Below the pieces are notes generated by a model. It saw only the letters and a program-made list of their open reading frames with translations, was not told where the DNA came from and ran no database searches. Made by a program: the position numbers and the translations under genes. From positions 310,001 through 374,000 of IMG/VR virus record IMGVR_UViG_3300036715_004471: a DNA stretch of 64,000 nt; one strand, given 5' to 3'. This document shows, one piece after another, positions 1 to 64,000 of this stretch. Within the stretch, counting starts at the first letter, position 1, and the number at the start of each line of letters is the position of its first letter.

Positions 1-330
1 TTTGTGATCAGTATACTTCTTAATATTCAAATTCAATTGAATACGATTTGACTTATCACACAATTCCAAAACATGTAGATCTTCTATCAAAAATCTGTCT
101 ATAGAAGATCCACATAAATGGATAGAATGGTAAACTTTATTTTCATCTGCCCAAGATAAGAATTTCTTACAAAGATCATGACCCGGGTATCTAGTATGAG
201 TATCATTCTTAGAATCACTGTATAGAACACTAAATTCATAAGGAACATTAGCGTCCTTAAATTCCAATAGATCCTCAAATTTTGTTTGACGGTCTACTCC
301 AACAAATGATACTAAAACTAGATTTTTCAT
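1..330 (-). CDS. TrpF/PRAI-like TIM-barrel phage protein (5' part; runs off the window start)
   Basis: Not in ORF track. ATG at 330 overlaps the clpP stop (ATGA). Reads MKNLVLVSFVGVDRQT...EFSVLYSDS...RYPG...SIHLCG...RIQLN, the pattern of the jumbo-phage PRAI-like family. Confidence 0.55.
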   Translation of the reverse strand, partial: MKNLVLVSFVGVDRQTKFEDLLEFKDANVPYEFSVLYSDSKNDTHTRYPGHDLCKKFLSWADENKVYHSIHLCGSSIDRFLIEDLHVLELCDKSNRIQLNLNIKKYTDHK

Positions 331-911
331 AAAACCTCGTCAATTATTCCATATTCTAATGCTTGTTTGACATCCAACCAAACATCTCTTGTACAATCTT
401 GTTTAATCTTTTCTAATGGGTGACCAGTGTGTTTTGCCAACATCTTCATAATATTATCATTATTGTCTTTTAAAAATTGATAATAGTTCTTTGAATTAGT
501 CATATCATGACCGGGGATTGGGAATCCGGCTTGAATACCATGAATCATGATTTTAGAATGTTTGAAAGCACATCTTTCTCCAGGAGTGCCTGCGGCTAAA
601 ATTACTGCTGCCGCAGAATAACATTTACCCAAACAAACTGTTCTTACAGGAGATTTAATCATTTGCATGACGTCGTAAATATTGGTTAGCCCAGCAGCAT
701 CACCACCATTACAATGTAAGTAGATAGATATTTCTTCGTCAGAAACATTATCATAATACAACAATAAAGCGGCAAGATCAGAAGCAGACTGCTTAGTCAC
801 ATTCTCATTCAAAAAGATAATTCTATCCTTAGATAGTTTAATATAAGTTTCTGCATATCCAGGAAACTTAGGAGGCATTGCGTGCGCATGTTCGTTAAAA
901 TTGATTGACAT
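327..911 (-). CDS. clpP: Clp protease proteolytic subunit, catalytically intact
   Basis: DRIIFL, LHCNGG, CLGKCYSAAAVIL (Ser), MIHG (His), RDVWL (Asp), EYGIIDEV. Likely start is ATG 911 after GAAAGG rather than 953. Confidence 0.9.
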   Translation of the reverse strand: MSINFNEHAHAMPPKFPGYAETYIKLSKDRIIFLNENVTKQSASDLAALLLYYDNVSDEEISIYLHCNGGDAAGLTNIYDVMQMIKSPVRTVCLGKCYSAAAVILAAGTPGERCAFKHSKIMIHGIQAGFPIPGHDMTNSKNYYQFLKDNNDNIMKMLAKHTGHPLEKIKQDCTRDVWLDVKQALEYGIIDEVL

Positions 912-924
912 GAAACAATACCTT

Positions 925-1509
925 TCACTTATTGAAGGAAACAACTTTATCAATCAAACCATATTTGGCTGCTTGATGGCAAGTCATAAACACTCTTCTA
1001 TTAAAATCTTCTGTTACTTGTTTATAAGTCTTACCAGAAGTTTTGGCAATGATTTCCATCATTTTTTTGTTGTCTCCCATAAACTGGTCTAGAACTTTTT
1101 TGGCGTCTGTTAAATCTGAATAATTAACCCAATCGTGAGTCAATTGATTAATGGCAATTACCGAATTTTTCGTAGCAAATCTCATACCGGGAGTGCCCGC
1201 ACACAGAATGAGTGCAGCTTCATCCATCGCAGATCCAATACACACAGTTTCGATGGGTGCTTGTACTAAACACATCATGTCATAAACCATGAGGACATTT
1301 CTAATGTCACCGCCTTCTGAATTTATGAAAAGAGTTATTTTAGTATTAGGATCTTCTGCATCCTTCAAAAGCAAAGTGGCTACAATATCTGTAGCCAATT
1401 TATCATCTATCACATCACAAACAAATAATATTCTATCATTTGAAAGCTTTTGATAGATATCAATAGGGATATCCCCATGCTCCGTAGCTTCTGTTACAAG
1501 AGTATTCAA
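925..1509 (-). CDS. clpP: ClpP paralog with substituted catalytic residues (ClpR-like)
   Basis: DIYQKLSNDRILF, FINSEGG, YGLIDKV. Nucleophile region is CIGSAMDEAAL (no Ser) and AINQL replaces MIHQP. Confidence 0.85.
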   Translation of the reverse strand: MNTLVTEATEHGDIPIDIYQKLSNDRILFVCDVIDDKLATDIVATLLLKDAEDPNTKITLFINSEGGDIRNVLMVYDMMCLVQAPIETVCIGSAMDEAALILCAGTPGMRFATKNSVIAINQLTHDWVNYSDLTDAKKVLDQFMGDNKKMMEIIAKTSGKTYKQVTEDFNRRVFMTCHQAAKYGLIDKVVSFNK

Positions 1510-1511
1510 AA

Positions 1512-1865
1512 TTAAGCTCTCTTTCTTTGTTTTACTTCGGCTTCTCTTTCTTCAGCACACAAAACGCAGGTTTCAAAACAAGGATTTGTTAATAACCTTT
1601 TTTCAGGGATATCATCATCACAATCCTCGCACAAACCATAAGTATTACTTTCAATCTTCCTTAGAGCATTGTTTATTAATGCAACTTTAGCCAAGTCTCT
1701 TGACGATAATTGATTGGCTATTTCAATCAGCAAATTGCCCTGAACCTCATCGGTTTCGTCGCCATCAGTGTCTATATCTGGCAGTTGATTTGCTTTAATT
1801 AATAACTCATTCTTTTGATTTTGTAAATCGTTTTTTATTTGTTGCAAGAAATCTTTATTTTTCAT
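1512..1865 (-). CDS. dksA: DksA/TraR C4 zinc-finger protein
   Basis: Coiled coil with DETDE tip, ALRKIESNTYGLCEDC..IPEKRL..P..TCVLC. Confidence 0.85.
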   Translation of the reverse strand: MKNKDFLQQIKNDLQNQKNELLIKANQLPDIDTDGDETDEVQGNLLIEIANQLSSRDLAKVALINNALRKIESNTYGLCEDCDDDIPEKRLLTNPCFETCVLCAEEREAEVKQRKRA

Positions 1866-2232
1866 CTTTAATAAACCTCAAATCACTAATGGGTGCTGTA
1901 ATTGTTCCTTTGGGAAAAGGGACTTTTTTATCGTCTGTCCTTTTAATAAAAATCAAATATGCATGGTTGACTGGTTCTTCTAACTTGAAGGCATTAACTA
2001 GCCAATCATTATAAATTGCTTTATAAGGTGTGTTGTCAGAGAACTTCAAAACTCTTGTATTTTCTAGAATTTGTTTTCTAACTTTATGAAATGGTCCGTG
2101 AATTTCTTGAGCAAATAAATCAACTTGTTCATGAAATAACTTTCCTGCTTCTTCTGAAGAAGAGGCAGGAATTATTTTGGATACCAATTTATTATCACGA
2201 ATACTGATACATACAAAAAAGTTTACACGCAT
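1855..2232 (-). CDS. hypothetical protein
   Basis: 125-aa ORF in tightly packed operon. Confidence 0.6.
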   Translation of the reverse strand: MRVNFFVCISIRDNKLVSKIIPASSSEEAGKLFHEQVDLFAQEIHGPFHKVRKQILENTRVLKFSDNTPYKAIYNDWLVNAFKLEEPVNHAYLIFIKRTDDKKVPFPKGTITAPISDLRFIKDEK

Positions 2233-2235
2233 ATA

Positions 2236-2571
2236 TCATTCTTTCCTGAATGTTGCATCTAAATTCAAATGTTCTCTTAACTCATTTCTTAGTTTTTTGA
2301 AAAGAGAAAGTCTAAGAATTCTATGAGGAAGGGCTTGTTTAACAATACGTTCATTCACATCATGATATTTTCTAGCTGGCAGTTGTTTCAAAGAAAGTGT
2401 GCCCAAATTATGAATTTTAATATCTTTTCCAGATATCAGGTCTTTAATCATTTCTTCAAATAGAATAGTAATGATGCTAAAAACATGATAATGATGAATG
2501 CTTCTTTTAATCTTTTTGTTAACATATCTCCACAAAACCCTTTTAGTAATACTATTGGGTAATTCTTTCAT
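2236..2571 (-). CDS. HU/IHF-like DNA-binding protein
   Basis: LFEEMIKDLISGKDIKIHNLGTLSLKQLPARKYHDV matches the HU/IHF arm signature. Confidence 0.75.
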   Translation of the reverse strand: MKELPNSITKRVLWRYVNKKIKRSIHHYHVFSIITILFEEMIKDLISGKDIKIHNLGTLSLKQLPARKYHDVNERIVKQALPHRILRLSLFKKLRNELREHLNLDATFRKE

Positions 2572-4228
2572 TTGTGTGGATTAATCTTTCTATTCATCGA
2601 AATGTTTAACCTAATCAATTTAGACCATCGCTTAAGAAGTAAGTTTATTTTGAAAAGTGGTTTAGAAACCACATCGTTATTTTTTCTAGCCATTGAACTT
2701 ACCATAAATCTAGGATTTTTGCTTAACCAATTAGATGTTCTATCGCTATTTTTCATGCATTTGCCACAAGGAATGTCAAATATATTATCCGATGCAATAG
2801 TGTTTAATCTACTGTCTATCTTTTTTAATGACAAGCCACATATTGTTTTTATGCTGCCCCCGAATACATAATCAACTATATGACAATTGTTCTTTCTATC
2901 TAAACACATAATAAACATTGTTACAACCTTATAATAGAACAATAACTGTCAAATAATTCCCCAGGTGATAAAAAACAACCATCTTTTATCAGGACCTGGG
3001 CTTCAAGCAACTGTTTTATACAATAAACTAAATCAGATTTCGTAAAATCTGATTTATATAAATCGTTAATATCAATTTTACTCATCATTATTTTTGAACA
3101 AATGAAATGAGCAATATTTTGATTTTGAATTTTGTAAAGTGGAAGAAGTTTAGCTTCTTTATTTTGAGACTTAGGTGATTTTTCAAAAGTAGCTACAACA
3201 TCTAGTAGTTTGGATCGAACTACCTTAAGCTTTTCTACATCTCTAATTTGTTTGTCAATTTTGGATATTTCTTTTTTTGCAAATTCCGCAATTTCTTCCG
3301 AGGAAGAAATTCCATCTATAACGCAATTGGAAATGAATTTGCTAAGAAATTCTTGATCAACTTTCTTCCCCTTCATTTATCGCTCCGAATACTGTTGAAT
3401 GAAAATCCAATAAAGAAATCATAGATTCAAATTCTGATTTGTAATTTTCACAATTTTGAGGAAGAAGTAAATGACTTTTCATTTGTTCCATACCTGCCAA
3501 AAAAGTAGCTTCTAAATAAGTAGAACATGTCATCCAATCTTTACCATTCATACTACAAGCTATTAAAGGTTTAGAATCTTCATCCATAATGATGTACATA
3601 CCATATGTTGGAGAATCGTCTAAATGAATAATAGCACAAAATTCTCTAACTGAATTATCAATAGAGGCATCTCCAACAATAATTTTAAGCTCTTTACCCT
3701 CTATATGAAACTTACATCCCCATACATTGTTTTGAATTAGTTCGTCATCCTCAACTTGTAGTTGCAGCTTATCATTTAATAGAAATTTTCTACTGATTAA
3801 TGTTTGTGATTTCGCGTCTATAAAATCAGCAAAAATAACTTTCAAAGAAGACAATATGTGCTTAACTATTTGTTCTGTTAACAATGTATTCATTTCTTTG
3901 CCTGCTTGATGGCTTGATTTAGAATGGTTCTTAAATCAGGCATATCAAAATTCAAAGGGGGTAATTCGGCATGTGCAGCGTCTATATGCGATTCAAAATC
4001 AAAATCATCACCATCAAGGCGACGTTTAGCTAATTCTTCCATGCAAATAACTGCTATGTTTTTTTCAAAATCAAAATACCTATCACAAACAATCATTTCG
4101 CAAAGCTTGGCGGAAGAGAATTCTGGAATCTTTTTCTTAACTTGTTCTAAATCCAAAATTACATTCTTTATTTCTTCAGTATTATTTACTTCCTCTTCAA
4201 AATCAAAATCAGTTTTACTAAAACTCAT
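2568..4228 (-). CDS. four hypothetical proteins (2568-2942, 2921-3376, 3357-3893, 3890-4228)
   Basis: Contiguous overlapping ORFs; no recognisable motifs. Confidence 0.6.
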
Positions 4229-4569
4229 GTGTCCCTCAATGGTGGCGGAGTGGCTATTTTTACTTTCAAAGCAGGTAATATATGACCATCACGTCGATGA
4301 TCAAAAAAATGTAATTTCGTATCAAAAAATAGATTATTGAAATTCAACACTTTCCCCAATACTAACAAATCTCGAATACTTTGAAAAATGGCGCGGACCA
4401 CAAAACTAATTTGAGATTTATCCAACAATGGATAACGGGAATGAATTCTGTCGACAAGATCGACGTTGTTTTTCAAACTAACTGGAAGTGTTTCATTAAG
4501 ATAATCCATCATATCCGCATGAGACATCTCTTTGAAAACATACTCTTTGACAATCTTAGGTTTTTTCAT
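4225..4569 (-). CDS. divergent HU/IHF-like protein
   Basis: DLVDRIHSRYPLLDKSQISFVVRAIFQSIRDLLVLGKVLNFNNLF resembles IHF-beta N-terminal helices. Confidence 0.55.
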   Translation of the reverse strand: MKKPKIVKEYVFKEMSHADMMDYLNETLPVSLKNNVDLVDRIHSRYPLLDKSQISFVVRAIFQSIRDLLVLGKVLNFNNLFFDTKLHFFDHRRDGHILPALKVKIATPPPLRDT

Positions 4570-4878
4570 ACGACCCTCGTAGGATCTATATACCTACTCC
4601 CCCTATAATATGTCCCCCGATTTTTTGTCGAGAGCCGCCTCCGTCACGAAAAAGTAGTAATATCATGCAATTTCATTATTTTCGGATGGGATATATGATC
4701 GATCGATGGCGGGAGTATTTTTACAGAAAATTGCTAGTAGTGGATCCAATGTATAATCATTCAGAAGAGTATAACGAGGTAAGTCCTAAAGGTTTAGAAG
4801 AAACAATTTTATTATGAATTATCACTCTACTAATAAACACATATCTTTCTGAATTTACCAATAACAGGTTTGTATTAT

Positions 4879-5322
4879 ATGGATAAATGTGTAAAAGTAG
4901 CTGCATTATATGTGGCTACCTTAAAAGCAATAGCTTTGATTCATCAGCATAATCATTGGACAACCAATGGTGAAATGTTTTATGGTGAACATTTGCTTTT
5001 TGAGCGCTTATATGATGCTACATTAGAAAATTTAGATTTAGCTGCCGAGAAATTCATAGGAATTTTCGGAGACGATTGTATGAATTATGATTTTCAAGCC
5101 GAACTTCTGCATAAAGTTCTATTAAAGTATAGGAACTTGGAAGGTTCTCCAACAGAAATGTCTTTGGCAGTTGAGAAAGCTTTTTTGAACTTTTCCAAAG
5201 AAGCATACGATTGTTTCGAACAAGAGGGTAAAATGACTCTGGGATTAGATGACATGATTATGTCTATAGCCAGTAAAAGTGAGGAGTCAGTTTACTTATT
5301 AAAGCAAACATTACAGGGTTAA
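4879..5322 (+). CDS. Dps/ferritin-like protein
   Basis: HQHNHWTTNGEMFYGEHLLFERLY...DLAAEK is a Dps-type ferroxidase motif. Confidence 0.8.
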   Translation: MDKCVKVAALYVATLKAIALIHQHNHWTTNGEMFYGEHLLFERLYDATLENLDLAAEKFIGIFGDDCMNYDFQAELLHKVLLKYRNLEGSPTEMSLAVEKAFLNFSKEAYDCFEQEGKMTLGLDDMIMSIASKSEESVYLLKQTLQG

Positions 5323-5358
5323 ACCTATAAACACTCACTTATACCAAGAGGATTGCAC

Positions 5359-5700
5359 ATGTCAAAAGATAAAGAAATCATTAACAAATTATTCAAGATT
5401 GTGGCTCAACAGCAACAAATATTAACCAAATTGGCACAAGTGCCTCCGGCTTCATTGTCTCCTCAGGATACTACAAAAAAAGAAGCGCAAGTTATATTGA
5501 ATGCATTAGCACCGGCTGTTAAAGCAACTGTGGAACAATTAGTGGTAGTACCACAACGTGATGTGAACCTTGTTAAGGTTAAATTCCGCGCAAACAAAGG
5601 AACAGTCATGGCTTGGAATGCTCTAAAGCAAACTATAACTGATTTGCAAAACAAAAATGTGTTGTCAGGATCATCTTATAACATGATCGAAGTGAAATAA
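5359..5700 (+). CDS. hypothetical protein (possible virion protein)
   Basis: ATG after GAGG; N-terminus KLFKIVAQQQQILTKLAQ. Confidence 0.6.
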   Translation: MSKDKEIINKLFKIVAQQQQILTKLAQVPPASLSPQDTTKKEAQVILNALAPAVKATVEQLVVVPQRDVNLVKVKFRANKGTVMAWNALKQTITDLQNKNVLSGSSYNMIEVK

Positions 5701-6000
5701 TTATTGATATTTTTTATTGTAGAAATCAATACTACGCATTTTATGTGCAGTCATTAAAGAATCAAATACATTAATATTGTCAGTTAATGATAAATTAGTG
5801 AGTGTCAGCAAAATCTCGCCACACAAGCGAGATTTTGCTTTTTGCTTTTCTGATTCTTCTATTTCTTTAGAATCGACTAATTTGTATAGATTAATCTTCA
5901 TTGCTAACTCGTCTAATAAAGATTGTGTAGAGCCATGCAAATTAGATTCTTTATGGAATTGTTCACATAACTCCCAAAGTTCTTCAAAATGAGCAGCCAT
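5701..6000 (-). CDS. hypothetical protein, weak MazG-like resemblance
   Basis: GEILLTLTNLSLTDNINVFDSL resembles the MazG C-terminal helix pair. Confidence 0.4.
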   Translation of the reverse strand: MAAHFEELWELCEQFHKESNLHGSTQSLLDELAMKINLYKLVDSKEIEESEKQKAKSRLCGEILLTLTNLSLTDNINVFDSLMTAHKMRSIDFYNKKYQ

Positions 6001-6001
6001 A

Positions 6002-6196
6002 TCAATCGTCCAAATCTTTATTATCCATCAATGCTATTTGTAATTGTTCTTCGCCCTTATCTGCAACGAAAACCAAAAAAACGGCACCCATAGAACAATC
6101 TATCATAACAGGAGCTTTAATCTTACCAACATAGAAGGTTTGACCATCTACATCTTTTCTAGCTTTTAAATCAATAGTAACATTTTTGTTTGACAT
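6002..6196 (-). CDS. hypothetical protein
   Basis: 64 aa with GGAGA RBS. Confidence 0.6.
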   Translation of the reverse strand: MSNKNVTIDLKARKDVDGQTFYVGKIKAPVMIDCSMGAVFLVFVADKGEEQLQIALMDNKDLDD

Positions 6197-6212
6197 GATA
6201 TCTCCGTAACAA

Positions 6213-7385
6213 TTATGCGAATAATTCTCTCATTTTTTTAAATAGATTTTTATCATTTGTTTGAAATTGATAATTATCTATTTTGTTTGTATTGCCCAAT
6301 AGTATATTACTAGGCTTTACAAGATTCAAATATGTATCTTTTAATTCTGACCACAAATATTGTTTTACCCAATCTCTTCCTTTTTGAGATTGCTGCAAAT
6401 ATTGATCATAATTTTCATATACGTCCTCCATTAAATTGGATAAATCATCAGTATTACAATCGTAATAATTTCCAATAATTTTATTTCCAAAAACTTCATA
6501 TATAGCTGGGATTTTTTTATTTGATTTTAATGGAACCACATATGTGCTATCACAAATTGTTTTTTGTGACGTATTGTTAGAAACAATGCATGGCTTACCT
6601 AATGCCATAACTTCTCTAGGAGTTATAGAGAAGCCTTCTCCCATTGATGGTAATACGTAACAATCAATTTCATCCATAAATTCATTATAATCTTTTACAG
6701 AAAAAGATGATGTAGATAATTCAACATTATTTATATTTTCAGCAATAATGGCTTTTTCTACTTCAGATTTATATGGACCAAAACGACCATGTAATTTCAA
6801 TTTAAACTTATTATTATTTCCGAATTTTTTTGAAAAAGCCCGCAATAATTTAGTATGATTCTTTCTTTTCCAAAATCCCGCCGACATACCAAAAGTAAAT
6901 GGATTTCCGGGCACAGTTTTTATCGGTTTTTTTAATAAATCTTCTACATAAATTCCTAAAGGAATAACAAAAATAGGAATTTTTACACCTGAATTTATAT
7001 AGACTTGCACTAGCTGGTGGTCCGGCACTACCACTATGTCATAGTAAGAATTTAATACATTGACCCAGAGGTCAGGAATAGCATCTGATTCAAACATCGA
7101 GTATGAAATTTTCAGAGGCGAAGAAATATTTTTATGTGATGGTATACAGTTAGGGCTTAAGCCAATAATTGAAGTCCAAAAAGCAACTTTTCCAAATGTA
7201 TTAAAAGGTTTTATAAGCACTTTTAATACATTTGGAGGTACATCTTTATATATTTTTGGTTCTAATTGTAAAGCGTTAATTGTTAAATTATCAGATAAAG
7301 CGTCGATTATTCCGATGCCTTGTCTTCCGATACCATCTGCCATTAATACATTACTAATAACCGTCAAGTCAATATTTGAATTCAT
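6213..7385 (-). CDS. GT4-family (GT-B) glycosyltransferase
   Basis: KRKNH, DCYVLPSMGEGFSITPREVMALGKPCIVS. Confidence 0.85.
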   Translation of the reverse strand: MNSNIDLTVISNVLMADGIGRQGIGIIDALSDNLTINALQLEPKIYKDVPPNVLKVLIKPFNTFGKVAFWTSIIGLSPNCIPSHKNISSPLKISYSMFESDAIPDLWVNVLNSYYDIVVVPDHQLVQVYINSGVKIPIFVIPLGIYVEDLLKKPIKTVPGNPFTFGMSAGFWKRKNHTKLLRAFSKKFGNNNKFKLKLHGRFGPYKSEVEKAIIAENINNVELSTSSFSVKDYNEFMDEIDCYVLPSMGEGFSITPREVMALGKPCIVSNNTSQKTICDSTYVVPLKSNKKIPAIYEVFGNKIIGNYYDCNTDDLSNLMEDVYENYDQYLQQSQKGRDWVKQYLWSELKDTYLNLVKPSNILLGNTNKIDNYQFQTNDKNLFKKMRELFA

Positions 7386-7415
7386 AAATACTCACATCGA
7401 AATATATCGATGGTT

Positions 7416-7490
7416 TGGTATCCCTAGTAGGAATCGAACCTACCTTGCCAGATTAGGACTCTGGAGCCTCATCCACTAGGCTATAGGGAC
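7416..7490 (-). tRNA. tRNA-Arg(CCU)
   Basis: GTCCCTA/TAGGGAT acceptor, anticodon arm CCAGA-GTCCTAA-TCTGG, TTCGATT T-loop, encoded CCA. Confidence 0.9.
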
Positions 7491-7497
7491 ATTCTCA

Positions 7498-7932
7498 TCA
7501 CATAAATGCAATAAGTTTAGTAAGTCTATCTGCTAGAGCGATAGCTTGAAGATGCATATCATCGCCCGTTGACAACTGTACATATTTGATTTTTCTAATT
7601 TCTTTCCAAGTCGGCGGGATTCTCTTAGAAAATAAGCCTTCTGTTTCAAAATTTTCTATCAACTTAGTGCAAGTGAAATCATATCCACATTCACCTTCAA
7701 ATAAGATTCTTTTATTGCCTCTCATAATAATGAGACCATATTTTACACATTCCCACGGCTCAGGATCATTTGTAATAACTTGTACATATGGTCCATAATA
7801 TGGATCTTTAGCCGATCTAGCCGGACAATCTTTATAATTACTACAGTGTAAGTTCATTCTGAACTTGGTAGGAGAAATCTTATGAATTTCATCTCTATTG
7901 GTCATAAGACCTAAACATGCCGGACAATTCAT
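7498..7932 (-). CDS. Cys-rich hypothetical protein with C-terminal F-x motif
   Basis: Probable start MNCPACLG; ends RLTKLIAFM. Confidence 0.65.
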   Translation of the reverse strand: MNCPACLGLMTNRDEIHKISPTKFRMNLHCSNYKDCPARSAKDPYYGPYVQVITNDPEPWECVKYGLIIMRGNKRILFEGECGYDFTCTKLIENFETEGLFSKRIPPTWKEIRKIKYVQLSTGDDMHLQAIALADRLTKLIAFM

Positions 7933-8399
7933 TTGCTTTTTACCAAACTTTCCACATCTAATCCATATTCTGATAAATGAGAAAGATCTAACTTCCATTT
8001 TTTGTTAGATCTCTCCCGCCAAATCTTAAAAGAATCATCAATTAATTTAACCGCTTTGTCTTTACCCAAGCCATTTACACGCATAAAATGCTTCAAAGCC
8101 TTATCAAATCTGCCTTGAATTTGTGCCAAACCAATATGTTTTACCATATGACAGTTAGGGCACAGCGAAATCATGCCCTCTAACTTCTGAATTAAAGACT
8201 TATCATCATAAGTCCATATTTCATGGCATTCAACAGGATGATTGGGACCTACTTCTCCACAAATCTCACACATATAATATGCTTTTGAATAGACGGATGA
8301 CTTAATAGAGTTCCATTGTTTATCAGTAACAATAGCTCTAACGTTATTAAGCCAGGAACTTGAGGGAACCAATTCGATAGTTAAAATAACTTTTCTCAT
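7929..8399 (-). CDS. HNH endonuclease-like protein
   Basis: LTIELVP..W..NVR, CEICG, VECHEIW, LCPNCHMVKH. Confidence 0.8.
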   Translation of the reverse strand: MRKVILTIELVPSSSWLNNVRAIVTDKQWNSIKSSVYSKAYYMCEICGEVGPNHPVECHEIWTYDDKSLIQKLEGMISLCPNCHMVKHIGLAQIQGRFDKALKHFMRVNGLGKDKAVKLIDDSFKIWRERSNKKWKLDLSHLSEYGLDVESLVKSK

Positions 8400-8454
8400 G
8401 AAGCTATGATTAGTTATGCATACTATTGTAAGTTTAGTTTGATGGAGGCATTTA

Positions 8455-9198
8455 GTGTCAAAAAGAAAATGGACAAATCAAGATTTACTCGATGCGGTTA
8501 ATAGCTCTGAAAATATCACTGAAGTAATGAAAAAATTACGAATAAATCATTCTTCAAATAATGCAAATACTATAAAAAAATATATAGAAAATCTTAATTT
8601 AAGCTTAACTCATTGGAAAAATGAGTTAAAAACTACAAGGGCAGAATTTGAAACGCCAAATGAAAAAGTATTTTGTGAAAATAGTACTTTTACAAAATCC
8701 CATTTGAGAGAAAAAATAATAAAATATAATTTGATTGAATACAAATGTTCTATTTGTAATATGCTACCGGTGTGGAATGACCAAATATTAACTTTACAAG
8801 TAGATCACGTCAATGGTATTAATAATGACCACAGATTAGTTAATCTCAGATTTTTATGCCCTAATTGCCATTCACAAACTAATAATTATGCGGGAGCAAA
8901 TACTGTCAATAGAAAAAAACAAGATAAAAATAAATATATCTGCTCTAATTGTTTTAGTTACAAAAGCAAAGTTTCTAAATCTGGGCTGTGTAATAAATGT
9001 TTTTCATCAAAAGACAAATACCTTTGGCCAGAAAAAGATTTTTTTATCGAATCTCTTAAAACAAAAAGTCCATTTCAAATCGCTAAAGAACTTAAAGTAT
9101 CAGCAACATCTTTGTATAAAAGATTGAAAAAACTTAATATAAATTATGGTGGACACATCTTTAAGGAATCTGGAGATACGCCCTCACCTAAAGTATAA
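8455..9198 (+). CDS. HNH homing endonuclease
   Basis: CSIC...LTLQVDHVNGINNDHRLVNLRFLCPNCHSQT plus C-terminal HTH; antisense to neighbours. Confidence 0.9.
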   Translation: MSKRKWTNQDLLDAVNSSENITEVMKKLRINHSSNNANTIKKYIENLNLSLTHWKNELKTTRAEFETPNEKVFCENSTFTKSHLREKIIKYNLIEYKCSICNMLPVWNDQILTLQVDHVNGINNDHRLVNLRFLCPNCHSQTNNYAGANTVNRKKQDKNKYICSNCFSYKSKVSKSGLCNKCFSSKDKYLWPEKDFFIESLKTKSPFQIAKELKVSATSLYKRLKKLNINYGGHIFKESGDTPSPKV

Positions 9199-9350
9199 TC
9201 ACTGTGTCCAGTTGCAGAAATGCCGCATTTAATACATTTATAATGTACAGGACCATCATGACTATCATTTTCATAATCTATTGGTTCAAAATCATGAACA
9301 TCTAGATATTTTTGAAGACCTTTTAAACCAGGTTGTGTTGTTGTTTTCAT
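9144..9350 (-). CDS. hypothetical protein
   Basis: 68 aa with CxxC. Confidence 0.5.
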   Translation of the reverse strand: MKTTTQPGLKGLQKYLDVHDFEPIDYENDSHDGPVHYKCIKCGISATGHSDYTLGEGVSPDSLKMCPP

Positions 9351-9363
9351 AACTTACTCAAGT

Positions 9364-9540
9364 TTACTCAAGTTTACTCAGTTTGTAAATCAAAGAGTAC
9401 AACTCTTTCTGTAATTTTTCTACAGAAACAGGTGTTCCATCAGTATTTGCAATTTTTACTGTTCCGTACTTATGACGAGTTTCTAACTCATCCCTAATGA
9501 TTCTAATTCTACTTTGAATATCAGCTCTAGTTGTGATCAT
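9364..9540 (-). CDS. small hypothetical protein (58 aa, absent from ORF track)
   Basis: MITTRADIQSRIRIIRDELETRHKYGTVKIANTDGTPVSVEKLQKELYSLIYKLSKLE*; fills the gap between ORFs. Confidence 0.6.
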   Translation of the reverse strand: MITTRADIQSRIRIIRDELETRHKYGTVKIANTDGTPVSVEKLQKELYSLIYKLSKLE

Positions 9541-9553
9541 ACTGCATAATATA

Positions 9554-9805
9554 TCACTTAAGCATTTTACCTAGTAATTTCCCAAACCAAAACGGAAATT
9601 CAGAAATTAATACAAGAATCATTACAAATAAGAAAAAAGGGAACCCCGCAATAGTGCAAATGATGTTATCAATATCGATATCTTGGATTAAACCAAGATG
9701 CTGACCTTTTGATGCAAGATATCCTTTGTATATGGCTTTGATTGTAAAACCGCCAAATAATACTATCATGGCAAAAAAGAAATAAATAACAAGGGCTATT
9801 AACAT
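9554..9805 (-). CDS. small membrane protein
   Basis: Two hydrophobic segments. Confidence 0.6.
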   Translation of the reverse strand: MLIALVIYFFFAMIVLFGGFTIKAIYKGYLASKGQHLGLIQDIDIDNIICTIAGFPFFLFVMILVLISEFPFWFGKLLGKMLK

Positions 9806-10785
9806 TATTTGCTTAACTCCAACATTCTTTCAATAGAAATCCTTGCTTGATTCATTAGTTCATCTGGCAAGAAAATTTGTGGTTGTAGATTTTTCAATGA
9901 AAGATAAACTTTTTCCAAAGTATTTTTCTTCATGAAAGGACATTCATTGCAAGCACAATTTGCTTCTGGGGGCGCAGGAATAAATGTCTTATCAGGCGCT
10001 GCCTTTTGCATCTGATGTAAAATACCAGATTCAGTGGCTACAATGAATTCTTTATTTGGATCTTTGATTGCAAAGTTTAGAATACCAGTAGTAGATCCAA
10101 TATAATCAGCCATCTTTAAAATGGATTCTTCACATTCAGGATGAGCTAATACCAAAGCTTTTGGATAACGCTCTTTAAGACCAATGAGTTTTCTTTCACT
10201 GAATGTTTCATGAACAATACAGCTGCCCTGCCAAAGGACCATATCTCTTTTTAGTTTTTTCGATAAGAATGCCCCTAAATTCTTATCGGGGGCGAAAAGA
10301 ATAGTCTTATCTTTTGAAACAGCATTAACTATTCTTTCAGCATTAGAAGAAGTGCAAATATAATCTGAAAGTGCTTTTACTTCTGCGGAACAGTTAATAT
10401 AACTAATCGTTACAAGATTAGGATCCACTTCTTCTTTTAGTTTTTCTTGTAACTTAAAGAGGTCTGAGGCTTTACAACCATCTGCTAATGAACAGCCGGC
10501 TTCTAAATCAGGAAGCACTACAATTTTACTAGGATTGAGTATTTTGGCGGTTTCAGCCATGAAATGAACCCCCGCAAAACAAATAACATCGGCTTGAGTC
10601 TTCGCCGCCTCCTGCGAAAGCTGCAAAGAATCACCAATAAAATCTGCTATGTCTTGTATTTCCGAGTCTTGATAGTAATGTGCCAAAATAACAGCATTAC
10701 GTTCTTTCTTGAGTTTTAGAATTTCTTTTTCTAAATCCAAAGAAGGATCAATGTGATCCTGATCATACATTTTTAGATGTTTCAT
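9805..10785 (-). CDS. nadA: quinolinate synthase A
   Basis: [62 protein letters not shown]. Start moved to 10785 because the track's extension lies inside a tRNA. Confidence 0.95.
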
Positions 10786-10811
10786 TTCAAACTTTCCATT
10801 CTTATTTTTAG

Positions 10812-10884
10812 CTCCCCTGGAGGGATTCGAACCCACGCAAAACCGTTTTAGAGGCGGCTGCTCTAACCACTGAGCTACAGGGGA
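10812..10884 (-). tRNA. amber suppressor tRNA (anticodon CUA)
   Basis: TCCCCTG TA GCTC AGTGGTTA GAGC A GCCGC CTCTAAA ACGGT TTTGC GTGGG TTCGAAT CCCTC CAGGGGA G. U33 precedes CTA (10849-10851); U1-A72, G73; followed by CTA, not CCA. Confidence 0.85.
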
Positions 10885-10902
10885 ATTCCAGATAACTTTA
10901 TA

Positions 10903-11247
10903 TCATGATCCTCTCAAAGCTAGAGGAAGTCTACTACAAAGTCTCCTAGTGTCGGAGCCCGGAGCGAGGGCAATTGCAGTAATTTGATTATCAACATCCG
11001 GCTCTCTAAAGATGGAATGTTTGATATTTTTTTTACCCGCCTCTTCAATTAAAGAATTCAATTCTCGCTCATTTTGAACCGAAAGAAAACCCAAATAATT
11101 GGAATTTTCAAACCATTCTTTGTTAATATCAGGGTGCTCAAAGGCGAATTGCACAGCAGCATGAATGCTCTGTACGCCCTGATAACCTGGACTCATATCT
11201 GCACGAGTAACAATGTACAACTTATCACCTGATTTAATCTACGACAT
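10903..11247 (-). CDS. Pth2-like peptidyl-tRNA hydrolase with in-frame TAG at codon 3
   Basis: KLYIVTRADMSPGYQGVQSIHA...FREPDVDNQITAIAL..LPL is PTH2-like. SD AAGGAG (11255-11260), 7 nt spacer, then ATG TCG TAG ATT AAA TCA GGT GAT AAG TTG TAC in frame with the tracked ORF. Confidence 0.8.
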
Positions 11248-11827
11248 GATCAATCTCCTTAAATAATTTCTGGCAAATTTGTTCGCCCTTCTTGTTAATT
11301 TGCTTCAACTTAATCTTAAAAGATGTGGAATCAATACCACCAAACATTTCAGCATTAGCATGAATCTCAGCCAAACCAACAATTAGCAATGTAATTGCTT
11401 CTTTATGTTTGATAAATTCATCAATCTCATTAGACTTCATGGTATGAATCATCATATCCATTCCAATAAGATTAGCTACAGTTGGTGAGCCGCCCAAAGA
11501 TAACCAAGTTTGGCGAGACTTTTCTGCATGATTTGGAAAATGTCTTTTTCCATTTTCATCAACAATCATACAATAAGGCTTACCGCAATCATGGAAGATC
11601 GTATATTCTTCGATAATATCTTTAGGCAAAAGATTTTTGAGAAGATTGTGTCTGAATTCCAGACACCAATTAGGAAGCTTAAATCCATCAGGCGATGATT
11701 TGCCTTCCAAAATATCAATCAATTTGAATGTGTAATTTTTAACAGCAATGCCGTGCTCATAAACTGATTGAGTATCAGTCTGAGAACAGTTTTGCATATC
11801 ATGAATTAAGCTATCTTTCTACCACAT
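11234..11827 (-). CDS. HD-domain protein with in-frame TAG at codon 3
   Basis: SVYEHG...FHDCGKP...HFPNHAEKS resembles the HD domain of CCA-adding/poly(A) polymerase and Pnkp-associated proteins. SD GAAGGA, 7 nt spacer, then ATG TGG TAG AAA GAT AGC TTA ATT CAT GAT ATG CAA in frame with the tracked ORF. Confidence 0.78.
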
Positions 11828-11854
11828 AATCATATCCTTCTTTCATATATCAGA

Positions 11855-12439
11855 TTATTGAAATGTCATTAAAACAGATAATCTGTTATTAAGATGATCT
11901 AAATCTTTGAATTTGGAAATGTCCAAATCAAAAGAGTTGACGCGTTTGTAGTCTACATTTACAATAGTATGCTGTCCACGATATCTAACTATATCAACTA
12001 GTTTGCCGTGAGCTTTAGTATACTTCAACTCTTCTTGCTCTAATTTGACTGATGGGAAGATGCCGGTCTTATATGTAGATTTGTTGATTGTAAATTCAAA
12101 AGCCCCAGCAACACCCTCGACATGTTCATGTGCGGTTTGAATTTTGAATTTACAAGTTCTGCAAGATTTATCTAAACCTATTGGTCGATTTGACATCGCC
12201 CTAATAAGCTGCTCTCCTACAATCAATTTATTGTCTTCGGTGGTAATAACTAAAGGATGTTCTTTGTTAGTGGAAATAATGGATCCTTCATCAAAAGCCA
12301 TTTTGATATGAATCCGATCATTACCCCAATCCCCTTTACCTGATCTGATACCACGAACTACAAGGATCATGTTTTTTCCACAAACTAAACAATTAGGAAT
12401 ATACTCGATGAATTCCTTAATAGAATTGAATATTTTCAT
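11855..12439 (-). CDS. Zn-finger hypothetical protein, paralog of 54393-54968
   Basis: MKIFNSIKEF..CLVCG..CRTC; ends RLSVLMTFQ. Confidence 0.65.
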   Translation of the reverse strand: MKIFNSIKEFIEYIPNCLVCGKNMILVVRGIRSGKGDWGNDRIHIKMAFDEGSIISTNKEHPLVITTEDNKLIVGEQLIRAMSNRPIGLDKSCRTCKFKIQTAHEHVEGVAGAFEFTINKSTYKTGIFPSVKLEQEELKYTKAHGKLVDIVRYRGQHTIVNVDYKRVNSFDLDISKFKDLDHLNNRLSVLMTFQ

Positions 12440-12489
12440 ATTATGCATCCGAACTTACTAATTATCATCTATATTGCTAGGAGGTAATC

Positions 12490-13227
12490 ATGACGGCTCA
12501 ACTAGTACCAACAGTAAAAACATCTTACTCTCCAGAGGAGTTAATCAAAAGCTTCATTGAAGGCTGGAAAAAACAATTTGGCACCATGCCAAATAAAAAA
12601 TCAATAGCCATATTGTGGGCTCAAAACAGAATTGAAACTGGAGCGACCTCGGCTATGTGGAATAATAATATAGGGAATGTTAAGTACGTTCCTAGTAATA
12701 ACCCAGAGAGTGATAATAATATTCAATACATGATGTTATCTAATGTCTGGGAAATCATCAACGGAAAAAAGGTTGTTTTCCAACCACCTCACAAAGCAAC
12801 TTGGTTTAGAGCATTTCCAACTTTAACAGACGGAGTTGCTTTTCATTTAGATTTCTTGAAAAATCATAGATACAAAAAAGCTTGGGCAGCCATCGAAGCT
12901 GGTAGTCCTTCCAACTTTGCGCATCTCTTAAAAGAAGCTGGTTATTACACTGCTCCAGAAGAAGATTATTCTAAAGCTATAGCTCTATTTTTTATGAGAT
13001 TTATAAGAGATGATACTTATGAAAAAGTATTAGCCTCTTTGGTAGCACCAAAACCAACTACTATTGTAAATCATGTTGAAACTATAACGGTAGAAACACC
13101 AATAGCACCACTGCCAGTGGAGCAACCAACGAGTGTTACTCCTATTCCGACAGCAGTGCCTCCACCAAATAAATCATTGTGGCAAACTATTATTCAATTT
13201 ATTTTGGGATTATTTAAAAGAAAATAA
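12490..13227 (+). CDS. putative endolysin (glucosaminidase/FlgJ-like lysozyme fold)
   Basis: AQ..IETG, NNNIGNVK, FRAF, LKEAGYYTA; Pro/Thr linker; C-terminal amphipathic helix SLWQTIIQFILGLFKRK; GGAGG RBS. Confidence 0.7.
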   Translation: MTAQLVPTVKTSYSPEELIKSFIEGWKKQFGTMPNKKSIAILWAQNRIETGATSAMWNNNIGNVKYVPSNNPESDNNIQYMMLSNVWEIINGKKVVFQPPHKATWFRAFPTLTDGVAFHLDFLKNHRYKKAWAAIEAGSPSNFAHLLKEAGYYTAPEEDYSKAIALFFMRFIRDDTYEKVLASLVAPKPTTIVNHVETITVETPIAPLPVEQPTSVTPIPTAVPPPNKSLWQTIIQFILGLFKRK

Positions 13228-13603
13228 TCAATCCTGAATGATTGTTAATGAAATCATCAAGAGATGAATAGCTTTCAATTATTCTATAATAAAGAGGTCC
13301 CAAAACTCCATTTGGGACCTTATTTCTTGGATTATGATAATATCTTCTTACGGAAAAAGAATTAAAAGATGGTTTGAATATTATTTTGAACCAGAAAAAA
13401 TCTTTTACGGTTTTAGCAAAAATAACTTCACATTGTTCTTTTGTTTTATTAGCATGCCCACAGGCAGCCTCAATACAATCATCAGAACAACTGAATGTAA
13501 CATCGTTAATTGACATATTACCAAAACGCTTTATTACTGAAGTATCTATTAACGATTTTATCAACTTTGAACATCGTATCGATTGATACAATTCCTTCAT
13601 CAA
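13214..13603 (-). CDS. hypothetical protein with C-terminal F-x motif
   Basis: Ends HSGLIIFF. Confidence 0.55.
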   Translation of the reverse strand: MMKELYQSIRCSKLIKSLIDTSVIKRFGNMSINDVTFSCSDDCIEAACGHANKTKEQCEVIFAKTVKDFFWFKIIFKPSFNSFSVRRYYHNPRNKVPNGVLGPLYYRIIESYSSLDDFINNHSGLIIFF

Positions 13604-13814
13604 AATTTTTCCACTCTACATGATACTTATTATTTGTTAATCGAATTAACCTTAGTGACCAGATTGATGAGGTTGTAGAGTTTCTTTTATAATGCAGTGC
13701 TCCATAATAAGACTTATCTGGAGCAGAACTTTTTTCTATTACAAAGTCTCTATTATCAACTGATAAATTCATCTTACCAGTAGAAAAAATTTCTATCGCT
13801 ACTTTAAGATCCAT
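13518..13814 (-). CDS. hypothetical protein with C-terminal F-x motif
   Basis: Likely start MDLKVAIE (track extension overlaps the tmRNA); ends RYFSNKAFW. Confidence 0.6.
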   Translation of the reverse strand: MDLKVAIEIFSTGKMNLSVDNRDFVIEKSSAPDKSYYGALHYKRNSTTSSIWSLRLIRLTNNKYHVEWKNFDEGIVSIDTMFKVDKIVNRYFSNKAFW

Positions 13815-13843
13815 TTTATACTGCTTTGCAAAATTATATACTT

Positions 13844-14197
13844 TGGTGGACCTGCGTGGTACCGCCCCACGGTCTTCCATAATCCAGATTAAAAATCGTT
13901 CACAAGTTTAGCCAATTTCAATGTAATTGACAACATCTTATTGAATTCGCTCAATAAAACTATCCCTGTTGATTTCACATTAACATCCGAGAACAAAGTT
14001 AACATTATCTTTTGTGGGTTGATATTCTCTTGACTACCAAAGATATCTTATCTAGAGAACATCCTTAAGCAGCTAGTGCTAGAGGAGCAGATGCATTATC
14101 GTTTGCAACTATACGTTAATCGTTAATTTAAGCCAATGACGATCATTTGGCACTTGCTTTTCAATGTTTCATACAGAATCGAATCTATTTCAAGCCC
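13844..14197 (-). ncRNA. ssrA: tmRNA
   Basis: 5' GGGCTTGAAATAGATTCGA pairs with 3' CAGGTCC-A-CCA (G3:U70 Ala identity). Resume context TAGTT-GCA; tag ORF ANDNASAPLALAA*; about 354 nt. Confidence 0.93.
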
Positions 14198-14205
14198 ATA
14201 TTTTA

Positions 14206-14721
14206 TTATCTTTTAGCGAATTCGTTTACTCTGTTTTTTACTTCTGATACATGCTCTGCATCATCAGAATGTTGATCTCTAGATAACCAAGCGATGTTCT
14301 TTTTTATTGCATGTATCCCGAACATATCTTGTCCCAGTAATTTTAAATATGTATCTAGCAATTCACCCAATTCTTCTTCAGAAGCAGCAGTATTTTGATA
14401 TCCTTTATCACCTATTTCTTCAACTTTAAAAGCTAATTTAGTACCGACATGAACTATTTTCTGTCCTATTTCTTCTAGTGCAAGAATGTATTTTTTCAAT
14501 CCCATAGCCGAATCATACGGACCCCTAGTAGTGTATAAGATCAATTCTTTTAGTTTTTTGTAATCAATTGGTGGTTTTGTTTCTTTTTTTACTTCTTTTT
14601 TAGGCTCTTCGTAAACTTTACGCCCAGGAGGAGCTAAAGGTAATTTACCAAACATACCGGGTTTAATTTCTGCACCAATTTTGGCTTCAAAAATAGCTGC
14701 AAGTTTTTGAACATCACTCAT
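14206..14721 (-). CDS. hypothetical protein
   Basis: 171 aa; N-terminus VQKLAAIFEAKI. Confidence 0.6.
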   Translation of the reverse strand: MSDVQKLAAIFEAKIGAEIKPGMFGKLPLAPPGRKVYEEPKKEVKKETKPPIDYKKLKELILYTTRGPYDSAMGLKKYILALEEIGQKIVHVGTKLAFKVEEIGDKGYQNTAASEEELGELLDTYLKLLGQDMFGIHAIKKNIAWLSRDQHSDDAEHVSEVKNRVNEFAKR

Positions 14722-14750
14722 AATATAATATGTAATTACTTTAGTATAAT

Positions 14751-14824
14751 TGGAGCTGAAAGTCGGTACTGCCCCGACATCTTCTCGTTACGAGGGAGAT
14801 ATTCTACTATTGAACTACATCAGC
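14751..14824 (-). tRNA. tRNA-Thr(CGU)
   Basis: GCTGATG..TCTCC-CTCGTAA-CGAGA..GTCGG GGCAGTA CCGAC..TCAGC T CCA; non-canonical T-loop. Confidence 0.8.
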
Positions 14825-15463
14825 TTTTATATCATTCATTATTTCTTTTTCTAATTTGTATCTTTTTGCTCTTTCAAATCTACCATTACCTTTATTACGA
14901 CCCTTAAAAGTTGGAGATATTGAGTCGCAATTATTACATATAACTCTCAGATTAGATAACTTATTATTGTATGAATTACCATCGATATGATCTAATACTA
15001 ACGGAATCGTAACGCCTAACCATTCTGATAAATTACAAGATTGGCATTTATTTTCACATAATTCAATAAGGTATTTTTTGCCTATAAGATTATTTGAAGA
15101 GTTATCAACTCCAGTTAATAACAATTCTTTTTTAGTTTCTGACCACCAAAAATTAGTCATGCATTGTTTAGAACAGTATTTATGCTGTCCTTTTTCAATG
15201 AGCTTCATAGTGCACCACAAACAATTATCTAATACTATATGCGAAGTGCCACCTCTTACAAAATTATTATAAGTCGCTCCACAACTTTGACTACAAAAAT
15301 CATTTGCTCTTTTATCATATGTAATGATTTTTTGACAATGTTTACATTGTTTAGCATTTTGATTGTATTTATCAATTCTAGAATTTTTGCGAATACTTGC
15401 TGTTTTGGCAGCAGCTAATCCACCTAATTTACCAGCATCACTATAACTAGATTTATCTCTCAT
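14807..15463 (-). CDS. HNH homing endonuclease inside the tRNA-Thr cluster
   Basis: FCSQSC/YCSKQC Zn repeats, LVLDHIDGNSYNNKLSNLRVICNNCD; the stop lies inside tRNA-Thr(CGU). Confidence 0.85.
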   Translation of the reverse strand: MRDKSSYSDAGKLGGLAAAKTASIRKNSRIDKYNQNAKQCKHCQKIITYDKRANDFCSQSCGATYNNFVRGGTSHIVLDNCLWCTMKLIEKGQHKYCSKQCMTNFWWSETKKELLLTGVDNSSNNLIGKKYLIELCENKCQSCNLSEWLGVTIPLVLDHIDGNSYNNKLSNLRVICNNCDSISPTFKGRNKGNGRFERAKRYKLEKEIMNDIKADVVQ

Positions 15464-15501
15464 ACAAAGTATATATCAGCTATTTTTATGATTTGGTATT
15501 A

Positions 15502-15577
15502 TGGAGCTAATTGTGGGAGTCGAACCCACCATCTATTTCGTACCAAGAAATTGTATTCCCACGCCTACTCAATTAGC
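15502..15577 (-). tRNA. tRNA-Thr(GGU)
   Basis: GCTAATT/AATTAGC acceptor, ATTTC-TTGGTAC-GAAAT, TTCGACT, CCA; atypical D-arm. Confidence 0.8.
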
Positions 15578-15580
15578 TTA

Positions 15581-15655
15581 TGGAGCCCCATGCCAGGTAT
15601 TGCACCGGCGTCATCTCGTTACAAGTGAGATATTCTGCTTTTGAACTAAAGGGGC
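15581..15655 (-). tRNA. tRNA-Thr(UGU)
   Basis: GCCCC..TCTCA-CTTGTAA-CGAGA..TGCAATA T-loop..GGGGC T CCA. Confidence 0.78.
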
Positions 15656-15668
15656 TTAATTATACTCA

Positions 15669-15696
15669 ATTATATCACATTATGCACAAATGTCAA
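15669..15696 (-). promoter_or_regulatory. sigma70-type promoter for the tRNA-Thr cluster
   Basis: TTGACA-16 nt-TATAAT with extended -10 TG, about 13 nt upstream of tRNA-Thr(UGU). Confidence 0.75.
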
Positions 15697-15702
15697 GGGG
15701 TG

Positions 15703-15852
15703 TTATTTTTTATTTTTGGTCAAATGCCAACCAGAACAATCTTCGCAAAAATATACCGAAAGTGGAATGTCTTGCGAAAGTGCCGCCTTTTGAGCATCTT
15801 TTTCAGTTGAATATCTATTTTTATTTGGAGAGGAATAACATATTTTTTTCAT
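15703..15852 (-). CDS. small Zn-ribbon protein (49 aa, absent from ORF track)
   Basis: MKKICYSSPNKNRYSTEKDAQKAALSQDIPLSVYFCEDCSGWHLTKNKK; common phage Y-x-C-x2-C-x-GWHLT type. Confidence 0.7.
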   Translation of the reverse strand: MKKICYSSPNKNRYSTEKDAQKAALSQDIPLSVYFCEDCSGWHLTKNKK

Positions 15853-15887
15853 AACAACAATTATATCACAATTTTGATATCTCCTAT

Positions 15888-16417
15888 ATGATACATATTA
15901 TTGATTTGCCGGTTATTCGACAACAAAAGAATTATACTTGCGGAACAGCTGTTGTTAAATCCATACTAGAACACTTTGGAACATCCATAAATGAAGAAAA
16001 ATTAGCCAATCTTCTACACAGTAATAAAAAAGTGGCACTAAGCATCAAAATATTGTGAATTTCATTAACAAATTTTGCTATTGTCATCAATTAACTAACT
16101 TATCATTAGCTTCACTTAAGAAAAATATAGATCATCAACACCCTGTGATTGTTTTATTGCAAGCCTGGGGAGATCAGTCATCTTATGAAGAAGAATGGGA
16201 AGATGGACATTATGCGATAGCTATAGGTTATGATCATCGAAATATTTATTTTATGGATCCATCATCCAACAAATATGCCTTTATTGGTCAGAAAGAGTTC
16301 GAAACTCGTTGGCACGATAAAGACAGCAAGCATAAATTAAAGAATTTTGGAATCATATTAACACATGATTTTCCAATTAAAACTATTAATGAAGACAAAA
16401 CTATCAAAATGGGATAA
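15888..16417 (+). pseudogene. peptidase C39-like protein split by a 1-nt frameshift
   Basis: ATG 15888 gives LPVIRQQKNYTCGTAVVKSILEHFG (catalytic Cys). The -1 frame after the A6 run at 16026-16031 continues GTKHQNIV...GHYAIAIGYD..FMDPS (His, Asp). Confidence 0.75.
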
Positions 16418-16420
16418 ACA

Positions 16421-17200
16421 TTAGAAACTATCCCTTCTAAAGATATCAGCTCCATTCTTAAAAATGTTGGATAAGAATGATTGGTCTTTCGTAAAGATGG
16501 GAAGGTCACTATTAATTGACCATTTATTCTTCATTACATCTCCAACGACTTTGGGGACCTTGTAAGCTGCGACCCCACGTCGGAAGGCGATGGGATATTC
16601 GTGAAAGTCTATATTACATTCTTGTTGTAATAAATCAACTTTTTCATCAATACTTAAACCACCCAGCATATCTTTAATAGTATTTCTATTGTGAGTTTTA
16701 AGCAATTCATAGAAACATGCCGATTGAATTGATAAATGAAAATTTTGCTGTTGCTTATACACGAATGTATTGATTGCTTCTGCTATGGTTGGAACGGGAA
16801 ATACTTGCGAAGTAAATAAACCATCACCCATTAAATTCAAACCAGAAGATACATTATTGAAATGCAATGTAGCAATAGATGAAGTTATAGAGCAAATTTT
16901 CTGTAACTTGTTATCATACCATGGAGAAGTATCTATTCCTTGATCATTCCTTGAAATGATTACAATTTCATCATTGAATTGAAATCCAAATAATGATCCT
17001 TCAATTTCTGAACATAATTTCAACATGGTTGAAACCATACTCTCAGAGAACTTTTCACAGTAAGGTTTGTCTAATAGAGATGTCAATTTAGAAAAAGCTC
17101 GTCCATTGATTACAATAACAATAGGCACACGACTTAAAATACGAAAATCGGTTGAATCCATGTATGACTCAACCCTATCTTTGAGCTTAGATGATGACAT
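16421..17200 (-). CDS. tRNA(His) guanylyltransferase Thg1-like protein
   Basis: LKDRVESY, VINGRAFSKLT, FQFNDEI, WYDNKLQKICS, FRRG. Confidence 0.85.
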   Translation of the reverse strand: MSSSKLKDRVESYMDSTDFRILSRVPIVIVINGRAFSKLTSLLDKPYCEKFSESMVSTMLKLCSEIEGSLFGFQFNDEIVIISRNDQGIDTSPWYDNKLQKICSITSSIATLHFNNVSSGLNLMGDGLFTSQVFPVPTIAEAINTFVYKQQQNFHLSIQSACFYELLKTHNRNTIKDMLGGLSIDEKVDLLQQECNIDFHEYPIAFRRGVAAYKVPKVVGDVMKNKWSINSDLPIFTKDQSFLSNIFKNGADIFRRDSF

Positions 17201-17219
17201 ACATTTCAATATACCTTAG

Positions 17220-17753
17220 TCATTTAATTTGCGATAAATAATTGTTAATCAATGTTTTGGTGTTTCCGCCAATTTTAGTATTTAATTGGCTGGTAACTCC
17301 CGTTGCGTTCATGTTATTTAGATATTGACTAAATTTCAATGGATTGAGCCTGCCACTTATTTCTTGTGCAGTTAAAGCTCTTTTGTCTAATTGACCATTG
17401 TTTGTATAAACTTGCAAATACAGTTGCTTTGCAAAGCCCATAAGATTACGTAAATCCTCAGATGGAGTATTTGATATGTCAAAATTGAAATTGGCATTCT
17501 TCATCCAGTCCATCTCTATCTTACCATTACTTGAATAGTATAGCGCATTATTCAAAATGTTTGTTAGTCCGTTTATAAGAGGCGCATTTCTACTTGAGAA
17601 AGCCAGGATGATAGGATAATAGTTAGTGGCTATAAACGCCTTGGGCGAGCCACTAACTGTCGTTTTAGTCGTGTCTGTTATCCCTTCCGCGTTGGATGGG
17701 ATAGCTGCCCGAGCTATCTTCTTAAAGATTTTCATTCGTAAAATTCTATTCAC
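17220..17753 (-). CDS. hypothetical protein
   Basis: 177 aa; N-terminus RMKIFKKIARAA. Confidence 0.6.
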   Translation of the reverse strand: MNRILRMKIFKKIARAAIPSNAEGITDTTKTTVSGSPKAFIATNYYPIILAFSSRNAPLINGLTNILNNALYYSSNGKIEMDWMKNANFNFDISNTPSEDLRNLMGFAKQLYLQVYTNNGQLDKRALTAQEISGRLNPLKFSQYLNNMNATGVTSQLNTKIGGNTKTLINNYLSQIK

Positions 17754-17782
17754 AGTAATTTACAATAAAATTGACAGATTAC

Positions 17783-18888
17783 TTATTGTAACTCCTTTAT
17801 ATAATCTTCTAAAGAAGATAAAATATATTTTTGTTCTTCGTAAGTCAATTCAGGATAACTGGGCAAAATAAAACATTCGTTATTAATTAGTTCCGAATTT
17901 ATATTTTTATTCCACAAGACATTTGTATTTTTAATCAAATGATCATGATAGTATATGGGATAAAACATTTGTCTTATTTCAATATTACGATTTTTAAAAA
18001 AAGTTTCTGTTACGGAATAATTAGAATTTTTTACTCTAACTCCAAACATCCAATTAGAATGATCTGTATTATCACTAATAAATTGAGATAAAAGGCTTTC
18101 ATGATTTTTAACAAAATCACGATATGTTTGAAATATTTCTTGTTTTCTATTCATAATTTCTGGTAAAATTTCTATTTGACCCAATAAAATTGCAGCCTGT
18201 ATATTAGTAATACGATAGTTATACCCCAATTCATTATGAATGAATTTTTTTGTAGATTGCCCCTGTGCATGAATGCATTTGCTATACAAATATAAATCCT
18301 CATCATTAGTAATGAAAGCTCCACCTTCACCACTAGTAATATTTTTGTTACCAAAAAAAGATACAGCAGATGCAATGCTAGCCGTACCAGTTTGTATTCC
18401 ATTATATTTGCCTAAAAATCCTTCACAATTATCTTCAACAAAAATAGTGTTAGGATATTTTTGTTGAAGTTCTGGGACATTTATTACATTGCCTATATTA
18501 TGTACCACTAAAACAGCGGCGTCAGGATGTAAGTTAATCATCTTATCTAACTCTAATAGATCAAAATTCCAAGTATCAATATCAGTACCAATACTTAATA
18601 ATTTATAATTAGAATCAAAAAGGAAAGCGTTCCAGGCAGCAACATAAACATTATCAGGCACTATAATTTCATTTTTATGAAATTTATTTGTTAAAGACTT
18701 AGATAATAAATGACAAGCGCTGGTACCATTATTAACTGGTAAGACATACTTTACATTTAAAAGTTCTTGTAACTTGTCTGTTACTATTTGAATATATTTG
18801 CCCTGTGAAGATAACCACGTAGAATCTAAAGCATCATGAGCATACTTTAAAGAATTTTTCGGTAAAAATGGTTTATATATTGGAATCA
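17783..18888 (-). CDS. DegT/DnrJ/EryC1 (perosamine synthase-like) aminotransferase
   Basis: MIPIYKP, NNGTSACHL, EDNCE, SFFGNKNITSGEGG (PLP Lys), GYNYRITNIQAA. Confidence 0.9.
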
Positions 18889-19740
18889 TAAATACTTCTC
18901 CAAAGTTTTTATAAAATATGACCAATTTTTAGTTACTATAGCATTTGGATATTCTTTATTATGAAAGATTGCATCAGCAAAATTAAAATCATCTGCTCTA
19001 AAACCAATAGACATATTAGCTACAGCATGCGCCATACAAGAGTTTCCACCAATGCCTAAGGTGACAACAAATTTTGCCTCTTTCATTATAAGACAATCTT
19101 GTTGTATTTGTTTTAAATCTGATACTGTTTCTCCTAATGCAGGAACAGTGAGATCTATTATGCGCTCACTAGGAAGATTGGCAATAATTTGTTCATATAT
19201 ACCAAGTATAGGAATTTTATGAGATATATACTCTTTCCTCATTTCTACATATCTTTCACCCAAAACAACTATTTTATATTTGGAAGATAATTTTCGTAAT
19301 GTTTTCCATAATTCTATTGAATTAGGATAAAAAATATTCTTATCTACTTGTCTTAATTTTGTAGTAATAACTATATATTCTTCGTTCAAATTAAGAGATG
19401 TTCCTTTGGCTAGCAGATGACCTAATTCTACTTTTTGCGGTTTCAAATTCAATCTTTTTACCAAAGCAATCGCATCTCCATTAAATTTTAAAGAAACGGG
19501 CTCTAACACATAAGGTGGTTCAGAAAAAAACAATTGACCAATATCATATATGTACTTATTCCATAATTTTTTTTTATACTCCCAATCAGGAGCATTTGTA
19601 TGTAATGCTGTATTCCATAATTGAGTATGAAAACTCAATTTAATTTGATCATATTGATTTTTAACCTGATCTAAATAAAACTTTATATTAATGACTTCAC
19701 CCAAAGAAGTAGGTATTCCGCCACAATCTAATACTCTCAT
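18886..19740 (-). CDS. hypothetical protein, possible glycosyltransferase
   Basis: Sugar-cluster context; GT9-like tail (IVVLGE, IDLT, GIGG). Confidence 0.45.
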   Translation of the reverse strand: MRVLDCGGIPTSLGEVINIKFYLDQVKNQYDQIKLSFHTQLWNTALHTNAPDWEYKKKLWNKYIYDIGQLFFSEPPYVLEPVSLKFNGDAIALVKRLNLKPQKVELGHLLAKGTSLNLNEEYIVITTKLRQVDKNIFYPNSIELWKTLRKLSSKYKIVVLGERYVEMRKEYISHKIPILGIYEQIIANLPSERIIDLTVPALGETVSDLKQIQQDCLIMKEAKFVVTLGIGGNSCMAHAVANMSIGFRADDFNFADAIFHNKEYPNAIVTKNWSYFIKTLEKYL

Positions 19741-19764
19741 TATAATCCTTATGGTTAATAAAAC

Positions 19765-20067
19765 TTAATATGTTTTATGTTGGTCTTGTACAAATGAACC
19801 ATTATCTAAGTCTTCTGTTTTAGATGCCCGAATCATTTCAATAACTTTTTTATCTATTTCTAATATCATTTGTTGTCTTTGTACATTTAAGTCACAAGAT
19901 TTTTTAAAGACGTTGAAAAGTGTTAATAATTCATTGTCATTTGATCCAAATTTCAATTTGAAATCTTCAAATGTCATTCTTCTTATAGCATATAGTTCTT
20001 CCTGAACCATAAACATTTTGTTATTAATTGTTGCTAATTTATCAATTAAACTTCCGAGGGTATCCAT
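19765..20067 (-). CDS. DUF4254-like coiled-coil protein
   Basis: DTLGSLIDKLATINNKMF...LNVQRQQMILEID. Confidence 0.6.
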   Translation of the reverse strand: MDTLGSLIDKLATINNKMFMVQEELYAIRRMTFEDFKLKFGSNDNELLTLFNVFKKSCDLNVQRQQMILEIDKKVIEMIRASKTEDLDNGSFVQDQHKTY

Positions 20068-20684
20068 TTTTTCTCTATTTTTTTAGCGGGAACTCCGACA
20101 TAAGTTCCACTTTCAATTATATTTTTAGTCACACAGGCACCCGCGCCAATAATGACATTATCACATATATTTATCTCTTCAATACATGAAGAGTTCGTAC
20201 CAAAATATACACAATTATTAGCAATAACTTTACCACTGATATGTGCGCCAGGGGCAGTTGTAAAAAAATCGCCCACAATAGTGTCATGCCCAATAGTAGT
20301 TGATAAGTTTAACTGCGCATGATCTCCTAATTTAATATCTCCAGTAAGAATACAATTTGCACAAATTACAGATCCATAACCAATAGATATTGTATCTACA
20401 GACATCAAATTAGCACTTGGGGATATTAGAGTTTCAAATACAGAAATGTCATATTTTGATAAAATTTTATCAGATATTTTTTTTCTCAACTCAGGGCTGC
20501 CCACAGCAATAATAGCCACATGTTTATCTGGATTAAAATAATTCTCTTGTTCTATTTTAATACCACAACACGTGCCCCCAGCATTAACATTTATAAAAGA
20601 ATCTATTTCTTTACCACATTGTTTTGCTAACCAAAATACTTCTTTAGCAAATCCACCAACTCCAAAAATACATAATGATTTCAT
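20046..20684 (-). CDS. NeuD/PglD-family sugar acetyltransferase
   Basis: IFGVGGFAKEV, hexapeptide repeats, IGHD, YVGVPAK. Confidence 0.9.
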   Translation of the reverse strand: MKSLCIFGVGGFAKEVFWLAKQCGKEIDSFINVNAGGTCCGIKIEQENYFNPDKHVAIIAVGSPELRKKISDKILSKYDISVFETLISPSANLMSVDTISIGYGSVICANCILTGDIKLGDHAQLNLSTTIGHDTIVGDFFTTAPGAHISGKVIANNCVYFGTNSSCIEEINICDNVIIGAGACVTKNIIESGTYVGVPAKKIEKKWIPSEV

Positions 20685-21598
20685 ATTATATCCTTAATGC
20701 TGTTATTAGCAATATCAAATACATTATTGATATTTATTTCACTTGAGATAGTGATATTAGACGAATAATTAATTTGATCTTTAAATAAAGAACCAATCCA
20801 AAATTTAGATTGCTTTGACATTAAATGAGAAAATCCCAGCATTTTAATTTGTCTTTCAAAAAGATTTTCTTTAACCATGGAAAAAGAAAATACTCCGGAG
20901 CATCTTCCAATAATCATATTACAATGAGTGCTAAGAAAAGATATTTCATTCAAATCAGAGCCGTCTTTTTTCTTAATAAGATCTGATGAGAAGATAATGT
21001 TATCTGGTAGCGGGATATTAGTTTTTTGAGATAAAATAAAAATAATATTTGGATGTTGTTTTGCTAGTTTAATAGCTACAGAAGTCATATCAAAATTAAC
21101 AGATTGACCAGATTGAGAATGACCATTTTCAATTAGTATTTTTTTGTTTTGATGATTATGAAGCCAAAATTGAATTTCCTCAATATCAAATATTGAATAA
21201 TCGATGACAGGAAAAAAATCTTTTAAATCGTTTGAAATTTCAGACAATTTAAAACCCCATATTTGATTACAAGAATCATCAAGTGCCCCATATAATGCAT
21301 CAATTGTTAATATTCCATATTTTTTAGCATATTTTTGATCTTGTTGATCATACCAAGTATTAATGTAAATAGTATCATTTGTTTTGATGATACTATTTTT
21401 AGGATTGAGTTTATTTAAACTCAAAGTATCGTAATCTAATTTGGCAATATCAAATAATAAATTCGATGGATTTGGATGACTATATGAAAATTTTACCGAT
21501 GGATCAAGTTGATGTACTTTATTTATTATTTTTCGAATAATGCCACGAGAAAGATGAACATCTCCATTATGATAATGATTAAAAAATGTTATTTTCAT
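20681..21598 (-). CDS. hypothetical protein, possible glycosyltransferase
   Basis: FFNHYHNGDVHLSR, IIGRCSG; sugar-cluster context. Confidence 0.45.
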   Translation of the reverse strand: MKITFFNHYHNGDVHLSRGIIRKIINKVHQLDPSVKFSYSHPNPSNLLFDIAKLDYDTLSLNKLNPKNSIIKTNDTIYINTWYDQQDQKYAKKYGILTIDALYGALDDSCNQIWGFKLSEISNDLKDFFPVIDYSIFDIEEIQFWLHNHQNKKILIENGHSQSGQSVNFDMTSVAIKLAKQHPNIIFILSQKTNIPLPDNIIFSSDLIKKKDGSDLNEISFLSTHCNMIIGRCSGVFSFSMVKENLFERQIKMLGFSHLMSKQSKFWIGSLFKDQINYSSNITISSEININNVFDIANNSIKDII

Positions 21599-22941
21599 TA
21601 TAAACTCTCTGGTTTCACAAACAAATATTCTCCATTAATTCTTTCATCTTCAGTGTATCTACGTATATTTGAATTGTGTACATGATATGTTTTAATTGAT
21701 TTGCTTGGATTTATGACTGTATAGCCTGCCATTTTAAATTCATGAGCTATTCTATTATCACAACCCAATTTACCTAATTGAAAATCAGCTTTAACATTAT
21801 CGACCTTTCCTCTAAAAATCCAAGTATCTTGACTATCAGCCACATCAAAAAATGAGGAGGTATTATTATTCCAATCATATCGACTTAATGCATAGAATTC
21901 TTTTTTTTTAATGTTTTGAACTAATTGTATTGTGCTATCTAAAAATATATCAGAGTTACAAATGATATTAATATCATCATCACCAGATAGAAGATTGATT
22001 TTTTCTATGAAAAAATCAAATGTAGGGTTTGTATCTGATTCAAGTACAATTATATCGATTAATGAGTTATTAAGATTTTGTTTTAAACAAAAATCTATTT
22101 CTTTTCTTCTTTGTGGATCTTTATCTACATAATAATTGTAAAACAATCTAATTTTATTAGAGCTGTTAGTTATGCTAGAAGTATTAATCATAGTATTTTT
22201 TTTAATGGATACATGTGAATTTTGTATTTGAGCGACAGCACAAGATTTATTTGTTTTAATAATAGGATTGTTTATGGATGATCGTGGTGACGAAACAAAT
22301 TGAATATGATTGGTATTTTTTACCGCAAACCACAAGCGCCTTTTATTAACATCGCATTCTTCATTGTTTTTAATTTCCCAATCATATGTATATGAGCCAC
22401 AATTATATTTACCACTATCTTGCCTGCAAAAATTCATTCCACATTCTGTTAATATTCGTTCAACAGCCGCAGGTGATGGTCTGCTACCAACTCCATTAAA
22501 AGATAAATCATAAATATGTTTGTTTTCTAAAACAGAAACTATCTTTTTATCGTCATCAGAATCACAAACAGAAGCTTCTAATATAAGATGATTACATGCG
22601 CCACAAACTTGTCTTAAATGTTCTTCAAAATTAGCAAGATGACAAGATAAATCTAAATCCAATATAATATCGAAAAAGTTTTGACCAAATGGCCACTCTT
22701 TATCTAAATCGTTACAAATAATTTTGATGCCATTATATTTCTTGCTGGCAATTTTTAAGTGTTCTTGTCTAGCATCTACAGCAGTTACATCTGCTCCTAG
22801 CCTATGAAAAACTCCACAGATATCGGCGTGCCCACAACCTAAATCTAATATTTTTTTGTAATAGATGAATTTGTGACCATAGTGATCTAAAATTCCTTTA
22901 ATACGTTTTTGATTCCAATCCAAATATTTACCATCAAACAT
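21598..22941 (-). CDS. class I SAM methyltransferase fused to a GT-A-like domain
   Basis: ILDLGCGHA..VDAR; C-terminal NSDIFLD, ALSRYD, SQDTWIF, GCDNRIA. Confidence 0.7.
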   Translation of the reverse strand: MFDGKYLDWNQKRIKGILDHYGHKFIYYKKILDLGCGHADICGVFHRLGADVTAVDARQEHLKIASKKYNGIKIICNDLDKEWPFGQNFFDIILDLDLSCHLANFEEHLRQVCGACNHLILEASVCDSDDDKKIVSVLENKHIYDLSFNGVGSRPSPAAVERILTECGMNFCRQDSGKYNCGSYTYDWEIKNNEECDVNKRRLWFAVKNTNHIQFVSSPRSSINNPIIKTNKSCAVAQIQNSHVSIKKNTMINTSSITNSSNKIRLFYNYYVDKDPQRRKEIDFCLKQNLNNSLIDIIVLESDTNPTFDFFIEKINLLSGDDDINIICNSDIFLDSTIQLVQNIKKKEFYALSRYDWNNNTSSFFDVADSQDTWIFRGKVDNVKADFQLGKLGCDNRIAHEFKMAGYTVINPSKSIKTYHVHNSNIRRYTEDERINGEYLFVKPESL

Positions 22942-22947
22942 ATATTG

Positions 22948-23976
22948 TTATGAGAATATTAGCAATTTCTTTAGTTTTTCTGGAAAAGATTTTTGATCAA
23001 TTTTGGCATGAGGAAACTTTTTGATGGTATCTATAATCTTGATATTGCAAGAAGAAGATAACTTAAATTGTAAATCTTTATCTTTGGATTTAAATGTAGG
23101 TTTGAAGTAATATATTTGAGGCGGATCATTTTTCGAATTCCAATAATTGTAAACATACAGTAGTTTGCAAGATTTAGGAACACAACCAATCTTAATCGTT
23201 TCTAATTTGCCATTCCATTCAAATGGAATGTCATATGATACTCTAAGTCTTAGTTCAGAACTATGATCCAGTATTTGAAAAGAATTGAATAGCTTATTAA
23301 CTGTTTTATCAGAAAACAGATACTCACCATTTGATGTATCAAGTTTCAATTGAAAATCTGGAAATTCTTTTTTAACTCTATTGAGTTTAGCTAGATTTCT
23401 GTCTAGCATTTCTATTTCTTCATCTCGATCTAATATTTTTGCCATATTTAACTCAACTTAAGTGAATACTAAAAGTTTCTTTAGTTTGGGATCCAAGTAT
23501 TTTGTATCTAACTCTGCGCCAGGTGATGTTTGAATATACTTCATTATTTCTGCCGATGCAGCTCGAAATAGTTCTTCTGAAAGATTTTGTTTCTTCATCT
23601 TAGATGAAAAGGCAGAAAACTTTATGCACTGTTTTTTTGTAGCATATGAGTATTTTTTTGTTGCTAATTTACGACTAGCAGGCACAGATAGAATCTTAAC
23701 AGTTTCAGTTCTTCCATTATGGGTAAATTCTAACTCATGGCAAACCTGAATTGATAAAGAATATTTATGATCAAATGTGTATTTGGTATAATTATCGTTA
23801 ACTGATGCAGATGAAAAGGTAATACAATCTCCATTAAATCCAAGACTTCTATTTACTTTTACATCTGGAAATTTAGATTTCACAAATTCAATTTTCGCGA
23901 TATTGAATTCTGCTTGTTTGATTTGATTGCTTAATTCATTCACAATTTGATTAATAGGCTTATTAATTCTGGGCAT
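22948..23976 (-). CDS. tandem paralog pair (22948-23445, 23458-23976) with C-terminal F-x motif
   Basis: Shared KFPD, VN, NG-ET-KI; end KLKKLLIFS and KLKKLLVFT. Confidence 0.7.
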
Positions 23977-24142
23977 TAACTTTTCTCTTTCTAATCACTA
24001 GAACTTCTGGAAATTTTTGTTCTGATTCTGTAGAGCTATTGGTAAATCCACATTTTCTACATTTTACTTTTTTATTGATGGTTTTTTCATTCCCAACAAT
24101 ATCAACTTCTCCAGAACATAATTTACATTTTAATAGCTTCAT
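23963..24142 (-). CDS. small Zn-ribbon protein
   Basis: MKLLKCKLC...CRKCG. Confidence 0.6.
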   Translation of the reverse strand: MKLLKCKLCSGEVDIVGNEKTINKKVKCRKCGFTNSSTESEQKFPEVLVIRKRKVNAQN

Positions 24143-25028
24143 GTGTTGCGCTTTCCACAATGGTTTGTCTGAAAGCATCCATATCTACTTGAATAGATAT
24201 TTCTGCATTAGGGACGTCTGAACGACGAGAGCCCCACTCTCCTTTGTGTCTATATAGCTCTACAAGTTCAAACTTGCAAATATCTTTATTTATTGCAACA
24301 CAAGCCGCTAATGGATCATGAAAAGCTTTACCACTAGGTTTTTTCTTCAAATAAAAACTCATGCCATCAATTAATAAATCTAATCCTAGATTTTTGCCTT
24401 TGTGGTTAACCATAAACTCATGCATGATTTGATCGTATACAACACCATGACATACATTTTTGGATACAAAAATTCTCTGTAATATCTTGTCAGAAGATAA
24501 GACTTTCAATGCAGAATCTACGTCTCCATTTAGGTTAAATGTTGGACAAGTAATTTTACCTTTGAATTTCTCTAAAACCAATTCTGGTGGCATAATGTTG
24601 TCTCCAGCAAACCCACCTTGTACAACAATTTTAGAAATTACAGCATCTTCGTTCTTACGAAGCAATGCGCCTATGTTACCCAGCGCGGCGCCGCAGACAA
24701 TTGTCAATTCAGGATATTCCTGAAGAGCATTGTATAAAATCTCATTCCCAGTGCCATCGGGTTCGGCTGGTGGAATTTTTCCAAGCCAATTAAAATGAAA
24801 TGCAGAAACGCATTCCTTATCGTGATCCTTGTTCTTGGATCCGACAGGAATGCGTTTCTGCATCTTTGCTAATATATGTTTTACAACACCAATTTGGTGT
24901 TTGGTTCCTGGAGTTACAGTGACCGCAACTAGATTTACTCTATCATGTGTAGATAACATGCATAAAGTAAAAACATCATCTGGGTCAGCGGTCTCCATGT
25001 CTAATGCTATGTTAATTTTGTTCTTCAT
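24123..25028 (-). CDS. IU-type nucleoside hydrolase family protein
   Basis: DMETADPDD, GGFAG, TFNLNGD, FHDPLA. Confidence 0.85.
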   Translation of the reverse strand: MKNKINIALDMETADPDDVFTLCMLSTHDRVNLVAVTVTPGTKHQIGVVKHILAKMQKRIPVGSKNKDHDKECVSAFHFNWLGKIPPAEPDGTGNEILYNALQEYPELTIVCGAALGNIGALLRKNEDAVISKIVVQGGFAGDNIMPPELVLEKFKGKITCPTFNLNGDVDSALKVLSSDKILQRIFVSKNVCHGVVYDQIMHEFMVNHKGKNLGLDLLIDGMSFYLKKKPSGKAFHDPLAACVAINKDICKFELVELYRHKGEWGSRRSDVPNAEISIQVDMDAFRQTIVESATHEAIKM

Positions 25029-25054
25029 AAGTAGAAGATACTATAACAGTCTCA

Positions 25055-25402
25055 TTAGTCTGGAATTGATTCTAATAAGTCTTTAGCATAACTTTTCAAT
25101 TCTGCCGATGGATCTGAATTAGAAATAATTTTCAACCTATTTATTACATCTTGCGGAGGCTTCTTTTTCTCATAAAATCCAGTAACACCAATCATTGCGC
25201 TTTCCCTTACTAAAGCGTGAGTGTGTTTTAAGAGCCACCTGATGACAGGTAAAACCAAAGTTTCGTCAGTTGTTTCTTCACATAACAACTCAGCCCCAGC
25301 TACTAACATCTTAATGTCAGCATTGGGGCTGGTCAATATTCTCGATAATTCCTGGGGGGAATTTTGAGCCAAATCAATCAATTGAGCAATAGTATAAATC
25401 AA
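25055..25402 (-). CDS. HEAT-repeat-like protein
   Basis: LLKHTHALVRESAMIG...DPSAELKSYAKDLL. Confidence 0.6.
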   Translation of the reverse strand: MIYTIAQLIDLAQNSPQELSRILTSPNADIKMLVAGAELLCEETTDETLVLPVIRWLLKHTHALVRESAMIGVTGFYEKKKPPQDVINRLKIISNSDPSAELKSYAKDLLESIPD

Positions 25403-25638
25403 TTGCCACCTTTCTTGTCCTCTAGATCATCAAAAACAATTCTGGTTCTTCCTTGATGACCATGAATAAATTCGACATCTTCTAAGGAGTGATAGATGTT
25501 AATACAGCTGCGTTTTCCTAACCAGTGAACAATTACTTCACCAGTATCAATAAATATACAGCCTTCTGCAACATTACCACAACCACTTACACCGGACGCA
25601 TCTTCCAATCTTTCGAAGTGAAATCTACGCATACTCAT
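25399..25638 (-). CDS. conserved phage hypothetical protein
   Basis: RLEDASGVSGCGNVAEG...IHGHQGRT. Confidence 0.65.
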   Translation of the reverse strand: MSMRRFHFERLEDASGVSGCGNVAEGCIFIDTGEVIVHWLGKRSCINIYHSLEDVEFIHGHQGRTRIVFDDLEDKKGGN

Positions 25639-25714
25639 ACAGATTTATCCTTGTTAACCCCTCGTTTATTGAATATCTCTTTATTCATATGAATTTGATA
25701 TTCCGAAGGGGGCG

Positions 25715-26380
25715 TCAAGAGCTTATCTTAGACAATTTATTCTTGACAATTTCTTGTTCCTTCCAGTGTTCTGTAGTTTGTACATGATTAGCACGCACAC
25801 ACTTCATTACACAAGAGGAAAAATTTCTATCATCAAAAGCATCTTGAATCCTAACAACTACACCCTCTCTTATATCGCCACAAGCGGAAGATGCAATCAT
25901 GAAAGATTCCACAATTTCTTGTAATTCTTTTTCCGAAGAAATACTACCCTTAAAAAGAACAGGAACCGTGGGCACATGAATTTCATCCGCCCATAGCTCG
26001 ACTTCCTCCCAACACGCCCATTGCATATTAGAAAGATCGCGTACATTAAATAACAAAAAATAGCTAGGTAGTAGATCATATTTAATGGAATGTAAAGCAA
26101 AGCACCATTCACCGAATAATTGGATTCCTTGAGGGATTTTCCATTTCAGAGAGGCATGTAAAGCTTTCAATCCATCAAATGATGGGTGTGAGGGAGGACC
26201 CGAATGAGTTCTAGCAAAACAACCATCTGTTTCAAGAGAAGTATTGCTACCATCCATTTTCTCTGTAATAACAATAGGATTACCAATTAACCTAGACATA
26301 TCTGTCGCAATTTTATCATCATTGGTACAGCCTTTTGACCATGGAAAATGTGGCGTCCTATTATATTTGGGCGAGTCCAT
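25715..26380 (-). CDS. RNA ligase (Rnl2/DRB0094-like)
   Basis: KYNRTPHFPWS, TEKMDGSN (motif I), FGEW, REGVVVR, KCVRANH. Confidence 0.85.
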   Translation of the reverse strand: MDSPKYNRTPHFPWSKGCTNDDKIATDMSRLIGNPIVITEKMDGSNTSLETDGCFARTHSGPPSHPSFDGLKALHASLKWKIPQGIQLFGEWCFALHSIKYDLLPSYFLLFNVRDLSNMQWACWEEVELWADEIHVPTVPVLFKGSISSEKELQEIVESFMIASSACGDIREGVVVRIQDAFDDRNFSSCVMKCVRANHVQTTEHWKEQEIVKNKLSKISS

Positions 26381-26885
26381 TTTCATTCTCAACTTTCTTA
26401 TGGGGGCATGAATCAAAATTAGTTAATGCGAAATGACAATTAGCACACAATATTCGAAGAGAATATTTGGTCGGATTTTTCACGATATCTCTTAGATATC
26501 TAAGAGATTTGCCAACTTCTTTTCTATGTTTCCATCCGTCTCTGTTAACATGATCTATTTGCAAAAATTCTATTGTTGTCTCTGCACAACATTCACATTT
26601 GCCGCCCAAAAATTCAATCACTTTATATTTGTATTTCAAACGCCATTTCTTACGAGATTCACGATGTTTCTCTCTAGAAGTTTCATTGGTTTTCCACCTA
26701 TTTCTAACTTCTTTGGCATTAGGATTTTCTGATATGTATTTTTTACTAGATTTGCGGGCAGCTATTAAACAAATCTCACATTTAGTTTTATTTGACAAAC
26801 TTTCATTCTTGCCGCAATTTATACACAAACCTTGCGATTTTAATCTTTCACGACGCTCTTTTGATAATTCAGAAGCAGTTTTCAT
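26361..26885 (-). CDS. HNH-like endonuclease
   Basis: LGGKCECC..FLQIDHVNRDG..ILCANCH. Confidence 0.8.
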   Translation of the reverse strand: MKTASELSKERRERLKSQGLCINCGKNESLSNKTKCEICLIAARKSSKKYISENPNAKEVRNRWKTNETSREKHRESRKKWRLKYKYKVIEFLGGKCECCAETTIEFLQIDHVNRDGWKHRKEVGKSLRYLRDIVKNPTKYSLRILCANCHFALTNFDSCPHKKVENENGLAQI

Positions 26886-26930
26886 ACTAACATATCATCA
26901 TATTGATATTTCGATTGACCAATGATGATA

Positions 26931-27665
26931 TCAAACTAATAAAAATCTTTTCATCTTAGAATGTTTAACGTATTTGGCAAACTTTTTTATCTCTTCTGCA
27001 TTATCAAGATCTAAAACAGCTTGCTCCAACTTATCTACATTCGCTAATTTTATCTTCTCAGCAAACAATTTGATATAGGTAAACGATTTACATTGAATAA
27101 TCAAATCTTCAATTTTAGCAATTTCTTTAGGATCATCTAAATGTTTAGCTAATTCAAAAAGATATCTTGGTTTTCCAGAATTCAAAATAATCTTCTTAAA
27201 CTTATTGACGTCTGTGTTCTTAACATGTTTCAACCACATGTGAGCATACTTGACATTTTTTGATTTAAGAATGATATTCTCTAATGGTTTTCTATCTGAT
27301 TGTTTAACAAAACAGGCAAATTTACAGATATACTTTACTTTTTTTGATTCCACTACCAATTGCTGCAATGCCTTAATGTCACAACCCTTGATATTTTGGG
27401 CGAACAAAAAGGCATATTTAGCGTCTTTATTATCTAGAATGACTTTTTGCATTCTATATGTTTTATAATGAAAATCTACAGCAAAAAAATAAGCTAAACC
27501 AGAATCATCAGAATCTATAATTTCATTTTGTAGCGACTCTAATTCTTCATTTGAATATGTCGATTCGCCCCTATAAGGATTAAATCTAATATTCTTTTCT
27601 TCTAATTTGCGAATCCATCTTAGGGAATCAGCGCTATAATCACTCTCAAATAAGTATTTATTCAT
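26931..27665 (-). CDS. helical repeat protein
   Basis: Repeats of about 29 aa: YAFLFA..IK..D...LE..I..S. Confidence 0.6.
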   Translation of the reverse strand: MNKYLFESDYSADSLRWIRKLEEKNIRFNPYRGESTYSNEELESLQNEIIDSDDSGLAYFFAVDFHYKTYRMQKVILDNKDAKYAFLFAQNIKGCDIKALQQLVVESKKVKYICKFACFVKQSDRKPLENIILKSKNVKYAHMWLKHVKNTDVNKFKKIILNSGKPRYLFELAKHLDDPKEIAKIEDLIIQCKSFTYIKLFAEKIKLANVDKLEQAVLDLDNAEEIKKFAKYVKHSKMKRFLLV

Positions 27666-27694
27666 ACCTATTTATATATCCTAATGCACTGTAT

Positions 27695-28243
27695 TTACTT
27701 TATCAGCCAATTCTTCAAAACTTGTAAACCCTCTTTATGATTGGTTTGCCAAATATGACCGCCATCTAAAGCATAAGTTTCAGCATTAAATTGCTTCTTA
27801 AAGGGTAATGCATGCTCTTTACATGGAACGATTAGATCGTCCACCGCATATGCCAATAGAACTTTATCTGGTCCCACATTACGGCTATTAGGAATTTTGT
27901 TTCCCGGCTCACTCCTCCAAGAAACTGGAAAGATGGGGAACTCACTAGCAATACCCAAAGGAGTCCAAAGAGCTACTTTTGAAATTTTTGACTTAGAATT
28001 ACAGGCTAGATTAGCTGCCCACCATCCACCTAAAGAATGTCCTACCACACTAACATCAGAATATGGGCTCATTAATTCAATCAAATTTTCAATTTCCTCA
28101 ACAACCATATGATCGGAGGTAGGAGTTTTGCTCTTGTAAAAAACTGTATTGTATCCTTCCCAAAAAGATTCCTCAAAGAACCAAGATGATTTGGAAACAA
28201 ATGAAGGTACTGAAAAACCAGATAAAAATACAATTGTTTTCAT
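27695..28243 (-). CDS. alpha/beta hydrolase
   Basis: GHSLGG, DDLIVP, GGH; start MKTIVFLSGF. Confidence 0.8.
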   Translation of the reverse strand: MKTIVFLSGFSVPSFVSKSSWFFEESFWEGYNTVFYKSKTPTSDHMVVEEIENLIELMSPYSDVSVVGHSLGGWWAANLACNSKSKISKVALWTPLGIASEFPIFPVSWRSEPGNKIPNSRNVGPDKVLLAYAVDDLIVPCKEHALPFKKQFNAETYALDGGHIWQTNHKEGLQVLKNWLIK

Positions 28244-28261
28244 GCGTAAGCCTCTTAAAGC

Positions 28262-28294
28262 AAAAAAGCCAAGGGGGCTTGCCCCTGAGCTTTT
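28262..28294. terminator. probable intrinsic terminator
   Basis: A-run, GC hairpin (AGGGG..CCCCT), T-run just downstream of the Rnl1 gene. Confidence 0.55.
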
Positions 28295-28301
28295 ATACAA
28301 C

Positions 28302-29525
28302 TTAGTTAGAAAGTTCTAACATTTTGTCTAGGAAAATGTTTGACCAAGTTCCATTTTTCTGATTCTTCATGATAAAGTCCTTCATTGAAGACGCCTTACC
28401 ATCAAACATTTGAAAGAAAGGAGAAGTCCATAAGATTTTATGGTTTGAGGTCACCATCACAGCAAATGTCTTTTTATCACCTCTATTGAGATGATTTGAA
28501 CAATTCAACAAGATTTGGTAGATCTCATCATATCTCTTAATCATGTGATTAAGATTATTCTTCATCTTCAAAAGGTTAGACACAACTTCTTTTGGTAGAA
28601 GAGGCAACATGTCGTCATCCTTTTCTAACAAGATAGCTTCCATACAATTTCTTGGCGAAGAAGAAATATGATCCTTCATTTTATGAGCCAAAACGTAAGC
28701 TACGCTCTTGATTTTAACTCTCTTGAAGTTCTTATCTCTAACTATAACACCTTCCATTTTTGAAGGGTCTTGCGAATTAATGTAAGCAATCATATCATCA
28801 AATTTATCGAATTTGAATTCTTGCGCCAGAGGAACAGGAAAATCCGAAACAATAAATTCCTTTAATGACTTGCTGTTTCTTGCACCCAATAATACAATCG
28901 AGTATTGCTCGTAAGCAACAACAATTCTGTTATATGGAGTCATCAATTCGAAACAATATGTTACATCTCTATCCAAATCAGCAGTCAAGTCCGCAAATGA
29001 TACTCCTAGGGCAGAATCGCATGCAGCCTCAAACAAACTTCTAAAAGTATGAATACCATTATCCATTACAATATTTGCATCAGGTGAGCTTCTTGTTGCT
29101 GCACACCAAGCACCATCGAAAGGATCAAAATATACGATAATTAAAGAACCATCATATTTCGTTTGAATAACGGTTTCTGAATCTGCAAAATCAACATTAG
29201 CCGCCGCCGCCATTCCATAGTTGAAGAAACGGAAGAATGGACAAGCCAATACCACAGTTTCACCAGGAACAATATCATCATAACATACCTTACCATTTTG
29301 GATAGTAGAATGAAGAATAAAATTCGTGCCAGCAGGCGTAGATAGAATCAATCCTCGACACTCTTGTGCCAAAAGATCTGATTCCTTAGATTCCAATTGA
29401 TCATAATTTAATGACCACTTGTGACCAAGTTGGGAGAAAGAAGCATACACTCCGTGCTGCTCAGCTAACTCCTTGAATGATTTGGTTTTTAGAAATTCCT
29501 GAACTAACAACATTATTTTCTCCAA
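28302..29525 (-). CDS. T4 Rnl1-like RNA ligase
   Basis: ECRGLIL, PFFRFFNYG, TKYDGSL, YCFELMTPYNRIVV, EGVIVRD, VKIKS..Y. Confidence 0.88.
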   Translation of the reverse strand: MEKIMLLVQEFLKTKSFKELAEQHGVYASFSQLGHKWSLNYDQLESKESDLLAQECRGLILSTPAGTNFILHSTIQNGKVCYDDIVPGETVVLACPFFRFFNYGMAAAANVDFADSETVIQTKYDGSLIIVYFDPFDGAWCAATRSSPDANIVMDNGIHTFRSLFEAACDSALGVSFADLTADLDRDVTYCFELMTPYNRIVVAYEQYSIVLLGARNSKSLKEFIVSDFPVPLAQEFKFDKFDDMIAYINSQDPSKMEGVIVRDKNFKRVKIKSVAYVLAHKMKDHISSSPRNCMEAILLEKDDDMLPLLPKEVVSNLLKMKNNLNHMIKRYDEIYQILLNCSNHLNRGDKKTFAVMVTSNHKILWTSPFFQMFDGKASSMKDFIMKNQKNGTWSNIFLDKMLELSN

Positions 29526-30078
29526 TTATAAAATGATTATAAATTTTATCTAGCCAAATTTTGAATTCGTCCAAAGACATATCATTTTTTGCTTGATTAC
29601 AAGTAATACAACAAGATACAATATTATCTTCTGAATGATTTTTAGAAGAATCTAAACGATCTAAACCATTATAAGTAAAATTACATAATTTTACCCAATC
29701 AGGCGATCGTTTGATTATAGGATTGTTACCAGTATACGCATTACAATAATTTGATGGGGCGGCGTCACAATAATAACAGTTTTGTTGAGACATTTTCAAA
29801 AACGTTTCAAAAGAACAACCATCAGAATATCTAGCTTTCCATACTTTATGAGCCGTAACTCTTGTAGGATCAGTTCTTTTTCTACTAGTAACATTGGCTA
29901 CTTTCAAACATCCACAGCTTTTGGAAATACCTTTTATGAGGTTTTGAGATAAAACTGATTTAGTTGTGCCACAGTCACATTGACATTTATAATAAACTCT
30001 ATCTGTTCTTAACTCATCAAAAGATAGTACCAACCATCTGTTAAATCTCTTGCCCGACAAATCTTTTCTTATAGTCAT
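29461..30078 (-). CDS. HNH-type homing endonuclease
   Basis: DLSGKRFNRW..CQCDCG..SCGC; CYYC; GLDRLDSSKNHSEDNIVSCCITCNQAK. Confidence 0.85.
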   Translation of the reverse strand: MTIRKDLSGKRFNRWLVLSFDELRTDRVYYKCQCDCGTTKSVLSQNLIKGISKSCGCLKVANVTSRKRTDPTRVTAHKVWKARYSDGCSFETFLKMSQQNCYYCDAAPSNYCNAYTGNNPIIKRSPDWVKLCNFTYNGLDRLDSSKNHSEDNIVSCCITCNQAKNDMSLDEFKIWLDKIYNHFIIGENNVVSSGISKNQIIQGVS

Positions 30079-30138
30079 GATTCACCATATATTCATGTTA
30101 TCAATCCGTAACATGAATATATGTTTCTATTGATAGTT

Positions 30139-30597
30139 TTATTTTATAAAACCCAATCCAAAAACTATTTTTGGAGTTTCAATAATATCTAAAGCATGAT
30201 TAAAAGTGAAGCAACATTGTTTACCGGTACAGCACATTTTGTTTTTGTCAACCATGTTGCCACACATAAAACAAAAAATATCATTTTCAATTTTTGACTG
30301 AATTCCGAACGCCAATGAGTCTCCGGCAGGATGACCAATGTCACCTAACGGATGAAAAAGTACTACCGAACTATAATTGCTACATTGGCAATTATTATTT
30401 TTACAATGATAAGTGCTAGAGTTTCCAAAAGTTTGGTAATACAAATAACTATGTTTATACTCTTCTGATTTAGTATAATGTTCGAATTCTTCTGTGGAAT
30501 CAAAATCATACATATCAAGCACTTCTTCAGGAGTAAATTCTTCTTCTAAAGAAGAGCCACATTTAATACAGTAAAAATTAGATCCTGACCAACTCAT
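30139..30597 (-). CDS. Cys-rich hypothetical protein
   Basis: Probable start MSWSGSNFYCIKCG. Confidence 0.55.
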   Translation of the reverse strand: MSWSGSNFYCIKCGSSLEEEFTPEEVLDMYDFDSTEEFEHYTKSEEYKHSYLYYQTFGNSSTYHCKNNNCQCSNYSSVVLFHPLGDIGHPAGDSLAFGIQSKIENDIFCFMCGNMVDKNKMCCTGKQCCFTFNHALDIIETPKIVFGLGFIK

Positions 30598-30599
30598 TT

Positions 30600-30842
30600 T
30601 TATAAATCTTTCGTATAAGACATAGCCAATAAAACAATTATGGTCGGAATTATTTCCGACCATGAAAAATTGTGACCAATAAATGTGAGACATATAGATT
30701 TAGAATTAAAAACATATGTCTGTAAAAATACATACATTCCAAACCATCCGAAAATAGCTATTATTAATTTCCACAACATACCCTTTACTAATAATAAATA
30801 AAGAATATAAATGATAATTAATAGTAATATTCCAAATTCCAT
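30600..30842 (-). CDS. small membrane protein
   Basis: Three hydrophobic segments. Confidence 0.6.
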   Translation of the reverse strand: MEFGILLLIIIYILYLLLVKGMLWKLIIAIFGWFGMYVFLQTYVFNSKSICLTFIGHNFSWSEIIPTIIVLLAMSYTKDL

Positions 30843-30866
30843 ATGTGCTCACTATCTTTGTAGAAC

Positions 30867-30897
30867 AAGTTTGGGCGATGGGTGACCGCCCAAACTT
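30867..30897. terminator. hairpin, probable terminator
   Basis: AAGTTTGGGCG / CGCCCAAACTT 11-bp inverted repeat right after the stop of 30901-32157. Confidence 0.65.
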
Positions 30898-30900
30898 TGG

Positions 30901-32157
30901 TTAGAAACCAATCATTTCATTTAATAATTTATTTTTTAAATCATTATTTGCTTTTTCAGCATAATTATTTAAAGATCTGTTTTTAACCGCATTAAAAACA
31001 TCTAAGTGTATAATCGCTTTAAGTTTAATTAGCTCTTGCTGTGCAAATCTCCAAGCTCTTATTTCTTCTTCATAAACTTGGACAGTTGTTTTTTGTTTTT
31101 TATAATCTTCACTTAATGAATCTGGTCTAAATCCTTCAAGCAAAGATCTGAAATGACCATATTCATGCGCTATTGAATATAAAACTTCTTCTGATGTTTT
31201 TTTATCATTCGGACGATATGTATTATTTACATAAATATAATTCTTATAACAAGATACTTGTATTTCATTATCTATATGATTATAATATCCGGAACCATAT
31301 GCTTGACATTCGGCAATATCTATTCTACTATCATCCCAATCAAATATCAATGATATATTGTTGTGATTAATAATTTGAGATAGTTCGAAAATTTTAATCC
31401 TTGCATACCAATCAGGCATCCATTTATTAATTTCTTCTAAAGAAAGATCGGATTTACAACTATTTATTCTATGAGTTGTAAATACTACATTGTTGACTAT
31501 ATAGCCCTTATTTGGTATGATTTTATCAATTGATAAACTATCACGATGCAATTCAGATCCTACTTCACAAACTAATTTAGCATCTGTATAAAAACATAAG
31601 CCATTTTGGCTATAATATTGTTTTATAAATTCTGCTTTTGTAATAGTACAAACAATATTATCTTTCTTGGCGCGCCGCTTCAAACGATTAAATCGATCTG
31701 AAAGAAACTTGTTTACATCATTATTTAGTGACAGATAATTTTGTTTCTTGCGACACATATTACAATATGAGAATTTGTATTCATATTTTTGACCCTTACG
31801 ACCGTATTGAAACTCATCAATGTTTTTGATGTCTTTACATTTTCGACACCTTGCTTCTTTATCTGAAATTAAATCAATAGGTTGGTTAGTAAAATTTTGC
31901 GACCTTTTATTTTGTTTCAAATATTCAGAAACAGTCCTATGATGAATAGATAAAGTTCTCGCAATTTCTCTATTTAGAATACCCTGAGCATTCAGATCTA
32001 ATATTCTCTGAATAATCTCTGTAGATACTTTATTTTTTCTATCACAACAATCTTTACACTTTTGCTTATTCTTTTCAGCAAACTGGAAAGATATTGGAGA
32101 TTTGTAATTCAATTCTTTATTACATTTTGGACAATTTCTTTTATATATTAACTGCAT
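30901..32157 (-). CDS. HTH/HNH-like endonuclease fused to an HExxH metallopeptidase-like domain
   Basis: HTH (NREIARTLSIHHRTV), CFYT..SIDKIIPNKGYIVNNV..INSCK; C-terminal SIAHEYGH...EEEIRAW. Confidence 0.7.
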   Translation of the reverse strand: MQLIYKRNCPKCNKELNYKSPISFQFAEKNKQKCKDCCDRKNKVSTEIIQRILDLNAQGILNREIARTLSIHHRTVSEYLKQNKRSQNFTNQPIDLISDKEARCRKCKDIKNIDEFQYGRKGQKYEYKFSYCNMCRKKQNYLSLNNDVNKFLSDRFNRLKRRAKKDNIVCTITKAEFIKQYYSQNGLCFYTDAKLVCEVGSELHRDSLSIDKIIPNKGYIVNNVVFTTHRINSCKSDLSLEEINKWMPDWYARIKIFELSQIINHNNISLIFDWDDSRIDIAECQAYGSGYYNHIDNEIQVSCYKNYIYVNNTYRPNDKKTSEEVLYSIAHEYGHFRSLLEGFRPDSLSEDYKKQKTTVQVYEEEIRAWRFAQQELIKLKAIIHLDVFNAVKNRSLNNYAEKANNDLKNKLLNEMIGF

Positions 32158-32200
32158 TAGACGACCTCGTAATTATATATCGTCTAATGCAGTGATCTTG

Positions 32201-33136
32201 TTAGAAATCGCCCCAAGCAACTTGGAAGCAAGTCAATCCCAATTTATCACGCCACAATTCACATACTTGTGTGCGATCATCCAACACAAGCAATACATTG
32301 TATTTTCCACGAATACGTGATTCATAAATTTCTTCCTTGATAAGCGCATCTTTACGGAAGTCTTGTGACTTTCTCATAAACAATTGATACTCATCAATTC
32401 CATCACAATATGCCTCAATAAAACTTCTCGTTTGAGACTCGTACTTATCCTCTCTACCGGAGCAGAAAATGATTTTGTAACCAGCCTTGTAATAAAGCTT
32501 TAATGATTCAATTACCGGAATGTTAGGAAGATCGTTTTCGCACTGTGATGCATCATAAGGATTTCTTCCATTCAACAAAGCTAAAGTTCCATCCAAATCA
32601 CACAAAACCGCCATAGGCAGATTTGGATCAATTCGTGGTGCTTCAACTCCAGAATCTTGAAATGCTGATGCTAAAGTGAAAATCTGAACACGTGGTTTAT
32701 AGAACTTGAACTGCTTACCGCCCGAATCCTTCCACCACTTCTTGATAACATTTTCACCCACAGAAGCCTTACCATCTCTCTTAGAGTCTCTGGCAATAGC
32801 CTCTTCCAAGTCAACAAAGAATTCCTTCTCGAATACTTGAATGTCTTTATTTAAAGACTTGGCAATCTTACAAACATCATCGAAATGACGTCTATTGAGA
32901 TTCAAGTTATCAATAATAACGTTCTTGCCTCTTTTCAAGGCATCACGAATCAAGTAATTTCTCGTATCAGTGATCATCTTTTCGTAATCAGCTGACCATA
33001 CGGAACCATTCATCATAGCACGAAGGTCATCATTATTTACTCGGACCCAATTCGACGGGTCCTTAGCAATTTCTGCTTTTGCCCAAGTTGACTTACCAGA
33101 ACCAGGGATTCCTACCGTTAGAATAACTTTTAACAT
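32201..33136 (-). CDS. pseT: polynucleotide 5'-kinase/3'-phosphatase (T4 PseT-like)
   Basis: GIPGSGKSTW, NNDDLR, DLDGTLA, SGR, LDDRTQV..W..GLTCFQV. Confidence 0.92.
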   Translation of the reverse strand: MLKVILTVGIPGSGKSTWAKAEIAKDPSNWVRVNNDDLRAMMNGSVWSADYEKMITDTRNYLIRDALKRGKNVIIDNLNLNRRHFDDVCKIAKSLNKDIQVFEKEFFVDLEEAIARDSKRDGKASVGENVIKKWWKDSGGKQFKFYKPRVQIFTLASAFQDSGVEAPRIDPNLPMAVLCDLDGTLALLNGRNPYDASQCENDLPNIPVIESLKLYYKAGYKIIFCSGREDKYESQTRSFIEAYCDGIDEYQLFMRKSQDFRKDALIKEEIYESRIRGKYNVLLVLDDRTQVCELWRDKLGLTCFQVAWGDF

Positions 33137-33149
33137 AATAACCTACAAT

Positions 33150-33856
33150 TCAAAGAAATGCTTTACAGCTTTCTACTCGTTTGATAAACCTTTTAATATT
33201 TGTAATCAATTGTTCCGACAAATGATGTTTAGCAAACTCTTTCCATTTATCGGATTCGTTCATTACATCATCTTTATCGAAATAGAAATACTTCAAATAA
33301 GTTGTAAACTGATCACAACTTATGGCATAAAGTTTTTTATGGAAGAAAATTTCTATTTGATGATTGCTGGGAGGATTATCTAATTTCCCAGCAATCATAT
33401 CATTCATAATTTTCATAAGAACATTTTTTGTTCTAAAGCTCTTGAGACTTCATCCAAAGTCTCAAATGTAAATTCATTAATATGAAATCCTTCATGAGTA
33501 TAATGAAGGGTATTTTTGGATTGAAGGAATAGTTCTGTGAATCTTTTCTTAAGATGAAGATATTTGAAATGCTCATTCATCAACCCTTGAATCGAATCTA
33601 GATCTAATAGAGACCATTGACCGTTTTCTAATGCATTCCCAACAAAACTATAAAGAGCAACAGCATTATTTTTGCTTTTGTAATTATCGTAATGTGTTAA
33701 TAATCCGTATTCTTTTTCCACATCGATAACTACAGCTTTAAGTTCGCCACCCAAAAGTGTACTATCTTCATCATAAAATGACGTTTCCTTTGAGTAACTT
33801 TTTACATTCTTTGAAAAGCTTTTTAGATCGTAAACGGCTTTCTTTAATTTATCCAT
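33150..33856 (-). CDS. two hypothetical proteins (33150-33416, 33413-33856) with C-terminal F-x motif
   Basis: End RVESCKAFL and RALEQKMFL. Confidence 0.65.
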
Positions 33857-33863
33857 ATTTATC

Positions 33864-34352
33864 TCATTTTAATTTGTTTTTGAGCCAAGACAAGACTTTT
33901 TCTAAATCTTCGACAGATGCATTGTTCTTAATTGTGTTAGCTTTGTAACTGATAATTTCAACATTACCTTTTACATATCCTAACTCTGGTACAATTCTAT
34001 CTAATGATATTGAATTATCTTTAGCATGTCCCGAATTGACACATAAGGGTATTCCTAACACGGGACATATATCTGGAATCGTTAAATCGCTCGCCGTAAT
34101 ATCAAATGGCAAATTCTTTAATTTTGCTCTTCTTTTTGCTTGCTGAAGAATTATACTGAGCGTATTTTTTCTATTCAACGCTTTTTTGTACTTGTTGATT
34201 TCAGCACGGCTTTTCTTATTATTGTTTTTCTTAGCTCGTGTTATCTCTTGTGTCTTGTTTTCTTGATAGTAATTTTTAACGTATTCATTACAGCCGGCGC
34301 ATCTTCCTTTTTCAGGAAGTTCTTTATCTACTTTGCATCTTTTACACTTCAT
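33864..34352 (-). CDS. HNH-like endonuclease
   Basis: AKRRAK...CPVLGIPL..SLDRIVPELGYVKGNVEIISYKANTIK. Confidence 0.85.
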   Translation of the reverse strand: MKCKRCKVDKELPEKGRCAGCNEYVKNYYQENKTQEITRAKKNNNKKSRAEINKYKKALNRKNTLSIILQQAKRRAKLKNLPFDITASDLTIPDICPVLGIPLCVNSGHAKDNSISLDRIVPELGYVKGNVEIISYKANTIKNNASVEDLEKVLSWLKNKLK

Positions 34353-34405
34353 TGTCGTAAACCTTTTTGCTGTTGGGTTTACGACAATGAAATATTATGC
34401 ATAGA

Positions 34406-35338
34406 TCATTTGAAGAATTCTGCTTGGTCTACATACTGAAATCCACAACGACTTGCGAATGTTTTATCGGTCGTCATGTCGCCTACCATAATGGTATCTT
34501 GACGTTTCAATTTATGTTTCATAATGAATTCTACACCAAGACCGTTCATCGGCTTTCTGCAATAGCAGGAAATCGGCGCCGACTGATGGGGACAGAATCT
34601 ATATTCAATATCTAATCCCAATTGTTTATTAGTATAATCAAACAGTTCGTGGCATTTTTCAAGAGTTAGTTCTCCCTTATGCACTCCGCTCTGATTTGAA
34701 ACGCCTAACAGTAAATATCCTTTGTCTTTGTAGGACTGCAAAACTTCTTTGCATTTGTCCTTAACCTTGACATGACTTATATCAGTCGGATATTTATCAT
34801 TACCACCAATGCATTCACGAAGTGTACCATCGTAATCAACAATGATTGCTTTGTTAGTAAACTCCGGATTATCCACACGAGTAAACTTGATTACATCAAC
34901 TTTGGAAAAACCTTCCTCGATGGTAGGTTTCTGAAATTCTTTCTTGTATTTAAACAAGACAGTTGGTGGAAAAATGTTGGGATGTTTGCTCTTTTTAATT
35001 TCATCGGGAGAAAGGAATTTCCCCGAAATATTAATCATTCTTTGAACAAAATTGAATTGTGCATCTTCGATAGAAGTATCTACCAATTTGCATACAATGC
35101 TTGTTTTGTATTTTTTGCACAAATCAATAAATGGTTTGCGTACTTCTACTGTTGGAAATAAATTATCCAAGATCACATCGTCTTGATCTTGGAGCATTTT
35201 TTCAAACTTAGGTAAGAGACCAGCAATTGTGCCACCTTCTGTATCTCTATTTAGAACAATAACTTCGGCACCCAATAAACTTTTTGTGACTGTACTTTTC
35301 CCGGAACTGGGAAAGCCACAAACCATAACAACAGCCAT
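34406..35338 (-). CDS. AAA_33 kinase + HAD-IIIA phosphatase (second PNKP-like enzyme)
   Basis: GFPSSGKS; DYDGTL, SNQSG, CPH..CYCRKP, VGDMTTD. Confidence 0.85.
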   Translation of the reverse strand: MAVVMVCGFPSSGKSTVTKSLLGAEVIVLNRDTEGGTIAGLLPKFEKMLQDQDDVILDNLFPTVEVRKPFIDLCKKYKTSIVCKLVDTSIEDAQFNFVQRMINISGKFLSPDEIKKSKHPNIFPPTVLFKYKKEFQKPTIEEGFSKVDVIKFTRVDNPEFTNKAIIVDYDGTLRECIGGNDKYPTDISHVKVKDKCKEVLQSYKDKGYLLLGVSNQSGVHKGELTLEKCHELFDYTNKQLGLDIEYRFCPHQSAPISCYCRKPMNGLGVEFIMKHKLKRQDTIMVGDMTTDKTFASRCGFQYVDQAEFFK

Positions 35339-35354
35339 TTTATTTCACCTAATA

Positions 35355-35672
35355 TTATTCGTCAATGAATTTTTTCAAAACAGATCTAGAAGTCATCCCA
35401 ATTTGGACTTTAATGTCTTTACCTTTGTTAAAAAGCATTATAGTGGGTATGCTTCTAACTTTGAATTGTGAAGCAATAGATGGAGAATCATCAATATCTA
35501 GTTTTACGAACTTCACAGTATCTTGATACTCCACAGCCAACTCTTCCAAGATGGGGAGTTGTTTCTTACAAGGTCCACACCAAACAGCACTAAAATCTAC
35601 CAAAACTGGTATTTCAGAATCCAAAACTTCTTTTTTGAAAGAGTCTTCATCTACTGTTTTCAATATACTCAT
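35355..35672 (-). CDS. trxA: thioredoxin
   Basis: VDFSAVWCGPCK, SIPT. Confidence 0.95.
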   Translation of the reverse strand: MSILKTVDEDSFKKEVLDSEIPVLVDFSAVWCGPCKKQLPILEELAVEYQDTVKFVKLDIDDSPSIASQFKVRSIPTIMLFNKGKDIKVQIGMTSRSVLKKFIDE

Positions 35673-35673
35673 A

Positions 35674-36786
35674 TTATTTTCCTTTAATAGTCACATTTTC
35701 GCTTATCTTAGTAAACAAGTCGAAAAATTCCTTACAAGCATAAAGTTTGTGTTTAGCAATCATGTCGAAATCAAAAGAATTGTACAAACCCATAACTTGA
35801 ACTTCATAGTCCACATTATTAGTAGTTAGAAACTTGCACAAATTTTCTAATGGAACAAATCTATTCTTAGATTTTGCAGCCTCATTGAAAAGTTTTTGTT
35901 TGGCATAATAACAGGCGGTCACTACAAATACTACTTTTTCTGTAGGAGAAAGTGACAGATAATCTATCGTTAAGTTTCCAGAATCAATAAGTGAATGTAC
36001 AAATGGTTCAAACTTACGGTAATGTTCATACCATATCTTGAATCTCATTCCTGCTTCACCTCCTACAAATCCGGAAATGATTTGTGTTACAGTATCAATA
36101 TCTACAATTTTTAATTCGCGAGCTTTCAGTAAAGCATCAGAAGCAAACGTCCAGCCTCTAGGTGAAGGCGAGGCATAGCAAGTATCTTCAATTTCCCCAC
36201 AAGCAAATTCTGGATTACTTCTAAGAAATCCTAGAATTAGATCGTGAACATTGTGAGCCTTAGCCCAATCTATCCACTTCTCAAAGTTAAAAGATAGTAT
36301 ATACTTAGCGCCCCTATCTAATAATGCAGAATTGATAACATTAGAATATGCCCCTTCATTCATCAAATTGCCAGTTAATATACAGGACATAGCATTGATG
36401 CTATTGCCATTAACTTTTTTGAATTGGAGAATTTCTAATAATGGGGCGGTGACTTCTGGTGGGGCTTTATCTACCTCATCGAATAAAATTATACTATCCG
36501 GTGTGGCTGATTTTAATTGAGGCAAAAAAGCGGGAGATTTGAAAGTAATAACGCTGCCAGTAGAGTTGATATCTGGATATCCCGCCAAATCTGGGCGCTC
36601 AATGACACTTAAGTTAATGTAATTAATTTTGATATTACATTCTTGAGCAGCTTGCATTGCAATATGTGTTTTTCCAACCCCACGGCGACCAAACAAGAAA
36701 ATGTTTTGCTGGGATCTAATGAAAAACTTTGTTAAGGACAATGCTTGTTCTTGATCTATTTCTTGTAAGTTTGTAGAGTTAGCCAT
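35674..36786 (-). CDS. MoxR-like AAA+ ATPase (paralog 2)
   Basis: GRRGVGKT, ILFDEVDKA, TGNL, LLDR, SPRGW. Confidence 0.85.
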   Translation of the reverse strand: MANSTNLQEIDQEQALSLTKFFIRSQQNIFLFGRRGVGKTHIAMQAAQECNIKINYINLSVIERPDLAGYPDINSTGSVITFKSPAFLPQLKSATPDSIILFDEVDKAPPEVTAPLLEILQFKKVNGNSINAMSCILTGNLMNEGAYSNVINSALLDRGAKYILSFNFEKWIDWAKAHNVHDLILGFLRSNPEFACGEIEDTCYASPSPRGWTFASDALLKARELKIVDIDTVTQIISGFVGGEAGMRFKIWYEHYRKFEPFVHSLIDSGNLTIDYLSLSPTEKVVFVVTACYYAKQKLFNEAAKSKNRFVPLENLCKFLTTNNVDYEVQVMGLYNSFDFDMIAKHKLYACKEFFDLFTKISENVTIKGK

Positions 36787-36832
36787 ATTTCCTTTATTGA
36801 TTCATATGGCTATATAACTTAGAACAGAAGCA

Positions 36833-37057
36833 TTAATTATACATTAACTTTTGTTCTTTTATCTCTGACAAAAATTCTGGAATATGAAAGGACGACTCAA
36901 AGATTTGAATTTTTGCTTGAACATCTTGATTATCTTCTAATTTCGCTTTGCTTAAAATAGCGTCAACATTCGATGAAGCAATCTCTGGAGACATAGTAAC
37001 CGATACTAAGCACCACTTATCTTTGGGTCTATTCTTTATGTAAATTCCATGAATCAT
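36833..37057 (-). CDS. hypothetical protein
   Basis: Probable start MIHGIY. Confidence 0.55.
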   Translation of the reverse strand: MIHGIYIKNRPKDKWCLVSVTMSPEIASSNVDAILSKAKLEDNQDVQAKIQIFESSFHIPEFLSEIKEQKLMYN

Positions 37058-37068
37058 GTTAGAATCCT

Positions 37069-37419
37069 TTATACACTGAAACTTGTACCGCAACCACATT
37101 TAGAAGATTCATTAGGATTCACAAACTTAAATCCTTGATACATTAATGATTTCTCCCAATCCAAAGTACAATTGTTTAGATAAATAATACTTTTCTTATC
37201 TACAATTACTTTAATTTCCCCAAAATGAAAAATAAGATCCTTTACAGAAGGATCTTTATCTTCATATTGAAGAGCATAAGAGAAACCAGAACAACCTCCA
37301 CCGCGAACCCCTAATCTCAAATAAGAATTAGGAGTGCCTCGGCTAATAAATTGTTTCTTAATTTGTTCTAACGCTGAGTCCGAAATATGTACTTGATATG
37401 TTATTGTATTCTCTTCCAT
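37069..37419 (-). CDS. iscA: HesB/IscA A-type Fe-S carrier
   Basis: GGGCSGFSY...NPN..CGCGTSF. Confidence 0.92.
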   Translation of the reverse strand: MEENTITYQVHISDSALEQIKKQFISRGTPNSYLRLGVRGGGCSGFSYALQYEDKDPSVKDLIFHFGEIKVIVDKKSIIYLNNCTLDWEKSLMYQGFKFVNPNESSKCGCGTSFSV

Positions 37420-37425
37420 ATTTTC

Positions 37426-37989
37426 TCACTTTCTAAAACTGCCGACAGTATTTAGAAAGATATTGGCAATATTTTTAGCATCATCAACACCACGATGATG
37501 TGTGCCCTGAAGTTTCAATCCTAAAAATCCTAGAGCCTGATCTAATCCTAGTTCAGTATCCAACCCATGCAATAGCCTAAAAGTATTTTTCAAATTATGA
37601 TGTCTTGGTCCAAACGGATACTTGACACCATAATCTCTAGAATTTCTTTCAAACATTTTTCGATCATAATCTCCCCAACTTACAAAGGTTCTATTGTCGG
37701 AATTGAACTCTTTTCTCAAAATCTTGCAAGCTTCCTCAAAAGTAATACCTTTATCTACCTGTTCTTGAGTTAGGGTTGTTAATTTAGTACAAAATTTGCT
37801 CAATTTGGAATTCTGAGGTTTTACCAAAATGGAAACGTTATCAGACATTTCCAATGTTTTTATATCAACCACAGCAAGACCAATTTCAATTATTTCAGAA
37901 ATCTGATCTCGTGGTTGATACTCAGGTGGTTCCCAACATGTACTTTCAACATCAATCACTAATACTTTTGGATCAAGTGTTTTTCCCAT
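37426..37989 (-). CDS. DEDDh 3'-5' exonuclease (ERI1/KapD-like)
   Basis: IDVESTCW, EIIEIG, SWGDYD, HHRGVDDA. Confidence 0.9.
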   Translation of the reverse strand: MGKTLDPKVLVIDVESTCWEPPEYQPRDQISEIIEIGLAVVDIKTLEMSDNVSILVKPQNSKLSKFCTKLTTLTQEQVDKGITFEEACKILRKEFNSDNRTFVSWGDYDRKMFERNSRDYGVKYPFGPRHHNLKNTFRLLHGLDTELGLDQALGFLGLKLQGTHHRGVDDAKNIANIFLNTVGSFRK

Positions 37990-38388
37990 TTATATTCTCC
38001 TCATGGCTTTATTACTGGATGAAACAATTTCATCCAATTCTTGAGCTGATGTTTGTTTGATGGTAGTCGCCGCGATTCTAGCTTTTAATCCATCTTCCAT
38101 AATGACCCTATCAGCCTTGATAAGTTCGATTCTTTCCACCAATTTGTTAACCGTGTCATCCGAAAGATATTGAGCGTTGACAGTAATGAATTTCTCAATA
38201 TCTTTCGGATCATCTGACACTAGCTTGACCTTGGCAATTTTACCCATAGCATCTCGATTATTTCTTGAATCGCGTCGAGTTTTTAACTTACTAGTAAGAT
38301 AATCTGATAAGAAAATCTGGTAAGCTATCACTATTAACCCAATAGCAATAATAGTCGGAATCAAAGCTTCTAGCAATTGCATAGTCAA
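37990..38388 (-). CDS. membrane-anchored hypothetical protein
   Basis: N-terminal TM helix. Confidence 0.55.
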   Translation of the reverse strand: MTMQLLEALIPTIIAIGLIVIAYQIFLSDYLTSKLKTRRDSRNNRDAMGKIAKVKLVSDDPKDIEKFITVNAQYLSDDTVNKLVERIELIKADRVIMEDGLKARIAATTIKQTSAQELDEIVSSSNKAMRRI

Positions 38389-38402
38389 TCCTTACTTATC
38401 AA

Positions 38403-39503
38403 TCAAACACCTTCCGACAAAGAACGATCAACCAACTGAATACACAGTTGATCCAACTTATCTTTATCAGGATGTTTTGGAAGAATATCTGATGTATTAT
38501 ACAATTCGTTCAGAGTAACTTCTTCACGTTCAGCGAACTCAATCAACTGATCATAGGTCCACGCTCCGTTACGAATTGAGAGTAATTCTTCTCGGTCAGG
38601 TCGTTTAACAATAACCTTTCCAGTCGTCAAAATCTCTCTACACATACGAATCAATCTTACTAGATGATAAGCATGTTTAGTATCATATCCAAACTTCTCT
38701 TCCAATTCTGCTCTGGCGGGATTACGGGTTTTCTTCCAGTTAATGAACTGATCCCACTCCCTCTTAGCAGAAGTATAGGCTCGCTCTCTTTGCATGATTT
38801 GAATAAAGTTATCACTCAAACCAATTTTTCTAGCAGCAGCCATCCAGTGATCATCGGTAGTGATTTTCAATTCTGCAATCATCTCTGCCATTACAGAACG
38901 AATACCAATTTTGGTTGATTCAGGCAAATCATCCATAAAATCAAATTGAAATCTATCCAATTCTTTCTGGACTTCTGCCTGGGCAGCCATTAATTGGTCC
39001 GCAGGAATCAATGTTTGCTCCGGCAGCCCTAATTCCGAACGAGTCGGCGGCTTGCTAGGAGGAGACATAATCCAACGCTTATGTAATTTTATTCTATGAA
39101 GCTGTGAAATTGCATAACCAGTCATAGTATGTTTTACTTTTTTAGATAGGAATAAATTTCTATTTTCAATTAATTTTTCGCCTATAGGTGAAATATAGAT
39201 GATATCATTTGGATCAACAAATAGCATTTCTAAACAATTTGGATTACAGTCTGCCGCAAGTTTGAAAAACTTAGTAAGTTCATAAATAACAGTATCGGGA
39301 TCATGTAATTCCGCCTGTTCGAAATTCTTCATAAAACCAAAATAATACTCTTTGGGAGGAATACATATTCCTTTGAAATCTTCATCTGAAGATTCGGTAT
39401 TAGTCCCATAAGCCCTACTACCATGCAAAGCAACATAAATAGCCTGATTATTGATCCATTTAATTCCTGAATCAAATTTTTCAAAAAAAGTAGGAAGTTT
39501 CAT
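38403..39503 (-). CDS. pol-beta superfamily nucleotidyltransferase (YcgL/RlaP-like)
   Basis: HGSRAYGTNTESSDEDFKG, NPNCLEML, GYDTKHAYHLVRL, LLSIRNG. Confidence 0.85.
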   Translation of the reverse strand: MKLPTFFEKFDSGIKWINNQAIYVALHGSRAYGTNTESSDEDFKGICIPPKEYYFGFMKNFEQAELHDPDTVIYELTKFFKLAADCNPNCLEMLFVDPNDIIYISPIGEKLIENRNLFLSKKVKHTMTGYAISQLHRIKLHKRWIMSPPSKPPTRSELGLPEQTLIPADQLMAAQAEVQKELDRFQFDFMDDLPESTKIGIRSVMAEMIAELKITTDDHWMAAARKIGLSDNFIQIMQRERAYTSAKREWDQFINWKKTRNPARAELEEKFGYDTKHAYHLVRLIRMCREILTTGKVIVKRPDREELLSIRNGAWTYDQLIEFAEREEVTLNELYNTSDILPKHPDKDKLDQLCIQLVDRSLSEGV

Positions 39504-39548
39504 AAGGTTACTCTTAATTACATGTCAATATTATGATATACATATATC

Positions 39549-40253
39549 ATGAAAAATTTAGTAGCAATAAATGATAAATTCAATAATCTTACAGTAATTG
39601 ATTGTACAGAAGATTATCACGTTGAACCTTCAGGTAAAAAAAGAAGAAAAGTATTAGTAAAATGTGATTGTGGTGAAGAATTTAAAATTCAAACTCTTAT
39701 ATTAAAAAGAAAAGGACAAAAATGTTTTAAATGTAAGTTTAATACAGATAGTGCAGTTGTTATTGGTCAAACCTATACCAAACTTGAAGTTGTTGGATTT
39801 ACAATTCAAAAGAAAAAGAAAATGGCTTTATGTAAATGTATTTGTAATGCAATTATTTGTGCCCGTCCAGATCAGCTTGTAAATGGTATTACCAAGCATT
39901 GTGGATGTCAACATAAAGCAAATTGGAGAGGTATTGAGTTATTATCTCAATCTTTTATTGGAAGAATTATAAGAAACGCGCAAAAAAGAAAAATATTATT
40001 TAATGTTACCAATGAATATCTATGGCAACTTTATCAAAAACAAAATGGCAAATGCGCATTATCAGGATTAAATATCCCTTTTGGTAAATCTACCAAAGAT
40101 TCAAATGACGCATCATTAGATAGAATTGATAGTTCAGTTGGATATATTGAAGGAAATATTCAGTGGGTCCATAAAGATATCAATAAAATGAAAATGGAAT
40201 TAAAACAAAATAGATTTATTGAACTTTGTAAACTAATATCAAATAAAAACTAA
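39549..40253 (+). CDS. HNH-type homing endonuclease
   Basis: CDCG/HCGC; CALSG; ASLDRIDSSVGYIEGNIQWVHKDINKMK. Confidence 0.88.
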   Translation: MKNLVAINDKFNNLTVIDCTEDYHVEPSGKKRRKVLVKCDCGEEFKIQTLILKRKGQKCFKCKFNTDSAVVIGQTYTKLEVVGFTIQKKKKMALCKCICNAIICARPDQLVNGITKHCGCQHKANWRGIELLSQSFIGRIIRNAQKRKILFNVTNEYLWQLYQKQNGKCALSGLNIPFGKSTKDSNDASLDRIDSSVGYIEGNIQWVHKDINKMKMELKQNRFIELCKLISNKN

Positions 40254-40521
40254 CAAATGTCCAAATTCTTCTATTAATTTTTTCATTGTTTTAAAAATCA
40301 GGTTTTGGAATAAAGCCCGCCTCTAATGCAAAATATTGAAACCAATCATTTTGATATTGATCCCATTTAAAGCACAAATTACCATTTTCATCAAGACCCC
40401 AAATCCATGTTCCATCATTTTTGGGATTTGTTGAAGTTATCCTTATTTTTACATCTAGCTCATGAACTTTATTGTAAAAATAAGGATCAGAAAATTCTTT
40501 TATAATATTTTTATACTTCAA
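40239..40521 (-). pseudogene. hypothetical protein with +1 frameshift before a C-terminal F-x motif
   Basis: Frame 0 ends GAT TTT TAA. Removing one T of the T5 run (40293-40297) gives PDFKTMKKLIEEFGHLLVFI*. Confidence 0.55.
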
Positions 40522-40525
40522 CTAA

Positions 40526-40849
40526 TTATACATTAAAACTACTACCGCAACCACAGGTGGATGTAACATTGGGATTCAGAAATTTGAATCCAGCTCCAAT
40601 AGGGGTTTCCACATAATCAATTGTCACGCCATCAATGTATTGATGGGACAGTGCGTCCGTGACAATCTTAACGCCGTCTTGTTCCTCTACTTCATCCATA
40701 TCTAAAATGTTATCTTCAAAATATAGATCATAGGAAAATCCGGCGCAACCGCCCCCAATCACTCTAACTCTTAAGACAAGATTATCAAAACCTTCTCCTT
40801 CGGCAAGCTCTTTAACTTTTTCAACAGCTTTTTTAGTTAACGCAATCAT
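40526..40849 (-). CDS. second HesB/IscA/ErpA Fe-S carrier
   Basis: GGGCAGFSY...NPNVTSTCGCGSSF. Confidence 0.92.
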   Translation of the reverse strand: MIALTKKAVEKVKELAEGEGFDNLVLRVRVIGGGCAGFSYDLYFEDNILDMDEVEEQDGVKIVTDALSHQYIDGVTIDYVETPIGAGFKFLNPNVTSTCGCGSSFNV

Positions 40850-40861
40850 AATTAAGCCTCA

Positions 40862-42253
40862 TTAAATAAATGTAGATAGTTTCAATAATCTTTCGCAGTG
40901 ATTTTTAACAAATGCGGGGACTTTACAAGTATCTCCCCAATCTACAATGTTATTCGCAACTAAATAATATGATTTATTCTTTTTATCCCTATGAATACAG
41001 ATAAAAGTACGAACTGGTTCCAACTCAACTGCTTTATAAACAACAATAGTGTATTTGATCCCACTAATAGATTCTACTTCAAACCGATCGAGATCCGAAC
41101 GGTTGTTGATGACAAAATCCAGATATGCACGAATATCTTTTAGATATCTAATATCATCACTTGTCATATACACCCTTTTTCCTCCAAAGGTGAGCTTTTT
41201 CCAATTTAGAAGAGCTCATCTCTAGGATGCTTTGGTGTACTGTTTTGAAATCTTCAAAATCAAATTCAGCATCAAACTTAAAAGAGAAAATCTGTTTCTC
41301 TTTCATAAATACTTTCTTGATAACTACAAAAGTGGCGTTGGGATATTCAAACGCCATTTTAATTGCCGCCTTGATCGCATTTTCTCTTCTTCTAAAGAAA
41401 TTAAAATGATCCCCTTTGGGATTTCTAATAAAATATTCAGGAACAGCGATTGTTGTGTATAGTTTTTTCATACGACTTTAGGAAAATACAATGTATAGTT
41501 TAATGCGGGGACATTGTTTCAACACATCAGAATATTTAGTAATTACATCAAGAAAAGACATTTTCAAATTATGAGATAATGATTCAAATACCCTTTCAAC
41601 AATTTTGGGAGAATAATCTCTTATCAAAGTATGAAAAAAATCATTAGAAAACAAAGTTGCATCTTTATCCAAGAAATCTAAAAATTTACTTAAAGCAGAT
41701 AAAGAGAATTCGTAATTATCTATATTCACTAATAAATATCTACAAGTTCTAGTATGAATATGATTGAATTTGCTTTCAAAAGTTAAACTGATAAACAAAT
41801 CTAAATCATCAATATTTTCATGTGAAAGTTCGGGATCTGTTACAAATTGGGCTACAGCAACATAGTATTCGTCTATATTAGAAATAGAAAAGGCGCGAAG
41901 ATGTGTTTGATGCCTTTGATGAGTACTAGTTGGTTGAAACATTATTTTACACTTACAAAGCCAGAAGTTAAATCTTCTACTAATCTTTTTGCAAATTGCT
42001 TTTTGGTTCTGTATGAACCAAGAATATCAATCACGTTTTCTTGTAAAAAATCTACATGTTCTGAAGTTAATTGATCTGAAACATCTTTTGGTAAACCGCC
42101 ATAATCAGGATAATCAAAACTTCTATCCTTCATCATTTGACTTTTATTTTTCCAAAGTGCATCAACAAGCAACTCAAGCCATGGCACAATTTTTAATTTG
42201 ATTGACATAAACATCCTAGTTGGGAGAGATGGTACTGAAACCATTTCACCCAA
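40862..42253 (-). CDS. four hypothetical proteins (40862-41173, 41157-41471, 41478-41942, 41942-42253)
   Basis: Two carry the C-terminal motif (RLLKLSTFI, RIKLYIVFS). Confidence 0.6.
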
Positions 42254-42257
42254 TATA

Positions 42258-43919
42258 TCAAGCTCTCAAATCGAACGCCCTACCAAATGGTGGTTTGAAG
42301 GCACTACCACTGGTAATCAACCAGATAACATCTTTGCCTGGATGTTTCATTTGTGCCACATCCGAATCAAGCAAAAAGCCATCTGTAATAACAATTAAGA
42401 AATCGCATGTTCCGATATTCTTTTCATAATCATCAAAGAACTCAGCGTACTTTGTTCCTCCACGACCATAAATCTTAACTTTAGAGATTTCATCTGCTCC
42501 GGCTTTTTTAACCTTCGTTGCTTTGTCCCAATAGATTTCCGCATCGGCAGGAACAATTGTTCCTTCTGAGCGTTCATCCAAGGCACAAAGCTGTGAAAGA
42601 CCGAATGCCATATCATCTTTACTCATAGAGCCGCTGGTATCCAGCAAACAACCAAAATGCGCAAAGTAATTCTTTCTCTTAGGTGTCAAAACCCCGGTAA
42701 ACATTGGTCGACTTCTAAATCTAGTCCAATCATTTCTACCATTACCAGCACGTGCCTTCAACAAACGCGTTCTGATAATATCTTGCCAAGTTACTTTAGG
42801 AGCAGTCAGTTTGCCAAGTTCATCTTCCAAAGCTGCTGGAACATGACCCGCCATCTTCTTAGCTGCTTCCATAGCGTCTGAGATTCTTTTAGCAAGTTTC
42901 TCTTGACTTTCTTCGGTATCCATATGGTCATCAACTGTCCCACCTAGATCGAAAATATCTACGCCACCGCCGCAACTATCACAGCATCCTTGACCTTGTT
43001 GATCTTGGTCGCCATGATCATCTCCACAATTACAAGGTTGTCCATCACCATGGTCATGTTGACCTTGCTGATCTTTTCCTTGATCCTTGCCTTCTTGTTT
43101 GTCTTTGCCCTTTTCTCCGTCTTTATCCTTTTCTTTACCCTTGCCATCTTTGTTTTTGTTAGGAATCTTATAGATACCAACACTACCACATTTAGGGCAT
43201 TTTGGAAGTAAGTTATAAAGAAAATCATAGATTCTCTCTGGGCTTTTCATCTCTTCTTCCAAATCAGGATCAGCATAGTAAAAAAGAACTTTTCTTTCTT
43301 TCTTTTCTAGCTCTTTTTGTTCTTCCGCGGTCAACTCTCTATCTTCATTGGGAGCTGGTAATTTCACTGAGCTTCCCGCCGAAGCGGCATCAGCCACAGG
43401 ATCAATTTCTTCAAATCCTTTTACTTTAGCAAATGGATTTTTTAGAAGTTCAGCATATTGAGCCAGTGTCATAAACTTGCCCAAATGCTTATTAAAGGTT
43501 TCAGTAGGATTCATCTTCCTAACTTTGAAATCTTCCATTACCGTACCATTGACGATATAGTCTACCGCAATATTCCACAACTTAGGAAGTCTAGACCCTC
43601 TACGTTGTGGATGCATATACAAAGCGTGCCAAGCTTCGTGAGCACAAATAATGCGCAAACCAATCTTTGACTGCTTTAGAACGAACTTTGGATTCCAATA
43701 ATATCTTTTACCGTCAGTTGCGGCGGTTGGGATATTCAGGGTGCAGATATGTTCTACTGGATACATTAATCCAAAGATTAGCGGATCTCCACCCATTCCA
43801 GTTCCAACGTGCTCGTTGTTATATCTGGTACCCAATTCTAAGAATATTCTTGATAGTTTATCCTCGGCTTGGGCAACCAGCTTATCATTTACTTGTCCAA
43901 TTATTTTAGCAAATTTCAT
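42258..43919 (-). CDS. DUF2201-type metallopeptidase + VWA domain protein
   Basis: TAATDG, HEAWH, WNIAVDY; charged/Cys-rich linker; DTSGSM MIDAS, GRGGT, ITDG. Confidence 0.88.
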   Translation of the reverse strand: MKFAKIIGQVNDKLVAQAEDKLSRIFLELGTRYNNEHVGTGMGGDPLIFGLMYPVEHICTLNIPTAATDGKRYYWNPKFVLKQSKIGLRIICAHEAWHALYMHPQRRGSRLPKLWNIAVDYIVNGTVMEDFKVRKMNPTETFNKHLGKFMTLAQYAELLKNPFAKVKGFEEIDPVADAASAGSSVKLPAPNEDRELTAEEQKELEKKERKVLFYYADPDLEEEMKSPERIYDFLYNLLPKCPKCGSVGIYKIPNKNKDGKGKEKDKDGEKGKDKQEGKDQGKDQQGQHDHGDGQPCNCGDDHGDQDQQGQGCCDSCGGGVDIFDLGGTVDDHMDTEESQEKLAKRISDAMEAAKKMAGHVPAALEDELGKLTAPKVTWQDIIRTRLLKARAGNGRNDWTRFRSRPMFTGVLTPKRKNYFAHFGCLLDTSGSMSKDDMAFGLSQLCALDERSEGTIVPADAEIYWDKATKVKKAGADEISKVKIYGRGGTKYAEFFDDYEKNIGTCDFLIVITDGFLLDSDVAQMKHPGKDVIWLITSGSAFKPPFGRAFDLRA

Positions 43920-43957
43920 GCAATCTCCATGTAATTATATATCCCGGAGAATTAGAA

Positions 43958-45106
43958 TCAGCCTTCATCAACTTGTTTGTTGATCTTGCTAAGAACTTGC
44001 TCCCAATCAGGATGCTCATCCAAGTTAAACTTGATGATACGGTCTACCTGAATCTGGCTTCTTACAGCCACCAAAACGTTCTCATATGACACCTTGCTCA
44101 AAAACTGACCAACGTGTTTCACGCTATCAGGAATTGAACCATCTTTAGATTGATCTAACTGAGTTGCTAGTCTAGCACAAGTGATCATACACGCAACCAA
44201 TCTCTTGGTTAATTCCAACGAATTGTATCTATTGATGATATCCTTGCCCTGATAAATATCCTCAATCATTGGAAGAAGTTGCTGATAATGCTCGTAGTAA
44301 TTGCTGTATTTAATACCAGCATCTTTGCCTACGCAACCACAAACTTTCTTGTTTAGAAGGGCAGGCGACCAGCCTCTTTCTTCACCTTTGTTCAAGATTT
44401 CAGAAGCACGGTGCCAGCCACGAGGCGAAGGATCGGCATATCTGTCCTCTGGATCAACAGCTCCGAACAAATCTTTCGGATGATCATTGATATACGCCGT
44501 AATTGAGGGATGAATGTGACCAGATTTACCAGCCCACTCTAACCAAGAAGCCGCATCAGCTTCTACTAGATATTTTTCCGCTCTATCCAATAGAGGAAGA
44601 CTCGGGCGAGCACCGCCTTCGGAAATCAAGTTACCAGTCATGATAATGCCTTGCAGGTTTGGCAAAGATTGACCGTTGATAGACCTAAACTGAGTAAACT
44701 CAAGTAGTGGTGCCCACAAGCTTGGATCAGCCTTATCAACTTCATCCAATAGTGCTACTACGCCTTTCTTCCCTGAAAGCATTGGCTCATAGAACTTAGG
44801 AAGAAGGAAATCAACGAATCTCTTTCTTTTTTCATCATCGGCAACGGCAGAGCGACCCATAATATCTGGATAACCACCCATGTCAACTCTCTCTAGAACT
44901 GACAAATTGATATACACCTCATGCATATCAGCCTTTTTGATTTCTTGCTTAGAAATCTCGGTTTTTCCGGTACCTCTGCGACCGAAAATAGCAATGTTGC
45001 CGCCAATTTGAATTGAGGCTGCAACATGTTCAGACAAGTCTTTTGTTTGAAGTCTTTCTAGATTGAAATCAGAAGAAGACATCTGCGGTTGTGCATTGTT
45101 AGCCAT
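43958..45106 (-). CDS. MoxR-like AAA+ ATPase (paralog 1)
   Basis: GRRGTGKT, LLDEVDKA, TGNL, LLDR, SPRGW; adjacent to the VWA gene. Confidence 0.88.
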   Translation of the reverse strand: MANNAQPQMSSSDFNLERLQTKDLSEHVAASIQIGGNIAIFGRRGTGKTEISKQEIKKADMHEVYINLSVLERVDMGGYPDIMGRSAVADDEKRKRFVDFLLPKFYEPMLSGKKGVVALLDEVDKADPSLWAPLLEFTQFRSINGQSLPNLQGIIMTGNLISEGGARPSLPLLDRAEKYLVEADAASWLEWAGKSGHIHPSITAYINDHPKDLFGAVDPEDRYADPSPRGWHRASEILNKGEERGWSPALLNKKVCGCVGKDAGIKYSNYYEHYQQLLPMIEDIYQGKDIINRYNSLELTKRLVACMITCARLATQLDQSKDGSIPDSVKHVGQFLSKVSYENVLVAVRSQIQVDRIIKFNLDEHPDWEQVLSKINKQVDEG

Positions 45107-45134
45107 TTTTTACTTTCTCCAAATATACGGACCT

Positions 45135-45163
45135 AAGATAAGGCACGCCCTAACTTAAGTCAA
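45135..45163 (-). promoter_or_regulatory. sigma70-like promoter upstream of the AAA/VWA operon
   Basis: TTGACT-17 nt-TATCTT. Confidence 0.55.
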
Positions 45164-45174
45164 GTTATCACTCA

Positions 45175-45482
45175 TTAATTTTTAATCTCATCAGGGTCTT
45201 CCTCAAAAATCAATTCATTATCTTTGTATTTTTGAAGAATATCTTGATGAATTTTCCAAATATCTCTACCAAAAGACAATGCCCCGGCTGTCCACCGTAT
45301 TCTAAGAATTAGGGATTCGGGACATTCCACTTTTTTAATTCCTCACTTAGCCATAGTCCAGCATAACAAACCTCTCGTATGATGGGAGAGACAGATACTT
45401 GTGGATAAAGCTGATTATCTTGTTCAAGAATTTTAGACCAACGTTCTATATCTTCGTTAGCGATCGACTCCGGTCTCGACAT
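45175..45482 (-). pseudogene. hypothetical protein split by a -1 frameshift at A_AAA_AAG
   Basis: MSRPES...EELKK, then the -1 frame continues VECPESLILRIRWTAGALSFGRDIW...DEIKN* and fills the gap to 45175. Confidence 0.6.
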
Positions 45483-46674
45483 GGGCATCCTCAATAATTA
45501 TTCGGCAGAATTTCTTCTTGCCTTTTCTTACAATTAATTCGTCATCATTACTGAGACGACTAATATGTAAGGTGGGATCAGTAATTGTAATATCATTAAT
45601 CGAAATACCTCGACCATTAATAAGATTTCTTGCATCAGATTTTGACTTAGCAAAATTACATCTTACTAACAAATCAAGTATTGAAAGATTATCTTGAATT
45701 GAGATTGCCTCAATATCAATTCCCTCTTTCTTCTCAAACAAGGCTTCTGCCTGCCTGAGTGTCGTCACCGCTTCCAATTCACCATGAACCATTTTAGTTA
45801 ATTCAAAAGCCAATCTCTTTTTGGCAGAATTGATTTCATCAATAGTAGAAAATGGAATATTATCAATTTCCTCTACTGAGAGTAGGGTTAATAGTTTGAA
45901 ACAATTCATAACTTCACTATCTGGTAAGTTTCTCCAGAATTGAAAGAAGTCAAAAACTGAAGTCAGATTTTTATCTAACCAAACGGCTCCCTTTTCAGTT
46001 TTACCCATTTTCTGACCGGCAGAATTAGTTAACAATGTTATTGTTAATCCAAACGCTTCTTGTTCAGATTTCTTATGAATTAGATCAATTCCTGCCAAAA
46101 TATTAGACCATTGATCATCTCCACCAATCTGAAGCACACAATTATGCCGCCTATTTAACTCGAAGAAGTCAAATGCTTGCATCAACATGTAGTTGAACTC
46201 AAGAAATGATAATCCATTTTCCATACGAGACTTGAAACAATCAGCTCTTAACATGTTGTTAACAGAAAAATGTCTACCAATCTCTGAAATGAATTGCAAG
46301 AAATTTATATCTCGAAACCAGCCAATATTGTTAATAATACTGACATCGCCAATAATATTGTGAATTTGTTTGGCAATTTCTGTTGAATTAGACATAGTTT
46401 GACCTAAATCTAATGCTTGTCTCATAGAGCTTTTGCCACTAGGATCGCCAATACTAGCCGTAGCTCCACCAACTAACATAATTGGATTATGTCCAACATT
46501 TTTAAGACGTAGGGCGGTAACAATTTGTAGCAAATGTCCTACATGCAAACTTTGTGCTGTAGGATCAAATCCAATGTAAAAACTGATCTTCTCATTATCT
46601 AAAAGATGTTTAATCTTATTATGATTTGTTGATTGTTTAATCAATCCCCTCTGAATCAGTTCCTCGAATATCAT
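45457..46674 (-). CDS. tyrS: tyrosyl-tRNA synthetase
   Basis: YIGFDPTAQSLHVGH, GDPSGK, YMLMQAFDF, QIGGDDQWSNI, KMGKT, S4 domain. Confidence 0.96.
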   Translation of the reverse strand: MIFEELIQRGLIKQSTNHNKIKHLLDNEKISFYIGFDPTAQSLHVGHLLQIVTALRLKNVGHNPIMLVGGATASIGDPSGKSSMRQALDLGQTMSNSTEIAKQIHNIIGDVSIINNIGWFRDINFLQFISEIGRHFSVNNMLRADCFKSRMENGLSFLEFNYMLMQAFDFFELNRRHNCVLQIGGDDQWSNILAGIDLIHKKSEQEAFGLTITLLTNSAGQKMGKTEKGAVWLDKNLTSVFDFFQFWRNLPDSEVMNCFKLLTLLSVEEIDNIPFSTIDEINSAKKRLAFELTKMVHGELEAVTTLRQAEALFEKKEGIDIEAISIQDNLSILDLLVRCNFAKSKSDARNLINGRGISINDITITDPTLHISRLSNDDELIVRKGKKKFCRIIIEDAHVETGVDR

Positions 46675-46963
46675 TGTCTTTTTCACTTTCAGTGTTTGCA
46701 ATTTCTGCTAGTACATCACCATGACAAGATAATGGATGACACCAACATCCTAATATTTTACCTTTTAATTCATTCTTAGCCGCTTCAAGCAACCAAGGCG
46801 TATTCATGATGTAATTACGATAGTATTCAATAGCTTCTTCTCTCGAATCTACTTTATAGATCGCAAGTGTGCCTGGTAGATGGGAGAAGGGATTGCCAAA
46901 TTTCGAAGGTCTACCTATGTAAATATCATATTTGTCTTTTTTACAATGCACAACTTTACACAT
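46637..46963 (-). CDS. DUF4326 protein
   Basis: YIGRPSKFGNPF...LGCWCHPLSCHGDVL. Confidence 0.85.
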   Translation of the reverse strand: MCKVVHCKKDKYDIYIGRPSKFGNPFSHLPGTLAIYKVDSREEAIEYYRNYIMNTPWLLEAAKNELKGKILGCWCHPLSCHGDVLAEIANTESEKDNDIRGTDSEGID

Positions 46964-46964
46964 G

Positions 46965-47586
46965 TTAATCCCAACTCACATGCAATTGATCCATATAATG
47001 AAAGCAACCTTCTGCGCGTAATGCTTCATATGAAAAACCATCTTTAGATAATTCTTCAATTGCAAGTTTTGCCTGCTCAAGTGTCCAACCGTTTGGTTTA
47101 AGATTAACCACTAATTTTGTTTTACCATTATTAGCATCAACTTGCGCTCGGTCTTTTACTAATTTTATTATCTCTTGACTAGCAGCTTGATTTTGAGATA
47201 ATTTTACTTCAGCTGCTTTAATTCTTAATTGTTCTGCCAAATTCATAAATCACCAACATTCACAAGGTATAACTTTATATTTATTCAGTTTATAACCAAC
47301 TAATCTTGATTACTTTTTCTTGATCATAATCTGTATTTGAATACCAGGCAGTAATCTCTTCATCAAAATTTACTTTGAAACCATCTTTGCGCAAACGATC
47401 AGCAACATGATTCCAAATGGAATTAGAAACATTAAACTTACTCAAATATAATGTTTGGCTATATTTTCCATACTTAGCAGTAGTAGTTACTTCAGTCTCA
47501 ATAAGGCGCAATATTTCTTGAATTTTTGGATCTTCTGCGTCTTTGTTAATTTTATCGGCAATGATTTTTAGATTATTTGCTTGCAT
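46965..47586 (-). CDS. two paralogous small proteins (46965-47246, 47290-47586)
   Basis: Both have A..L...A, L.KDGF and end in [IV]SW-x. Confidence 0.6.
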
Positions 47587-47595
47587 AAATCACCA

Positions 47596-47626
47596 AATAA
47601 AAAACCCACATATATTATGTGGGTTT
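47596..47626 (-). terminator. intrinsic terminator after the tRNA cluster
   Basis: AAACCCACAT/ATGTGGGTTT hairpin with a U-tract on the minus strand. Confidence 0.75.
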
Positions 47627-47630
47627 GTCT

Positions 47631-47704
47631 TGGCGCCCCTGTTAGGAATTGAGCCCAACCAACAAGCTTCGTAGACTCGTGCCGTGAGCCACACGGACAG
47701 GGGC
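47631..47704 (-). tRNA. tRNA-Arg(ACG), atypical D-arm and T-loop
   Basis: GCCCCTG/CAGGGGC, CGAGT-CTACGAA-GCTTG, CCA; 5-bp D-stem CCGTG/CACGG, T-loop CTCAATT. Confidence 0.75.
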
Positions 47705-47715
47705 ATATTAAATTG

Positions 47716-47803
47716 TGGTCTCTCCGGCAAGATTCGAACTTGCATATGGGAAATTAATCCCGTTGGTTCGTAGCCAACTGCCTATCCTTTAGACTACGGA
47801 GAG
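47716..47803 (-). tRNA. tRNA-Arg(ACG) with a long variable arm
   Basis: CTCTCCG/CGGAGAG, GTTGG-CTACGAA-CCAAC, V-arm GGGA-TTAATT-TCCC-ATAT, TTCGAAT, ACCA. Confidence 0.85.
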
Positions 47804-47809
47804 ATAAAT

Positions 47810-47935
47810 TCATTTGCTTAATAAAATGCATGAAGCTGTCATAATGCCCCAAACTAATACAAAAACAAATAGTCTTATTGCACTACCAACCGATTTAATT
47901 GCGTCTGATAGTTCTTTAACGTGACGGTCTTCCAT
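47810..47935 (-). CDS. 41-aa single-TM peptide inside the tRNA cluster
   Basis: GAGGA RBS; MEDRHVKELSDAIKSVGSAIRLFVFVLVWGIMTASCILLSK. Confidence 0.55.
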   Translation of the reverse strand: MEDRHVKELSDAIKSVGSAIRLFVFVLVWGIMTASCILLSK

Positions 47936-47945
47936 ATATCCTCAC

Positions 47946-48017
47946 TGGTACCCCTACAAGGACTCGAACCCTGACGCTAAGCTTAGAAGGCTCAACTGTG
48001 CATCCCGCACTAGGGGC
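47946..48017 (-). tRNA. tRNA-Arg(UCU), atypical D-arm
   Basis: GCCCCTA/TAGGGGT, TGAGC-CTTCTAA-GCTTA, TTCGAGT, ACCA. Confidence 0.78.
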
Positions 48018-48069
48018 ATAAAAGAAACATACTTCACTCAACAGGTCCCGCCCGTTAATAATACATTTC

Positions 48070-48144
48070 TGGTGATCCCAGACGGTTACGATCCGTCTTT
48101 CTTTGGTTGAGAACCAAATATCCTAGCCAGTAGATGATGGGACC
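48070..48144 (-). tRNA. tRNA-Glu(CUC)
   Basis: GGTCCCA/TGGGATC, TTTGG-TTCTCAA-CCAAA, T-loop ATCGTAA, ACCA. Confidence 0.85.
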
Positions 48145-48229
48145 ATGAAAATCTATAACAAGATATATCAATATTGATATATTATATTAGAACGCTTATC
48201 AATAGTAATGCGAAACATAAGGGTACAAA

Positions 48230-48913
48230 ATGAAATTAGAACAAAAAATACAGGCACAGAAACTAAGAAAACAAGGAATATCTATAAACGACATAGCAAA
48301 ACAACTAAATGTTTCAAAAAGTAGCGTCAGCACATGGGTCAAAGATATTATTTTGACATCCGAACAAATAAAAGAATTAGAAAAACAAAATCCAATTTAT
48401 AATAAACAGTTACATGGTTCACAAGTTAAAGCTAATAATGCTAGAAAACAAAGATTGCAATATCAAAATGAAGGTATGCTCAAAGCTAAAGAGGGTAATT
48501 TGCTACACCAAGCAGGATGTATGCTATATTGGGCAGAGGGTGCCAAAAGCAAAAACCAATGTAAATTTGTAAATTCTGATATCGAAATGTTAAAACTATT
48601 TATGAGTTTTTTAAGAAAAATACTTAACATTTCAAATGATAAAATCACATTTACAATAAATTGTTATACTACAAATGGATTAACTAAATCAGATATAGAA
48701 AATTTCTGGTTCAACATATTAGATTTGAATTCTTCTAATTTAAGAAAAGGACAAGAAAATAATAAACCACGTTCGTCAACAAATCAGATTAGACACAATA
48801 AATTAATATATGGTATTGTTTCTATATCTGTAAATTCTACACAATTAGTCCAACATATTTATGGAGCAATCCAAGAATATGCGAACTTCTCTAATAACTA
48901 TATGCTAAAATGA
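48230..48913 (+). CDS. HTH + LAGLIDADG-like putative homing endonuclease
   Basis: SINDIAKQLNVSKSSVSTWV; AGCMLYWAEGAK, FVNSD..M...F..FL; inserted antisense in the tRNA cluster. Confidence 0.7.
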   Translation: MKLEQKIQAQKLRKQGISINDIAKQLNVSKSSVSTWVKDIILTSEQIKELEKQNPIYNKQLHGSQVKANNARKQRLQYQNEGMLKAKEGNLLHQAGCMLYWAEGAKSKNQCKFVNSDIEMLKLFMSFLRKILNISNDKITFTINCYTTNGLTKSDIENFWFNILDLNSSNLRKGQENNKPRSSTNQIRHNKLIYGIVSISVNSTQLVQHIYGAIQEYANFSNNYMLK

Positions 48914-48916
48914 TTT

Positions 48917-49339
48917 TTACCAATCTTTATTATCAAACCTAATTCTTATTGCTTCGGCTTTACGCTCAGTAGGGGTAGCCTCCCATTTTACACTTTGAAC
49001 GGCACCCACCGCATCATTTGTATCAGTATCCTGAATTTTGACACTAGAAGTTGGTACAATCGCACCACGACTTTCAGAAGTTACTTTTATATTCTTGTCA
49101 AAAGATTTTGAAACACAAAGCTCCGTATAATCTGAATTGTATTCCAATAAATCCACTTTAACAGGAGAAATTATCTCGACAGGAACATTAAAAAATTCAA
49201 CTGTTGTTTTTGTAACAGACAAATCTTTACAATCAGCTTCCCAAGTTAATTTAGCAATACCATGGATCATCTGTCCAGTATCTTCATCAATTAACTTAGT
49301 TCCTGCATTTGTTCCATCTGATATAAGTTTCAATTTCAT
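48917..49339 (-). CDS. hypothetical protein (two internal repeats)
   Basis: Start MKLKLISDG (track extension lies in a tRNA); repeats KLIDEDTGQMIHGIAKLTWEA / KIQDTDTNDAVGAVQSVKWEA. Confidence 0.65.
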   Translation of the reverse strand: MKLKLISDGTNAGTKLIDEDTGQMIHGIAKLTWEADCKDLSVTKTTVEFFNVPVEIISPVKVDLLEYNSDYTELCVSKSFDKNIKVTSESRGAIVPTSSVKIQDTDTNDAVGAVQSVKWEATPTERKAEAIRIRFDNKDW

Positions 49340-49340
49340 C

Positions 49341-49414
49341 TGGCACCCCGTAACGGTTACGATCCGATGTTCAAGCATTGAAAGCGCTTTGTCCTACCAT
49401 TAGACGAACGGGGC
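49341..49414 (-). tRNA. tRNA-Glu(UUC)
   Basis: GCCCCGT/ACGGGGT, AAGCG-CTTTCAA-TGCTT, T-loop ATCGTAA, GCCA. Confidence 0.85.
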
Positions 49415-49423
49415 GTATATTTT

Positions 49424-49500
49424 TGGTGATCCCGGTGGGGGTCGATCCCAACACCTCTCGGTTGAAAGCCGAGCATTCAGAGCCGCTAAACTACGGGACC
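49424..49500 (-). tRNA. tRNA-Glu(UUC)
   Basis: GGTCCCG/CGGGATC, CTCGG-CTTTCAA-CCGAG, ACCA. Confidence 0.82.
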
Positions 49501-49616
49501 AAGACAACAAAACTTATATTTATCAAACGATTCCATTGTTCATGGTCTGCTTTAATAAAGCACGACTCTTACGAGCGATAAGTCACCCTTCCAATAAATT
49601 GGACGTTGCGATGGGT

Positions 49617-49700
49617 TGGTGTCAATGGAGGGACTTGAACCCTCAAACCTTTCGGTGCTGGCTTCTTAGACCAGTGCGTATGCCATTCCGCCACATTGAC
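49617..49700 (-). tRNA. tRNA-Leu(AAG)
   Basis: GTCAATG/CATTGAC, CTGGT-CTAAGAA-GCCAG, long V-arm, ACCA. Confidence 0.88.
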
Positions 49701-49703
49701 ATT

Positions 49704-49788
49704 TGGTGCGATCGGAGGGACTTGAACCCTCACACCTTTCGGCACAGGCTTCTAAGACCTGCGTGTCTGCCAATTCCACCACGATCGC
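49704..49788 (-). tRNA. tRNA-Leu(UAG)
   Basis: GCGATCG/CGATCGC, CAGGT-CTTAGAA-GCCTG, long V-arm, ACCA. Confidence 0.9.
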
Positions 49789-49794
49789 ATAACA

Positions 49795-50388
49795 TTATGT
49801 TGTGATATTATTATATTTATTACAACATATTCTACACATTTCACTTTTTCTTTTCTTTTTCAAAACAGTGAAGCATTTCTTACACTCATATATCTTTACT
49901 TCTTTTTTCTTGTGATGATTCTTGCCAGCAAAAGTTTCAGTTTGCGAATGGCAATTAGGACAAAGTAATCTAAGATTTTCTAAACTATTATCACTATGTA
50001 TACCATTGATGTGATCTAATTGTAGAGATAATGGATTATTATTCCAAATTGGATCTATTTTACAATTTTGGCATTTGTTCTCTAACACGCCATCTTTTAT
50101 GAGACGTTTTTTCAAATTATTAGAAGAAACATATGTGATATTGTTAGAAAGAATATCATTTAAGTTTTTTGATTTCTTCCAATTATGTTTTTTTCCAAGC
50201 AAAAACCCTTGCCCCAAAAAATGACTGTAATCAAGATTGAATTTTTTCAATGCAGTTTTCAAAGCTACATACGCCGCACTTGTTGCTGTATAATTCAATT
50301 TATCTAAAACATCTCTAAATGATTCAGAGTTAGGAAGCACTTCTCTTAATTTATTTTCTTCGAAAACAAACTTCTTATGATTTGGCAT
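49795..50388 (-). CDS. HNH homing endonuclease (paralog of 8455-9198)
   Basis: LSLQLDHINGIHSDNSLENLRLLCPNCHSQT; start MPNHKK. Confidence 0.88.
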   Translation of the reverse strand: MPNHKKFVFEENKLREVLPNSESFRDVLDKLNYTATSAAYVALKTALKKFNLDYSHFLGQGFLLGKKHNWKKSKNLNDILSNNITYVSSNNLKKRLIKDGVLENKCQNCKIDPIWNNNPLSLQLDHINGIHSDNSLENLRLLCPNCHSQTETFAGKNHHKKKEVKIYECKKCFTVLKKKRKSEMCRICCNKYNNITT

Positions 50389-50423
50389 ACGTATATATTG
50401 TATTATTGATAGGCGCATGCCAT

Positions 50424-50885
50424 TTATAGTTTCTTATGTTTATAGTGTTTGAAATTATCGTAAAAATCATTACTTATCTTATTCCAAGGAGCAAAACAGA
50501 GTTGATATGGTCCTGCTTTTCTTCGAGCAATCTTGATAATTTCTGATCCAATTCCTTGTCGACGATAAAGGTAAGAGATGAATATCTCGAACAGGACGCC
50601 TTGATGGGACTTAAATCCACTCTGTGACCTTTTGAAATAATAATCACTAGACTCTCTGGACATTAAAGCCCAGCCTACTAATTCTTCACTTACATAAGCT
50701 AAAATAACTTTAGCTTTTACTTCACGAGTCTTGGCAATCTTTTCAAATGAATTCAATTCATGATTCATTCCTGAAAAATGATCTAATGTTAGTTTTCTTA
50801 GGTTTTTAAGAAGATCCTTATCATTTGCAATTTCATTAAAACTTTTGACACGAATAGTTAAATCTCTTTTCAAATCTACAGTCAT
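50424..50885 (-). CDS. GNAT-family acetyltransferase
   Basis: IFISYLYRRQGIGSEII acetyl-CoA motif. Confidence 0.75.
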   Translation of the reverse strand: MTVDLKRDLTIRVKSFNEIANDKDLLKNLRKLTLDHFSGMNHELNSFEKIAKTREVKAKVILAYVSEELVGWALMSRESSDYYFKRSQSGFKSHQGVLFEIFISYLYRRQGIGSEIIKIARRKAGPYQLCFAPWNKISNDFYDNFKHYKHKKL

Positions 50886-50910
50886 AATCTTAAATTGATA
50901 AATAATTATA

Positions 50911-50995
50911 TGGTGCCAATGAAGGGAGTCGAACCCTTATGCCCGAAGGCGCTGGAGTTTGAAGCCAGTGCGTCTGCCAGTTCCGCCACATTGGC
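50911..50995 (-). tRNA. tRNA-Leu(CAA)
   Basis: GCCAATG/CATTGGC, CTGGC-TTCAAAC-TCCAG, V-arm GCCTTCGGGC, ACCA. Confidence 0.88.
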
Positions 50996-51045
50996 ATGTG
51001 TAGGATCATACTGATTTATTAGTATGTCTGATACCTACATCTTAA

Positions 51046-51534
51046 TCATTCTGATTTTTCCGTCAAGGTCGGATTAATGTAAATAATATCCTCATCGTTT
51101 TTTACAGATTTGGCATATTCTACACAATTCCCGGTGCCTCCGGTCGTACCATCCCAAACAGCAATAAGTTTGTTACAATTGTCAACCATCCACTTATTTC
51201 TAATCTGCATTTTTTCATAAGAATAAGTGCCAGGACTAACAATAATAACTTCAGACGCTAAGCCAATTAATTTGGCATAAATCTTTTGAGATTTTTGTGG
51301 CCATCTTGATTCTTGATCTTTGAATGGAACTGCCGCAATAAATGGAATATTAAGTTTATGTGCTATGTTTGCCGCCCATTGATCTACTCCAAGAGCCATT
51401 CCAGTAATTACTTTATCTGGATTTAGGGCTTTTAGATTCTTTTCGATCTCTTGACAAACTTTTATATAGGTTGGATTAGGAAGATCATATCCTCCCAATT
51501 TATTCGGTCGATGTCCAGTAAATGCTACTATCAT
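51046..51534 (-). CDS. DUF1273/YspA SLOG-family protein
   Basis: AFTGHRP, TGMALGVDQWAA, RNKWMVD, WDGTTGGTGNCV. Confidence 0.88.
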   Translation of the reverse strand: MIVAFTGHRPNKLGGYDLPNPTYIKVCQEIEKNLKALNPDKVITGMALGVDQWAANIAHKLNIPFIAAVPFKDQESRWPQKSQKIYAKLIGLASEVIIVSPGTYSYEKMQIRNKWMVDNCNKLIAVWDGTTGGTGNCVEYAKSVKNDEDIIYINPTLTEKSE

Positions 51535-51538
51535 AAAT

Positions 51539-52137
51539 TCACAAAAATGTTAACATGGTTTTTAGTTTGTTAGGAAATTGTTCTGGTGTAAATGAAAGTT
51601 CGTAATCAAATTTTGCAATTAATTGTGGCTGAATTGTTCTGTATAATCTTGTTTCACAATCATTTCGAATTACTAACATATAATTGCCATATGACATGAT
51701 CCATTCATCATATTCATTATTAAATAGTTGTTTATAATAACTGACCTTTACCGGTCTGTGCCTATTACAAACATTAAATTCCATTTTTCTAAAACAAAAT
51801 TTACATTTATCCATTACAAAAAAGTCAATATAGTTTTTAATTTGTTGGGGAATTCTTCTGGAGCAAATGGTAATTCATAATTGAATTTTTTGATGGACTG
51901 ATAATAATCAGAAGCTTTCTTAGCTTCTTTGTTTATCTTTTGGAGGGACGTTCCACCATAAAAATAACTCAAAACATATCCTCCATAAAATACTTTCCAT
52001 ACATCTCCAAATCTTAAATAAGATTTGTAAGTAACTTTTGATGGTTGATGGTTATTACATTTGACTATTTGGTAGTCGGTTCCACTAAAACGTTTTGTTT
52101 CAAATACCATTTCACGGTTACAAAACTTGCATTTCAT
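51539..52137 (-). CDS. tandem paralogs (51539-51814, 51814-52137): CxxC N-terminus, C-terminal F-x motif
   Basis: CKFC..M.F; F.YEL.F.PE.FPNKLKT[MI]LTFL. Confidence 0.75.
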
Positions 52138-52773
52138 GATTCGTCTTTACAATCAGGGTCATGGCACCAACCACATGCACTTTCTACCTGAGCAGGCGGC
52201 GTTAGATCTGCTGCATTTTCTAAATGCCTAAACAAATCATTATCCGCCCACTCTTCCATGGTTTTAGGATCCTTATGTGGATAGGGCTGCGGAGTGTTCA
52301 TTTCCTCAGTTTCAATCAATTCTACGAAAGAATCTCTTAGAGATTGATATTCTCCATTTCTTTGGAGATAGAAGATTCCTATTTGTTTGGCACCGAGCAC
52401 TCCTAAGTGCTCACACTTCACTTTTACCTTACCATGAATAAGGGTATTGATATTTGCCGCAAATTCAAAAACTTTATCGTGCTCATCAAAAGTTAACACA
52501 ATAGGAAGGTTAACAGCAATTTCTTTAGGCTTAATATTCATTGAAAAATCCTTCAGCTAACTCTTTTATATGCTCTCTTCTATAAGAAGGGGCGTTACGA
52601 TCAGTTAACCAATATAATAATCTAATCCACCATACTTGTTGTGTGGCATATCTAATTTGACCATTTAAACGATCAATTTCACATTTACCACATTCATAAA
52701 CGTAATTTGTGTCGGCATATGCTCGTCCATAATGTCCACAGCCGGTACAATCAGTATGTTTTACCACTCCCAC
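52134..52773 (-). CDS. two hypothetical proteins (52134-52541, 52531-52773)
   Basis: Operon packing; CxxC motifs. Confidence 0.55.
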
Positions 52774-52779
52774 ATTACC

Positions 52780-53442
52780 TCATATGTCAAATACTACTGG
52801 TTTATTCACCGCTACATGCCTGTAAGTATCGCCACAAATAGCTGCATTAACAAATTGCACATTTGCAGGTCCAATTAAAGTTCCGTGACCTGAATGAATA
52901 TGACCAAAAATATGCGCTTTTAAATTAGACAGTTGATTAACTCTGTTTAACAAATCCTCGCAACCAAGTTTTTCTGCTGGAAAAAATGGATGCTCTTCTA
53001 GTAAAGAATCTAGAATTCCAAAAGGAGGACCATGTGTAATTAATACTTGAGTATCATCGGGAATGGCTTCCCAAACTCTGGCGATATCTGGTCCTCGCTG
53101 CACATTCCATTCCCAATCATGAAACCAGGGCTGAACTGGAGATCCATAAAACTTGATGCCTTCAATTTCAGCCGCACTATTTTCCAGATAAGTAATGCCA
53201 AATTGTTTGGGTGTGGCTAAAGCTTCTTCTCTCTTAGGACCATAGGAAAATCCTATTTCATGATTTCCATAAATCATAACCTTGTGCTTAAAATCTTGTG
53301 CTTTCATCCAGGCACAAAATTTATACAAGGCTGCTAAGGATCCCTTTTTTGTAATATCTCCCGCACAAACTAACATATCACCTTCTGGTAAGATAATATT
53401 ATCTTCTTGTTCATGCGTGTCGGAAATAGCAACTATTCTCAT
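52780..53442 (-). CDS. calcineurin-like metallophosphoesterase
   Basis: ISDTH, AGD, GNHE, THGPP, FGHIH. Confidence 0.92.
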   Translation of the reverse strand: MRIVAISDTHEQEDNIILPEGDMLVCAGDITKKGSLAALYKFCAWMKAQDFKHKVMIYGNHEIGFSYGPKREEALATPKQFGITYLENSAAEIEGIKFYGSPVQPWFHDWEWNVQRGPDIARVWEAIPDDTQVLITHGPPFGILDSLLEEHPFFPAEKLGCEDLLNRVNQLSNLKAHIFGHIHSGHGTLIGPANVQFVNAAICGDTYRHVAVNKPVVFDI

Positions 53443-53642
53443 TCTGCCTCCATCTTCGTGCTCACCCCTCGTGTGATGGGAGAGACGACCTTTCTTACCG
53501 AATTATCTATCTTTTTCACATTAATCAAAATGGCATAACCATCGCCTTCTGATATAACTACGCTCCAGTTATACCAAGCATAATTGGATAATTTCATTTT
53601 GAGTGACATGCGAGCTTGATTGGCTTCTGAAAATGTTACCAT
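53439..53642 (-). CDS. hypothetical protein
   Basis: 67 aa, GGTGA RBS. Confidence 0.55.
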   Translation of the reverse strand: MVTFSEANQARMSLKMKLSNYAWYNWSVVISEGDGYAILINVKKIDNSVRKVVSPITRGVSTKMEAE

Positions 53643-53650
53643 AATTCACC

Positions 53651-54367
53651 TTATTGTTTATAGGTTTTGTTATTTACAATATAAAACATGATTGGTTGTG
53701 AAACGCCGTATTTCACGCCCAAATCTTTTTGGGAAATATTTCCAATAGCATATTCTTCTCTAATTTTAACTATTTGTTCATTGGTCAATTTTGCTTTAGG
53801 ATGTTTTTCGCCAACTAATTTTTTGTGAGCATCAGACATCCTTTTTTTAGTATTTTCTGATTTACATTTATTTATTTGACTATTTCTAATTTTTTCTTTT
53901 GTTTCATCAGAAACTGCATGACCAATTAATACACTACTTACTTTTTCTTTCCATTCTTCAGTATGAGGATTTAATTTGCCAATGTTACTTTCAGAAATCT
54001 TCTTTCTCGATTCTTCTGAATGATGTTTCCCATACATTGGCTGTTGCTCAGCAGGTAATCCAGTATTCCAAGCCGTTTCGCCACCAGGTGCCAGATTATA
54101 TCCTTTTTCCGGATTACGACTATCATACTGAATAATTAATTGCTTTTCTGTTTCATTAGCATCACTAGATGATTTACATTCTGCTATCACTTCAAATTGA
54201 AAATTCTTAATACCATATTTATTCATAGCTCGATGGATATATTGTTCTGGTTTCTTCTTGGATAACCATTTGTGATCTGACCATCGACGACCAGCATTTA
54301 TAGTTTGCCCAACATAAACCTTATCATTCAATAAATTGGTTATCTTATATAAGCATATTTTTCTCAT
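53651..54367 (-). CDS. GIY-YIG homing endonuclease with NUMOD3 repeats
   Basis: LYKITNLLNDKVYVGQT, GYNL, GKHHSEESRKKIS, C-terminal HTH. Confidence 0.9.
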   Translation of the reverse strand: MRKICLYKITNLLNDKVYVGQTINAGRRWSDHKWLSKKKPEQYIHRAMNKYGIKNFQFEVIAECKSSSDANETEKQLIIQYDSRNPEKGYNLAPGGETAWNTGLPAEQQPMYGKHHSEESRKKISESNIGKLNPHTEEWKEKVSSVLIGHAVSDETKEKIRNSQINKCKSENTKKRMSDAHKKLVGEKHPKAKLTNEQIVKIREEYAIGNISQKDLGVKYGVSQPIMFYIVNNKTYKQ

Positions 54368-54392
54368 ATAGATATAAGAAGTTATTACCAGA

Positions 54393-54968
54393 TTAAGAAA
54401 AAAGCAGCATGGTTTTTATTTTATTGAGTGCAATGTTAGGATGAGAAAAATCTAATTTCACAATTGGAAAATCTGATGTATCATGTTCAGATACAAGTTC
54501 ATCGATTTTGTGTTTAGAAATTAGCATTTTGTCAGAATAATAAAGTAAAGTAATGCTATAATTATGTTTACCATCACTTAATATGGCATTGTCTTTATCT
54601 ATTCCGATATTATATATCTTACCAGAATGAACATCTAAAATGCATGAAGAGCTAACAGTAAAGGTAGTTAAACACTTTTCACAAACCGAAACTATCTGAA
54701 ATGATAATTCTGGTGATTTACCTTGAAAAGAAGTAGTAAAAGAATTGTTTATACCATCAATTTCATATTGAGCTTTATGATTTTTCAATTTAAGAGATGA
54801 TATAGTTATAATGACAGAAATCGAAACGATTTGTTCTTTTTTTGACCAATTTTCTATTACAACACCTGGCAAATCAGAGTTTATAGTTATAGCTCTGCAT
54901 ACATCTTGACATACAGGACAAAAAAGGCACTGTGCCCAAAGTTCTTGAAAGGTGTTGAATATTTTCAT
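54393..54968 (-). CDS. Zn-finger hypothetical protein, paralog of 11855-12439
   Basis: MKIFNTF..CPVC..CEKC; ends KIKTMLLFS. Confidence 0.65.
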   Translation of the reverse strand: MKIFNTFQELWAQCLFCPVCQDVCRAITINSDLPGVVIENWSKKEQIVSISVIITISSLKLKNHKAQYEIDGINNSFTTSFQGKSPELSFQIVSVCEKCLTTFTVSSSCILDVHSGKIYNIGIDKDNAILSDGKHNYSITLLYYSDKMLISKHKIDELVSEHDTSDFPIVKLDFSHPNIALNKIKTMLLFS

Positions 54969-54987
54969 ATTACTATACGGGTAAAAT

Positions 54988-55581
54988 ATGTCTTACAAAA
55001 AAGTATTAGAACTAGCCAATAAATTTGCTCAAAAAACATCTCTTCAGGGTTTTGAACATCAAAAGATGATTCAAAAAGATCAAATACAAGAATTCTTTGA
55101 ACAATTCAAAAGACATCTTAGAGGGATTATCAATGAAATGGATGGAGACTTCATGACATTACGTATCATGGGGTATCCACGACCTCAACTTAAAGAACTT
55201 GGAACTGTATATCACGGATTATTGGAAAAAGCAAATAGACTGAGCGACCAACAACCTCTAGAAAGTACTCAAGAGGTTGTCAGTTTTATTTTCTCCAAAT
55301 CTACTAGAATTCTAATAAATACACTAGAAGCATCTATTCAACATTTCCTAAAAAACAATCGGGTTGATTTTACGCCTGGAGCAGGTCTTACTCATGCTAG
55401 AGTAGATAGTCTCAAAAAAACTATTGCTCTAGTAACTCACGCTCAAACATTCTTAAGTTCACAAACTTCAGAAACAATGAATGTAAATTTGAGTACCTCC
55501 AAAGAGGAATATAATCCAGCCTATACTCAAGAAGGTGGAACTAAAGTTGATGGTAAAAAATCACTTACTGGGAAACAGTGA
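54988..55581 (+). CDS. hypothetical protein (possible virion protein)
   Basis: MSYKKVLELANKFAQKTS; 197 aa. Confidence 0.6.
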   Translation: MSYKKVLELANKFAQKTSLQGFEHQKMIQKDQIQEFFEQFKRHLRGIINEMDGDFMTLRIMGYPRPQLKELGTVYHGLLEKANRLSDQQPLESTQEVVSFIFSKSTRILINTLEASIQHFLKNNRVDFTPGAGLTHARVDSLKKTIALVTHAQTFLSSQTSETMNVNLSTSKEEYNPAYTQEGGTKVDGKKSLTGKQ

Positions 55582-56025
55582 TGGTTGTGATTGAAACAAA
55601 CTATTCCACAAATCTCTAGTCGAAACCGGTGCTGGTGGCGGCGGTGGCACAACTGGCGCAACTACTACTGGTGCCGAAACAACAGGAGGCGGCGAATTAA
55701 TTACCACCGTTGGCGCAGCTGTTGATCGCGTTCTTTTCTGAGCATCATATTTGGAATCCAAATCCCAAGAATCTGCTAATGGATGATACAATAATGCATC
55801 AGCTTTCGTACTATCTGCTAATGTCACAGTAATTGGAGTACGTGCATAACCAGCAGTTTCAATTTCATTAGTAAATAATGAACGAACAATATCTCTAACG
55901 GCACGATGACGAGCAAACGGCGCCGCTAATTTAACAACATTACTAACATCTAATGCTGTAAATAATACTTGATTCTTTACAAAATCCTGCACCTGCTCCA
56001 ATACAATATCTTCTAACTGTTTCAT
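55561..56025 (-). CDS. hypothetical protein with Pro/Val-rich tail
   Basis: AAGGAG RBS; FTALDVS; PPPVVSAPVVVAPVVPPPPPAP. Confidence 0.65.
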   Translation of the reverse strand: MKQLEDIVLEQVQDFVKNQVLFTALDVSNVVKLAAPFARHRAVRDIVRSLFTNEIETAGYARTPITVTLADSTKADALLYHPLADSWDLDSKYDAQKRTRSTAAPTVVINSPPPVVSAPVVVAPVVPPPPPAPVSTRDLWNSLFQSQPSLFPSK

Positions 56026-56082
56026 TTCATTCTCCTTTATTTTTAATGAAGATTGTCCTATCAATAATATGATAAGAGTATT

Positions 56083-56757
56083 ATGATTATCTATCTTATA
56101 ACTAATTTGTTAAATAACAAACAATATGTTGGTCAAACCACTCAATCTCTTGAAAAGAGATGGCGCCGCCACTGTTGGAAATCTACTAGTAAAAATAGCA
56201 TGCCCATATGTCAAGCTATTTCAAAATATGGTAAAGAAAATTTCACCATAAAAATATTAACTTATTGTGAATCACAACAGCGGCTGAATGAACAAGAACT
56301 TTCCTATACTAATGAATTGAAAACATGGTCGCCCAATGGCTATAATTTAAGAGCTGGTGATGGGAGAGGATCTATGTCATTGGAAACTAAAAACAAAATA
56401 TCTACCGCCAATACAGGCAAAAAACGTTCTGTTGAAGCTAAACAAAATATGTCCAATGCCCATAAAGGTAAAATATTGTCATTAAAACAAAGACAAAAAA
56501 TATCAGATGCTAATAAAGGAAGTAATAATGCTTTTTATGGAAAACATCACACGCAAGAAAGCATTGATAAATTTTCTAAAACTTACACCATAATTTCACC
56601 GGAAGGTGAAATTATGATTATAAAAAATATGGCAGAACATTGTCGAAAATATAATCTTCATAAAGGAAATATGAATTCTATGGTTAAAGGCAATAGACCA
56701 TATTGTCAAGGATGGACTTTATACAAAGAAAGTTATTCAGTACCTTCCAATTTGTAA
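56083..56757 (+). CDS. GIY-YIG homing endonuclease with NUMOD3 repeats
   Basis: IYLITNLLNNKQYVGQT, PNGYNL, GKHHTQES. Confidence 0.9.
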   Translation: MIIYLITNLLNNKQYVGQTTQSLEKRWRRHCWKSTSKNSMPICQAISKYGKENFTIKILTYCESQQRLNEQELSYTNELKTWSPNGYNLRAGDGRGSMSLETKNKISTANTGKKRSVEAKQNMSNAHKGKILSLKQRQKISDANKGSNNAFYGKHHTQESIDKFSKTYTIISPEGEIMIIKNMAEHCRKYNLHKGNMNSMVKGNRPYCQGWTLYKESYSVPSNL

Positions 56758-57212
56758 ATACAAACTTTAATATCTTTTGTTTCAACATATTTTGTGAAAT
56801 TATTTAATACGCCAAGATAATATTCCCAATTTCCGCCCGCCGCCCCACAAGCAATTTTCCAAGGGAAAGCAATGCTTTCTAAATCTGGAATCTGAGCAAT
56901 TTTTAACAAACAATTGTAAAAATATTTTTGTCTTGCTAATGTTCCATCTAATGATGAATCAGTATATTTTGGAGAGCCCGGATAATATTGACCCAACATA
57001 TTAATTACATATCTTTGGTCTTTACCATTTCCTGCAATAACAATTGATCCTGGAGTGCTAGGAATAGTTCTTCCAGAATAAATGTCTGCATAGGGATATT
57101 GTATAAAAACATCTTTTGATAAATGAGCCGCTCTTTTAGTTATGCAATTAGTTTGATGACAAAGATATTTTTCTTTACTATCAAAAATATTTCCTGATAT
57201 TATTTCAATCAT
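56733..57212 (-). CDS. macrodomain ADP-ribosylhydrolase (TARG1/DarG-like)
   Basis: IISGNIF..HQTNC, VINMLGQY, IAFPWKIACGAAGGNW. Confidence 0.8.
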   Translation of the reverse strand: MIEIISGNIFDSKEKYLCHQTNCITKRAAHLSKDVFIQYPYADIYSGRTIPSTPGSIVIAGNGKDQRYVINMLGQYYPGSPKYTDSSLDGTLARQKYFYNCLLKIAQIPDLESIAFPWKIACGAAGGNWEYYLGVLNNFTKYVETKDIKVCIYKLEGTE

Positions 57213-57292
57213 AAATAATCCGTTATATTTTCTAAAGCCCAATCATTAATTTTTAGCCCATAACCAAAACTGGCAGTTGCGTCAATTCCCAT
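57209..57292 (-). CDS. 27-aa peptide between the PARP and macrodomain genes
   Basis: AGGAG RBS; MGIDATASFGYGLKINDWALENITDYL*; ATGA overlap with the macrodomain start. Confidence 0.45.
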   Translation of the reverse strand: MGIDATASFGYGLKINDWALENITDYL

Positions 57293-57304
57293 AAATACTC
57301 CTAA

Positions 57305-58804
57305 TTATTTTACCTGAGTTTCAAATTCAATGATGTAACGTAAGCAATGTTGTTGTTCGGGTCCGGTTGGACTGTAAGTAATCAACTCATCGTTGTATAC
57401 TGCGCTTCCAGCTTTAGCGAAAACGGAATGATTAGGGGCAATGCTCTTTTTGGAATAAAAATGTGAGTTATTCACTATTTTTTGATTACCAAATGCCACG
57501 TCTCCTAAAAATAGGTAAGCAGTTTTATTACCACCTTGTGCCCAATATGAGCCTTTGACATCGCAGTAATTAATGGATTTGGTGCTATTGGTTGCCCAAT
57601 AAATACCGTCACCATACATAGATCCTGCATGTGCAACGCCTGATGGTCTAATCAAAAGACCTTTGGTAGTGATACCAATCATATTGGCGCGACGAGTTCC
57701 ATGCCAGCCAGGACATACATTGGCTGTTTTATATATTTCTTGCAATTCTTCTGGAACGTCTGGACGGGTTTTGATAAGCTTGGCGTAAACTTCTGAAGGA
57801 GTTTGTTTGCCACATTTCTTGGCAATTTCTTCTGCCACTGAAACAAATCTTTCTTCTTCGTCTTTACGATTAACTTTGAAAATCTTATGAGTTTTTAATT
57901 TACCTAAGAAAGAATGATTTCCAGCTCTGGTGCCATGTAACATGGCATCCAACCATTTCCAAGTTGGAGAATTAGGATCAATATATGCTAGATCGGCATT
58001 CAAAGTTGCATATTGCGAATCAACCGCACTCTTTTTAGACATAACGCTTTGAACATTCTTAGCATCATTGAAAACATCAAGAATATCAAATGCTTTATCT
58101 AATTTATCATCGGAATCCAAACGTAATACATCTGCATTAATTCTGGTATATCCAAAATTGTGTGGAATATTGGAATAATAAGAATTGGTCAATTTGTTCA
58201 ACTCATCTGTATCTGGTTTTTTAGCATGAACAATTTTGCGGGCTTCTTCTAAGATATCTTTGCCTTTACCAATTTGATCAACAGATAATTGACCTAAAGG
58301 ACATTTTTTGGTGTCTAGATTTAATTCAATGAATTCGGCAGTAACTCCGAACCAAGTTCTTACTAGGTCTTGAACTTCTGGATGAAGTTTAGAATCTTCT
58401 TTTACTTCTTCAACTTTAATCCCGACTTTTTGTAAATCAGAAACCGAAACTTTTGACACTTCGATTTTAGATTTACCAACTTCCGATCCTACATCTGCTT
58501 TAACCAACTTGACTTCAACATAACCTTTTTTGACTTTGGATTTGATAATCTTGTCGGATTCTGTTTCAGCATGTGATTGGCTATTGCAAATACGATATTC
58601 CTTTGCAATAGTTCCTCCAACTCTACCATAGTTGGTATAAATTCTAGCCTCTCCACTAGGAGCAATTTGAATTTCCAAATTATAGAACTTATTGGAATTG
58701 TTGACAATATCAGTAAAATTGAGAGTGGTTCTTCTAACCACATCAAAATTATTGGAAAACTTAGGTTCCGCGCCAGCGGAATAAGCAACTAATTTTTCAG
58801 CCAC
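57305..58804 (-). CDS. poly(ADP-ribose) polymerase-like protein (WGR, regulatory and catalytic domains)
   Basis: NSNKFY..YGRVG (WGR); PLGQLS..QI, YYSNIPHNFG (regulatory); WHGTR, MYGDGIYWA..KSINY, NDELITY (H-Y-E triad). Confidence 0.9.
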   Translation of the reverse strand: MAEKLVAYSAGAEPKFSNNFDVVRRTTLNFTDIVNNSNKFYNLEIQIAPSGEARIYTNYGRVGGTIAKEYRICNSQSHAETESDKIIKSKVKKGYVEVKLVKADVGSEVGKSKIEVSKVSVSDLQKVGIKVEEVKEDSKLHPEVQDLVRTWFGVTAEFIELNLDTKKCPLGQLSVDQIGKGKDILEEARKIVHAKKPDTDELNKLTNSYYSNIPHNFGYTRINADVLRLDSDDKLDKAFDILDVFNDAKNVQSVMSKKSAVDSQYATLNADLAYIDPNSPTWKWLDAMLHGTRAGNHSFLGKLKTHKIFKVNRKDEEERFVSVAEEIAKKCGKQTPSEVYAKLIKTRPDVPEELQEIYKTANVCPGWHGTRRANMIGITTKGLLIRPSGVAHAGSMYGDGIYWATNSTKSINYCDVKGSYWAQGGNKTAYLFLGDVAFGNQKIVNNSHFYSKKSIAPNHSVFAKAGSAVYNDELITYSPTGPEQQHCLRYIIEFETQVK

Positions 58805-58813
58805 ATTAACCTC

Positions 58814-60007
58814 TTATTGATCTTTTAATCTTTTTGCCAAGTCTTCTGCATATTGAGCTAACCAACTATTAGTGTAATCTACTTCTGATTCGTCTTCGGA
58901 TGCTCTAATTATTTCTTCTACTTTTCCGGCAGGTAAATGATCTCTCATTAATTCGTATAAGAAACTAGTTAAACGACCGTTCAATTTAATTTTTCCTGAA
59001 CGTTCGGCTAATCCTTTATTCTTTTCTCTATTTTTAACTACTTGTTTTTGTGACGACACGTAATCATCACATTGCTTCATCTTAACATCATTATAAATCA
59101 TGATATGATTTTAACTCTTTCTCGACAAATAATTTTAATAAGACCAATTTTCTGGATCATTTATATTGGGAGATGAATCTCCCAAATCATCTGCCAAAGA
59201 CGCATGAATTTCATCAATAACTTCATAATAAATATCTTTGATATCGTAGAAATCTTTGAGATGATCTGAAATCAACCCAAATCTTCTGGATGCCTCAGTA
59301 ATTGCCATTTCTTTAATCAAAAATTCATCAATCATGAGTCACAAGTCTTTCTAAAATTACATTAATGCAAAAACTAATAGTTCCACCAGCCAAAATCCAT
59401 AAAACGAATTGAATAGCTGACCAATCTTTATATGGAGCGGATAATAAATACACAATCCATCCAGCGTGACAGCCAGAACAGAAATAACATGAGAAGAGTT
59501 TATAAAAGAAAACTCCTACATATTTATTAATCATTAACTTATTACGAAGCCAACTAATGATTCCCCAAGGACCTTCTGTTTCTTTAACCAAGAAGGTCAA
59601 ACCAAAAATCGCCAAAATACTTAGCAATGTCATAAGAATGCCCCAAGTTTGTTGAGTTTGAATATGACATTCTCGAAATACTTCTTAACAGAATTTTTCT
59701 TTCGAGTTTTGATTTGCGGGACATTACTTACCAAATAAAAACAATTAGCGATGGGTAAGTCATCCCAGGAAACGGACCACATTGATTTGTATTCTGGTAC
59801 GAATTGCAATTTTCTTGAACAAAAATGCGGATACTGTACAGGACACGTACACCATGAATCTTTTTTGATTTTTTTCTTCTTTTTAGAAGAATCTCGCATT
59901 GTAATTTCAATAGGCTGATTATTTCTAATCTGCACAATATACTGACGAGAACCTATCACAGTTTCCAAATCCATTCCTTGGTAATATTCAATAATTGAGG
60001 TTTTCAT
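58814..60007 (-). CDS. four small ORFs (58814-59101, 59135-59335, 59328-59633 DUF1360-like membrane protein, 59630-60007)
   Basis: 59328 ORF has LFSCYFCSGCHAGW and TM helices; 59630 ORF ends KLNKLGAFL. Confidence 0.6.
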
Positions 60008-60029
60008 AAAAAGAAATGTCTCATATTTT

Positions 60030-60836
60030 TCATGATGGAAGAATTAATAATTCGTTTTTAGATTCCCAGTTCTCTTTTTTTCCGTTAATACAATATCTTG
60101 CGGAGAGATCTATAATCTGACAATCTTTGTACAAGGCTCTAATTTCGGGACAATCATCATATGAAAGAACCCATTTATCTGAATTTTCTAAGAAACCAGA
60201 TAAATCTTCATGATCTTTATTAGTCATCTTCTCAGTATAAAGAGCATCACCTTTTACATAATAGGGCGGATCAAGATAAATTGGATAATTTTCATCTACA
60301 AACACTTGGCAGTCATGAAAATCATTACTTGATACAATTGTTCTGCCTTGTAATAGTTCTCTACAAAGGATTAGTTTAGCTTTCAGTTTCTTTGCATTGT
60401 ATCTGCAATCTACTGTATACTTACTTTTTTGTTCTTTGCCGCCAATAGGTCCACCATAAGAAATGCCCGAGAAAGTAGTTCTGTTGAAGAATAGCCCTCG
60501 ATATGCCTCCTCTACATCAGTCTTTGCGGGGTCCTCACGTAATTTATAGAATAACTCTAGCGTCGGCTTGACCGCCACTAACTTTTGGAGTTGCTCAAAC
60601 TTATCGGCATCACTACCGGCGACTATCTTCCAAAAAGAAGAGATCCATGAATTCTTATCATTTGCATACAGTTGAATTTTTGGATATTTCTGGGCGACTT
60701 CTAAAAGTACTGAGCCTCCGCCAACAAACAAATCAACAAAATGATCTTGTCCCACCAGAGTTTTATCAATATACTCCATCAGTACGGGCAATAATTTGTT
60801 TTTGGCGCCAGGGTATCTAAAAGGAGTTATTGTCAT
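60030..60836 (-). CDS. dam: Dam-like (D12 class) DNA adenine methyltransferase
   Basis: PFRYPGAK, DLFVGGGSV, NRTTFSG, YLDPPY. Confidence 0.9.
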   Translation of the reverse strand: MTITPFRYPGAKNKLLPVLMEYIDKTLVGQDHFVDLFVGGGSVLLEVAQKYPKIQLYANDKNSWISSFWKIVAGSDADKFEQLQKLVAVKPTLELFYKLREDPAKTDVEEAYRGLFFNRTTFSGISYGGPIGGKEQKSKYTVDCRYNAKKLKAKLILCRELLQGRTIVSSNDFHDCQVFVDENYPIYLDPPYYVKGDALYTEKMTNKDHEDLSGFLENSDKWVLSYDDCPEIRALYKDCQIIDLSARYCINGKKENWESKNELLILPS

Positions 60837-60837
60837 T

Positions 60838-61104
60838 TTACCAAAACACTTTCATTTTGATTAATCTCTCAAATTCTTCTTGAGAAGAACATTCAATTTT
60901 AGTGCCATGATACCACCACTCATGCTCTTCAATAATTTCATCATCAGCCGATAAACCAATCATATAAGATACAGCCGGACCAGTTAAACAATGAAACTTA
61001 TCATCATAAAGCCAAGCCTCTCCAGTGTTTGAGATGCGATGTTTAACTCTTGGATTATCTTTATCCATTGTGGTAATACCAAACATAATTGTCAAATCTG
61101 CCAT
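60838..61104 (-). CDS. hypothetical protein (H...GPA..EWWYHG repeat type) with C-terminal F-x motif
   Basis: FHCLTGPAV..EWWYHG..SSQEEFERLIKMKVFW. Confidence 0.7.
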   Translation of the reverse strand: MADLTIMFGITTMDKDNPRVKHRISNTGEAWLYDDKFHCLTGPAVSYMIGLSADDEIIEEHEWWYHGTKIECSSQEEFERLIKMKVFW

Positions 61105-61694
61105 AATTGATCTGAAAGTTTTTCTAAGTCTTCATAATAAACAGCCATCTTATTACCTTGAAGGATTTGCATCTTCATTGCCTTGAATAACTTTTTATCA
61201 TGTAACCATTGTACTTTGACCAAAGCTCTTAATTCTCCACAGCGACGAGGAACATTTAGCGAAACAAAACAGACATAATGACTTTCGTTATCTTTGCCGA
61301 AAATTCCTGTGTCGCAATCGAATTTGCCGCCATTACCATATTGAAAAACCCAAGATCTACCAAATGCAATTTCTGATTTGATTTCTTGAGATTTAACAGC
61401 TACTCTAAGTGGAACCTCAGGATCATTCAAATCAGGATCCCAATTTTTGTTTTTCTTATCGTAAATATTGAAATCAGGAGAAGAAATCTTTGGATAAGCT
61501 TCTACCAATTTTTGGTAAACTGCTTCTTCCGCCAATTTACCATTTCTAATATCTTCTGTAATTTTGACAACATTTATTTGTTTCCTACGTGCATATTTAT
61601 CAGCACTAGAACCAACTGAATCTTGCGCGAATTTGGTACACTTCTGCATCATCTCTTCTGAGATTGAGAAAGAAGGATCTTTAATAATTGACAT
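61092..61694 (-). CDS. hypothetical protein, possible PD-(D/E)XK nuclease
   Basis: GKLAEEAV...WDPDL...VAVKSQ; near Dam. Confidence 0.45.
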   Translation of the reverse strand: MSIIKDPSFSISEEMMQKCTKFAQDSVGSSADKYARRKQINVVKITEDIRNGKLAEEAVYQKLVEAYPKISSPDFNIYDKKNKNWDPDLNDPEVPLRVAVKSQEIKSEIAFGRSWVFQYGNGGKFDCDTGIFGKDNESHYVCFVSLNVPRRCGELRALVKVQWLHDKKLFKAMKMQILQGNKMAVYYEDLEKLSDQLWQI

Positions 61695-61706
61695 GTTCAA
61701 CTTTCA

Positions 61707-62513
61707 TTAAATGAAAATGTGTTCTTCGTTACGTAGTGAGCCGTAATATTTTGCTTTATTAACTTTACACTCTATGTTGCGTGAAACGTGAATCCAGCAA
61801 TCAGTATGAGTGTGTCCAGCTAATACAGTTACATTTCTCTTTTTACGATCCTGCATAACTTTTTCGATAGTCTTGCCAAGTCTGATGTTGACATTGTAAG
61901 GAAGCCAAAAATTCTCAAAAATTGTACCGACATGTCTTGTGGCTTCTTTCCATGGCGGTACATGAGTCAGAATGTAAATCGTCTTGTAATCCAGCGCAAG
62001 GGCTGTTTCTAATTTTTCTTCAATCTGCTCGCAAGATTTATCTGCCAAATGTTTGAAGGCTTCAATTCTAGCCTCCATAGTCGGTAAGTCTCTCAAATCT
62101 TTAATCAAAAACCAATCAGGGGTTATTTTAAGATAACTTGGTTTACCATTACTGGCATCATACCAACCTTCAGCGCCAATAACCGCGACTTCATCATTTA
62201 ACGGAACAACGCCCGATTCAGTCATCCAAATCAAATTTGGATGCTTATCACACAGGGCACGGATCTTTTTATGGGTTTCTTCAAATGAAGAGAAATGATA
62301 ATCATGATTGCCGAGGACAAAATATATAGGGCACTTAACTAAAGTTGCCAAAAGCTTCAAATCCAAACAAGTCATTAATCCGTTGGAAATATCTCCGGTC
62401 AGAAAAATGGCTTTTGGATTTTCTTTTTTGATACGATGGAAAAATCTTAATTTAGTAATAGGACCCACTTTATCCAAGTGGGTATCAGTGTACCATAGAT
62501 ATTTGTCCTTCAT
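61707..62513 (-). CDS. calcineurin-like metallophosphoesterase
   Basis: TDTHLD, TGDIS, LGNHDY, THVPP, AGHTH. Confidence 0.9.
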   Translation of the reverse strand: MKDKYLWYTDTHLDKVGPITKLRFFHRIKKENPKAIFLTGDISNGLMTCLDLKLLATLVKCPIYFVLGNHDYHFSSFEETHKKIRALCDKHPNLIWMTESGVVPLNDEVAVIGAEGWYDASNGKPSYLKITPDWFLIKDLRDLPTMEARIEAFKHLADKSCEQIEEKLETALALDYKTIYILTHVPPWKEATRHVGTIFENFWLPYNVNIRLGKTIEKVMQDRKKRNVTVLAGHTHTDCWIHVSRNIECKVNKAKYYGSLRNEEHIFI

Positions 62514-62533
62514 AAATCACCACCTAGTTAGTT

Positions 62534-62863
62534 TTATAAGAATGCTTTCATATGATAGATTCTATCAGCAAATGCAGCAGCTTCTGTCGGTTTAACAATT
62601 TCAAAACATATGAGAACTTCAATTCTGCCCATTAATACAGATGACTCTTCTTGCCTAACCCAGAGAACAGTAATGTCTTCTTTTGGATATAAAACCAAAG
62701 CTGCATACTTATTTTCAAACCTATAAGTAAGATTTTTCAATTCCCATTTAGAATAGTGTGGTGGTACTTGAGTTACAAAATATTCAACATTACACTCATC
62801 GCATCTAGACATGTACATGTTTATTCTATTTTCTGCATCACAAAACAGACATTTCCAACCCAT
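62534..62863 (-). CDS. Zn-ribbon hypothetical protein with C-terminal F-x motif
   Basis: CLFC..CDEC; ends RIYHMKAFL. Confidence 0.65.
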   Translation of the reverse strand: MGWKCLFCDAENRINMYMSRCDECNVEYFVTQVPPHYSKWELKNLTYRFENKYAALVLYPKEDITVLWVRQEESSVLMGRIEVLICFEIVKPTEAAAFADRIYHMKAFL

Positions 62864-62864
62864 A

Positions 62865-64000
62865 TTACTTCACCAAATCTAAGAAGTCTTCTTCTGAAAG
62901 AAGGATTGTACCTAACTTACGAGCTGCCACCGCCTTAGAACTAGTACTGTTCGGATCTGCAATTACCAGATAACTTAAACCTTTACTAACTGAATTCTTT
63001 ACGTCTCCGCCAGCATCAGCCGCCATCTTTTCCAAAACAGGTCTTTTGGTTTTCATTGATCCTGTAAAACAAACTGATTTGCTAGTTAAAACGCCCTTGG
63101 CTCTGATTTTGATTTTAACACCATTATCTAGTAATTCCAAGATCAAATCTTGATTTGAAATCAAACCATTTGCCAAAGACTTGGCTTTTACCGGACCCAA
63201 ACCTGGAACTTGTTCAAATTCATCAGCTGATAGTTGTCCAAACTTCTCCAAACTATCACACCCAGCATTCATGATGAGTTTAATAGTGGACTGCCCAATC
63301 ATAGGGATACTTAAAGCTCCAAGGAAAACTTCCAAAGGAACTTCTGCGGCTTGCCACAAAATATCATGACATTTCTGAGCAGATTTCTTGCCCATACGAT
63401 CTATACTAGATAAATCATCGACAGTTAACTCGTATAAGTCAGAAACTTTAACTACCTTACCTGTCCGAACCAATTTCTCAACTAAAGTATCTCCCCACTC
63501 TAATAGGTTGAGTTCTTTAATCCAATTCTTGATTCTGCCCACCACTTGTGCCGAACAAGTTAAACTGTTGGTACAGTTAAGATTTTCTCCAACCATTTCT
63601 ACTAATCCTCCACACTCCGGGCAATTAGTTGGAGCCTGCAATATGGTACCGGTGCTTTTAATCAATTCTTCAACACGCGGAATAACATCATTTGCTCTTG
63701 AGACTAAAACTGTAGCCCCAATATCCAAGCCTAATTCCTGGACATAAGCTAAGTTATATAGACTTGCTCTACTAACAGATGCTCCAACTAAGATCACCGG
63801 ATCTACCGTAGCAACAGGAGTTAATCTTCCGCTATTACCAACCTGCCAAACAATATTTCTAATAACAGACTCTCTAGCCTCATTATCGAATTTGAAAGCA
63901 ATAGCTCCTTTAGGTCTTAAATCTTTATCTCCCAAAGCAGCTTGGATAGCCAGATCGTTCACTCTAACGACCAAACCATCAATATCATAGTCTAATTTAT
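62865..64000 (-). CDS. ligA: NAD-dependent DNA ligase (3' part; starts beyond the window)
   Basis: DIDGLVVR, AIAFKF, QVGNSGRLTPVA, RANDVIP, CPECG Zn finger, HhH motifs, BRCT (FTGSM..SSKAVAARKLG). Confidence 0.95.
   Translation of the reverse strand, partial: KLDYDIDGLVVRVNDLAIQAALGDKDLRPKGAIAFKFDNEARESVIRNIVWQVGNSGRLTPVATVDPVILVGASVSRASLYNLAYVQELGLDIGATVLVSRANDVIPRVEELIKSTGTILQAPTNCPECGGLVEMVGENLNCTNSLTCSAQVVGRIKNWIKELNLLEWGDTLVEKLVRTGKVVKVSDLYELTVDDLSSIDRMGKKSAQKCHDILWQAAEVPLEVFLGALSIPMIGQSTIKLIMNAGCDSLEKFGQLSADEFEQVPGLGPVKAKSLANGLISNQDLILELLDNGVKIKIRAKGVLTSKSVCFTGSMKTKRPVLEKMAADAGGDVKNSVSKGLSYLVIADPNSTSSKAVAARKLGTILLSEEDFLDLVK

Follow-up and report, generated by a model that had tools for sequence, protein, structure and literature searches.

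The window analysed here, 64,000 nucleotides from the 446,541-bp (~446-kb) record of a tailed phage, encodes on one strand a PARP of 499 amino acids and, 92 bp downstream, a predicted macrodomain hydrolase (Table 1), and on balance we hold it probable that the phage carries a module for reversible (poly)ADP-ribosylation, probably triggered by DNA breaks, in which that macrodomain acts together with the PARP. In such a module the WGR domain of the PARP2/3-like writer would sense nicked or broken DNA; the helical domain would keep the PARP off; and the ART domain, with its triad H368-Y402-E473, would build ADP-ribose from NAD+ on the PARP itself or on nearby proteins—or else, possibly, on DNA ends. 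The chains would then be trimmed by a PARG plus the ARH hydrolase(s) encoded in the same genome, and the SCO6735/BT1257-type macrodomain would take off the last, substrate-linked ADP-ribose, with NadA, an NAPRTase and an NAD+-dependent ligase sharing one cofactor economy with the PARP. We infer that the PARP makes poly(ADP-ribose) from NAD+, that its activity is boosted by DNA breaks, and that the macrodomain acts on its products, the purpose of which cycle would be to deal with DNA damage or with replication nicks in the infected cell.

Table 1. Features of the window that bear on the proposed module (position 1 is the first nucleotide of the window).
Feature	Position	Strand	Evidence and remarks
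NadA, quinolinate synthase (NAD+ de novo synthesis)	9805..10836	-	Pfam PF02445 1.9e-119; context only
YpsA-family SLOG protein	51046..51534	-	Pfam PF06908 4.7e-19; context only
GIY-YIG/NUMOD3 homing endonuclease	56083..56757	+	Pfam GIY-YIG 8.7e-12, NUMOD3 2e-16; phrog_314 1.1e-42
Macrodomain hydrolase (predicted), 159 aa	56733..57212	-	AF2 model, Foldseek, VIA-align
27-aa ORF	57209..57292	-	AGGAG ribosome-binding site; stop overlaps macrodomain ATG as ATGA
PARP, 499 aa, WGR-HD-ART order	57305..58804	-	GTG start, AAGAGG ribosome-binding site
ART catalytic domain, aa 288-499	57308..57943	-	Pfam PF00644 3.9e-19 (aa 288-465)
Clade-specific ~40-aa helical insert, aa 321-360	57725..57844	-	directly before His strand
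Helical regulatory (HD, PARP_reg) domain, aa 138-263	58016..58393	-	Pfam PF02877 9.8e-23, profile positions 1-127/135
WGR domain, aa 26-98	58511..58729	-	Pfam PF05406 4.3e-14
95-aa ORF	58814..59101	-	stop 9 nt upstream of PARP start, same strand
NAD+-dependent DNA ligase, C-terminal part (OB, HhH, BRCT)	62865..64000	-	extends past window

A preliminary description, made from the DNA alone, had proposed for the PARP a WGR-regulatory-catalytic layout with an H-Y-E triad, and on both points it was borne out: the three Pfam HMMs matched in that order, all of them above the curated cut-offs, and H368, Y402 and E473 (codons 57701-57703, 57599-57601 and 57386-57388), together with Y413 (57566-57568), were invariant across 121 homologues as well as four further lineages of phage PARPs. 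H368 and Y402 align with the PARP1 motifs WHGSR and GKGIYFA, their counterparts there being, as we take it, H862 and Y896; E473, as judged from motif and position and not from a residue-level alignment to a solved structure, would be the equivalent of PARP1 E988. The triad is no guarantee of polymer formation, since PARP3 and PARP4 have H-Y-E and are nevertheless mono-transferases. In the WGR motif, Y59-G60-R61, a Tyr takes the Trp position, with Y59 and R61 being invariant and G60 present in 120 of the 121 homologues. The closest solved relatives by sequence were the human PARP1 WGR-HD-ART (4dqy, 3.7e-28) and PARP2, and the AF2 model (pLDDT 76) found as its top Foldseek matches the DNA-break-bound WGR-HD-ART structures of PARP1 and PARP2 (7s6m, 2.4e-25; 6x0l, 1e-23). 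The HD domain is helical in that model; the linker ahead of it (aa ~105-137) was modelled with low confidence and is probably disordered; and the clade-specific insert forms three helices. This insert is found neither in PARP1 nor in other phage PARPs, with the HMMER alignments breaking at 320/367, which comparison was made on a MAFFT alignment that included the PARPs of FBKp34, XacN1, phi4:1 and a further locus (L019). The dN/dS of 0.10 indicates purifying selection on the gene.

Among the systems most similar to this one are the bacterial PARP-PARG pairs of Herpetosiphon aurantiacus and Clostridioides difficile CD160. They display the same WGR-HD-ART order with a catalytic Glu, their genomes also encode a bacterial-type PARG, and the terminal unit can be handled by macrodomain hydrolases; HaPARP is active only in the presence of DNA, and what HaPARP and the CD160 PARP make is undone by the PARG of the respective organism (PMC8120803, PMC5966428). 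In contrast to those pairs, the present one is phage-encoded, with the PARG remote from the PARP and a SCO6735-type macrodomain as the immediate partner, and the PARP itself departs from the bacterial enzymes in its insert, its N-terminal extension and its YGR in place of WGR. A scan of genome contigs for bacterial PARP contexts returned two short MAG contigs only. With human PARP2 and PARP3 the phage protein shares the lack of zinc fingers or BRCT and a functional core of WGR, HD and ART, in which the WGR would be the sole DNA-break sensor, and PARP2 on a DNA break was among the top fold matches (7aeo as well as 6x0l); but the phage protein is no more than ~22-25% identical to PARP1 and PARP2 in sequence, an HPF1-like partner was not detected, and the linker and insert are absent from the human enzymes.

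Phage PARPs have been noted in silico before, and that of the window is a further such case. Those of XacN1 (BBA65562), Cellulophaga phi4:1 (gp031), Klebsiella 05F01 and FBKp34, and Aeromonas Aeh1 are likewise encoded by large phages and possess H-Y-E catalytic domains, in several instances with WGR and regulatory domains (PMC4245714, PMC7824862), and they are 25-37% identical to the PARP studied here. Where a macrodomain is detectable in those phages, however, it is not adjacent to the PARP: in XacN1 it lies ~218 kb away, in phi4:1 there is a weak match only, and in FBKp34, whose PARP is a distant one, a distant member of the macrodomain family is encoded 2.4 kb upstream. The hypothetical gene that follows the phi4:1 PARP was also considered as a macrodomain and rejected (hhalign probability 0.06%). 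No phage PARP had biochemical support in the literature that we searched, which counts against the module.

The macrodomain gene was listed as an ORF of 169 aa with a TTG start (56733..57242, minus strand), but because the homologues measure 159-160 aa we take the true start to be the ATG at 57212. The AF2 model (pLDDT 92.7) matched many macrodomains in Foldseek with a probability of 1.00, and in VIA-align the best structural match was DarG (Z 18.1, rmsd 2.2 over 142 residues), followed by BT1257 (17.6), TARG1 and Poa1p (16.8 each) and SCO6735 (15.2), with the MacroD and alphavirus macrodomains trailing at Z <=14.5. A TARG1/DarG-like macrodomain had been proposed, and the fold was upheld, but the catalytic Lys of TARG1 and DarG is missing: Gln75 stands at the position of TARG1 Lys84 and DarG Lys80, and Ala125 at that of TARG1 Asp125, which pair of substitutions defines the SCO6735 subclass (PMC5087735, PMC9411070; the residue numbering was reconciled with the former). 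The profile also aligned with BT1257 (1.2e-4), HMMER placing Q75 on Q82 and A125 on A128. N22 and Q75 are present in all 121 macrodomain sequences and H19 in 120, so that the His and Asn of the H-x-x-N motif (SCO6735 His24, Asn27) are conserved, as is the phosphate loop xIxCGxAGG, here C122-G-A-A-G-G127; the dN/dS was 0.17. Several candidates were rejected along the way: TARG1 proper, since Gln75 and Ala125 replace the Lys84-Asp125 dyad; DarG proper, given the Gln at the Lys80 position and PADLOC DarG models that did not match at E<=1; and a MacroD-type or Pfam Macro protein, PF01661 having no match in the genome. The protein had no match in Pfam, NCBIfam or PADLOC, and matched phrog_335 (3.8e-12). 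In difference from DarTG, moreover, there is no DarT neighbour, the genes on either side being the PARP and a homing endonuclease.

The affinity with SCO6735 and BT1257 nonetheless has its limits. The phage protein is only ~24% identical to BT1257; its first loop is A-A-H (A-A-H or S-A-G in the family) and not the Gly-rich GxG; a longer mobile loop follows Gln75; and in 119 of the 121 sequences Gln20 occupies the position of SCO6735 Val25, for which residue a role via the backbone oxygen has been proposed and where Val or Ile is reportedly specific to the subclass (PMC9411070). On account of Gln20, we file the protein within the ALC1-like class as a sister group nearest to SCO6735/BT1257 and not as a strict member, and the first loop together with Gln20 suggests that its substrate may differ, which weighs against the module. 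The SCO6735 subclass is UV-inducible and hydrolyses PARP-made protein mono-ADP-ribose (PMC5087735, PMC9411070), but works most efficiently on DarT-modified DNA, SCO6735 itself stripping thymidine-linked ADP-ribose off DNA better than DarG does and saving cells from DarT (PMC9411070). By analogy, the phage macrodomain may hydrolyse both protein- and thymidine-linked ADP-ribose.

Outside the window, the same genome encodes a bacterial-type PARG—a 276-aa ORF (L025:5248-6078, minus strand) located 63 kb from the PARP—that matched PF10021 (PARG_cat_microb) at 1.5e-48 to 2.7e-47 and has an intact GGG-X7-QEE signature (GGGFLAGAMAQEE at residue 106), in agreement with the GGG-X6-8-QEE pattern, along with ARH hydrolase(s) elsewhere (5.6e-67). 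Two near-complete relatives, G001 and G002, likewise encode the PARG, and the genomes of the other PARP phages (XacN1, phi4:1, 05F01, FBKp34, Aeh1) lack it; this absence and the 63-kb distance count against the module. For polymer formation by the PARP, a PARG in the genome is indirect support only. Perina et al. (2014) consider PAR metabolism as complete when a PARP is accompanied by a PARG or an ARH3 and by a terminal ADP-ribose hydrolase, and the 446,541-bp record contains a PARP, a PARG, the ARH family and a macrodomain of TARG1-like fold. The idea of a writer and its erasers was in this manner strengthened, as it was by the sibling genome G011, which is complete, DTR-bounded and syntenic, and which lacks the PARP, the macrodomain and the PARG together while retaining NADAR and the flanking genes.

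Across the relatives, the macrodomain gene lay downstream of the PARP on the same strand in all 16 loci that had a full-length PARP, and a full PARP was upstream in 25 of the 28 orthologous macrodomain loci, the order of the block being PARP, variable cargo, macrodomain, NADAR. The cargo, which includes UvdE (2e-49) and a Pyr_excise-like gene, extends over 0.4-2.4 kb, and NADAR directly follows the macrodomain at 22 of the 28 loci; the genome of the window lacks NADAR and has kept the macrodomain, and none of UvdE, the Pyr_excise-like gene, the radical SAM gene, the 110-aa gene and NADAR was found relocated elsewhere in it. The proposed linkage of PARP and macrodomain thus stood as synteny at the 16 PARP loci, but the tight adjacency is specific to the window's genome, and the distant members of the macrodomain family (<=50% identity) have no PARP within 6 kb. 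At two loci (L053 and L061) an intact macrodomain lies beside a truncated PARP, which arrangement implies that the macrodomain has value without the writer. These truncated PARPs, the frequent adjacency to NADAR and the distant macrodomains that lack a PARP weigh against the module, and conserved adjacency inside a single syntenic clade may reflect common descent only.

The phage origin of the record is established by its portal (1.9e-52) and large terminase (9.9e-58), which ruled out a giant virus of eukaryotes; an NCLDV capsid search also gave no match, although this search and that for Gp23 were run without a positive control and carry little weight. No GenBank phage matched the locus by megablast. 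Microbial mats and freshwater (mats, sediments and lakes) are the habitats. NadA, a SLOG protein and an NAD-dependent ligase, all three claimed for the window in the preliminary description, were indeed found there; the entire ligase gene encodes 631 aa in the full genome, which also encodes an NAPRTase. LigA, a UvrD helicase and a Dam methylase are close to the PARP-macrodomain locus, and these genes, the UvdE and Pyr_excise-like cargo of the relatives and the habitats lend the surroundings a DNA-repair flavour that favours the module. RNA-repair genes are also plentiful in the window (Rnl1- and Rnl2-like ligases, two PNKP-like genes, RlaP, a Thg1-like gene and RNase T).

We weighed other readings of the same locus. 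The macrodomain might mainly serve counter-defence, stripping the ADP-ribose of a host DarT-type enzyme off phage DNA, in the relatives together with NADAR, and its position next to the PARP would then be inherited synteny. The subclass signature (H19, N22, Q75), the DNA activity of SCO6735 and its rescue of cells from DarT (PMC9411070), the rank of DarG as top fold match, the NADAR directly downstream in most orthologous loci, and the persistence of the macrodomain where the PARP is truncated or, in distant members, not nearby, all point in that direction; yet in G011 NADAR is kept and the macrodomain is gone with the PARP and the PARG, so that the macrodomain tracks the PARP and not NADAR. 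Furthermore, a full-length PARP was never seen without the macrodomain, the PADLOC DarG models did not match, and the genome of the window has lost NADAR with its macrodomain still tightly coupled to the PARP, and we therefore regard this explanation as rather unlikely, though worth retaining. Somewhat less probable still, in our estimation, is a PARP that acts as a host-takeover effector in the manner of T4 Alt and Mod, but chain-making, with host RNA polymerase or nucleoid proteins as targets and with erasers that restrain the unintended modification of phage proteins or serve to recycle ADP-ribose. Such a role was proposed for jumbo-phage PARPs by Iyer et al. (PMC7824862, PMC9503650) and would suit a phage that makes its own NAD+ through NadA and NAPRTase and whose PARP is an accessory gene, missing from a complete relative; but the WGR and HD imply DNA-break-dependent activation and not constitutive effector activity, the gene is situated away from the head and packaging genes, the enzyme has no fused packaged carrier domain, and the cargo beside the PARP in the relatives belongs to DNA repair and not to transcription takeover.

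That the macrodomain acts on soluble derivatives of ADP-ribose (immune signals, O-acyl-ADPr, or the ADPr-1''-phosphate that arises in RNA repair) and is functionally unrelated to the PARP appears improbable to us, even though Iyer et al. argue that phage macrodomains mostly target small ADPr derivatives (PMC9503650), the ADPr-1''-P phosphatase Poa1p is close in fold, the window is full of RNA-repair genes, and JGI annotates the relatives of the protein as O-acetyl-ADP-ribose deacetylase. KptA/Tpt1, the maker of ADPr-1''-P, was not found in the genome, which result speaks against a KptA-linked RNA-repair role; the RNA-repair genes are 17-40 kb from the macrodomain gene and the PARP only 92 bp; and the macrodomain was lost along with the PARP and the PARG in G011. 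To a last variant, in which the PARP would mark DNA termini or bases of the phage itself or of the host with ADP-ribose as a transient protection or signal, and an unusually broad eraser set—comprising the SCO6735-like macrodomain, the NADAR of the relatives, the PARG and the ARH—would clear the mark before ligation or packaging, we assign the lowest probability of all; if true, the module would be a phage-run cycle of DNA ADP-ribosylation and not a protein-modification system.

Writer-and-eraser systems for ADP-ribose chains are known from cells and have been noted in phages before. The present clade provides a compact natural test set, with a writer, erasers of as many as four kinds (macrodomain, NADAR, PARG and ARH), an NAD+ supply of its own, and natural variants in the form of truncated PARPs, a sibling genome devoid of PARP, macrodomain and PARG, and UV-repair genes in the same slot. 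PAR signalling in a prokaryotic virus, the sensing of DNA breaks by WGR-only PARPs outside eukaryotes, and the use of SCO6735-type macrodomains for PARP reversal, anti-DarT defence or both are questions that can be addressed there. If the proteins prove to be unremarkable homologues that do what is expected of them, little more would be gained than the first phage PAR cycle to be demonstrated biochemically. In a peat metatranscriptome, a 171-nt contig was 99% identical to part of the PARP gene, which match is no demonstration of expression.

As to the smaller genes of the locus, the 27-aa ORF between PARP and macrodomain, initially regarded as a peptide, had to be reinterpreted. Its product is 44%, 37% and 50% identical to the N-termini of genes in three relatives (L007:5443-5775, L009:5701-6030 and L093:5200-5520, respectively), a search against the spacer alone gave the match at E 2.4e-6, and tblastn found no short-ORF counterpart in the relatives, so that a conserved micropeptide was ruled out; by sequence, the ORF is the N-terminal relic of a gene of ~106-110 aa, of which relatives have intact copies. 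Through the ATGA overlap and the AGGAG, the ORF may still serve to couple its translation to that of the macrodomain gene. The 95-aa ORF had no family match, and its atlas look-alikes gave nothing usable; homologues precede the PARP in four relatives (L002, L004, L005 and L012), but are also present in the PARP-less L093 and L094, and the ORF is thus not PARP-specific. Finally, the homing endonuclease gene is convergent with the macrodomain gene, overlapping its 3' end by 25 nt, and occupies the place that NADAR has in most relatives; in L093 an 86%-identical copy of the endonuclease adjoins NADAR.

On the minus strand, the genes for a 95-aa ORF, a full PARP, a 27-aa ORF, and a macrodomain protein (henceforth macro) are tightly packed. 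The PARP contains the Pfam WGR (4.3e-14), PARP_reg (9.8e-23), and PARP catalytic (3.9e-19) domains, which arrangement bears out the layout claimed in the preliminary description. By sequence, its closest solved structures were the WGR-HD-ART portion of human PARP1 (3.7e-28) and PARP2, and the top fold matches of its AlphaFold model (mean pLDDT 76) were the DNA-break-bound forms of PARP1 and PARP2 (2.4e-25 and 1e-23). The H-Y-E triad proposed earlier was likewise recovered: His368 and Tyr402 align with the PARP1 motifs WHGSR and GKGIYFA, while Glu473, within the conserved strand N-D-E-L-I-T-Y, is invariant in 121 homologues as well as in the PARPs of Klebsiella phage FBKp34, XacN1, phi4:1, and a 290-kb IMG/VR phage; since the local alignments to solved PARPs end before Glu473, its match to PARP1 Glu988 is judged by motif and position. 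The PARPs of this clade, whose genomes measure ~440-510 kb, are set apart by an extended N-terminus, a WGR-HD linker modelled at low confidence, a helical insert of ~40 residues (aa 321-360) immediately before the His strand, and the replacement of Trp by Tyr in the WGR motif. Among relatives the PARP dN/dS was 0.10.

Positions of the features discussed (window positions unless a locus is named; L-numbers are extracted loci with their own coordinates, from relatives or, for L025, L026, L033, and L034, from the whole record, G000)
Feature	Position	Strand	Remark
95-aa ORF	58814-59101	-	9-nt gap before PARP
PARP, 499 aa	57305-58804	-	GTG start after AAGAGG
27-aa ORF	57209-57292	-	AGGAG ribosome-binding site
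Macro	ATG at 57212, end at 56733	-	start overlaps 27-aa ORF stop as ATGA
GIY-YIG/NUMOD3 homing endonuclease	56083-56757	+	convergent with macro, overlapping its end
CTA-anticodon tRNA	10811-10884	-	overlaps first ~9 codons of NadA ORF as listed
RNA-repair/tRNA set	16421-39503; L026:1542-2339
PARG	L025:5248-6078	-	small GIY-YIG ORF overlaps its downstream end
Ro60/TROVE-vWA homologue, 520 aa	L025:6735-8297	-	~650 bp upstream of PARG gene
Second ARH gene	L034:1540-2488 (G000:405540-406488)	-	two adjacent ORFs
NAPRTase-family enzyme	L033:3804-4937		just past window end
Kelch-repeat protein	L026:3823-5019		just past window end
UvrD-like helicase	L026:5245-6930		just past window end
UV-damage repair genes in PARP-macro interval	L003:5780-6694; L017:6586-7500; L013:5935-6408		relatives; others also occur
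PARP remnant beside intact macro	L053:4921-5190; L061:3978-4463		relatives
Tandem PARP paralogues	L019:3173-6311		290-kb IMG/VR phage
PARP-less counterpart in G011	L093:4956-7348		compared with window 56083-59101

Two further PARP loci deserve mention. A 6.4-kb low-coverage contig binned in a 'Candidatus Berkiella' MAG (JBFWUT010000077.1) encodes a PARP 67% identical to that of the window, and most likely represents a wrongly binned piece of a phage of this clade, not a pointer to the host. The 290-kb phage carries two tandem WGR-containing PARP paralogues of 415 and 406 aa, with ~28-29% identity to the window PARP and a 185-aa gene between them; neither macro nor PARG was detected in that genome.

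The macro protein had no match in Pfam, NCBIfam, or PADLOC, and in PHROGs fell to phrog_335 (3.8e-12). Its model was confident (pLDDT 92.7, from a 34-sequence alignment), and VIA-align placed it nearest to DarG (Z 18.1), followed by BT1257 (17.6), TARG1 and Poa1p (16.8 each), SCO6735 (15.2), and the alphavirus and MacroD-type macrodomains (at most 14.5). The sole significant PDB sequence-profile match was BT1257 (1.2e-4), in whose alignment Gln75 falls on Gln82 and Ala125 on Ala128. Those positions correspond to the Lys84/Asp125 dyad of TARG1, and Gln plus Ala there is the defining mark of the SCO6735/BT1257 subclass; in SCO6735, whose gene is UV-inducible, Gln85 and Asn27 are essential, and the enzyme strips ADP-ribose put on proteins by PARPs as well as that attached to thymidine by DarT (Lalic et al., 2016, PMC5087735; Hlousek-Kasun et al., 2022, PMC9411070). 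Within the macro family H19 is conserved in 120 of 121 members, and N22 and Q75 in all 121; the phage protein nevertheless differs from SCO6735 in having Gln20 at the position of Val25 and A-A-H as its first loop. The initial label "TARG1/DarG-like" thus fits the fold but not the catalytic residues, and the protein is better regarded as a sister to the SCO6735/BT1257 subclass. Its dN/dS was 0.17.

The 27-aa peptide described downstream of the PARP does exist as an ORF, but no such short ORF was found in relatives. Its sequence resembles the N-terminus of a 106-110-aa gene (44, 37, and 50% identity in L007, L009, and L093, respectively; E 2.4e-6 upon searching the spacer alone), which gene immediately follows PARP in L007 and the 95-aa-ORF homologue in L093, where PARP is missing, and immediately precedes macro in L009. 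The ORF is a deletion relic, and may yet couple its translation to that of macro.

Each of the 16 full-length close IMG/VR relatives has macro downstream of PARP on the same strand, at a distance of 0.4-2.1 kb that is filled with variable cargo: UvdE (2.1e-49), a borderline Pyr_excise-like gene (1e-4; 155-175 aa, at the Pfam cut-off), a B12-radical-SAM protein, endonuclease-like genes, and others. UvdE and the Pyr_excise-like gene are absent from G000. When orthologous macro loci were defined by at least 51% identity (n=28), a full PARP was upstream in 25, PARP fragments only in two (L053 and L061; a C-terminal 90-aa or an N-terminal ~160-aa piece), and a contig edge in one; among the 27 more distant family members of full length (at most 50% identity), giant-virus MAG loci included, none had a PARP within 6 kb. 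The genome of L053 (79% complete) contained neither a PARP catalytic domain nor a PARG. In this small sample, with kinship ignored, the writer was never seen without macro, while macro occurred occasionally without an intact writer. NADAR (identity confirmed, 1.9e-31) follows macro in 22 of the 28 loci and has been lost from the window's genome, and PARG occurs in G001 and G002, two near-complete relatives that bear PARP, and was absent from four other PARP phages.

The syntenic loci L093 and L094 lack both PARP and macro, their order being Dam, o101, the 95-aa homologue, the 106-aa gene, other genes, NADAR, and GIY-YIG. L093 belongs to G011, whose 451,956-bp genome is complete, is bounded by direct terminal repeats, and shares the window's flanks (Dam, the 95-aa-ORF homologue, and a GIY-YIG gene 86% identical). 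Where the window has PARP and macro, G011 instead carries the 106-aa gene in intact form, a gene of 119 aa, and NADAR; nowhere in that genome is there a PARP, a macro-family member, or a PARG. The slot acts as an exchange site for cargo related to ADP-ribose. In a source-like microbial-mat metagenome (run X1), moreover, a ~40x contig joins window position 56717 to 58881, skipping macro, the relic, and PARP, with the window's own strain at ~7x; this joint is consistent with a co-occurring strain without the cassette and fits the relatives lacking PARP and macro.

Elsewhere in G000, outside the window, we found a bacterial-type PARG ~63 kb away (PF10021, 2.7e-47; GGGFLAGAMAQEE) and an ARH/DraG-family hydrolase (5.6e-67). 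The second ARH gene is split, one ORF covering profile positions 2-174 and the other 197-287, which could be due to a frameshift, decay into a pseudogene, or misassembly. A whole-genome search for KptA, Pfam-type Macro, and UvdE found none. The NadA, SLOG, and NAD-dependent ligase noticed at the outset were all located: NadA and a YpsA-type SLOG are in the window, along with a Dam-like methylase and a large RNA-repair set, and the complete ligase gene of G000 encodes 631 aa. NAD+ and DNA/RNA-repair functions abound in the stretch from NadA to the NAPRTase.

The most economical reading, held with modest confidence, is a reversible ADP-ribosylation module for DNA-damage or nick management: the PARP would sense DNA breaks and write ADP-ribose, PARG and ARH would shorten the chains, the SCO6735-like macro would take off the last unit, and phage enzymes would provide the NAD+. 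Its purpose we infer from the presence of UV-repair genes among the cargo of this slot, from the ligase and helicase close by, and from the occurrence in mats and lakes. The main rival, which we regard as rather unlikely, makes macro (with NADAR in relatives) an anti-DarT DNA-repair or counter-defence enzyme and the PARP a mere neighbour; yet SCO6735 acts on proteins and DNA alike, so that both the module and the anti-DarT function could hold. Host takeover through PARylation seems unlikely to us, and the processing of soluble ADP-ribose derivatives by macro distinctly improbable; the readings overlap, and these confidences are not meant to be summed.

Phage PARPs have already been listed (Perina et al., 2014, PMC4245714; Iyer et al., 2021, 2022, PMC7824862, PMC9503650), also in a 2024 jumbo-phage NAD+ study (PMC11662467), and assays exist for PARP-PARG systems of bacteria (PMC8120803, PMC5966428). 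An incomplete literature search found no report of a phage combining a PARP with a bacterial-type PARG, an ARH, and an SCO6735-type macro, nor any biochemical test of a phage PARP. The main value of the present system lies in its natural variants, which make it testable.

The 446,541-bp virus record, of which the window comprises bases 310001-374000, encodes a portal (phrog_16240, 1.9e-52) and a large terminase (phrog_675, 9.9e-58), which proteins, together with the dense gene packing under the standard code and the 11 tRNA genes found in the window by ARAGORN, indicate a tailed "megaphage." Near-identical DNA occurs in metagenomes of microbial mat, sediment, lake, freshwater, and wastewater. 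The ends of G000 are classed 'provirus' in IMG/VR, a label that is probably an artefact: phage genes occur throughout, CheckV completeness is 100%, and a sibling carries direct terminal repeats. The dense RNA-repair/tRNA set includes two Thg1-like 3'-5' polymerases, Rnl2-like and Rnl1-like RNA ligases, two PNKP-like kinase-phosphatases, RlaP, RNase T, and TyrRS besides the 11 tRNAs. The CTA-anticodon tRNA is an amber suppressor (labelled Pyl by ARAGORN), and of the 399 ORFs of at least 150 aa in the genome 33 end in TAG, the rarest stop, which combination may point to late-stage TAG readthrough or recoding.
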